64,000 bases of DNA from Eubacteriales bacterium. Its GTDB lineage: Bacteria; Bacillota; Clostridia; Oscillospirales; CAG-382. Of this stretch, positions 1 to 64,000 are shown one piece after another. The DNA lies in the NCBI GenBank assembly GCA_045540015.1, contig JAZQGP010000049.1:21901-85900 (forward strand). Direction: 5' to 3'. Position numbers and translations under genes: made by a program. Below the pieces are notes generated by a model, which was not told where the DNA came from, did no database searches, and worked only from the letters and a program-made list of their open reading frames with translations. Within the stretch, counting starts at the first letter, position 1, and the number at the start of each line of letters is the position of its first letter.

Positions 1-18156: not shown

Positions 18157-19767
18157 ATGATGAAAAAATTTTCTAAGCTTATTGCAGTTATGCTTTTCGC
18201 GGCAATGCTCATGACTTGTGCTTGTCCCGCTTTCGCTGCAGTAATCGACATTGAAATTGATATCGGAAGTCTTTTCGAGCCGGAAACGGAGGAAAATCCG
18301 GATACACCAGGATCGTCAACTCCGCCCACAACCAACGACCAGACTTCAAAAGACGATGAGACCGTAAACATCCCCGGCGACAATACCGGTGGAAATTCAT
18401 CGGATAATAAAGATGAAAAAGAAGACGAAGAAAAAGAAGAAACAAATCTCTTCGTTACAAAATTCTCCGATGTTAAAGAAAACGATTGGTTCTACAGCTA
18501 TGTAACAGCGCTTGCTTCCAAGGGCATTATCACAGGATATCCTGACGGGACCTTTGCTCCCCAGGGCAATATTACAAGAGCTGAATTTATAAAGCTTCTT
18601 GTTGAGTGCATGGATTACGATCTTACCGAAAACGCTGTATTCGACGATGTTACTGCAAAAGATTGGTATTATACATACGTTTCAGCAGCAGCTGACAACA
18701 AGGTTCTTTCTGTTGAAGATTACGGCAAGGAATTCAAAGGCGACGAAAAGATAACAAGAGAAGAAGTAGCTGCTCTCATTATCAAGGCAACAGGCGTTGA
18801 AACCGGAAAGTATGCAACTCCTTACGCCGACACAGACGACAAGAACATTGTTGCTCTTTACACAATCTGCCTCATGCAGGGTTCGCTTGACGGAAAAGGC
18901 AACAGATACTTCTATCCCGAAAGCAACATTACAAGAGCCGAAGTAAGCGCAGTATTCACAAGACTTCTTGAATACAATGCAGACAAAGAAGCCTTCGTAA
19001 AAGAAAAGATGGCTGAATACGGAATAACAGAGTTAAAGCTTCTCTCAGTTCCGAAAACATCAGCTGACTATTATGAAACAGTAAAAAACGCCGGATTAAC
19101 TCCGGCGTTAACTTTTGTCATTGAGCTTAAAAATCCCAATCCCGAAAACACAGACGAGATATGCACAAACCTGACAGAAGCATTTGTGGCCTGTGCCAAC
19201 ACACATCCCGAGTATTTCACGCACCTTCTTTTAGATATAGTATATACTTCACACACCGAAGAAAACGGATTTCTTTTTTTCTCCTTCAAAAGCAGCTCCG
19301 AGGAATTTACATTGTCAGAGCTTGACAGAATGTACAAAGAAAGTAAAACCCACGCAAAACACGCCGCAGAGCAGATATATCTTAACAGCTATCATAAAGA
19401 TGCCTACTCGCTCGCAGGACGCGTTCATGACTACATAACAGCCTCCACTGTTTACAGCGACACGCTCTCCGACAGTGTTTATCTTGCATACGGGGTATTC
19501 GAAAAGAAAAACGCTGTTTGTCAAGGCTACAGTGCAGCCTTCAACATGATATGCCGTGAGCTTGGCATTGAAAGCGTGGCGGTCGCAAACGAAAACCACA
19601 TGTGGAACGTTATAAAATACAACGGAAAGCTTTATTTCTACGACAGCACATGGGACGATAGGGACAGCCAAAACTCCGCAGAAAGTACTTACAGAGGAAT
19701 TTCAAAAGAGAAACTCAATCAAACTCACGGTGAGTTTTCGCTGTGCGAATTTGCGTTTACCGATTAA
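18157..19767 (+). CDS. Secreted SLH-domain protein with a C-terminal transglutaminase-like cysteine protease domain
   Basis: 536 aa. It has a signal peptide, an acidic low-complexity linker, and SLH repeats (FSDVKENDWFYSYVTALASKGIITGYPDGTFAPQGNITRAEF; FDDVTAKDWYYTYV). The C-terminal CQGYSAAFNMICRELGI...NHMWNVIKYNGKLYFYDSTWDD fits a Cys-His-Asp transglutaminase-core pattern. Confidence 0.8.
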   Translation: MMKKFSKLIAVMLFAAMLMTCACPAFAAVIDIEIDIGSLFEPETEENPDTPGSSTPPTTNDQTSKDDETVNIPGDNTGGNSSDNKDEKEDEEKEETNLFVTKFSDVKENDWFYSYVTALASKGIITGYPDGTFAPQGNITRAEFIKLLVECMDYDLTENAVFDDVTAKDWYYTYVSAAADNKVLSVEDYGKEFKGDEKITREEVAALIIKATGVETGKYATPYADTDDKNIVALYTICLMQGSLDGKGNRYFYPESNITRAEVSAVFTRLLEYNADKEAFVKEKMAEYGITELKLLSVPKTSADYYETVKNAGLTPALTFVIELKNPNPENTDEICTNLTEAFVACANTHPEYFTHLLLDIVYTSHTEENGFLFFSFKSSSEEFTLSELDRMYKESKTHAKHAAEQIYLNSYHKDAYSLAGRVHDYITASTVYSDTLSDSVYLAYGVFEKKNAVCQGYSAAFNMICRELGIESVAVANENHMWNVIKYNGKLYFYDSTWDDRDSQNSAESTYRGISKEKLNQTHGEFSLCEFAFTD

Positions 19768-19866
19768 TACGCATTCAAACCCGTGTTGCTTGACATTTGA
19801 TGCAATTTATGGTATTTTATATTAGTAGAAAATGTATAGAAAATCGGAGATATAACATATACTGAC

Positions 19867-21018
19867 ATGAATAACGAAATATATTTAGACAACGCCGCAA
19901 CAACCCAAACAGACGAATCTGCCGCAAAGCTCGCGCTTGAAGTCATGTGTTCGTTTTACGGCAATCCATCCTCTGCACACGGCAAAGGACTGGAAGCCGA
20001 GCATCTCTTGAAAGACGCACGTCACAAGGTTGCCTCGGCTCTTGGGTACTCCGACAGAGACGGCTGTGTTTGCTTTACCTCGTGCGGTACAGAAGCTACA
20101 AACATGGCATTCTTCGGCACATACAAGCTGTTTTCAAAAAGGCTTGACAATATCATAATCTCGGATTCCGAGCACCCGTCGGTTGAAAACTGTGCGTGCG
20201 AGCTCGAAAAGCACGGTGTTACCGTACACCGCATACCGACAAAGGGCGGCTCTTTAGATCTTGAATATGCAAAAAGCGTCATGAACGACAAAACAATGCT
20301 TATTTCCTGCATGCTTGTCAACAATGAAACAGGCGCCGTGTATGACATAAAAGCACTCAAAAAACTGCGCGACATGTATGCAAAAAACGCATATCTCCAT
20401 GTTGATGCAGTTCAGGCTTTTACAAAACTGCCCTATAAAATGTCAGCAATAGGAGCAGATTTAATCAGCATCAGCGGGCACAAAATCCATGCACCGAAAG
20501 GTATAGGCGCATTATATATTGCAAAAGGCATAAGAACAAGTCCGCTTCTCTTTGGCGGCGGTCAGGAAAATTCGCTTCGTTCGGGAACGGAGTCGCTTCC
20601 TCTCATATGCGCTTTCGGCAAAGCTTGCGAAGAAGCAGTGACAAGTCAAAGTCAAAGGCTTTCTCACCTTGAAACGCTTAACAGATATGCAAGAGAAGCT
20701 CTTTCAAAAAAAGTGCCGGAAGCTGTCATAAACTCAAAAGACGGCTTTGCACCGCATATTCTGAGTATAAGCATCCCCGGAATCAGAAGCGAAATAATGC
20801 TGAGATTCCTCTCGGAAAAGGGCATTTACGTGTCTGCCGGCTCTGCCTGCTCGTCAAAGCACGCTAACAACAGAGTGCTCTCCGCCTTCGGACTTGACGA
20901 CAAAACCGCCGACAGCACGCTACGCATAAGCTTTTCAAAATACAACACCACAAACGAAATTGACACGCTTTGCACCGCCCTTTCGGAGGGCTGCAAAACT
21001 CTTATTCATACAGTTTGA
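19867..21018 (+). CDS. Cysteine desulfurase (NifS/IscS-like, class V aminotransferase)
   Basis: 383 aa with the PLP lysine motif ISISGHKIHAPKGIGALY and the catalytic Cys loop SAGSACSS. Confidence 0.9.
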   Translation: MNNEIYLDNAATTQTDESAAKLALEVMCSFYGNPSSAHGKGLEAEHLLKDARHKVASALGYSDRDGCVCFTSCGTEATNMAFFGTYKLFSKRLDNIIISDSEHPSVENCACELEKHGVTVHRIPTKGGSLDLEYAKSVMNDKTMLISCMLVNNETGAVYDIKALKKLRDMYAKNAYLHVDAVQAFTKLPYKMSAIGADLISISGHKIHAPKGIGALYIAKGIRTSPLLFGGGQENSLRSGTESLPLICAFGKACEEAVTSQSQRLSHLETLNRYAREALSKKVPEAVINSKDGFAPHILSISIPGIRSEIMLRFLSEKGIYVSAGSACSSKHANNRVLSAFGLDDKTADSTLRISFSKYNTTNEIDTLCTALSEGCKTLIHTV

Positions 21019-21041
21019 TAAATCAGAAAGGTTGATTTGAT

Positions 21042-22580
21042 TTGATAATACGCGATATAGAAAGAGTTCTTGAAGAGGAGCTTTCTTCAAAGGAGCTGAC
21101 AGCAAGTGCAAATCCGAAAAGCACAGACAGTGACTGCTCATGCCTTTGCGACAAAGTCATAACAGGCGTATCCTTCGATTCGAGAACCGTTGAAGAAGGA
21201 CACATCTTTGTTGCAATTGTAGGGCTTAAAAGCGACGGACACGCATACATTCCCTCTGCAATAGAAAAGGGCGCTGCGGCAATTGTCTGCGAGGATGTAA
21301 AGCAGTATTCGCTTTATAAGGCGCAGTATCCGGACGTTTATTTCTGCCTTGTTAAAAACGCAAGAATTGCTCTCGCTCTTGTTTCCTGCGAGTTTTACGA
21401 AAACTGCACAAAAGACCTCTGCCTTATCGGAATTACAGGCACAAAGGGTAAGACAAGCACATCGTTTATGATTGCAAGAATACTCCGTGAAAGCGGCAAA
21501 AAGGTTGGTATTATCGGAACAACAGGTGCTTACTGCGACGGCTTTTACGAGGAAATGGAGCATTCCACTCCCGAAAGCCGCGACCTGTACAGACTTTTTT
21601 ATGAAATGAAAAAACGAGGAACAACTCACATTGTAATGGAGGTGTCCTCGCAAGCTATTCTTATGAACAGAGTTTACGGCATGCATTTTGATACGGCAAT
21701 TTTTACAAACATCACGCCCGACCACATAGGCGAAGGAGAGCACCGCGACTTTGACGACTACCTTTACTGCAAGGGCAAGCTCTTTTCCATGTGTACAAAC
21801 GCCGCAGTCAACACCGACAGCGACAAGGCGGGATATATACTCGACATCTGCCGTTCAAACGGCGTAAACATATATACCTTTGCCCTCTCGGACGAAAACG
21901 CAGACTTTGTTGCAAAAAATGAGCAGTTCTTTATAAAAGACGGCATGAGAACAAAATACGAGCTTTGTACAAAGGACGGAAAATGCGACGAAATCGAGGT
22001 TAGCGTTCCCGGAAAGTTCTCGGTATTCAATTCTCTCTGTGCCTGTACGGTAGGCGCAATCTACGGCACAAGCATATCCGAAATGCAAAAAGCATTATGC
22101 GATGTTAAGGTAATCGGAAGAATAGAGCCTGTACCCAATGAATACTGCAAGGCTCCCGTGATTATAGACTATGCCCACAATGCAGTGAGCCTTGAGAGCC
22201 TGTTTACGGCTGTCGGAGCATATTCGCCCAAACGCATGATTTGCGTTTTCGGATGCGGCGGCAACCGCTCAAAGCTAAGACGCTACGAAATGGGAGAAAT
22301 CAGCGGAAAATACGCAGATTTATCGGTTATCACAACCGACAACTCGCGTTTTGAGGAGCTTGACGATATAATATCCGATATTCTTGTGGGAATGGGCAAA
22401 ACAGACGGAAAATACGTTATCATAAAAGACAGACTTGAAGCTATTCATTATGCAATGAGAATTGCAGAGGAAGGCGACGTTATTCTGCTTGCAGGAAAAG
22501 GACAGGAAACGTATCTTGACATTAAGGGCGTAAAAACGCACTTTGATGAACGCGAAGCGGTTGCGGCGTTCAACGGATAA
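21042..22580 (+). CDS. murE: UDP-N-acetylmuramoyl-L-alanyl-D-glutamate--2,6-diaminopimelate ligase (MurE)
   Basis: 512 aa with a TTG start. It has the Mur ligase P-loop GITGTKGKTSTSFM. The C-terminal TTDNSRFEE is a variant of the DNPR motif that retains the Arg. The amino-acid specificity is inferred only. Confidence 0.88.
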   Translation: MIIRDIERVLEEELSSKELTASANPKSTDSDCSCLCDKVITGVSFDSRTVEEGHIFVAIVGLKSDGHAYIPSAIEKGAAAIVCEDVKQYSLYKAQYPDVYFCLVKNARIALALVSCEFYENCTKDLCLIGITGTKGKTSTSFMIARILRESGKKVGIIGTTGAYCDGFYEEMEHSTPESRDLYRLFYEMKKRGTTHIVMEVSSQAILMNRVYGMHFDTAIFTNITPDHIGEGEHRDFDDYLYCKGKLFSMCTNAAVNTDSDKAGYILDICRSNGVNIYTFALSDENADFVAKNEQFFIKDGMRTKYELCTKDGKCDEIEVSVPGKFSVFNSLCACTVGAIYGTSISEMQKALCDVKVIGRIEPVPNEYCKAPVIIDYAHNAVSLESLFTAVGAYSPKRMICVFGCGGNRSKLRRYEMGEISGKYADLSVITTDNSRFEELDDIISDILVGMGKTDGKYVIIKDRLEAIHYAMRIAEEGDVILLAGKGQETYLDIKGVKTHFDEREAVAAFNG

Positions 22581-22626
22581 AAAATCATTGAAAGTTTTTG
22601 CATGGCTTTTACTTTTACAAACCAAA

Positions 22627-22661
22627 GGGTTACAGCAAATCTAAGCTGTAACCCAATTTTT
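22627..22661 (+). terminator. Terminator between convergent murE and the DUF1273 gene
   Basis: GGGTTACAGC - 8 nt - GCTGTAACCC, followed by AATTTTT. Confidence 0.6.
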
Positions 22662-23232
22662 ATTCTTTTATATCCGTTTCATTATCGGAATAGAGATTTA
22701 TTATCTCCCTGTCACAACGCTTAGCATAGTCAACAGTATAAGCCGTTCCGCTGCGTTTGTTGTTTTTCATATAGCACACGCAGTAATCCGAGTTGTCAAC
22801 AAGTGCTCTGTTTCTCTTATACAAAAGCTGTGTTGCCTTTTCACGTGACGTCGGAAGCTTTTCCGAAACATTAACCTCATCAGCATTCTCGCGGATAAAG
22901 GCATATATGCGCTTATCCGAATCGCTCCATTTTTCGTCCTGACCTTCATACGGCAAGTCTAAAATCAGCTTAATTCTGTCGTCGCTTCTTTTAAGGTCAA
23001 TAACCATAGTCGCCGCAATTGTATCAAAGCCAAGTGCACCACCTGCACGAAAGTTTACAACGCCCTTTGATACAAGATACAGAATTGTGCTGCGAAGTCT
23101 GTAAAGAGTAGCCCTTCTCTCTTTTGCACTCATTCTTCTATGTCCCGTAAAACAACAGCTACACGCACGTACATCCTCAGGCACTAAGAGCCAATCCTCA
23201 TCACAATAATCATCTGTTAGTTCATCGTACAA
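22660..23232 (-). CDS. DUF1273/YpsA-like SLOG-fold protein
   Basis: 190 aa. CCFTGHRRMS...LVSKGVVNFRAGGALGFDTIAATMVIDLK matches the pattern of the YpsA/DUF1273 family. Confidence 0.75.
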   Translation of the reverse strand: MYDELTDDYCDEDWLLVPEDVRACSCCFTGHRRMSAKERRATLYRLRSTILYLVSKGVVNFRAGGALGFDTIAATMVIDLKRSDDRIKLILDLPYEGQDEKWSDSDKRIYAFIRENADEVNVSEKLPTSREKATQLLYKRNRALVDNSDYCVCYMKNNKRSGTAYTVDYAKRCDREIINLYSDNETDIKE

Positions 23233-23250
23233 GTTTTTTCCTCCACTCTG

Positions 23251-25035
23251 TTATTCAAACTGCGAGTTGTAAATACTGCAATATACGCCGCCTTTTGCAA
23301 GCAGCTCCTTATGCGTTCCGCTTTCAACTATTTCACCGTTATTCACAACCAAAATAACATCCGCATTCTTTACCGTTGAAAGCCTGTGTGCAATGATAAA
23401 GCAGGTTTTGTTCTGCATAAGACGTGTCATGGCTTCGGATATGCGTATCTCGGTTCTGGAGTCAACGTTTGACGTTGCTTCGTCCAGTATAAGCATGCTT
23501 GAATCATTTAGCATTGCACGGGCAATTGTGATAAGCTGCTTTTGTCCCTTTGAAACACTGCTTCCGTCGTCATTAAGCACCGTGTCATAGCCATGCTCAA
23601 GGTTTTCTATAAACTCGCAAATCCCTGCCTGCTTTGCAGCTCTTTTTACGTCCTCTAAGGTAGCTCCCTCTCTGCCGTAAGCTATGTTCTCGGCAACAGT
23701 GCCGCTGAAGAGCCATGTGTCCTGAAGCACCATTGTATAGTTTCTGCGAAGACTGCTTCTTGTCAGCGTTAGCATATCCTTTCCGTCAACCAGAATTCTT
23801 CCGCTGTCAGGGTCGTAAAAACGCATAAGAAGGTTTATAATCGTGGTTTTGCCTGCACCCGTAGGTCCGACAACAGCAACCACAGTTCCCTTTTTCGCAT
23901 CAAGATTCAGATTCTTTATTATCTGTCTTGTTTTGTCATATCCGAAAGACAAATTCTCAATTTTAACATTTCCTTCGGCACACACAAGCTCTGCTGCATC
24001 CTCTGCATCCGGCGTTTCACTATGCTCGTCAAGCAAATCAAACATTCTGTCTGCAGCGGCAAAAGCCGACTGAAGCTCGCTTATAATGTTGGCAAGCTCG
24101 TTTATCGGACCTGAAAACTTTCGCGAATACAGCAGGAATGAAGAAATGTTTCCGAGCGAAATAATTCCTATGGTAAACGGCCCTATATCCCTTCCTCCGA
24201 AAAGATATATGAGAACACCCAGCACACTTACAAGCGCCATTGAAATGTTGTTTATAAAGTTAACACACGGTCCTACCATGCAGGCATGGTAATCTGCCGC
24301 ATAATATGCATCAACTGCATTTTTGTTGTATTCGTCAAAGCGACTGAGCGTGCTTTCTTCGCTTCCGTATGCCTTGACAGAACGCAGTCCCGACATCATT
24401 TCCTCGGCATATCCGTTAAGCTCACCGAGAGCTGCCGAGCGCTTTTTGAACAGCGGCTGAACCTTCTTTGTTTTATACTTTGTAAACCATATTGTAATAG
24501 GTACGGTAACAACGAACACCGACAGAAGCGGCGGACTTATCGTACACATCATGATAAACGAACCGACAACGGTTATCGCGCTTGCGCCTATCTGCAAAAC
24601 ATCATTTGAAAGAGAAGCGTTTATCGTATCAATATCATATGAAATACGGCTGACAATATCTCCCGTCTGGGTTCTGTCATAGAACGACACGGGAAGCGAC
24701 AGAAGATGCTCAAACACATCCCGTCGCATATCGTACATAACCTTCTTTGATACAAAAGTCATTATTAAAGTAAGAAGATACGACAGCACGGCACTAACTG
24801 CATACACTGCCACCATCAGCACACAGCAGCGTACAACCGTTTCAAAATCAACACCGTCCTCAAGGCTTATCGCGTCAATGGCATTACCCGAAAGCTTCGG
24901 TCCTGCAAGTGACAGCACGTTCGACGAAATCATCAGAAGAAACGCAATGCACAGCATTGGAGCATGTCTTAACAGATATTTTGACAAGCGTGCAAGAATG
25001 TACTTTTTCGAATGCTTTATTCTCTGCTTTTTCAT
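23251..25035 (-). CDS. ABC exporter, fused permease/ATP-binding subunit (heterodimer partner B)
   Basis: 594 aa. It has an N-terminal 6-TM domain, Walker A GPTGAGKTT, signature VSKGQKQ and Walker B MLILDEATS. It overlaps the upstream partner by 4 nt. Confidence 0.9.
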   Translation of the reverse strand: MKKQRIKHSKKYILARLSKYLLRHAPMLCIAFLLMISSNVLSLAGPKLSGNAIDAISLEDGVDFETVVRCCVLMVAVYAVSAVLSYLLTLIMTFVSKKVMYDMRRDVFEHLLSLPVSFYDRTQTGDIVSRISYDIDTINASLSNDVLQIGASAITVVGSFIMMCTISPPLLSVFVVTVPITIWFTKYKTKKVQPLFKKRSAALGELNGYAEEMMSGLRSVKAYGSEESTLSRFDEYNKNAVDAYYAADYHACMVGPCVNFINNISMALVSVLGVLIYLFGGRDIGPFTIGIISLGNISSFLLYSRKFSGPINELANIISELQSAFAAADRMFDLLDEHSETPDAEDAAELVCAEGNVKIENLSFGYDKTRQIIKNLNLDAKKGTVVAVVGPTGAGKTTIINLLMRFYDPDSGRILVDGKDMLTLTRSSLRRNYTMVLQDTWLFSGTVAENIAYGREGATLEDVKRAAKQAGICEFIENLEHGYDTVLNDDGSSVSKGQKQLITIARAMLNDSSMLILDEATSNVDSRTEIRISEAMTRLMQNKTCFIIAHRLSTVKNADVILVVNNGEIVESGTHKELLAKGGVYCSIYNSQFE

Positions 25036-26789
25036 ACTGCCGTCACCTCACTTCCCATCTGAGATTCGGCAATTTCACGGTAAACGTCGCAAGAAGAAAG
25101 AAGCTCCGAGTGCGTTCCTTTCCCGATTACGCTTCCGTTTTCAAGCACGAGTATAAGGTCGGCATCCTTAACCGAGCTTACACGCTGGGCAACCGTCACA
25201 AGCGTTGTTTTTCCGCGGTAGTTTTCCTTGACTGCAGCTCTTAAAAGTGCGTCCGTCTTATAGTCAAGTGCGCTCGAGGAATCGTCAAGAATAAGTATTT
25301 CAGGCTCCAGTGCAAGAGCACGGGCAATAAGCAGACGCTGTCTCTGTCCGCCGGACACGTTTGTACCCTTTGACGTGAGAACATGCTCTGTTTTATCGTC
25401 CAGTGCATCTACAAATTCAAAGCCCTGTGCACTTTTAAGTGCCTTTTCTATCTGGGCATCCGAAACCTCGCGTCCGAACTTTATGTTGTCGCTTATGCTT
25501 CCTTCGAAGATAAAGTCGTTCTGCAAAACAACTCCGAACTTTTTACGAAGGTTCTTTCTCGTATATTCGCAAAGAGGCTTTCCGTCTATGTAAACACAGC
25601 CGTACTCGGGGTCGTAAAACCGCATGAGAAGCGATATAAGCGTTGACTTTCCGCTTCCGGTTGAGCCTATAATTCCAAGCGTCTGACCTTTTTTGAGAGA
25701 AAAATCAATATTCTTGAGTACAGGCTTGTTTTTGATATAGGAAAAAGTGACATTTTCAAAACGTATTTTTTCGTCGTAATCGGGAATGTCCTTGTCATTT
25801 TCCTCCGACATAAGCTCTTTTTCTTTTTCAAAAAGCTTGTCTATGCCGTCCTGTGTATCCACAACCTCGCTTATTCTGTTTGCGCTTGCAACACCGCGTG
25901 AGGTCATCATAAACACACGCGTAACAGACAGCATTGCGTTTGATATCATGGTAAAATACGTCATGAATGCAATAATCTTGCCGGCTTCGGTAAGTCCTGC
26001 ATCTACCCTGTATGCGCCCGCAAGCAAAACCGCACACAAGCCAAGATTCAAAAGCAGCATAATAACAGGATTTGAGATGCCCATAATAAGGCTCGCATTC
26101 CTGTCACGTCTTGCCGTTTCCCTATTTACTGATGAAAATCTGTCACGCTCATACTCCGTTTTTGAAAGTGCTTTTATAACTCGAATGCCAAGAGCATTTT
26201 CTCTTACAACACGCACAAGAGAGTCAACCGAGTCCTGGAGCGAATGATACAGCTTAACACCGCGTCCCGAAACAAAATAAACCACAAAGCTGATAAACGG
26301 AAGCGTGCAGACAAGAACAAGCGTAAGATACGTATCAAGAAACAGAGTAACCCCAATACCGCCTACAAGCAAAATCGGAGCTCTTACGCCGATTCTCTGG
26401 ACACGGGCAATAAAGTTGTGAAGATTATATGTATCTGATGTGAGCCTTGCCTCAAGTGAAGCTATGGTCAGCTCATCCGACTTTCTGCAGGAAAGCTGCT
26501 GAGTACGCTCAAACAGGTCATGACGTATTTTCTCGCACGAATCACGTGCAACCTTCGATGCCATTCGGTTTGCCTTTACGTTAAACGCAAACGCCATCAC
26601 TGCAAACAGCAGCATAAGCAGTCCGAAAAGTACAATGTGCTTTATGCTTCTTGTAGGTGCAACAACGTCTATAAGGTGTGCAAGTATCATCGGCAAAACA
26701 AGGTCTGCAACCGTGCCGATAAATTTTATCAGCAGTCCGCAGATAATCGCAAAGCTGTAAGGCTTTATATATCTGTATATGAATTTCAC
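25032..26789 (-). CDS. ABC exporter, fused permease/ATP-binding subunit (heterodimer partner A)
   Basis: 585 aa. It has an N-terminal TM domain, Walker A GSTGSGKST, signature VSGGQRQR and Walker B ILILDDSSS. Confidence 0.9.
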   Translation of the reverse strand: MKFIYRYIKPYSFAIICGLLIKFIGTVADLVLPMILAHLIDVVAPTRSIKHIVLFGLLMLLFAVMAFAFNVKANRMASKVARDSCEKIRHDLFERTQQLSCRKSDELTIASLEARLTSDTYNLHNFIARVQRIGVRAPILLVGGIGVTLFLDTYLTLVLVCTLPFISFVVYFVSGRGVKLYHSLQDSVDSLVRVVRENALGIRVIKALSKTEYERDRFSSVNRETARRDRNASLIMGISNPVIMLLLNLGLCAVLLAGAYRVDAGLTEAGKIIAFMTYFTMISNAMLSVTRVFMMTSRGVASANRISEVVDTQDGIDKLFEKEKELMSEENDKDIPDYDEKIRFENVTFSYIKNKPVLKNIDFSLKKGQTLGIIGSTGSGKSTLISLLMRFYDPEYGCVYIDGKPLCEYTRKNLRKKFGVVLQNDFIFEGSISDNIKFGREVSDAQIEKALKSAQGFEFVDALDDKTEHVLTSKGTNVSGGQRQRLLIARALALEPEILILDDSSSALDYKTDALLRAAVKENYRGKTTLVTVAQRVSSVKDADLILVLENGSVIGKGTHSELLSSCDVYREIAESQMGSEVTAV

Positions 26790-26883
26790 GTCTGCACCTC
26801 CGTCTTGCTCAAATCCACCTTATTATTCTACCACAAAATGAAAAAAAGTCAAGCAAATACGTAGGCGCTTGTCACAAATATCG

Positions 26884-26912
26884 TTGACACCTTCGCTTAA
26901 ATATGATATGAT
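26884..26912 (+). promoter_or_regulatory. Sigma-A type promoter
   Basis: TTGACA (26884-26889), a 17-nt spacer, TATGAT (26907-26912). It lies 30 nt upstream of the ATG at 26943, which has AAGGAG as its RBS. Confidence 0.5.
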
Positions 26913-26942
26913 ATTTCTGCAAAGAAATTTAAGGAGAAAACA

Positions 26943-27656
26943 ATGAGCCTTACTTTTTCGCCTGTTCTTAAAACAGGACTCTCACTTGTACCGGGAGAAA
27001 CGCATGAACTTGAATTCAGATTTGAAAACTCCTCGGAATATGACAAAAATCTATATTGCACGCTTCGCTCGCCCGAAGGACTTCTGTTATCAAGAAATCA
27101 TTTTGATGTTCTTGTCCCGGCAGAGGGAATAAGCATTGAAACCTTGAAAATCACGATTCCAAAGGATTTACGTGTGTTTTATTCAAGCAATTTTTTTGTT
27201 CTTGAAACTACCGATGCCGTTTTGGAGGAGGACAAAAATTTTGCATTCTTTTTAAGCTGTGCCCTGCCTTGGAAATGGAGCATTGAAAAAGAAGATAAAA
27301 GTCTTTCATCAAACGGAACGGCATATCTCGGAACGGCTCACGTATGCAAAGCCGATATTCCGTTGCAAAACGAAAACGGAACTCTCAGCCTTTTCTCGCA
27401 GCTTATCTGCGCCTTGGACGACAGCACAGACATTCGGATTAATTCTCAAAACGACTGTACGGTTTATCTCGACGGAAAAAGCATAAGCTGTGCAGCAAAA
27501 GAACATCACATTTCGCTTTCACTCCACAGCGGAGTAAACAGCCTGTGCATAAAAACGGATTCCTTGGAATGTGCAGTTTCTGCCGAGTTTGTTCAAACCA
27601 CGGATTATGTTGCCTCATGCATCAACCCCGATTATTTCATAGACACTTCAAAATGA
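26943..27656 (+). CDS. Hypothetical protein, Cys-rich, no signal peptide
   Basis: 237-aa ORF with a good RBS. The N-terminal ~90 aa look like an Ig-like beta-sandwich (LVPGETHELEFRFENSS...ETLKITIPKD). I recognise no family. Confidence 0.6.
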   Translation: MSLTFSPVLKTGLSLVPGETHELEFRFENSSEYDKNLYCTLRSPEGLLLSRNHFDVLVPAEGISIETLKITIPKDLRVFYSSNFFVLETTDAVLEEDKNFAFFLSCALPWKWSIEKEDKSLSSNGTAYLGTAHVCKADIPLQNENGTLSLFSQLICALDDSTDIRINSQNDCTVYLDGKSISCAAKEHHISLSLHSGVNSLCIKTDSLECAVSAEFVQTTDYVASCINPDYFIDTSK

Positions 27657-27669
27657 AAGGATATATAAA

Positions 27670-28536
27670 ATGAAAAATGTTATTAAACAGCTCTCTGCCG
27701 TAATACTCTGCGCCATGCTTTCGGCAAACGTTACTGCTGCTCCCGTGAACAGCTATGATTTCCCGCAGGACCACGATGAATTTGAAGGCATAACCGATGG
27801 TTTTAAAATAAAAGACGGTTTTCACAACTGCATATACAAAGGAAAGCTATCAACCATCTGCACGTTCGGTCTTCCCGTTACGTACATTTCTCCCGAGCTT
27901 GAAAATGTTACCGCAACCCATCTTACGTTTTCATTGAAAAGCCAGTTCGCACAGCCGACTTCTACCCTTGAAGTAAAAATCAAGACCTCAGACGGCGACC
28001 AAAATTTCAGTCTGCCTCTTGCCGACACAAATGCTCACGTATACACCGTAAAGTTTGACGAAGTTGTTGTTACCGGCTACGAGATTTTCGTAAACGCCGT
28101 TCCCGAAAGCGGCGACATGTACGGCATCGACCTTGAATTTGCATACCTTTTCAATTCCGAAAAGCTTATTCACTTTTCAATCGGAGAACAATTCGGCATG
28201 GTCGACTCTGAGAAAAAAGCTCTTGATGCTCCGGCATTTATTGCAGAAAACAGAACTCTCACTCCTGCTCGTTTTGTAGCCGAAAGCCTTGGTGCAGAGG
28301 TTGCCTGGGACAACACCGAAAGAAAAGTTACCGTTACAAAGGGCGATACAGAAATTATAATGTACATAGACAACGCCACAGCATACATAAACGGCACTAC
28401 CGTCACTCTTGACAGCGCACCCATTATACGCGACAGCAGAACCTATACCCCTGCCCGATTTGTTGCAGAAGCACTCGGTGCACAAGTGCTTTGGGATGAC
28501 TATTCAAAAACAGTTATTATTGAAGACAGGAAATAA
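27670..28536 (+). CDS. Secreted protein with tandem copper-amine-oxidase N-terminal-like (stalk) repeats
   Basis: 288 aa with a signal peptide. The C-terminus carries two repeats, RTLTPARFVAESLGAEVAWDNTERKVTV and RTYTPARFVAEALGAQVLWDDYSKTVII, typical of the Cu_amine_oxidN1 domain. Confidence 0.8.
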   Translation: MKNVIKQLSAVILCAMLSANVTAAPVNSYDFPQDHDEFEGITDGFKIKDGFHNCIYKGKLSTICTFGLPVTYISPELENVTATHLTFSLKSQFAQPTSTLEVKIKTSDGDQNFSLPLADTNAHVYTVKFDEVVVTGYEIFVNAVPESGDMYGIDLEFAYLFNSEKLIHFSIGEQFGMVDSEKKALDAPAFIAENRTLTPARFVAESLGAEVAWDNTERKVTVTKGDTEIIMYIDNATAYINGTTVTLDSAPIIRDSRTYTPARFVAEALGAQVLWDDYSKTVIIEDRK

Positions 28537-28559
28537 CAGCATTACAGCATATACAACAC

Positions 28560-28592
28560 GACCGTCGGACTTTTCATGCCGACGGTCTTTTT
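28560..28592 (+). terminator. Rho-independent terminator (plus-strand gene)
   Basis: GACCGTCGG - 10 nt - CCGACGGTC, followed by TTTTT. Confidence 0.7.
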
Positions 28593-28596
28593 GTCA

Positions 28597-28629
28597 TAAA
28601 AAGAGGACTGCCCTTTAAGGCAGTCCTCT
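28597..28629 (-). terminator. Rho-independent terminator (minus-strand cohesin gene)
   Basis: On the reverse strand: AGAGGACTGCC - 6 nt - GGCAGTCCTCT, followed by TTTTTAT. Confidence 0.7.
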
Positions 28630-28644
28630 GAGTTTAAACTATAA

Positions 28645-31032
28645 TTAGTTTCTTGTGATAACAACCTGACGAAGAAGCTCGTTCCACTCAACAGTTGCAC
28701 CAAGTGCTTCTGCAACAAATCTTACAGGAGTGTAAGTTCTGTCGTTGCGAATGAATGCAGGAGAATCAAGAGTTACAGGATTGCCATTGATATAAGCTAT
28801 ATCAGAGTCAATGTAAATCTCAATCATTGTAAGGTTCTTATGAATAGTAACCTTTCTCTGAGCATTGTCCCATGCAACATATGCGCCAAGGCTTTCAGCT
28901 ACAAATCTTGCAGGAAGCATTGTTCTGTCCTTTTCAATTATAGGAGCAACATCATTTGCTACAGCTTCGCCATATACCTGTGCATCAACTGAGCCGATTG
29001 TAAGAATAATCTGAGAAGCTGTCTTGTTTGTTACGGTTCCAGTGCCGGGCTTCTTGTTGCTTCCGTTTGCAGGAATAACAACAGAGCTGGTCTTTCTTGC
29101 AAATTCTGCACTTGCTGTTACATCATTAGCAGCAATAAATACAAACTCATTGCTTGCAGATGAGAGAATATCTGTATATTCTTCGCCGTCTTCTGTATTG
29201 GTTATTTCAAAGTTCTTTACTCTGTAGCCTGTGGAGGGTACTGCGGTAAGTGTTACTTTAGAACCGATAAGATATGTGCCTGTACCTTCAACAAAGCCGT
29301 TTTCTGTTTCTTCGGATTCAACTGTAATGAGCTTTTCAGCAGGAGCTGTGAATGTAGGAATAACAACTTCTTCGGCAAGAACAAAGTTGCCGCTGAGAAG
29401 TGCAATGTTGCTAAGTGTTACTTCACCGTTTTCATCAACTTCAACTGTTGCACCGGAAAGGTCAACCTTGATTTCCGTTCCGTCTACAAGAGCAATAACA
29501 AGCTCATCGTCACTGTCGTAGTCAACATAAGCAATCTCAGAGATTGTCATAGGATTAACTACAATAGCAACTTCATTATAATATGCGTTATATTCATCGT
29601 TGCCGTCAGAAGTGATTATAATTTTTGCTTCACCTGCACCAACGATAGCAATGTCTCCGTTTACATCAACAGTTACAACGTCCTCATTTGTGGATTCATA
29701 AGTGAAATCGGTAATTCCGCTTTCAGCGTCAGGAGTTACTGCAATGCTAACAACACCCTCGTAGCCGTAAACAAGCTCTTCAATTGTAGGAACTACAACG
29801 GTCTGAGTGTACTTATCATCAATGGTAAATATGCCCTTGTTTACAGTTACCTTGAAATTGCTGTTATTTGTATATGTTGCGTTTATAGGATATTCGCCCT
29901 TAGCTTCGCCGGGTTTTCTTGTAACAACAACATCAATATATTCGTCTGCCCATGCAGGCTCAATATCATAACCGTAGTTGCCCTCAGGATCATCCTGGCC
30001 TTCAAGCTTACCTGCTTTCACAAGAGTCTTTGTTGTAATTGTTACAGGACAAACTGTGATCTTCGCGGTAAGAGCAGGCTGTGTTTTAAGAACATAGTTT
30101 TCAGCATCATCGCCGCTGAGTACGATTTCTTCGTATGCAACAGCAATTCTTGTTCCAACATTAGCAGATGCAAATTCACCGATTTCAGGGATATTTGCTT
30201 CAACTGCATCGCCTTCGATTACGCCCTTGAGCTCACCGCCTGTAATAACAGCTTCAGCTGTTGTGTCGAAAACTTTATCCTGAGCCTTAAGACCTGTAAT
30301 TTCAACATTTTTCTTATTTATAATGATATCAGCTTCGAGAACCTTTGTTGTATAGCCTTCCTTTGTAAGAGTTGCAGTAATAGTATGAGTACCTGCATTT
30401 GTTACTGTTTCGGGAGAATAAACAACCTGTGTGTCGCTAAGGTCGCCTGTAAGACCTACAACCTCAATAGACTGAGGTTCTCCGTTATATGTAACAGTTT
30501 TTCCTGTAAGCTTTACAGAAGCGGGGAACTGTTCCTTAACTATTGTTACAGAACCAGCTGCATTTGCAAGAGAAAAGTCCACTTCAGTTCTTCCGTTGTA
30601 TGTAAAAGCTACTCCGGGAGTGGGTGTAACTGTAATTTCTGTTGTTCCTTCTTCTTTTGCAAGAATCTTAAATTCAAAAGAAACAAGAGTTCCATCGCCT
30701 TCTGCATTTACACCTGCTCTCGTTGCATATGCAAATGTGAGTGTGCTTGCCTCAGTGTCACCGGGCTCTGTGCATGCATCGTTACCAATGCAATCTTCGA
30801 TAGAATAGCTAACTAATTCTAATGCATTCTGATCGTAAGAAACTTTATATTCAAGACATCCAAATCCGGGGTTATTCGCAATTTCAACATCAACTGTAAC
30901 AGTTTCGCCTGTTTTTCCTTCAACCTGTGATACAACAATTGTAGGCTCATCCGCTGCATAAACTACGCCGCTTACTACAATAGAAGCAACAAGCATAACA
31001 GATACAATAAATAAACTTAAAATCTTTTTCAT
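28645..31032 (-). CDS. Cell-surface scaffoldin-like protein: cohesin + MBG/YDG-type repeats + Ig-like + Cu-amine-oxidase-N-like C-terminus
   Basis: The track ORF extends to 31050. I prefer ATG 31032, with GGAGA 8 nt upstream. After the signal peptide comes a cohesin-like module (VVSQVEGKTGETVTVDVEIANNPGFGCLEYKVSYDQNALELVS). It is followed by YNGEPQ/KVFDTTAEA-type repeats and a Big_2-like segment. The C-terminal repeats are RTMLPARFVAESLGAYVAWDNAQRKVTI and RTYTPVRFVAEALGATVEWNELLRQVVI. Confidence 0.8.
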   Translation of the reverse strand: MKKILSLFIVSVMLVASIVVSGVVYAADEPTIVVSQVEGKTGETVTVDVEIANNPGFGCLEYKVSYDQNALELVSYSIEDCIGNDACTEPGDTEASTLTFAYATRAGVNAEGDGTLVSFEFKILAKEEGTTEITVTPTPGVAFTYNGRTEVDFSLANAAGSVTIVKEQFPASVKLTGKTVTYNGEPQSIEVVGLTGDLSDTQVVYSPETVTNAGTHTITATLTKEGYTTKVLEADIIINKKNVEITGLKAQDKVFDTTAEAVITGGELKGVIEGDAVEANIPEIGEFASANVGTRIAVAYEEIVLSGDDAENYVLKTQPALTAKITVCPVTITTKTLVKAGKLEGQDDPEGNYGYDIEPAWADEYIDVVVTRKPGEAKGEYPINATYTNNSNFKVTVNKGIFTIDDKYTQTVVVPTIEELVYGYEGVVSIAVTPDAESGITDFTYESTNEDVVTVDVNGDIAIVGAGEAKIIITSDGNDEYNAYYNEVAIVVNPMTISEIAYVDYDSDDELVIALVDGTEIKVDLSGATVEVDENGEVTLSNIALLSGNFVLAEEVVIPTFTAPAEKLITVESEETENGFVEGTGTYLIGSKVTLTAVPSTGYRVKNFEITNTEDGEEYTDILSSASNEFVFIAANDVTASAEFARKTSSVVIPANGSNKKPGTGTVTNKTASQIILTIGSVDAQVYGEAVANDVAPIIEKDRTMLPARFVAESLGAYVAWDNAQRKVTIHKNLTMIEIYIDSDIAYINGNPVTLDSPAFIRNDRTYTPVRFVAEALGATVEWNELLRQVVITRN

Positions 31033-31053
31033 TTCTATATTCTCCTTCATGAA

Positions 31054-31740
31054 TTAATTGAGTTCTACGGGCCAATCTGCAACATACTGTAACAGTCTTG
31101 CTGCATCACGTGAATTAACTTCTCCATCACCGTTTACATCCAGTGCAGCTTCTACATATTCCACATCCCAGTTTGCAACATACTGTAACAATCTTGCCGC
31201 ATCACGTGCATTAACTTCTCCATCACCGTTTACATCACCGGGTGTATAGTCCTTAATCTCAACACTGCCGCTTGCAGTATAAAGATTTACTGACTGCAGG
31301 TCTTCGTCTGCAACATTGTCGGTTTCGCAGGTAATACTGATGTCGTATGTACCAAGCTCAGCATCGTCTGCCACCTCGAATTTAACAGAAGCAGCTGTTC
31401 CGTCGGAGGTTACGTTCTTTCCTTCTCCTTCGAGCAACACAAGTGTCACTTCACCGGGAACCTCGGTGTTATACGCAGCAACATCAAACCCGATATCGCC
31501 TGCCTTCACCTCGGTAGGAGCCAACACATCGCTGTTGAAGGAAATTTTGAAAACTGCACCTGCAACTCCGGGGTTGTTTGTAACCTTTACATTTACTGTA
31601 ACGCTACCGCCCTTTGTACCTGTGGCATCGGCAATCTCGCCTGTAGGCTGATCGGACGCATCATCACCCGCGAAGACAGCAAGTGAAAGCATCGCAAGCA
31701 TAAGCATTGCCAAAAAGACCGAAAAGATTCTTTTCTTCAT
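31054..31740 (-). CDS. Small adaptor-type protein with one cohesin and one dockerin
   Basis: The track ORF extends to 31779. I prefer the ATG at 31740 (MKKRIFSVFLAMLMLAMLSLAVFA signal). It has a cohesin-like module (GGSVTVNVKVTNNPGVAGAVFKISFNSDVLAP). The C-terminal dockerin has two Ca-binding repeats, DVNGDGEVNARDAARLLQYV and DVNGDGEVNSRDAARLLQYV. Confidence 0.85.
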   Translation of the reverse strand: MKKRIFSVFLAMLMLAMLSLAVFAGDDASDQPTGEIADATGTKGGSVTVNVKVTNNPGVAGAVFKISFNSDVLAPTEVKAGDIGFDVAAYNTEVPGEVTLVLLEGEGKNVTSDGTAASVKFEVADDAELGTYDISITCETDNVADEDLQSVNLYTASGSVEIKDYTPGDVNGDGEVNARDAARLLQYVANWDVEYVEAALDVNGDGEVNSRDAARLLQYVADWPVELN

Positions 31741-31898
31741 ATTGCCTTTTCCTTTCGCTTTAAATTCGTTTACCCGCACGCATACGCATACGGAGCCTTT
31801 TACTTATATATAATAACATTTGTTTCGCATTTTGTCAATAGGAAAACTGTGGATTTGTGCATAATATTGAGGTAGTTTTCACAAAAATCGCATGTTAC

Positions 31899-31927
31899 AA
31901 AAAAAACAGAGACCCGAAGGTCTCTGT
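31899..31927 (-). terminator. Rho-independent terminator of SLH paralog 1
   Basis: On the reverse strand: ACAGAGACC - TTCG - GGTCTCTGT, followed by TTTTTTTT. Confidence 0.75.
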
Positions 31928-31943
31928 TAATAATATTGCAAGA

Positions 31944-34900
31944 TTAGTCTTCGAGGAAGGATTCCTGCTCGCCGGGATGAACAACAACCACGATATATTC
32001 AACCGCAGGAAGCTCATCTTCATCGTCAGCCTCTTCATATTCGATGTAGCACTTAGCAAATTCGCTGTACTTAGTAGTGTACTCATCATCGCCGTCTTCG
32101 ATAATCTTATCGTTGTAGCACTTGATATCCTTCTTATCAGCAGCAAGTTCTGCAACAGTAAGCTTAGATACCTCGGACTTGTAGATATCACCTGTCTTGT
32201 CGTACTTAACAAGAATAATGGGTGTATCATCTTCGAGCTGATATACTTCACTCTGGAAGTAGCTTGCATCTTCGCTGTTTACAGGAGCAATCTCAATTGT
32301 GTTATCCTTTTCCGCAACATAGGTAACAAATGCAAGATTCTTGTTTGTTGTGATGTCAATTACATCGTAAGAAGTCTTTTCTTCGTTAACCTTGCCGTCA
32401 GCTGTCATTTCAACAATCTGTCCGGAAACTGTAGCAAAAGGAACCTGAACGCTTGCTGCCTTTGCATAAGCTTTGGAGCCGGGCACATTTGAAAGCTTTT
32501 CGCCGGTAAGAGGATTGATTAAATCGTAGTAGTTGCGATATTTTTCTTCCTCGTCAACACCGGAGGTAACAGTTGTAAGAATTCTCCACTCATTTTCAAC
32601 TGTCTTGGAGTTGAACTCGAAGTCTTCTGCTTCTGCATACAGGAATACAAGGTTTGCACGGTTCTTAGAATCGGGATCCGCTTTGAGAATATACTGTACG
32701 TTTGTAAGCGGAGTGTCAGCATCGGTTGTTCCGGCAAAGGAATTGATATCAAATTCAAGATATTCGTACTTTTCCTTTGCGTCTTCAGCATCATCTACAC
32801 TTGTCTTTCTGTTACGGATTATAATTCTGGAATAATCCTGAAGTACAAGATAATCAATATACTGGATGGAATCAATACCGAGAAGTGAATAGCCTGCAGC
32901 GTCAACAAGCTGATAGCGGTTGCCTGCAACCTTGATCATACGTGCTTCATCGGAATAGTCAACATCTTCACCGAACATATCTGTGCTCTTGTCATCAACA
33001 AGAACTGTAGGATCGTTGTTAATACCGTTGTATTCGAGGTCTTCATCTCTTGAGTGAAGCAGAGAAGTGATTGTATACACGCCGTTCTTATCAACAGTGT
33101 ATGTACAAATCTTTCCGAGGTATGCGTAAACAGGGTCATCCTGATAGGTTTCCTGAACCGTTACACCAAAGTTGTACGTTTTGCCGTCTCTTGTAGGTGT
33201 AGGATACATATCCTCGATAGTTACAGGAACGTACTTGATAGCACCGTCTACCCAAGCTCTGATACGGAATGTTGTTTCTCCCGTATCAACATCAAATTCA
33301 CCTTCAAGGTAACCGCCGTTATTGTCTTCCGGACCAAGAGGAATTATAATGTTTTTGCTGTCATAAGCAACATTTCCGCCGTCAATAGGCTCGTAGAAGT
33401 AAATGTTGTTATAATTTTTGTTATAGGTATAAACGAGATACTCATTACCGAGTGCATCCGAAGAATGCAGGTGCGGCAAGTAGTTAGCGCTTGCTGAGCT
33501 GGATCTCAAAGCGTAACCGCCTTTTTCACCGGTGTCCTTATCAATGTCGCTGCCGGCAGCACCGCGGTAGCTCTTAACTGTCAAATACTGATAACCTGTT
33601 CTGTAGCTTGTTCCGTTAATCTTAGCAGTCATTGTAGATCTGCTGTTTGAAGAAACAGGACCCTGAGCCTTCTGAAGTACGTCAAATACATCAAGCTCAT
33701 TTGCATCGGGATTGAGGTATACAATTGCAAAATCACCTTCGTTGAACTTCTTACCGGAGAGATTTGCACCGTTGTAATAAATCGTAGGAACGTATTTAAT
33801 CGCATTTACATGCGCATCGTCGTTTGTAACATAAACAGGCGCGTTGTCATAATACTCTTCTATATCAGTAAAGGTATAGCCCTCATCGCCGTCCATCTTA
33901 CCGAACGTATAAGGTCTGTAGCGAACGTAGTCATATAAGGCGTCACCGTCTACATCATAGATGTCGAACTTATAAAAACCGCCGGTTGTAACCTGATGTA
34001 TGTGATCAAGAAGATATACATAGTTCATAGTGCCGTTTCCTACAAAGTCAAGCTCTACATAATAAGAATATGTGCCCTTTTCTTCGTCAACGGACTTGAT
34101 GTTAATGAACTTTGCGCACTTTTCATCGCGAATTTTCTTCTGTTCGGTTTCATTTGTTTCATTGCCGTAATCGGGCTTTGAATAAGAATACGGAGCATCA
34201 AAGAAGTAAATCTCTTTTCCGTTTATTGTAAGCTTAGGCAGGAGAAGAGGATGCTGTTTGCCGCTTGCACCATACCAGTACTCATAGTAATGATGATTTG
34301 CGTTCGCAGACATTCTCTTAACCTCTGCCTTTTCGGACGTCTGATGATCCATGTTGCTTTCAGCATAGAAAATGGTATCAATCTTATCGTCCTTATCTAC
34401 GGTGTAGAAGATATCAAATACACCCATGATGTAGTCATCAACATTTCCTGTAAGACCGAGCTTGTCGAAATCGTAGAAGAAGGACTGGATTTTTTCATTT
34501 GAATCTACTGCAACAAACTGCATCATGTTTCCTTCAAAATCATCAATAAGCGGCTTGTATTCAGTAGAGCTTTCGTCTTCATTAAAAGCAAACTTAGGAG
34601 TTGCACGAACGGTATAGCTGCCTTCGTTCACATCGTAAATGTACTCAGCAATGGTGGGATTGTATGTTCTCTTCTGCATTACGCCCTTACCGGTTGAGAG
34701 GAAACGCTCAACGTATTCAACCTCTTCATAAGCAGTTTCTCCAAAGAATGCGTTATAAAGAAGAATTGCTACAGCGCCTCTTGAAAGAGGAGTTTCATAG
34801 GAGAATGCTGACGGAATACCCTTATCGAGCGCCACGTCACTGCTCTCTGCAATATCTATGTAACCGTGAGGATAAACGATATCTCCTGTTTCATAGCCCA

Positions 34901-35327
34901 TTGCGCGAACAATCATTGTGTATGCATCCTGAAGGGTAATTGTACCGGTAGGATCAAAGACAGTTTCGCTTCTACCCTTAATAATGTTCATGGAGTTTGC
35001 CCATGAAATATATGCAAAATAGGTGCTGTCCTTAAGGTCCGTAAAGGTAGTGTGGTTTTCTCCGCCCTCCATGGAAGAACCTTTCTTCATAAGTCTGTAG
35101 ATAAACGCAGCCATCTGCTGACGGGTTACGTTTTCATTTGTTCCGAATGTTGTTTCGCTCGTACCCTTTGCAACATTGAGCTGGGAGAGCAAGTTAACCG
35201 CGTCTGACAGAGTCTTGTCGGATGCATTGACATCAGTGAACTTGGCAGCAGAAGCTCCAAAGCAGAGCATTGCAGCAAGAGTTACTGCGACAACCGCGGT
35301 CGTAAGAAACTTTTTAAAATTTCTCAT
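31944..35327 (-). CDS. Large SLH-domain cell-surface (S-layer-like) protein, paralog 1
   Basis: 1127 aa. It has the signal peptide MRNFKKFLTTAVVAVTLAAMLCFGASA and N-terminal SLH repeats (FTDVNASDKTLSDAVNLLSQLNVAKGTSETTFGTNENVTRQQMAAFIYRL; FTDLKDSTYFAYISWANSMNIIKGRS). The body is acidic and rich in Tyr and Asp. It is collinear with the 35533..38937 protein. Confidence 0.85.
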   Translation of the reverse strand: MRNFKKFLTTAVVAVTLAAMLCFGASAAKFTDVNASDKTLSDAVNLLSQLNVAKGTSETTFGTNENVTRQQMAAFIYRLMKKGSSMEGGENHTTFTDLKDSTYFAYISWANSMNIIKGRSETVFDPTGTITLQDAYTMIVRAMGYETGDIVYPHGYIDIAESSDVALDKGIPSAFSYETPLSRGAVAILLYNAFFGETAYEEVEYVERFLSTGKGVMQKRTYNPTIAEYIYDVNEGSYTVRATPKFAFNEDESSTEYKPLIDDFEGNMMQFVAVDSNEKIQSFFYDFDKLGLTGNVDDYIMGVFDIFYTVDKDDKIDTIFYAESNMDHQTSEKAEVKRMSANANHHYYEYWYGASGKQHPLLLPKLTINGKEIYFFDAPYSYSKPDYGNETNETEQKKIRDEKCAKFINIKSVDEEKGTYSYYVELDFVGNGTMNYVYLLDHIHQVTTGGFYKFDIYDVDGDALYDYVRYRPYTFGKMDGDEGYTFTDIEEYYDNAPVYVTNDDAHVNAIKYVPTIYYNGANLSGKKFNEGDFAIVYLNPDANELDVFDVLQKAQGPVSSNSRSTMTAKINGTSYRTGYQYLTVKSYRGAAGSDIDKDTGEKGGYALRSSSASANYLPHLHSSDALGNEYLVYTYNKNYNNIYFYEPIDGGNVAYDSKNIIIPLGPEDNNGGYLEGEFDVDTGETTFRIRAWVDGAIKYVPVTIEDMYPTPTRDGKTYNFGVTVQETYQDDPVYAYLGKICTYTVDKNGVYTITSLLHSRDEDLEYNGINNDPTVLVDDKSTDMFGEDVDYSDEARMIKVAGNRYQLVDAAGYSLLGIDSIQYIDYLVLQDYSRIIIRNRKTSVDDAEDAKEKYEYLEFDINSFAGTTDADTPLTNVQYILKADPDSKNRANLVFLYAEAEDFEFNSKTVENEWRILTTVTSGVDEEEKYRNYYDLINPLTGEKLSNVPGSKAYAKAASVQVPFATVSGQIVEMTADGKVNEEKTSYDVIDITTNKNLAFVTYVAEKDNTIEIAPVNSEDASYFQSEVYQLEDDTPIILVKYDKTGDIYKSEVSKLTVAELAADKKDIKCYNDKIIEDGDDEYTTKYSEFAKCYIEYEEADDEDELPAVEYIVVVVHPGEQESFLED

Positions 35328-35388
35328 TTGATAACCTCCTGTTTAGTCTCGTGTACGCATAATATCACGAGATTAATTTACATTGTAT

Positions 35389-35452
35389 ATTTTACAACAT
35401 TCCTTTCAATATTGCAAGCATTTTTTGTAATTGTAACACAAAAGTAACATAA
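35389..35452 (-). promoter_or_regulatory. Promoter of SLH paralog 1 with upstream 11-bp GTTAC repeats
   Basis: On the reverse strand: TTGCAA (35417-35412), 17 nt, TAAAAT (35394-35389). Immediately upstream are two 11-bp-phased repeats containing GTTAC (plus-strand TTGTAACACAA at 35431-35441 and AAGTAACATAA at 35442-35452). Confidence 0.45.
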
Positions 35453-35478
35453 GCATTATTTTATTATAAAGAGAGCAT

Positions 35479-35508
35479 AAAAAAATCCCCGACCTTTCGG
35501 TCGGGGAT
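35479..35508 (-). terminator. Rho-independent terminator of SLH paralog 2
   Basis: On the reverse strand: ATCCCCGACC - GAAA - GGTCGGGGAT, followed by TTTTTTT. Confidence 0.8.
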
Positions 35509-35532
35509 CCGATTTGTTAATTCAAATCCAAC

Positions 35533-38500
35533 TTACGCCTGAACACTGCATTCTTCGTGGAGCTTAGCTGTGTGAGTTGTAAGGTAGGTTTCTGCTTCAT
35601 TGGAGTGAACAAGTACAACAACCATAGTAACCTTGTTGAGTTCGCCATCTTCGAGGTTAGTCTCATTTTCAGTTACAACGTATGCCTTGATGTACTTAGC
35701 ATAGCCTGTCTTGTAGTTGCCCTTGTTGTCTTCAACCTTAGTGTTGTAGCACTTGTAATCGGTAGAAGTGGAAGCAAGGTCAGCTGTTGTGAGGAGGCTC
35801 ATTGTACCCCACTGAACAAAGGAATCCTTGTTGTTGTTGTCAGGATACTTGATCATAGATACTGCAGTATTGTTGTCAACCTGGTAGGATTCGATTGTGC
35901 CTTCTTCAACGTCATTCCAGCATCCGCCAACGGGAGCAAGCATGAGGATCTTGTCGGATTCGCTGTATTCAACGATCCAAGCTGTACCTGCCTTAGCATC
36001 GCCGCCGTCGATTTCTGCGAGGAAGTCTGTGGAGTTGATGTCGAGTGCGTCAAGAACAGCTTCATCTTCGTCAACCTTGCCGTCCTTGAGTTCAACTACA
36101 GAACCGACAGCTTTTGCAGCAGCGAGCTGTGTAGCCTTGCTTGCAGAGTCATTACCGGTAACTTCAGCCTTCTTACCTGTGAAAGGATCGTAAACTGTGT
36201 AGTAGTTTCTGTAGTAGTCGTTTTCGTCGATGTTTACATCAGAGTTAGCAATGATTCTGTAACCTGTAGAAGTGGAAGCACCCTTGAGGTCGAAGTCTTC
36301 TGCTTCTGCGTAAAGAACAACGAGGTTTTCTCTTGTTGTGCTGTCAGCATCGTTAGCAACGATGTAAGCTACATTGTAGAGTTCAACTTCAGAAGAAGTG
36401 TTGAATGTTGTTGCATCGTATTCGATGTATTCAACCTTTTCGTCATCAGTACCCTTATGCTTTGTGTTCTTGATGATGATCTTTGTGTAATCAGTGAAGT
36501 TGAATCTGTAACCGAGGTTAGCACCTTCAAGATCAAATCTTGTGCCAGCGAACTTGGTAAGGAATACAGGCCCTGCAACCTTGCCGAGGTACTGGAGATC
36601 ATCTTCTTCTGTGTCCTTAAGAACAGTGGCACCGAGGTTAGTCCATACGTCGTTTTCGTCATAACCCCAGTTGATACCAACGTACTTTTCATCACCGGTC
36701 TTATCTTCATCTTCTGCATTTTCAAGAGATGTAATTGTGTAAACACCGTCGGAATCTACTGTGTAAGTACAGAGCTGGTCAAGGTAATCAGCTGTTACGT
36801 CACCGTTAGCAACGATTACAGGATATACATCTTCAGTTTCAATAGTAACCCACTTGAGGTCGCCGTCAACCCATGCATAGATGCGTGTTACGTATTCGCC
36901 GAGATCAGTATCGAACTTTTCGTCAACTGTTCTGGGAGTAACGTTCTTCTTGCTGTATGTTGTAGGAATGATAAGATTATCAGTGAACTTGAGGTTAGCG
37001 GACTTAGCGCCTTCCTGATGGAGAACTACACCGTCGTAGATGTAGAGGTTGAGTTCTTCGTCGTTGATGTACTCAGCGTCGAGAAGAGCATCAAATGCAT
37101 CAAAGCCTTCATATGCTTCAACATCGTACTGTACATCATCAACATATACTTTCTCAACATCATCATAGTGTCTAGGTGCATAGTTAGCAACATACTTCCA
37201 TGCGCCGTCGAGAGCAACAGTTGTGTTGTCAGAAAGTGTGATTGTCTTTTCAGCCTTCTTGTAGGACTTGATTGTAGCGGTTGTAGGCTTAAGAACTGTA
37301 GCAACCTTAACTACATTGTTGTCCTGGCTGTAGTAACCGATTACATAATCTTCATTCTCGAACTTTTCGCCGAGGAGAGTTGCTTCGTTAGTGTAGATAA
37401 CAGGGATTTTGCCTGCTTCAATATCACTTGCGATTGTAGAGAAGTCGTTATCAACGAATTCCATCTCATCGTCAGTATCAACCTGGAAGAGAACGTAAGG
37501 CTTGTAGTCGATGTAGTCATAGAGACCGTCGCCGTCTACATCATAGATGTCAGCTTCGTAAAGACCACCGTAGTAAGCCTCTGTGTAGTCATCAACGAGC
37601 TTAGTTGCTTCTGCAACATAGAGACCGTCTGTTTCGTCTTCATCAAGTGCGGATTCAATTGCAATTTCTGCAACAGTTGCTTCGTAGATTCCCTTGTCTT
37701 CGTCAACGAGCTCGAAGCTAACAGTACCGATGTTTTCTTCATTTCTTTCGGTGTACATTGTTGCAGGATTGTTTGTGCTGGTGTAGCTGGGGTTAGCATA
37801 GGAATAAGGAGCGTTATAGAAGTAAATAACGTCTGTTCCTGTAGTTACCTTACCGGAGAGAATCTTAGCATCTGTTGTGTCAAAGTAGCTGTTTGCGTTG
37901 TTTGTAGTAACTGTAGCGAACTTGAGGTCGTTAACAGTCTTCTTTGTCATTGCGGAGTTAGCATAGAGAACCTTATCGATTTCGTAGTAATCTCCAGCCT
38001 TAGCCTTGTCGCCGTGAACAACATAGAGTTCAAAGTGTGCAAGGAAGAGGTCATCAAGCTTATCAGCATCTACGCCGAGGTCATCGGGAGTGAGGTAAAC
38101 CTGAACGGGAGACTTGTCGATGTTTTCATCTTCTTCTACTGCGAGAAGAACTGCATCGTAGCCGAGATCGTTGGTTGCTTCAGTATCTGTTGTCTGGTAG
38201 TGAGGAGTAGCTACTACCTGATATTCAACAGTCTTAACACCGAAAACGTCTTCGCAAAGAACAGGATATGTTTCTTCTTCAACGAGGTATGCGCCGTTTT
38301 CTGTTACGATTTCCTTGTAGTCGATTGTAGCAACGCCCATTTTTGCAAAGAATGCATTGTAAAGAAGGATAGCCATATCGCCTCTTGTAAGAGCGTCTGT
38401 GTAATCAACTGTGGAAGCGAGACCTTCAGCGAGATCTACGTCTTCAGCTTCAGCTACTTCAATGTAACCGAAGGGATACTGGAGCTTTTCACCGTCTGCT

Positions 38501-38937
38501 TCGTACTTGAGTGCACGAACGATCATTGTGTAAGCTTCCTGGAGTGTGATTGCACCCTTAGGATCGAAAGCTGTTGCGCTTCTACCTGTAACGATGCCCT
38601 GCTGAGCTGCCCAGCCGATAGCATAGTTGTAAGTAGGATCTGTGAGGTCCTTGAAGTTAGTAACGTTTCCGCCGTTTGCGGGAGCGTCCTTACCGCCCTT
38701 CATCAATCTGTAGATGAAGAGAGCGAACTGCTGGCGAGTAACGAGTTCGTCTGTTCCGAACTTTGTTTCGGAAACACCCTTCGCTACGCCCATGTAGTTG
38801 AGAAGACTAACAGCGTCTGCAAGATATTCGTTGTCAGCGCTTACGTCTTCGAATGCAGCAGATGTTGTGAAGCTCATTGCGCTTACAACCATCATCACTG
38901 CGAGAACGAGTGTAAGAAATTTCTTGAAATTTCTCAT
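35533..38937 (-). CDS. Large SLH-domain cell-surface (S-layer-like) protein, paralog 2
   Basis: The track ORF extends to 39159, but that extension lies in repeat DNA. I prefer ATG 38937, with AGGAGG at 38953-38948. It has the signal peptide MRNFKKFLTLVLAVMMVVSAMSFTTSA and SLH repeats (FEDVSADNEYLADAVSLLNYMGVAKGVSETKFGTDELVTRQQFALFIYRL). The length is 1134 aa. The codon-aligned antisense frame is open over essentially the whole gene. Confidence 0.85.
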   Translation of the reverse strand: MRNFKKFLTLVLAVMMVVSAMSFTTSAAFEDVSADNEYLADAVSLLNYMGVAKGVSETKFGTDELVTRQQFALFIYRLMKGGKDAPANGGNVTNFKDLTDPTYNYAIGWAAQQGIVTGRSATAFDPKGAITLQEAYTMIVRALKYEADGEKLQYPFGYIEVAEAEDVDLAEGLASTVDYTDALTRGDMAILLYNAFFAKMGVATIDYKEIVTENGAYLVEEETYPVLCEDVFGVKTVEYQVVATPHYQTTDTEATNDLGYDAVLLAVEEDENIDKSPVQVYLTPDDLGVDADKLDDLFLAHFELYVVHGDKAKAGDYYEIDKVLYANSAMTKKTVNDLKFATVTTNNANSYFDTTDAKILSGKVTTGTDVIYFYNAPYSYANPSYTSTNNPATMYTERNEENIGTVSFELVDEDKGIYEATVAEIAIESALDEDETDGLYVAEATKLVDDYTEAYYGGLYEADIYDVDGDGLYDYIDYKPYVLFQVDTDDEMEFVDNDFSTIASDIEAGKIPVIYTNEATLLGEKFENEDYVIGYYSQDNNVVKVATVLKPTTATIKSYKKAEKTITLSDNTTVALDGAWKYVANYAPRHYDDVEKVYVDDVQYDVEAYEGFDAFDALLDAEYINDEELNLYIYDGVVLHQEGAKSANLKFTDNLIIPTTYSKKNVTPRTVDEKFDTDLGEYVTRIYAWVDGDLKWVTIETEDVYPVIVANGDVTADYLDQLCTYTVDSDGVYTITSLENAEDEDKTGDEKYVGINWGYDENDVWTNLGATVLKDTEEDDLQYLGKVAGPVFLTKFAGTRFDLEGANLGYRFNFTDYTKIIIKNTKHKGTDDEKVEYIEYDATTFNTSSEVELYNVAYIVANDADSTTRENLVVLYAEAEDFDLKGASTSTGYRIIANSDVNIDENDYYRNYYTVYDPFTGKKAEVTGNDSASKATQLAAAKAVGSVVELKDGKVDEDEAVLDALDINSTDFLAEIDGGDAKAGTAWIVEYSESDKILMLAPVGGCWNDVEEGTIESYQVDNNTAVSMIKYPDNNNKDSFVQWGTMSLLTTADLASTSTDYKCYNTKVEDNKGNYKTGYAKYIKAYVVTENETNLEDGELNKVTMVVVLVHSNEAETYLTTHTAKLHEECSVQA

Positions 38938-39000
38938 GGTGGAATTCCTCCTGTTTAAAATATTTTTGTATGACAAAACACGAGGTTTTGTTACGCTATT

Positions 39001-39065
39001 ATAATAATCCAAGTCAATATTTTTTGCAATACCTTTTTTTAAACTGTAACACAACTGTAACACAA
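39001..39065 (-). promoter_or_regulatory. Promoter of SLH paralog 2 with upstream 11-bp GTTACAG repeats
   Basis: On the reverse strand: TTGCAA (39029-39024), 17 nt, TATTAT (39006-39001). Two perfect 11-bp direct repeats (plus-strand CTGTAACACAA at 39044-39054 and 39055-39065) lie just upstream. The layout matches paralog 1. Confidence 0.45.
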
Positions 39066-39230
39066 GCTTTTTGAAAAAAGCTTGGCAAAAACTTTTGAAC
39101 GGTGAAATTGAAGTCTGAACAACTTCAATTTCACATACCGCCTCATTGCCGCTTTGCATAAAGTTTAAACTACATCAATTTCACATATTGCCTCATTGCT
39201 GCTTTGCACAAGGTTCAGGCAACCTGTAAT
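39064..39230 (+). repeat. Bipartite hairpin-repeat element plus two ~40-bp direct sub-repeats
   Basis: AAGCTTTTT-GA-AAAAAGCTT (39064-39083), the linker GGCAAAAACTTTTGAACG, then the 13-bp-stem hairpin GTGAAATTGAAGT-CTGAACA-ACTTCAATTTCAC (39102-39134). After that, CAATTTCACATAYYGCCTCATTGCYGCTTTGCA occurs twice. Confidence 0.7.
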
Positions 39231-39424
39231 TCTATTATACACGCTTATTCCTTGTTAGCAATATATCAGCTGAAACTGTAATATTACTGTAACATACTCT
39301 TTCGATTATGCGCTTATATAATATAGGAAGAAAACCGAAATTTTTAATCTCAATTTTGCAGTTTATCCGGCTTTTAAATAAAAAATCGCGCCAACATAAA
39401 TGTCAGCGCAAATTTCATTTTAAA

Positions 39425-39778
39425 TTAAAGAGCTGCCTTTGCCTGCTCAACGAGCTTTGCAAATCCTGCTTTGTCAGCTACAGCTATTTCAGCAAGCATC
39501 TTTCTGTTGAGAGTAACGCCTGCCTTCTTAAGACCGTTCATGAATGTAGAATAGTTCATGCCGTTGTTCTTAGCTTCTGCAGAAATTCTGGTAATCCAGA
39601 GTTTTCTGAATTCTCTCTTCTTGAGCTTTCTGCCGGTGAATGCGTAGTTGCCGCTCTTCATTACAGCCTGCTTTGCCATCTTGAAGTGCTTGCTCTTTGC
39701 ACCCCAATAACCCTTAGCTGCCTTTAATACTTTATTGCGTCTCTTTCTTGTCATAAGAGCGCCCTTAACTCTTGCCAT
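39425..39778 (-). CDS. rplT: 50S ribosomal protein L20
   Basis: 117 aa: [42 protein letters not shown]..., a canonical L20. Confidence 0.97.
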
Positions 39779-39857
39779 TTATGTCACTTTCCTTTCTTAG
39801 CAGCGGAAAACAGTTCCGCATCAATTCGTTTTGTTTTGTGAGCTTTTACTCTCGCGC

Positions 39858-40055
39858 TTACGCGTAAGGAATGAGTCTCTTTACGTTTGCTGCGAAAGAA
39901 TCGCTGAGCATTGCGCCGCCTCTGAGCTGACGCTTTCTCTTAGGAGTCTTGATGCCGAGCTTATGACGTCTGTATGACTGGTTATACTTAACCTTGCCGC
40001 TCTTAGTTACGCTAAAGCGCTTTGCTGTAGCCTTATGTGACTTCTGCTTTCCCAC
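39858..40055 (-). CDS. rpmI: 50S ribosomal protein L35
   Basis: 65 aa with a GTG start. The sequence is basic (KSHKATAKRFSVTKSGKVKYNQSYRRHKL). It lies between infC and rplT. Confidence 0.95.
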   Translation of the reverse strand: MGKQKSHKATAKRFSVTKSGKVKYNQSYRRHKLGIKTPKRKRQLRGGAMLSDSFAANVKRLIPYA

Positions 40056-40121
40056 TGTGAATACTTCCTTTCAATATAAAGTTGCAACATCTGCTGCACA
40101 GATTACGTTTTTTACCGCGGG

Positions 40122-40661
40122 TTACTTTTTAGATGTGTTTCCCGGAGCATTAAGCTTGGAATTAACGAACATAATCATCTGACGTCCGTCGAGCACCGGC
40201 TTCTTTTCGATAATGCCGATATCCGTAAGCGCGTCTCCGAATCTTGTTATAACATCAAGACCGATTGCCGTATGGCTCATTTCTCTGCCCTTGAACTTGA
40301 TACAAACCTTCACCTTTGCTCCGTCGTCAAGAAAACGGCGTGCATGCTTGAGCTTTGTTTCAAAGTCGTGTGTGTCGATTCTGCAGGAGAGCTGAACCTC
40401 CTTGATATCGATGGTCTGCTGTTTCTTTCTCTGTTCTTTTTCCTTCTTTTCTCTCTCGAAGCGATACTTTCCGTAGTCGAGAATACGGCATACGGGAGGC
40501 TCGGAATTGGGAGAGATTTCAACAAGGTCGAGTCCCTTATCGTAAGCGATGTTCAGTGCCGCAGAGGTCTGCATAACACCGAGCTGTTCGCCGCTATCGT
40601 CGATTACTCTTATTTCCTTTGCTCGGATTTCCTCGTTGATATTAAGCTCCTTGGTTGCTAT
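40122..40661 (-). CDS. infC: Translation initiation factor IF-3
   Basis: IF-3 sequence: INEEIRAKEIRVIDDSGEQLGV...KEVQLSCRIDTHDFETKLKHARRFL. The track start TTG 40676 lies inside the SD. I propose the in-frame ATA at 40661-40659, 8 nt after GGAGG (40674-40670). This fits the non-canonical start codons known for infC. Confidence 0.85.
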   Translation of the reverse strand: MATKELNINEEIRAKEIRVIDDSGEQLGVMQTSAALNIAYDKGLDLVEISPNSEPPVCRILDYGKYRFEREKKEKEQRKKQQTIDIKEVQLSCRIDTHDFETKLKHARRFLDDGAKVKVCIKFKGREMSHTAIGLDVITRFGDALTDIGIIEKKPVLDGRQMIMFVNSKLNAPGNTSKK

Positions 40662-40676
40662 AAATAACACCTCCAA

Positions 40677-40829
40677 ATAGATTTACCCTAAAGGTAACAA
40701 CAAAAAACGAGGGCAGTGACCCTCGCAAAACAACAACACCCCTAAAAACGGCATATGCCGCCCAAAGGTTTGTTATTAACCTTCCGCTATTCACGGTGGG
40801 TGAGATTGCTCTGCTTCTTTGTCTAAAGT
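40677..40829 (-). promoter_or_regulatory. Leader of infC-rpmI-rplT (L20-leader-type attenuator candidate)
   Basis: A leader of about 150 nt lies between the consensus promoter and the infC SD. It ends in GCGAGGG-TCACTG-CCCTCG followed by TTTTTTG (plus 40702-40726). The position matches the L20-responsive leader known in Firmicutes. I have not verified the L20-binding mimic. Confidence 0.55.
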
Positions 40830-40858
40830 ATAATAACACACATCAAAGTGTTTGTCAA
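40830..40858 (-). promoter_or_regulatory. Sigma-A promoter of the infC operon
   Basis: On the reverse strand: TTGACA (40858-40853), 17 nt, TATTAT (40835-40830). Confidence 0.65.
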
Positions 40859-40985
40859 GAGTTTTTTGAAAAGTTTTTTGAATTTAATCAAAAAAGTCTT
40901 CCCACTGCTCACTATATATAATATATGTAGGAAACATAAACGCGAGCTGCTCCGTTCATGCACAAAGCAGCTCATCAAAACAAAA

Positions 40986-41759
40986 TTACTTCTGATATTT
41001 TTTAAGGAAGTCAGCACTCATCTTTATGCTGTCAAAAGGACTTCCGGGACAAAAGTCCTGTTCAACAATATAATGCTTAACGCCAATCTTTTCAGCCGTT
41101 GCCATTATCTTGTCCCAGTTAAGGCTTCCGTTACCTACTTCAGTCATAAGAGGAACAACTCTGTCGCCTTCATATTTCATGGTAAGATCCTTGAGGTGGA
41201 GAATATCCAATCTGCCTTCAAGCTTTTCCATCCAGTCGATAACATCTCCGCCGCCTGCTGCAACCCAGCAAGTATCAAGAACAAAAGATGTTGTTGCAGG
41301 ATCGAGACCTTCGTAAAGCATATCCATCATGGTTTTGTTGTTTGCAAGACGAACAAATTCAAAGTTGTGGTTATGATATGTAAGCTTAAAGCCATGCTTT
41401 GCGTAAGCTTCAGCTGCCTTGTTAAAATCCGCGATAAATCCCTTGATTTTTTCCGGATCCGACTTCCCGGGAGCAAACCAACCACCGATACCGATGTTGG
41501 TTGTACCGAGCATTCTGTGGATTTCCATTGTTTCTTCGTAATCACCGAGAATCTTATCAAGGCTGTAATGAGTACCGATTACAGAAATACCGTGCTTGTT
41601 AAGAAGCTCTGCATATCTCTTATCAGCAACATTAAAAGATGCAGTATGTGCTTCTGTGTAGCCCATTTCCACAATCTTTCTGAATGCAACATCTGCAAAA
41701 TCAAGGTCTTTTATAAAATCTCTGATTGTATAAATCTGGAGTCCAAGTTTGTTAAACAC
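40986..41759 (-). CDS. Sugar phosphate isomerase/epimerase (xylose-isomerase-like TIM barrel)
   Basis: 257 aa with an AP_endonuc_2-like pattern (LGLQIYTIRD..., YHNHNFEF, ILHLKD, IVEQD). Confidence 0.8.
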   Translation of the reverse strand: MFNKLGLQIYTIRDFIKDLDFADVAFRKIVEMGYTEAHTASFNVADKRYAELLNKHGISVIGTHYSLDKILGDYEETMEIHRMLGTTNIGIGGWFAPGKSDPEKIKGFIADFNKAAEAYAKHGFKLTYHNHNFEFVRLANNKTMMDMLYEGLDPATTSFVLDTCWVAAGGGDVIDWMEKLEGRLDILHLKDLTMKYEGDRVVPLMTEVGNGSLNWDKIMATAEKIGVKHYIVEQDFCPGSPFDSIKMSADFLKKYQK

Positions 41760-41802
41760 AATAACTACCTCTCTGTTCCATAAAATTATTTTTCTGTGCC
41801 GT

Positions 41803-42534
41803 TTATCCTATTATACTTTCGGGTGATTGGTTCTCAAGCATAAGACGCGGATTGTCTTTAAGTCTTTCGGAAATTTCCGTTCCCAGCTTTTTTTCAATCA
41901 GCTCAAACGCCGCATCAAGATTCTGGCACCGCTTGTCACCGTGACAGTCGGAAGCAACAAAATCCACCATACCGTCTTGTATATGCCTCATTATTGCACG
42001 CTTTTTGAAAAATGTTCCTGCAAGAACAATCTCTGCATCTACCTGGAAAAGGCATCCCAAGGCACGAAGCTTTTCAAGATTTGAACTGTTTGAACACAGA
42101 TAACCGTATCTTTCTATATGCGCAATAACAGGACGTATATTATAATAGGAGGTAATCCTCTCTATCATATGATACGCGCTTTCAAAGTCCTTTTCGCTGT
42201 GCGGGATTTCAAGCAGCATGTAATTTGTTCCCTCGTAACACAACGCAGATATATCCGAAACGTTGAAAAGCACCTCAGTCATATGAACCTCGGCCGCCGA
42301 AACAATCTCAACACCGATCTGCCTTACCGCAAGCTCATCACGAAGCTCATTTACGCGTCTGTCTCTTCTGTCAACAAATTCCTCAATCGGCATATGCGAG
42401 GAATAGTAATGCGATGTCGCGGCAAATTTGCTTATTCCGCGCATGTAGCTTTCCCTAACAAGTTTTATGCTGTCCTCAAGAGTTTTCGGTCCGTCATCAA
42501 TGTTATAAAGAATATGGGAATGAATGTCAATCAT
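41803..42534 (-). CDS. PHP-family protein-tyrosine phosphatase (CpsB/YwqE type)
   Basis: 243 aa. MIDIHSHILYNIDDGP is the N-terminal metal-binding motif. HIERY and DCHG motifs are present. It overlaps the upstream kinase gene by 4 nt. Confidence 0.85.
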   Translation of the reverse strand: MIDIHSHILYNIDDGPKTLEDSIKLVRESYMRGISKFAATSHYYSSHMPIEEFVDRRDRRVNELRDELAVRQIGVEIVSAAEVHMTEVLFNVSDISALCYEGTNYMLLEIPHSEKDFESAYHMIERITSYYNIRPVIAHIERYGYLCSNSSNLEKLRALGCLFQVDAEIVLAGTFFKKRAIMRHIQDGMVDFVASDCHGDKRCQNLDAAFELIEKKLGTEISERLKDNPRLMLENQSPESIIG

Positions 42535-43313
42535 TTAACCATTGCATCCAATCCGCCGGGGCTTACGACACTGTCCTCACTCTTAGGTGACTTATACTTG
42601 TATCGATAGCTGTAGCTGTAATTCTTACCGTATCTTGACTTACTCTTATGAACCTTATTGAGGACAAAACCTAGAATATTTGCGTCTGCAAATTCCAAAG
42701 AGGCTACTGCACGCTTGAGGTCAGGATATCTTGTAACATTTTGTGCCGCAACAACCGCAACACCGTCAACAAGCTTTGAAACAGCAAGTGCGTCGGTTAC
42801 GATATTTACAGGCGGAGAATCTATGATTATAAAGTCGAAGCTGGTTCCAAGGTTCTCGATAAGCTGTGTCATGTTGTTGCTTGAAAGAAGCTCGGACGGG
42901 TTAGGCGGAAGAATGCCCGAGGTAATAACCCAGAGGTTTTCGGTTTTATCAATCTTCTGAATGCACTCGTCAAGCTTATTCATGCCGGAAAGCGTATTTG
43001 AAAGACCGACTCTGCTTTCTATGGAAAAATACTTATGTACGGTAGGCTTTCTCATGTCCGCGTCTATGAGAAGAACGCGCATATTTGCCTGAGCAAGAGT
43101 AATTGCGATGTTTATACAGGTTGTTGTCTTTCCGTCTCCGGGATTTGCACTTGTAAGAAGTATTTTTCTGCAGCCGTCCTCTTTGGCAGGAAGCGAAAAG
43201 AGGATGTTTGTTCTGAGAGATTTATACGACTCAACAAGACTGAAGGTCTGGTTTTCAAGAATAGTAATGCACTTTCTTGTACTTTGACTTGATTTTTTAT
43301 TACGAAACTTCAT
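42531..43313 (-). CDS. BY-kinase catalytic subunit (CpsD/YwqD type tyrosine kinase)
   Basis: 260 aa with Walker A SANPGDGKTT, Walker A' LLIDADMRKP and the C-terminal Tyr cluster YGKNYSYSYRYKYK. Confidence 0.85.
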   Translation of the reverse strand: MKFRNKKSSQSTRKCITILENQTFSLVESYKSLRTNILFSLPAKEDGCRKILLTSANPGDGKTTTCINIAITLAQANMRVLLIDADMRKPTVHKYFSIESRVGLSNTLSGMNKLDECIQKIDKTENLWVITSGILPPNPSELLSSNNMTQLIENLGTSFDFIIIDSPPVNIVTDALAVSKLVDGVAVVAAQNVTRYPDLKRAVASLEFADANILGFVLNKVHKSKSRYGKNYSYSYRYKYKSPKSEDSVVSPGGLDAMVK

Positions 43314-43347
43314 ATCAATACATTCCTTTCTGCTTTCTCATTCCAAC

Positions 43348-44166
43348 TCAAGGCTGCTTCTGGGTTTTATCCGAACTCGGATATGCAGAAGAGGATGTGC
43401 TGGTACAGTCGGGAATCGAACCGATAACGGGTATCGGGAATACCTGGAGAAGTTCCTTGTCATCCTTGATTCTGGTATCGTTTATATCAATAATAAACAC
43501 AACAACGAATGCAAGAATTGCTCCTATAACGATTCCGAGAAGTGTATTGACCACAACATTGTTGTTAATCGGAACTCCCGTTTCAAGCGCACCGTCGATA
43601 ACACTTATCTTACCTGCACCGGGGTTCTTTTCCTCAAGATAATCCTGCATTATAATTTCTATGTATTTTGCAATTACATATGCATCGTTTGAGCTGTTGC
43701 TTACAACATCAACCGAGAACGCCGCCGACTCTTCCTTGGTGGTAAAGGTTATCATTCTTTCAAGGCTCTTTGCATCATATTTGTTTTCTACGGTTCCCAC
43801 ACGCTTTAAAGCCGAAAGCTTTTCCGCACTGTCGCCGATATTAGAGCCGCCATTTACGTATACTTCAAGTGCATCGGCAAAATATCTTGTGTCAAGCACC
43901 TCGATATACTCTGTTACTACCATCTGAGCAAGAGCAATACTTCTCTGTTCATCAAGAAGCTGCTGTGAATGCTGTGTTGTCTGCTGTGCCGTAAGATTCT
44001 TTGTCTGAACAAGGAACTTTGATGTAGAACTGTATGCGGGAACAACACAAAACTTGCTGAAATAAAATGCAGCAATTCCCACAGTCGCCATACCGATAAC
44101 TATTACCCACAGCCATTTCATTGCCATGGCAAAAAGGTCAGCAAGTGTAAATTCTCTTTTTTCCAT
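43348..44166 (-). CDS. Wzz/CpsC/YwqC-type chain-length determinant / kinase activator
   Basis: 272 aa with TM helices at the N- and C-termini that flank an extracytoplasmic domain. It lies directly upstream of the BY-kinase. Confidence 0.8.
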   Translation of the reverse strand: MEKREFTLADLFAMAMKWLWVIVIGMATVGIAAFYFSKFCVVPAYSSTSKFLVQTKNLTAQQTTQHSQQLLDEQRSIALAQMVVTEYIEVLDTRYFADALEVYVNGGSNIGDSAEKLSALKRVGTVENKYDAKSLERMITFTTKEESAAFSVDVVSNSSNDAYVIAKYIEIIMQDYLEEKNPGAGKISVIDGALETGVPINNNVVVNTLLGIVIGAILAFVVVFIIDINDTRIKDDKELLQVFPIPVIGSIPDCTSTSSSAYPSSDKTQKQP

Positions 44167-44313
44167 TTCGTCACCTTACCGTTTCTAATATTTAATAAAC
44201 ACACGTCATCACAGACGTTTACAGTTAAGTATATCACATTTTGTTTTGCATTGCAATAGATTTTTTAACAAAAAAGCTCAAAAAAATGCATTAAAAGTAA
44301 ACCGTCTTATCCA

Positions 44314-44823
44314 TTAAACGCCATATTTGTAAAGAAGCTTCAAAATTTCACGTACATTTTCCTCTGTACCCTTTCCCTCACAATTTACGGTTACATCCGC
44401 ATTTTTCTCATAAAAAGGTACACGGTAAGCGTATATATCCGCAAGACTTTGATTTTTCTCTGCGGCTATTCCGCGTTTGTCTCTGTTTCTTACTCTTCTT
44501 TCAATATCTGCAAGAGGAAGCGCAAGATATACGCAAACCGAATTTTCGTGAAGATGCTTTGCAGATGCATCTCTGAGCACCGCACTGCCGCCGGTTGAGA
44601 CAACCATTCCCTTTGACATATCAAGCGAAAGCACCGCAAACTGTTCTTCGTCCAGCAATCCCTCAACGCCGCGTTTTTCAAGAGTCGATTGCAAAAGCTC
44701 GCCCGTTCTTTGCTGTATAACTATATCGGTATCAACAAAATCCATTCCAAGCTCTTTTGCAAGCAGTACACCGAGAGTACTTTTTCCACATCCCGGCATC
44801 CCTATAAGCACAATATTTTTCAT
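44314..44823 (-). CDS. aroK: Shikimate kinase
   Basis: 169 aa with the P-loop GMPGCGKST, followed by LGMDFVDTD and STGGSAV motifs. Confidence 0.9.
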   Translation of the reverse strand: MKNIVLIGMPGCGKSTLGVLLAKELGMDFVDTDIVIQQRTGELLQSTLEKRGVEGLLDEEQFAVLSLDMSKGMVVSTGGSAVLRDASAKHLHENSVCVYLALPLADIERRVRNRDKRGIAAEKNQSLADIYAYRVPFYEKNADVTVNCEGKGTEENVREILKLLYKYGV

Positions 44824-44827
44824 GGTC

Positions 44828-45685
44828 TTACTTTTCTTTCACATGATTTTTGGCACTTGTGAGAGTGTTTTTCATGAGCATGGTTATTGTCATGGGACCA
44901 ACGCCGCCGGGAACGGGAGTTATAAACGACGCCTTCTTTTCGCAGGAATCAAAATCCGCATCTCCGCAAAGCTTTCCGTTCTCGTCTCTGTCCATGCCGA
45001 CATCTATCACAACCGCACCGTCTTTTATCATGTCTCCCGTCAGGAATTTCGCCTTTCCGACAGCGACAACAACAATGTCCGCTCTCTTTGTAACCTCAGA
45101 AAGATTCTTTGTTCTCGAGTGGGATATCGTAACCGTTCCGTTTGCGTGAAGAAGGAGCATCGCCATGGGTTTTCCTACAATGTTGCTTCTTCCGATAACA
45201 ACGCACTCTTTTCCCGCAGGGTCAATGTCATACGCCTTCAAAAGCTCCATAACGCCTGCAGGCGTACAGGGCAGAAAGCTGTAATCCCCAATCATAATCT
45301 TTCCAACATTTATAGGATGAAAAGCATCAACGTCCTTGCGATAGTCAATGTTGTTGACAATAAGTGCTTCATCAAGATGCTTTGGAAGCGGCGACTGAAC
45401 AAGGATTCCGTGGATTTTTTCGTTTTGGTTAAGGCTGTGCACGAGAGAAAGAAGCTGTTCCTCGGTAGTGTCAGCAGGCAGCTCATGGATTTCAGAATAA
45501 AATCCGACCTGTTCGCACGCCTTTCCCTTATTTCTTACATATATCTGCGAAGCAGGATCCTCACCGACAATAATAACAGCAAGTCCCGGCTTTACGCCTG
45601 TTTCTTTTTCAAAAGCTTCTCTTTGTTCGGATATCTGCGCTCTTACGGCTTCAGATACCTTTTTTCCGTCTATAATCACTGCCAT
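44828..45685 (-). CDS. folD: Bifunctional methylenetetrahydrofolate dehydrogenase/cyclohydrolase
   Basis: 285 aa, canonical FolD ([66 protein letters not shown]). Confidence 0.95.
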
Positions 45686-45688
45686 GAT

Positions 45689-46540
45689 TTATTCCTCCGT
45701 TGTTTTATTTCTCGCTTTAATATTAAAATACACCGACAAAATCACACCGACCGCAAAGCATACAATGCCGACAAGCTGGCTGATGCGTACCGAACCTACG
45801 TACAGGCTGTCTGTTCTAAAACCCTCTATTATGCTTCTTCCAAGGCCGTACCATGAAATGTACCACAAAAGCACCTGTCCGTCAAAGCGTTTTTTCTTCC
45901 AGAAAATATTAATAAGTACAAATCCGAGAGTATTCCATGCCGACTCGTAAAGAAAAGTCGGATGGACCGTCATGCCGTTTATAACCATGCGAAACGGATT
46001 TGACAGAGAAGCCTGCGAAATGTCAACCGACAGTCCGAAAAATTCGTATACCTTTGCACTGCCGTACGCCTCGGCGTTAAAGAAGTTTCCCCATCTGCCT
46101 GCAATCTGACCGAGCATGACAGCAGGTGCTATGCTGTCATAGACCTTTAGCGTCGGGAATTTTTTTACTCTGCATACAATATACACCGCTATTGCTCCCG
46201 CAATAACCGCACCGTATATTGCAAGTCCGCCCTCCCATATGGCAACAGCCTCATACAGCGAATGATAATCCTCAAGACTTGTCAGAACATAGTAAAGCCT
46301 TGCTCCCACTATAGCAGACGGTATTACGGCAAGCGCAATATCTGTAAGATTGTCGCTTGTCATGCCGTAAGAACGCATGCGGTAATACAGATAGCTTATT
46401 CCGAGTATCAGTCCAAGACATATAATAAGCCCATACCAATAAACCGTAAACGGTCCGACACTGAAAGCAACCCGGTTTACCGTAAAAGGACCGATGCCGA
46501 GTCCCGGAAACGAGATAATGTTTGTCATATTCCCTCTCAC
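45689..46540 (-). CDS. lgt: Prolipoprotein diacylglyceryl transferase
   Basis: 283 aa, polytopic, with Lgt motifs (YGLIICLG, GGLAIYGAVIAG, GRWGNFFNAEAYG, HPTFLYES). The start could be GTG 46540 or ATG 46528. Confidence 0.9.
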   Translation of the reverse strand: MRGNMTNIISFPGLGIGPFTVNRVAFSVGPFTVYWYGLIICLGLILGISYLYYRMRSYGMTSDNLTDIALAVIPSAIVGARLYYVLTSLEDYHSLYEAVAIWEGGLAIYGAVIAGAIAVYIVCRVKKFPTLKVYDSIAPAVMLGQIAGRWGNFFNAEAYGSAKVYEFFGLSVDISQASLSNPFRMVINGMTVHPTFLYESAWNTLGFVLINIFWKKKRFDGQVLLWYISWYGLGRSIIEGFRTDSLYVGSVRISQLVGIVCFAVGVILSVYFNIKARNKTTEE

Positions 46541-47829
46541 GCTTCCTTCTTATCTTCTATCGGGAGCACACGCGAAAGAACAAAGCCGTTTTCCTTAAAG
46601 CCTTTTTCAAATCTCGCACATACATCCTCAAATGTCACATCCGCCATAACCGACGGGTAGTCAAGAATGTCTGTATTCTCAAAAACACAGCCTATAAGCT
46701 CGTTTGAAATTTCCTCTGTGCTGTTGAAAAGTCTAAGAATATGCGCATAGTTTGCACGCTTTACTCTTTCAAAAGCTTCCTTGTCAAAGCCTTTCTTATG
46801 ATACTTTGCAATCTCGGATTTGATTTCGGCATAAACCTTTTCGGGGTCCTCCGAGCAGCCCGAAATTTCGCAGTGAGCAAAGGTTTCATGTCCCTCATAG
46901 CCGTAGGAGAAGGACGAATCTATAAGGCCGCTTTCGTACATACGGTTGTAGAAGGGTGCAGACTTGTCGAAAATCATATCAAGAATAATGCTGTACTGCG
47001 CTCTCTTTTCCAAAAGCTCTCTGCCACTGAGAGGGCATTCGTTGTCCTTTATTCCAACCGAAAACATCGGCATCGAAACCGACAGGTGCTTTGTTATATA
47101 TTCTTTGTAAACGCCCTCTGGTTCGGAAGGGTATATTCTTTCTATATTCTGAGCCGGAACGTGTTTCAAGAGCTTGTCGCACACCGAAGAAACTTCTTCC
47201 GGCGTTACTCTGCCGCATACGCAAAGTGCCATGTTGTCAAGATTGTAGAACGCGTTGTATGCATCAAAAAGAAGCTCGGGTGTAATGTGCGAAATAGTTT
47301 CAACAGTTCCTGCAGTATCAATCCTTACGGGATTGTTGACGTATAGACCTGTAAGCATTCCGAAATACAGCTGCCAGCCGGAATTGTCGTCGTACATCTT
47401 TATTTCCTGACCGATAATACCCTGTTCCTTGTCAACGGTTTGTTTTGTGAAATAAGGATGTGTTACAAAGTCGAGAAGTATCTCAAGCGACTGTGTTACG
47501 TTTTCAGTTGCAGAAAACAGATACACTGTCTTATCCGAGCTTGTATAAGCATTTGCGCTTGCACCTGTCTTTGCATAGAGCTGAAACGTATCCGTTCCGT
47601 CCTCGTTTTCAAACATTTTGTGTTCAAGAAAATGTGCTATACCGTCAGGAAGCGCAATTCTTATGCCGTTTGCTTTAAACACGCTGTCAATCGAGCCGAA
47701 CTTTGTTGCAAACGCAGCATAGCTTGTTCCGAGCTCCTTTGGGAAAACGTAAACTCGAAGACCGCTGTCATGCTTGAAATAATAATATTTTTCGTTTATA
47801 TTCTTGTTTTCAAACAGTGTATATTTCAT
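46537..47829 (-). CDS. M16-family zinc peptidase (active subunit, HxxEH present)
   Basis: 430 aa. GIAHFLEHKMFE contains the inverted zinc motif HxxEH. Confidence 0.85.
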   Translation of the reverse strand: MKYTLFENKNINEKYYYFKHDSGLRVYVFPKELGTSYAAFATKFGSIDSVFKANGIRIALPDGIAHFLEHKMFENEDGTDTFQLYAKTGASANAYTSSDKTVYLFSATENVTQSLEILLDFVTHPYFTKQTVDKEQGIIGQEIKMYDDNSGWQLYFGMLTGLYVNNPVRIDTAGTVETISHITPELLFDAYNAFYNLDNMALCVCGRVTPEEVSSVCDKLLKHVPAQNIERIYPSEPEGVYKEYITKHLSVSMPMFSVGIKDNECPLSGRELLEKRAQYSIILDMIFDKSAPFYNRMYESGLIDSSFSYGYEGHETFAHCEISGCSEDPEKVYAEIKSEIAKYHKKGFDKEAFERVKRANYAHILRLFNSTEEISNELIGCVFENTDILDYPSVMADVTFEDVCARFEKGFKENGFVLSRVLPIEDKKEA

Positions 47830-49121
47830 CAGATTTCACCCTCCTCGGAAGACTCCTCGTTTCCCTTTAGAAAATAAACCGAGTCGAGTTTTACCTTTTT
47901 CGAAACCTCAACAACGTCAGAAATTGTAACCTTCTCAAGTGCATTGCAAAACTCATCGGGTGTTGTTTCAATACCGCATACAAGCCTCGAGAGAATCCAC
48001 GAGCAGTAGGATGCGGGGTTATCGTCCATTTCGCGGCAGCTGTTTGTCAGCGAGAGTTTTGCATCCTCAAGATCTTCCTCGGTTATTTTTCCTTTCTGAA
48101 TGTCACTCAGCTCTGAAAGGATTGCATTCTTTGCCTTGTCTCTGTTTTCGGACTCAATTCCCGAAAGCACAAACATAACGCCCTTTTGTGAGTCGGCAAT
48201 TGAACGGCAATAATAGCAAAGACTCAGTTTTTCACGCACATTCATGAACAGCTTGCTCACAGGCGAACCGCCGAAAATGTCGCAGAACAGGAAAAGTGCC
48301 GCACTGTCGGCGTTCTTTACGGTAACACCCGTTCTAAAACCCATTGCAAGCTTCCCTTGGTTTACCTCCATGCATTCCGTAACCTCTTTAACACGGTCGG
48401 GAGCCTCTGACAAAACAGCTGTATCCGGAACTTCCAGAACATTTCTGCAAAGTCCCGAAAAAATGTCCGCAAACTTCTTTTCAAGAAGTGCCTCGTCACA
48501 TTCGCCCACAAAGAAAATCTCGACGGGAGATTTTGACACAAATTCACGGTAAAAGCCATAGAGCCTGCTTGCATCCATTGCAAGAGCGTTTTCTTCGGTA
48601 CCGTTTTCGTTTATGCTGTAGCTCTCGTTTTCGCACATGATTTCGGTGCATCTTTGTCTTGCATATGCGTTTTTGTTGTTAATGAGCGCCCTTATTGTGT
48701 TGACAAGGTCGTTTTTCTCGGTTTTTACAATTGCTTGGTCAAAAGCGCCGTCACTTACAAGCACATTGAAGAAAACCTCACGGAACATTTCGGCAGCAGC
48801 ACTTACCAAATCCTCGCTTTTTTCCGGAAGATACGCATTTTTTATAAAATCCGAGGTGTAGGACACGATAAGCTTTTCACCTCTTTTGTAAGAGGATACG
48901 CTCTGCGTCATGTCATAGTAATACTGAAGCTTTTGAGAAAGCAGCTGCGTTGTAGGATAGTTCTTGCTTGCCCTTGTAAGAACCCTTGAAAGCATTGCAG
49001 CTCCCGTTGCGTTCTCGGCTGACAGCTCGGTTATAAAGTTTACACTCAAAAAATTTGTTTTGAACTTATCGGAGGCAAGAAAGCTGATATGCACTCCGTC
49101 CGCAATTTTCACTCTTCGCAT
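47829..49121 (-). CDS. M16-family peptidase-like protein (no HxxEH; probable non-catalytic partner)
   Basis: The track ORF extends to 49172. I prefer ATG 49121, with AAAGGAA upstream. The sequence is insulinase-fold-like but lacks the HxxEH motif. The 1-nt stop/start overlap with the downstream M16 gene suggests a heterodimer pair. Confidence 0.8.
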   Translation of the reverse strand: MRRVKIADGVHISFLASDKFKTNFLSVNFITELSAENATGAAMLSRVLTRASKNYPTTQLLSQKLQYYYDMTQSVSSYKRGEKLIVSYTSDFIKNAYLPEKSEDLVSAAAEMFREVFFNVLVSDGAFDQAIVKTEKNDLVNTIRALINNKNAYARQRCTEIMCENESYSINENGTEENALAMDASRLYGFYREFVSKSPVEIFFVGECDEALLEKKFADIFSGLCRNVLEVPDTAVLSEAPDRVKEVTECMEVNQGKLAMGFRTGVTVKNADSAALFLFCDIFGGSPVSKLFMNVREKLSLCYYCRSIADSQKGVMFVLSGIESENRDKAKNAILSELSDIQKGKITEEDLEDAKLSLTNSCREMDDNPASYCSWILSRLVCGIETTPDEFCNALEKVTISDVVEVSKKVKLDSVYFLKGNEESSEEGEI

Positions 49122-49235
49122 TACACTGTTCCTTTCGGCAAATGTTCTTCGCAATAATACTGTATTTATCATAATATTTTACCACTGTTTGAGTTATTAG
49201 TAAATACAACTTTACCCGAATTTACAAACATTTCA

Positions 49236-52200
49236 CTAACCGCGCCTTTTTGCGTCTGTACTCACCTCAATTTGAGTGCCGCCCTCTGTAAGCTTTATTC
49301 TTCTTCCGCATTCTATTCCGTTTTCAAGAATTGCGTTTTTCTCTCCCTTTGTATATTTGACCTTCAGCGAAAAGCCCTCTCTCGGAAGCTTGATGCTTAT
49401 TTCTTTTATGCCATCAAAAGAGAACGGAATACTGAAAACGCCGTCGGAAAACACCACAGCCGGAGAATCAGTGTTTATTCCCTCAAAGCTTATGCAGAAA
49501 AAGCATTCGAGAATGGCTCTCCAAAGCCACGAAGCAGAACCCGTATACCACGTCCAGCCTGCTCTGCCGGAATGGTTTTCGTTTGAATAAATATCCGCAG
49601 ACAAAACATACGGCTCGGCTTTGTATTTTTCGCAAAGAACCTCGTCTCTCATTCGCAGCGGCACAAGCATATCGCTTACAAGCTGAAGTCCCATACTCAT
49701 AAGACGGCTCCTTATATTTTCGGAAAGCTCATTATCGGTACACGCTTTTAAGAGTGCCGTCATCATCCACACCGCCGCATGCGTATACTGTCCGCCGTTT
49801 TCTCGTATTCCTCTGCAATAGCCTTTTATATAGCCGGGGTCATAATCGGGTTCATCGTACGCAGGCGAGAAAAGCCTTATAATGTGATTTTCTCTGTCGT
49901 ACAGTTCTTCAAATGCCTTTATAAGAGCGTGTGCGTTTCTGTCAGCATTTCCCGTTCTCGAAAGAACCGCAAACGCCTGCGGTAAAAGCTCAATTTTGTT
50001 TTCCTTTTCAGATACTACTCCTATCCTTCTGCCATCGTCCGTATAGGCTCTCATATAATAACCCGATTCAAGGTCAAAGCCGTGCTTTTCGATGCATTCC
50101 GCAAGCTGTTTTCTGCGCTCAAGCATAACCGACGCGCTTCTTGAATCGTCGTATTTTTCGCATACCTGCGAGAATTTTTCAAGAACCAGGCAAAGAAACA
50201 TCGTAAGCCACACGCTCTCGCCCTTGCCATTTGTTCCTATGCGATTAAGTCCGTCACACCAGTCTCCGCACCCTATAAGACAAAGACCGTGCTCTCCCAC
50301 TCTCTCACATGCTCTTGAAAGCGCTCTAAGGCAATGCCTGTAAACACTCTCGCACAGCTTTGAATGTCCCGGTGAAATATATTTTTCGTGCTCGTCCGGC
50401 AAAAGTTCATCTGCAGTTATATACCGCACAGGCACATCAAGCAGCGAAATATCTCCCGTAAACTTCACGTATTCACTCACCGCATACGGCAAAAAAACAT
50501 AGTCGTCGGATATTTTTGTCCTCACGCCCATATGACTGTGCCCGTCCTTTTGCGAGCACGGATGCCACCAGTGAAGCACATCTCCCTGTTCAAACTGATG
50601 GGCACAGCAACGAATAATGTGCGCTCTTGTAAGCTCGGGATGCGAATACATAAGCCCGAGAGAATCCTGAAGCTGGTCGCGAAAGCCAAAGGCTCCGCCC
50701 GACTGATAAAAGCCGCTTCGGGCAAAAAATCTGCACGCGCCGTTCTGATACAAAAGCCATGTATCAAAAAACAGCGAGAGACTTTTCGACAGGCTGTCGC
50801 TGTCAACATGATTTGTATTTGCCACAGCAAAGCTGCGTGAAAAAGCAAATGCACTTTTTATAAGCTCCTGACAGCCGTTTCTTACACATTTCATTACAAA
50901 ATCAGGCGTCTGCTCACTTGCCGCGCTTCCGAGGGCAAAAACAAATATACCGTTCTCATCTGCGTTGATGTCAAAAAACGCCCTTGCCGCACCTTCAAAA
51001 CCCGATGCAAAGCCGTAGTCGGTCTGTGCAAGAGAAAGGAACCCTCCGTTTTCATCAAGTCTGTTTCCAAACAGAAATCCAGTTTCGTCAAACATTACGG
51101 GAAATCTGTTGTGAAAGGTCACACATCCCGAGCGTACCTCAAAAGAGATTCTCCTGTTTTCCGAACGTTCCCTACCCATAATCGGCTTCACCGTAAACGA
51201 AAGCCTTGCTTTCATTTTTGTTTTTACCGTCACAAGCTTTACGGGAAGCTTTTCGGGAACGTAAACACCGACAGTATAGCTCTCACCCAAAATATTCCCA
51301 AAATACTCAGCACCACCCGAAAAAAATCTCACCCTGTCAGAAAGCGCACACAAATCAAGCATTTTACCGTCTTTTTGGGCATACACATGCTCGCCGCTTT
51401 CCATAAGTGCGCTGTCATTGTAAAACGGAGTTATGCGCCTTTCTGCCGCGTTTCTGCAGAACGTGTACCCAAGACTGTATGCATCAAGTACGGTTGAGAG
51501 AAGTCTTCCTGTCAGGACATTGGAATACACGCCGTTTATTTCGGATTTTTCGGCAACATATGAGTTATCGGCAAGAAAATAACCGCTTCCAGAAGAAAAT
51601 ACATCTTTTCGGTCTTGCGTTTTTTCATATTCTCTGACCCTTACAATAACAGGGCTTTTTTGGTTTATCCTTCGGTATGCAAGTGCCGAGCCGGGGCTTA
51701 TTACAAGGCTTGCAGAAGCAAGAATTGCTTCACCTTTATCACGGAGTGCTTCAACGTTTACTATAAAAATTCCGTTTTTTCGCCCCAAAAGACCGAGAGC
51801 ACCATTTTTCTCAAGCATCTCACGCAGTCTTGCCTCGCTCTTTTTATGATACATATCTCTGTCTCGGCAAAAAAGTACAAGCTCGCTTTTCTGCCCTTTA
51901 AGCCTTAAAAGCATGAACGCTCTGACATATCTTTCAAGCTTTTCGCACAAATACGCAGTATCGGCAAACGAAACAAATATCGGCACATCTCCCGAAATAC
52001 CGTGGCACCATAAAAGATCCCTGTTGTATTTTTCACCGGAATATCCGTTTTGCCTTTCCGGATAAATACACGCCGAAAGAAGTCTTTCTTCCTCTGTAAG
52101 AGCCTGACCTGCTGTCGGATAAAATTTTGTGCTCAGAAGCATATGCATTGCTTTTTCCGAAAGTTCCTTTTTGCACTCTCCGAAGTTTTTCCTTCTTGAG

Positions 52201-55200
52201 CAAAGCAGGTTTGCAAGGGCATTTTCTCTGTCAGAAAAAAACGACAGTAAAAATTCCGCCTCATAATTTCGGGTAATCGCAGATGTTCTTATAAGGCAAT
52301 ACGGGTCAACGCACGCTCCTGTTTTATACTCCGACAAATCCGCCTTGAATACGCCTTTCACCGATTCCTCAGACACCGGAAACGGACAAAGCACCTGTTT
52401 TTGCGACGAATATTCAAATGCCGTACCCTCCTTCATTCCAACCGCAAGATAGCATTCTCTGTCATTCTCCTGCCGTTTTCTTCTTGAAAAAAGAAGAACC
52501 GAATCCTTTGAATCGAATTCACTGCCGACAAACAGAGAAGAAAACGCAGGGTGCGCTTCATATGCGCTTTTGGCAAAAAGCACCGGCTCAAAGCCAAGAG
52601 CAAATCTTACGCGTATATCCTGTTTTCTGAAATTTCCTTTAAGTCTTGCGGATATTCTGAAAACATTTCCCGATGAGCTGTCAAGCGAAAAACACACCTG
52701 AAACACAAATTTCTTTGAATCTCTTGTCACAATGTTCGCACTGTACCGCACTTCTCCAAGGCTGACACCAAAGCCGTAGCTGCAATCCTTTTTTTCAAGT
52801 CCGCCTCCTGCACAGTAGAATACCTCTCCATCTATCTCGCACAATATAAAAAGAGTGTCCCTTATTGCATTTTCCGTGTTTGCACGGCTTATGAGTACGT
52901 CCTCATGCCAAAGGCAGACATTGCCGGTGCTTGACAAAACAATTCTGTTTTTTCCGTCGGATAACATACTGCAGACAGGCTCTCTGTTTTGCGTGTCTTC
53001 AAAGCTTTTAAAGCCTGCACTTTGCTGTCTTGCAGGACGGTTATCCTTCTGAAAGCTTGATTTTTCGGTTTTTACAACAGCATCAACGGGTATTCTTTCT
53101 TCAAGCAGTTCACACGCCGCACTCATCGTTTTGTTACTCATAAAGCGTCTTTGCAGAGCATTGTCAAAGCATGCGTTGGCACACGAAGCCATACTCATCC
53201 CCGCATGATGAGACATAACGCTTTTCACCTTTGCAAAGCCATGTTTAACGCGTCTCGGAGTAAAATCTGCCGCCTCATAAAAGCCGTAAGGCCCGTACAT
53301 TCCGAGCTTTTTCAGCCTATCAAGGTTTGAAAGCATACTTTTCCCAGACACGCAAAGACCGAGAAAAGAGGAGTAGGGTGAAATAACAAGGTCGTTTTCA
53401 AGTCCTCTGTGCAGACCGAGTGACGGTATACCGAACGCCTTATACTGATAATTCATTTCATAGTCGAAAGCAAAAAACGCACTCTCCGATATCCCGAAAA
53501 CATTTCCTTTTTCCGTATCTGCACACCGCTTTTTCTGCTCGCAAAGCGCAAAGCAGAGTGCCTCATAAGAAAGAGAGCCTTCGGTTACGGGCAGAAACAG
53601 TGCAGGCATAAAATATTCAAAAGCAGTTCCCGTCCATGAAGCAAGTCCTATTCTTTCACCCGACCTTACGGGCATTCTTGAAAGACTTTGCCAGTGCTTT
53701 ACCGGAACGCACCTTTGAGAAACCGCAATAAAGCTCAGCGTTCTCGCTTCACTCATCAAAAGGTCGTATCTGTTGTCGGATAATACGGCATTTCCGTTAT
53801 TATCAAAGCCCGCACCTATGCAGAAAAGGTCTTTTTCGCTGTCGTAAATGGGCAAAAGCTGAGTGTCATCGTATATTCTCTTTAAACGCGCTCTTACACT
53901 CTCAAGCTCTTTGCATTCATTTGCATATTCGTCAAGCCCTTCGTATACTGTAAGAATACACGCAAGCAGGTTTCCGCTGTCCACGCCCGAAACAAATCTC
54001 GGCTGAAGCACCGAAAGGCTTCGTGTGTCGTACCAGTTATACAAATGCCCTTTCCACTTTTCGGCTTTTTCAATCGCCGAGAGTGTGTCAGACATGCGCA
54101 TATACATTTCGCTGCTGTCTATAAACCCGAAATCCCTTGCACAAAGCGTACACACAAGATACAGACCTATATTTGTGGGCGAAGTTCTGTGTGCCTTTAT
54201 TGTATCGGGAAAAAACTGAATGTTGTCTATGGGAAGAAAGTTATCTTCTGCCGTTACGTTTTCGGCAAAAAACCTCCAGATATCCGATGCATACTCCCGC
54301 AGCGTATTTTTGTCGTTCAATGACAGCTTTGTTTTTCTGCTTTTTCCGGAAAGTGAGGTGTAATACGCTATGGCAGGGTGAAAAAACCAGAGAAGTCCGA
54401 CGATTTTTACATGTCCCCAAGGGCAGAATACAAATAACAGTACACCGATAAAGGCAGACGGCAGATTTTTATATACGTATCCCACAATGCCGTCTTTGCC
54501 GGCTTCGTCCGTCTGAGCAGCAGTTACCCATTCCAGCATATTTTTTCCGGACACAAACATTCGGAACAGGCTTCTTGCAATCGCATCAAGTGAAACAAAT
54601 GCGCTTTTGCAAACATTGGCAAGTCCCATAACACTTCTTTCAAGATTCTGCCACAACCCCGTCTGAACTCCGCGTGAGAAAAACCGTCTCACGGCAAGCT
54701 GAAACGAAAATCCGGAAAGGCTCGAAATTATATCCGCAACAAGCGGAACAAACAAATATGCAATACCCGATGCAAACAATACCCCCGAAGCTTTCGCATC
54801 AAGAAATATTCCGCACATCACACATAAAACGGAAAACACCGGCAAAAGCGCTCGTCTTACGTTGTCAAAAATACGGAATTTGTAAAGCGGACTTATACTG
54901 TTTGATATAACCGAGCCTTCTTCATTCAAAATATACTTCCCGACAAAAGGCAAATTCTGTACATCGCCCCTTATCCACCTGTGTGCACGCTTGAAATACG
55001 AAAGCTCGTTTTTCGGGAAGCTGTCCGTCAGGGTAACCTCCGAAAGGCAGGCACAACGCAGCCTTGCACCCTCAAGAGAATCATGGCTGAGAATTTTGTC
55101 AGGCTCAAATGAAGCACTACCATGTGTTACTTCGTAAAACGCATATTTATCAAATATTCCTTTTCCGCAGAAAACAGCATCTCCAAACATGCTCTGCTCA

Positions 55201-64000: not shown

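Follow-up and report, generated by a model that had tools for sequence, protein, structure and literature searches.

A probable modular family of hairpin-bearing interspersed repeats in a Ructibacterium-like lineage of Oscillospiraceae

REP elements are hairpins, 20-40 nt long and extragenic, whose stems covary; they lie clustered at gene ends, and their hairpin DNA is a proposed enzyme substrate. REP/BIME elements reportedly go together with RAYT (Y1 HUH) transposases, whose genes typically have inverted REPs on both sides. Rolling-circle origins combine an inverted and a direct repeat in the case of the f1 gpII origin, and iterons with an invariant-loop hairpin in geminiviruses; in origins of these two types and of the pT181 type, the nick site lies in the hairpin loop. 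IS200/IS605 PATEs and classical MITEs are small, hairpin-rich, intergenic, and non-autonomous. The pneumococcal BOX, RUP, and SPRITE repeats, which were judged to be parasitic (PMC3049150), display the same syndrome as the repeats described here.

The family under study was found in a 64-kb stretch of DNA (hereafter, the window) and in related genomes. It comprises P1-linker, i.e., an A/T palindrome (P1) with a 2-5-nt apex followed by a linker, and hp2, a hairpin with a 13-bp stem and a 7-nt loop, and the two hairpins have no common sequence. We consider it probable, if only just, that these elements constitute an undescribed, lineage-restricted modular (mosaic) interspersed repeat family of a Ructibacterium-like Oscillospiraceae lineage. 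Like BOX and SPRITE (Croucher et al. 2011, PMC3049150; review, PMC10969869), they are small, structured, modular, and intergenic; BOX is built as boxA-(boxB)n-boxC and the present family as P1-linker-(hp2)1-2 or P1-linker with other tails, and the likeness of SPRITE to Rho-independent terminators has its counterpart in the asnS-type and L012 hairpins described below. Both sets are restricted to a narrow clade (Streptococcus and the Oscillospiraceae lineage, respectively), are apparently co-transcribed with their neighbors, cluster or nest, and turn over slowly by indels, and a dedicated transposase has been identified for neither. The variable module number, narrow clade, intergenic placement, and strain indel polymorphism seen here thus amount to a likeness of functional class, with no sequence relationship shown. 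New here are the heptaloop carried on unrelated stems and the linker purine run that tracks the P1 stem run, neither of which is described for BOX/SPRITE (PMC3049150; PMC10969869).

The resemblance to REP/BIME elements lies in the many copies of extragenic 20-40-nt hairpins with covarying stems, situated at gene ends and in clusters. However, the REP foot is GTAG whereas hp2 starts with GTRA (every copy has GTGA or GTAA at its 5' foot instead of the REP-type GT[AG]G), BIME copies alternate in inverted orientation whereas the tandem copies here are direct, and REP stems are GC-rich with bulges whereas those here are A/T-rich and perfectly paired. A RAYT gene goes with REP, but the 26 window ORFs that we scanned contained no RAYT, IS200/IS605 TnpA, other Y1/HUH domain, or transposase, so that the tnpA or RAYT gene envisaged in the original prediction did not materialize among them. 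The elements also differ from PATEs and MITEs. Their modules are palindromes in themselves, with no terminal inverted repeats spanning an element, and they lack a consistent target-site duplication: the sole flanking duplication, 13 bp (CCTACTTTCTTGA), was seen at the dnaJ site of the relative L026 and is absent at that site from the window and from L027. No tnpA/tnpB relative lies nearby, and P1 and hp2 do not look like a pair of IS200/IS605 ends, since the two hairpins are mutually unrelated, unlike left and right ends of such elements.

All hp2 positions given in the original prediction hold. A pattern search of the window (GTGAAAT-N6-YTRAACA-N6-ATTTCAC, ≤3 mismatches) returned exactly three sites of 33 nt each (consensus GTRAAAT-N6-YTRAACA-N6-ATTTYAC), versus 0.02 in shuffles (Table 1), and a covariance model with its filters disabled detected no further full hp2 copy in the 64 kb. 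Folding of the two-hairpin structures yielded z = -4.7 to -7.7 relative to shuffles. The inner stems do differ among the three copies with pairing kept, but they are not three unrelated 6-bp stems, since only two inner-stem positions and one outer pair vary, the latter being changed from G-C to A-T in the copy at 10692. The two-part architecture predicted for 10618-10680 was borne out for hp2 but not for P1, which is only degenerate there. Similarly, the supposed expanded form at 15673-16180 does start its units with P1-linker, but it is in fact a tandem array of three 169-bp units, and the presumed partial forms at 8736-8790 and 57061-57096 have P1-linker in common with the other loci but nothing further.

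Table 1. Repeat modules and adjoining signals at each window locus
Feature	Position	Strand	Basis or remark
P1 palindrome CAAGCTTTTT-GA-AAAAAGCTTG	39063..39084	+	Repeat family; covariation over 12 alleles
Linker GCAAAAACTTTTGAACG, purine run copying P1 stem run	39085..39101	+	
hp2, 13-bp stem, heptaloop CTGAACA	39102..39134	+	Covariance model 76.3 bits, E = 9e-13
Two 50-nt tandem units	39111..39210	+	84% identity
Half hp2 in second 50-nt unit, loop and 3' arm only	39163-39184		
Predicted sigma-70 promoter P_x, TTGCTA-16-TATAAT	39234..39261	-	10/12 consensus positions; conserved in L037
P1 CCTACTTTCTT-GA-AAGAAAGTAGG at dnaJ end	10742..10765	-	
Linker CAAAGAACTTTTGAACG	10725..10741	-	
hp2 GTAAAAT...ATTTTAC, loop TTAAACA, then ATTTT	10692..10724	-	Covariance model 78.6 bits
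Degenerate linker and second hp2 (10618-10650, loop CTAAACA), then ATTTT	10618..10691	-	79.3 bits
Canonical intrinsic terminator closing dnaJ 3' region	10568..10587	-	
Three tandem 169-bp units	15672..16180	+	Repeat analysis; each unit has P1-linker first (15673-15710, 15842-15879, 16011-16048), then ~131 nt of other hairpins
asnS-type unit 1, directly after asnS stop codon	8736..8871	+	Order: P1 (8736-8768), linker CAAAAAAAGAAC, small hairpin, terminator hairpin ATCCCGACTAC-TTGAACA-GCAGTCGGGAT (8836-8864), T run
asnS-type unit 2, tandem duplicate	8876..9001	+	Terminator hairpin 8966-8994
P1 GCTTTTT-AAC-AAAAAGC and linker GCAAAAACTTTAGATG	57059..57096	+	10 nt from stop of histidine-kinase gene, which is on opposite strand
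57k-type tail, GC-rich hairpins and terminator after P1	56979..57058	-	Histidine-kinase 3' UTR
Remnant TAAAAGCCATGCAAAAACTTTCAATGA, half P1 3' arm and linker	22585..22611	-	Site filled in relatives

To the window copies we added those from ~230 kb of related sequence, selected for synteny with element-bearing loci, which holds 14 distinct hp2 copies. With the copies from related genomes (14-15; 12 alleles for P1), double compensatory changes were found at 8 of the 13 hp2 pairs and 7 of the 10 P1 pairs, with no one-sided changes in either, and 96.4% of the hp2 stem cells were paired; the covariation is far stronger with the related-genome copies than from the window copies alone. The family is a genuine dispersed one with pairing-preserving variation. 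No G·U intermediate occurred in 310 scored stem cells of hp2 and P1 together, and DNA palindromes can keep complementarity by arm-to-arm templated repair; for both reasons, the covariation, although present, is a weaker signature of selection on a fold than had been supposed. Mismatches in the P1-to-hp2 orientation comprised four A·C and one G·T, and we rejected this wobble asymmetry as a guide to the strand because the difference is not significant. The YTRAACA heptaloop is common to hairpins with unrelated stems, true terminators included, and was kept while stems were replaced in 21 hairpins, versus 0 in 20 shuffles. The start of the heptaloop resembles a YUNR-like U-turn.

The P1-linker recurs at five window loci. 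It forms a 38-nt direct-repeat family with five copies (starting at 15673, 15842, 16011, 39063, and 57059), alongside looser copies at 8736 and 8876. The linker purine run tracks the P1 stem run over n = 2-7, and after asnS the T^n/A^n/A^n runs shift in concert among orthologous sites (n = 7, 4, and 6). Six or more P1 alleles coexist. P1 adjoins or overlaps the asnS stop codon in each of the four lineages, and likewise the stop codons of dnaJ and of the phage rep gene; at dnaJ in the window, the last four codons are the P1 5' arm and the TGA stop comes from the P1 apex.

Comparison of syntenic loci revealed variation in the presence of elements, in copy number, and in the module that adjoins P1-linker. 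At the dnaJ 3' end, L029 and L030 have no element but a plain terminator, and their DnaJ C terminus is different; the window, L026, and L027 do carry elements there, in three different configurations, and the order of the hp2 variants is swapped in the latter two relative to the window. In one case an insertion altered the final dnaJ codons. Every relative keeps P1-linker upstream of hrcA (HrcA identity, 87-96%), and the adjoining module consists of hp2 in L026 and L029, of three 169-bp units in the window, and of two 232-bp units in L027. In the YpsA-Mur spacer, the element is of the 57k type in L026 and L027 and of the hp2 type in L030, and the window has a remnant there; the linker might be a pre-existing target site, but this "empty" window site looks equally like a deletion remnant. 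One asnS-type copy is present in L026, at least four in L029, and two in the window. Tandem amplification involves the 169-bp units, the asnS-type units, and the 50-nt units, the last of which are arranged in the same way in L037, a strain with 99% identical IF3. In that strain the sequences on either side of the 39k element hardly differ from those of the window, as judged by eye, and the element itself differs at ~15/75 nt, a compensatory pair included, and is accompanied by ~290 nt of extra sequence. These loci show modules being gained, lost, tandemly amplified, and exchanged in the DNA over strain and species divergence, and coming to lie between genes in both orientations, frequently directly at stop codons.

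The distribution of hp2 is narrow, as only 3 of 185,579 species-representative genomes carry it; the pattern matched 12 loci in these genomes, with L001 and L012 as the only real relatives. In JGI metagenome contigs it matched 13 loci, all of them chance matches with non-complementary arms, and we obtained no match to either of two hp2 patterns in viral contigs or by blastn in GenBank phages and plasmids. At gathering thresholds, Rfam returned no match for the whole window, in agreement with the earlier failure to assign the family to a named RNA; at E up to 10, the two main loci gave only chance microRNA-like hairpins far below cut-offs. ARAGORN detected no tRNA or tmRNA. Exact look-ups of the window's DnaJ and L20 proteins returned no record, which places the source genome outside the collection searched.

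Because close relatives gain, lose, duplicate, and swap modules, the elements most likely constitute a DNA repeat, selfish or recombining, and not a single dedicated regulatory RNA. Accordingly, of the two options left open by the original prediction, a REP-like mobile element fits the filled, empty, and swapped sites, the mixed orientation, the tandem amplification, and the prophage copies, and a single structured small RNA suits the comparative data less well. P1-linker would be the constant module, to which interchangeable hairpin modules may be attached (i.e., hp2, the YTRAACA-loop terminator hairpin, GC-rich hairpins, and the 169-bp and 232-bp units). Inserted modules would be co-transcribed with their neighbors, and their hairpins could incidentally act as terminators or as 3'-UTR or leader structures. 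Dispersal may proceed via hairpin or cruciform DNA recognized by a trans-acting enzyme encoded outside the window or, alternatively, by recombination at the P1-linker junction, and the conserved loop and the co-variation within P1-linker might then reflect a requirement of that factor or structure. Several observations weigh against the mosaic-repeat reading: (i) the window ORFs scanned offer no candidate enzyme, and the loci compared do not reveal element ends, a target site, or a target-site duplication; (ii) the retention of P1-linker at orthologous sites, with runs changing in concert, looks like functional constraint; and (iii) the heptaloop sits on unrelated stems and two hairpin classes are fixed-orientation terminators, which would suit a ligand acting at the RNA level.

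If the mosaic-repeat reading holds, it would give a gut Oscillospiraceae clade that is uncultured or poorly studied a new family of interspersed repeats, one that would account for MAG contig breaks, spurious ORF extension, and the altered DnaJ C terminus in annotation, could serve for strain typing, and would bear on 3'-end formation in these genomes. The heptaloop and the co-varying purine run point to a specific recognizing factor or structure, and the copies flanking a phage rolling-circle rep lend themselves to a concrete and cheap biochemical test.

An RNA-level cis element is possible but, in our judgment, not probable. P1-linker and the YTRAACA hairpin would then form a module of 3' UTRs or leaders that controls termination, processing, or mRNA stability, with its loop recognized by an RNA-binding protein or a complementary RNA loop; it would have spread by being recruited for its usefulness and not through selfish mobility. 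Terminators speak for this explanation to some extent: the asnS-type hairpins at 8836-8864 and 8966-8994, each followed by TGCTTTTT, and the L012 YTRAACA hairpin are canonical intrinsic terminators read in the P1-to-hairpin direction, and both dnaJ hp2 copies qualify weakly through their ATTTT. Yet the terminator features are lacking at 39102-39134, in the L001 copies, and in the copies upstream of hrcA, and a T run follows hp2 in only 5 of 14 copies, which led us to discard hp2 as a generic terminator. The location of P1 at stop codons, the persistence of the loop on replaced stems, and the co-changing P1 and linker runs at the orthologous asnS site also favor an RNA module. So does the strong, conserved predicted promoter P_x, found at the 39k locus only, which would read through that copy in reverse, towards the SLH gene; on the other hand, no consistent promoter precedes P1, and independent small-RNA genes were therefore rejected. 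The RNA strand cannot be the same everywhere, because the copies after dnaJ, after asnS, around the phage rep, and in L012 are in sense orientation and those at 39k and upstream of hrcA are antisense with respect to the flanking transcription units. The lack of G·U pairs, the absence of an Rfam match, and the far greater divergence of the 39k element than of its flanks between near-identical strains likewise disfavor this explanation.

It is unlikely, in our estimate, that the element is an origin-like substrate of an HUH endonuclease, with P1-linker as an iteron set, the heptaloop as a putative nick site, and the chromosomal copies as REP-like derivatives that an enzyme of the phage or RAYT type mobilizes in trans. 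The architecture fits, as short inverted and direct repeats stand beside a hairpin with covarying stem and invariant loop, much as in rolling-circle origins, and strictly Watson-Crick stems suit a DNA substrate. Moreover, in one prophage lineage (L001 = L042-L044, recovered from four samples), two direct, not inverted, copies flank the gene (L001 2287-3054) for a gpII-type rolling-circle Rep (REP_ORF2-G2P; Pfam E = 1e-15, PHROG 3584 E = 2e-67); no other HUH protein was found beside copies. However, P1 and hp2 are absent from five tailed phages with homologous Reps (L032-L036; 38-62% identical), which share a conserved upstream motif and hairpins of their own. This Rep was therefore dismissed as a simple cognate enzyme, and the element looks like an insertion rather than the origin of Rep because the phages of the Rep homologues are without P1 or hp2. 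Several P1 alleles in one genome are unexpected for sequence-specific iterons, the repeats differ from rolling-circle origins in existing as dozens of chromosomal copies with several alleles, and both the scanned ORFs, devoid of an HUH gene, and the dissimilarity of P1 and hp2 count against it too. A more specific variant, which we hold to be similarly doubtful, is a REP-like element with a two-part device served by a gpII/Rep HUH rather than a Y1 RAYT enzyme: P1-linker would be a Py-Pu-Pu mirror-symmetric unit, prone to triplex or alternative pairing and kept by three-way run-length covariation, the heptaloop would be the recognition or nick site, and the chromosomal copies would be origin mimics copied by a phage or unknown host enzyme. 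We regard as very improbable a role as protein-binding or structural DNA, in which P1-linker would serve as an operator of palindromic sequence or as an insulator between transcription units that is prone to cruciform or triplex formation, and hp2 would be an unrelated neighbor. CodY, Rex, parS, dif, and attC sites were considered as look-alikes and provisionally dismissed on spacing or sequence. The half-sites covary instead of being conserved, the coexistence of so many alleles is un-operator-like, and the many copies located where gene ends converge are distant from any promoter. Nevertheless, the P1 3' arm and linker form a homopurine mirror repeat with predicted triplex (H-DNA) potential, and all relatives examined keep P1-linker on the upstream side of the hrcA and SLH promoters, ~10-35 nt from the -35 element.

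Scanning the window with the pattern GTGAAAT-N6-YTRAACA-N6-ATTTCAC (≤3 mismatches) gave three hp2 hairpins (33 nt; 13-bp stem and 7-nt YTRAACA loop), versus 0.02 in shuffles, and a covariance model taking 14 copies as input and run with filters off detected no further full hp2 copy in the window. The repeat sequences reported in the original prediction were found in place, and its description of a dispersed hairpin family is confirmed and strengthened. The two-hairpin architecture that it assigned to the three main copies held for two of them, in which the A/T palindrome P1 and a purine-rich linker (consensus GCAAARAACTTTTGAACG) precede hp2, and failed for the third, where P1 is only degenerate. 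All full copies form two predicted hairpins (folding z-scores of -4.7 to -7.7), and copies occur in both orientations.

Coordinates of repeat copies, neighboring genes and associated features (window positions unless another contig is named)
Feature	Position	Strand	Basis or remark
hp2 copy	39102-39134	+	pattern match
hp2 copy	10692-10724	-	pattern match
hp2 copy	10618-10650	-	pattern match
P1-linker heading each unit of the 3 x 169-bp tandem array	15672-16180
P1-linker alone	57059-57096
P1-linker, longer-armed form, directly after asnS stop codon	8736; tandem second unit at 8876
YTRAACA-capped terminator hairpin of asnS-type units	8836-8864; 8966-8994; orthologues		ATCCCGACTAC-TTGAACA-GCAGTCGGGAT, then TGCTTTT
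DnaJ C-terminus difference	10753-10770; L029, about 10255-10295	- (window)
hrcA-grpE-dnaK-dnaJ operon	10753-15542	-	Pfam
CIRCE operator ahead of hrcA	15572-15598	-	perfect, TTAGCACTC-N9-GAGTGCTAA
SLH-domain gene, first paralogue	31944-35327	-	Pfam
SLH-domain gene, second paralogue	35533-38937	-	Pfam
GTTACAGT-N5-TTACAGTTT motif	39273-39293; 39041-39061	-	both conserved in L037
Sigma-70-like promoters	39261-39234 (-); 39029-39001		first: TTGCTA-16-TATAAT, predicted, conserved
Terminator, histidine-kinase 3' UTR	56979-56999	-
Head element	16165-16405 (-); L027, 9290-9470; L029, 10425-10640
(GAGGAAT)5 microsatellite	L026, 9761-9795
Motif upstream of phage rep	L001, 3150-3330 (-); L035, 1990-2130; L036, 4830-4970		TA(A)GGCTTGTATG..TATATTAAC..AACGGAC

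Neighboring ORFs, among them a cohesin-dockerin protein, were identified by Pfam matches. The copies at 10.7k lie downstream of dnaJ in sense orientation, with the dnaJ stop codon held at the apex of P1, and the copy at 39k, in the spacer between rplT and SLH, is antisense to the genes on either side; infC-rpmI-rplT is located just upstream of the second SLH gene. The plus-strand 1133-aa ORF (35557-38958) is a shadow of this real minus-strand SLH gene. The listed 1208-aa minus-strand ORF over the same gene is overextended upstream across the repeat element; the position of the SLH domain, together with an RBS plus ATG, places the true start at ~38937. Elsewhere in the window, positions 60001-62000, where G+C falls to 0.35 and GC skew is positive, may be foreign DNA, and four plus-strand ORFs at 59717-62455 gave no Pfam match.

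The claim that the stems covary also holds. Across 15 hp2 copies, 96.4% of cells were Watson-Crick paired, versus 28-49% when the 3' partner was slid by 1-3 columns; both-sided changes occurred in 8 of 13 pairs, and the observed score was reached by no shuffle. Likewise, 86% of the cells of 12 P1 alleles were paired (56-67% when slid), with double changes in 7 of 10 pairs. No one-sided (G·U) pair state was found in the 310 cells scored for hp2 and P1, and the few imperfect stem cells were A·C, A·A or G·A. Such covariation is equally expected of a DNA palindrome held complementary by arm-to-arm templating, and is thus, by itself, no proof of an RNA fold.

The YTRAACA loop is not confined to hp2: it is likewise found on the terminator hairpin of asnS-type units, on a hairpin in L012 (a Clostridia genome from roe-deer caecum) and on a fourth class of stem in L037 (a strain whose IF3 is 99% identical). 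Hairpins with this loop and a stem of ≥8 bp numbered 21 in the scan, versus 0 in 20 shuffles of the window. Moreover, the purine run of the linker tracks the P1 stem (P1, ...C T^n C TT / AAG A^n G...; linker, C A^n G A(A) C), with n = 2, 3, 4, 5, 6 or 7 among P1-linker alleles; upon permuting linkers among P1 alleles, the observed match was reached in 1 of 5,000. Three lineages differ in n at the orthologous asnS site (7, 4 and 6), and the change affects all three segments together. The P1 3' arm plus linker form a homopurine mirror repeat, which one allele (L041, A4-G-A1) favors over a direct repeat; this arrangement permits either a triplex or alternative pairing of the P1 5' arm with the linker. 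Neither heptaloop sharing nor linker tracking is explained by simple selfish spread, and both point to a specific recognizing factor or structure.

We compared the repeat sites with those of syntenic relatives, listed here with their HrcA identity (L026, 96%; L027, 89%; L029-L031, 87%), in all of which the CIRCE operator ahead of hrcA is kept. At the dnaJ 3' end, L029 and L030 carry no element and DnaJ ends in ...KETLKNL*, followed by an ordinary terminator, whereas in the window, L026 and L027 it ends in ...KDLLS*, the last codons and stop being supplied by the P1 arm. Thus, the repeat inserted into a gene end, and the final codons of dnaJ, an essential chaperone gene, were replaced. The three filled sites are all different: a 13-bp direct duplication is present in L026, another P1 allele in L027, and in both L026 and L027 the two hp2 variants come in swapped order. 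Upstream of the hrcA promoter, P1-linker is retained in every relative and the adjoining module varies, being hp2 in L026, hp2 whose inner stem and loop are both new in L029 and L030, three 169-bp units in the window, and two 232-bp units in L027 (unit ends alike, interior different). A microsatellite abutting hp2 at this site in L026 is absent in the other genomes.

In the YpsA-Mur spacer, L026 and L027 carry a 57k-type element (P1-linker with GC-rich hairpins and a terminator), L030 and L031 carry one of the hp2 type, and the window has only a remnant (22585-22611); asnS-type units number one in L026, two in the window and at least four in L029. At 39k, the flanks of the window and L037, read by eye from printed sequences, are almost identical and include two predicted promoters and two GTTACAGT-N5-TTACAGTTT motifs; by the same reading, the element itself differs at ~15 of 75 positions (an A-T to T-A compensatory pair and another P1 allele are among the differences), and L037 carries ~290 nt of extra sequence. 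Taken together, these differences are the hallmark of an interspersed repeat undergoing insertion, deletion, amplification and conversion, and not of a vertically conserved regulatory RNA.

The structured RNA or 3'-UTR element proposed in the original prediction also has to be weighed against the direction of transcription. P1-to-hairpin is clearly the transcribed direction in the asnS-type units and L012, given the U run after the hairpin, and the opposite direction is transcribed in the 57k-type element, as it lies within a histidine-kinase 3' UTR and has a terminator at its end. At 39k, the predicted TTGCTA-16-TATAAT promoter reads the element in reverse, and a T run follows hp2 in only 5 of 14 copies. 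With mixed directions and so few T runs, no single RNA strand accounts for all copies. Each GTTACAGT-N5-TTACAGTTT motif at 39k lies just upstream of a sigma-70-like promoter, and the two sets resemble a duplication of regulator site and promoter preceding the SLH gene, between which the repeat is sandwiched.

A scan for hp2 in one genome per species (185,579 species) yielded only two loci that are real relatives: L001, a contig of a Ructibacterium sp. genome bin, and L012, whose hp2 has a wholly different inner stem and is set within a 23-bp GC stem with a T run after it. The hp2 pattern gave only chance matches in JGI metagenome contigs and no match in viral contigs or in GenBank phages and plasmids, and Rfam held no match to the repeat family. 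These scans indicate that the family is real, restricted to a narrow clade and undescribed in those libraries. The nearest genome matches were Clostridia metagenome-assembled genomes, one labelled Ructibacterium (Oscillospiraceae). Both ends of the 4.5-kb L012 contig (1-140 and 4330-4468) carry the same sequence, at least 90 nt long, in inverted orientation, each copy containing the hp2-bearing terminator, with a LacI/MFS/GH39 gene set between; they reflect either a repeat-induced assembly break or an invertible/composite segment.

In L001, two direct-orientation copies flank a 255-aa gene matching Pfam REP_ORF2-G2P (E = 1e-15) and PHROG 3584 'replication initiation protein' (E = 2e-67). The surrounding region is phage-like, with further genes for a VRR-NUC nuclease, a D12 methyltransferase and a DUF3846 protein. 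This phage was found in three further samples, the copies being identical, stem mismatches included. Rep homologues (38-62% identity) are located in tailed-phage contigs, one of which (L035) carries terminase and portal protein genes; these phages contain no P1 or hp2; upstream of rep they have in common a conserved motif (TAGGCTTGTATG...TTAACGGAC) together with purine/pyrimidine hairpins. Most simply, repeats of the host would have inserted into one phage, an event that is evidence of mobility in its own right; a functional link of the repeats to the phage HUH enzyme is possible but unsupported. The rep-upstream motif and the purine/pyrimidine-rich hairpins that come after it (GTCAGGGGGAAAGG...CCTTTCCCCCTGAC is one example) probably form an origin or promoter region belonging to the phage itself.

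On balance, we favor assigning these repeats to a new clade-restricted mosaic interspersed-repeat family. Nearest in behavior are the pneumococcal BOX and SPRITE repeats (PMC3049150; PMC10969869). REP/BIME are also among the nearest; however, the hairpins lack the GTAG foot expected of a REP/RAYT system, their clusters are direct rather than inverted, and the 26 window ORFs scanned include no RAYT and no other transposase or HUH protein. Unlike an IS200/IS605-derived PATE, the repeat has two unrelated hairpins, and unlike a MITE, it has neither terminal inverted repeats nor a consistent target-site duplication. Dispersal of the family would occur at the DNA level, via hairpin recognition or junction recombination, and its elements may also serve secondarily as terminators or as structures in UTRs.

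Between the MGS terminator and the 169-bp units is a conserved and structured "head" element, which precedes arrays of units ending in linker plus P1 at two different loci. It had no Rfam match. RNAalifold on three sequences gave 46 pairs; 11 of these vary in compensatory fashion, and the hrcA-sense strand shows several G·U pairs. The head element is a candidate novel non-coding RNA.
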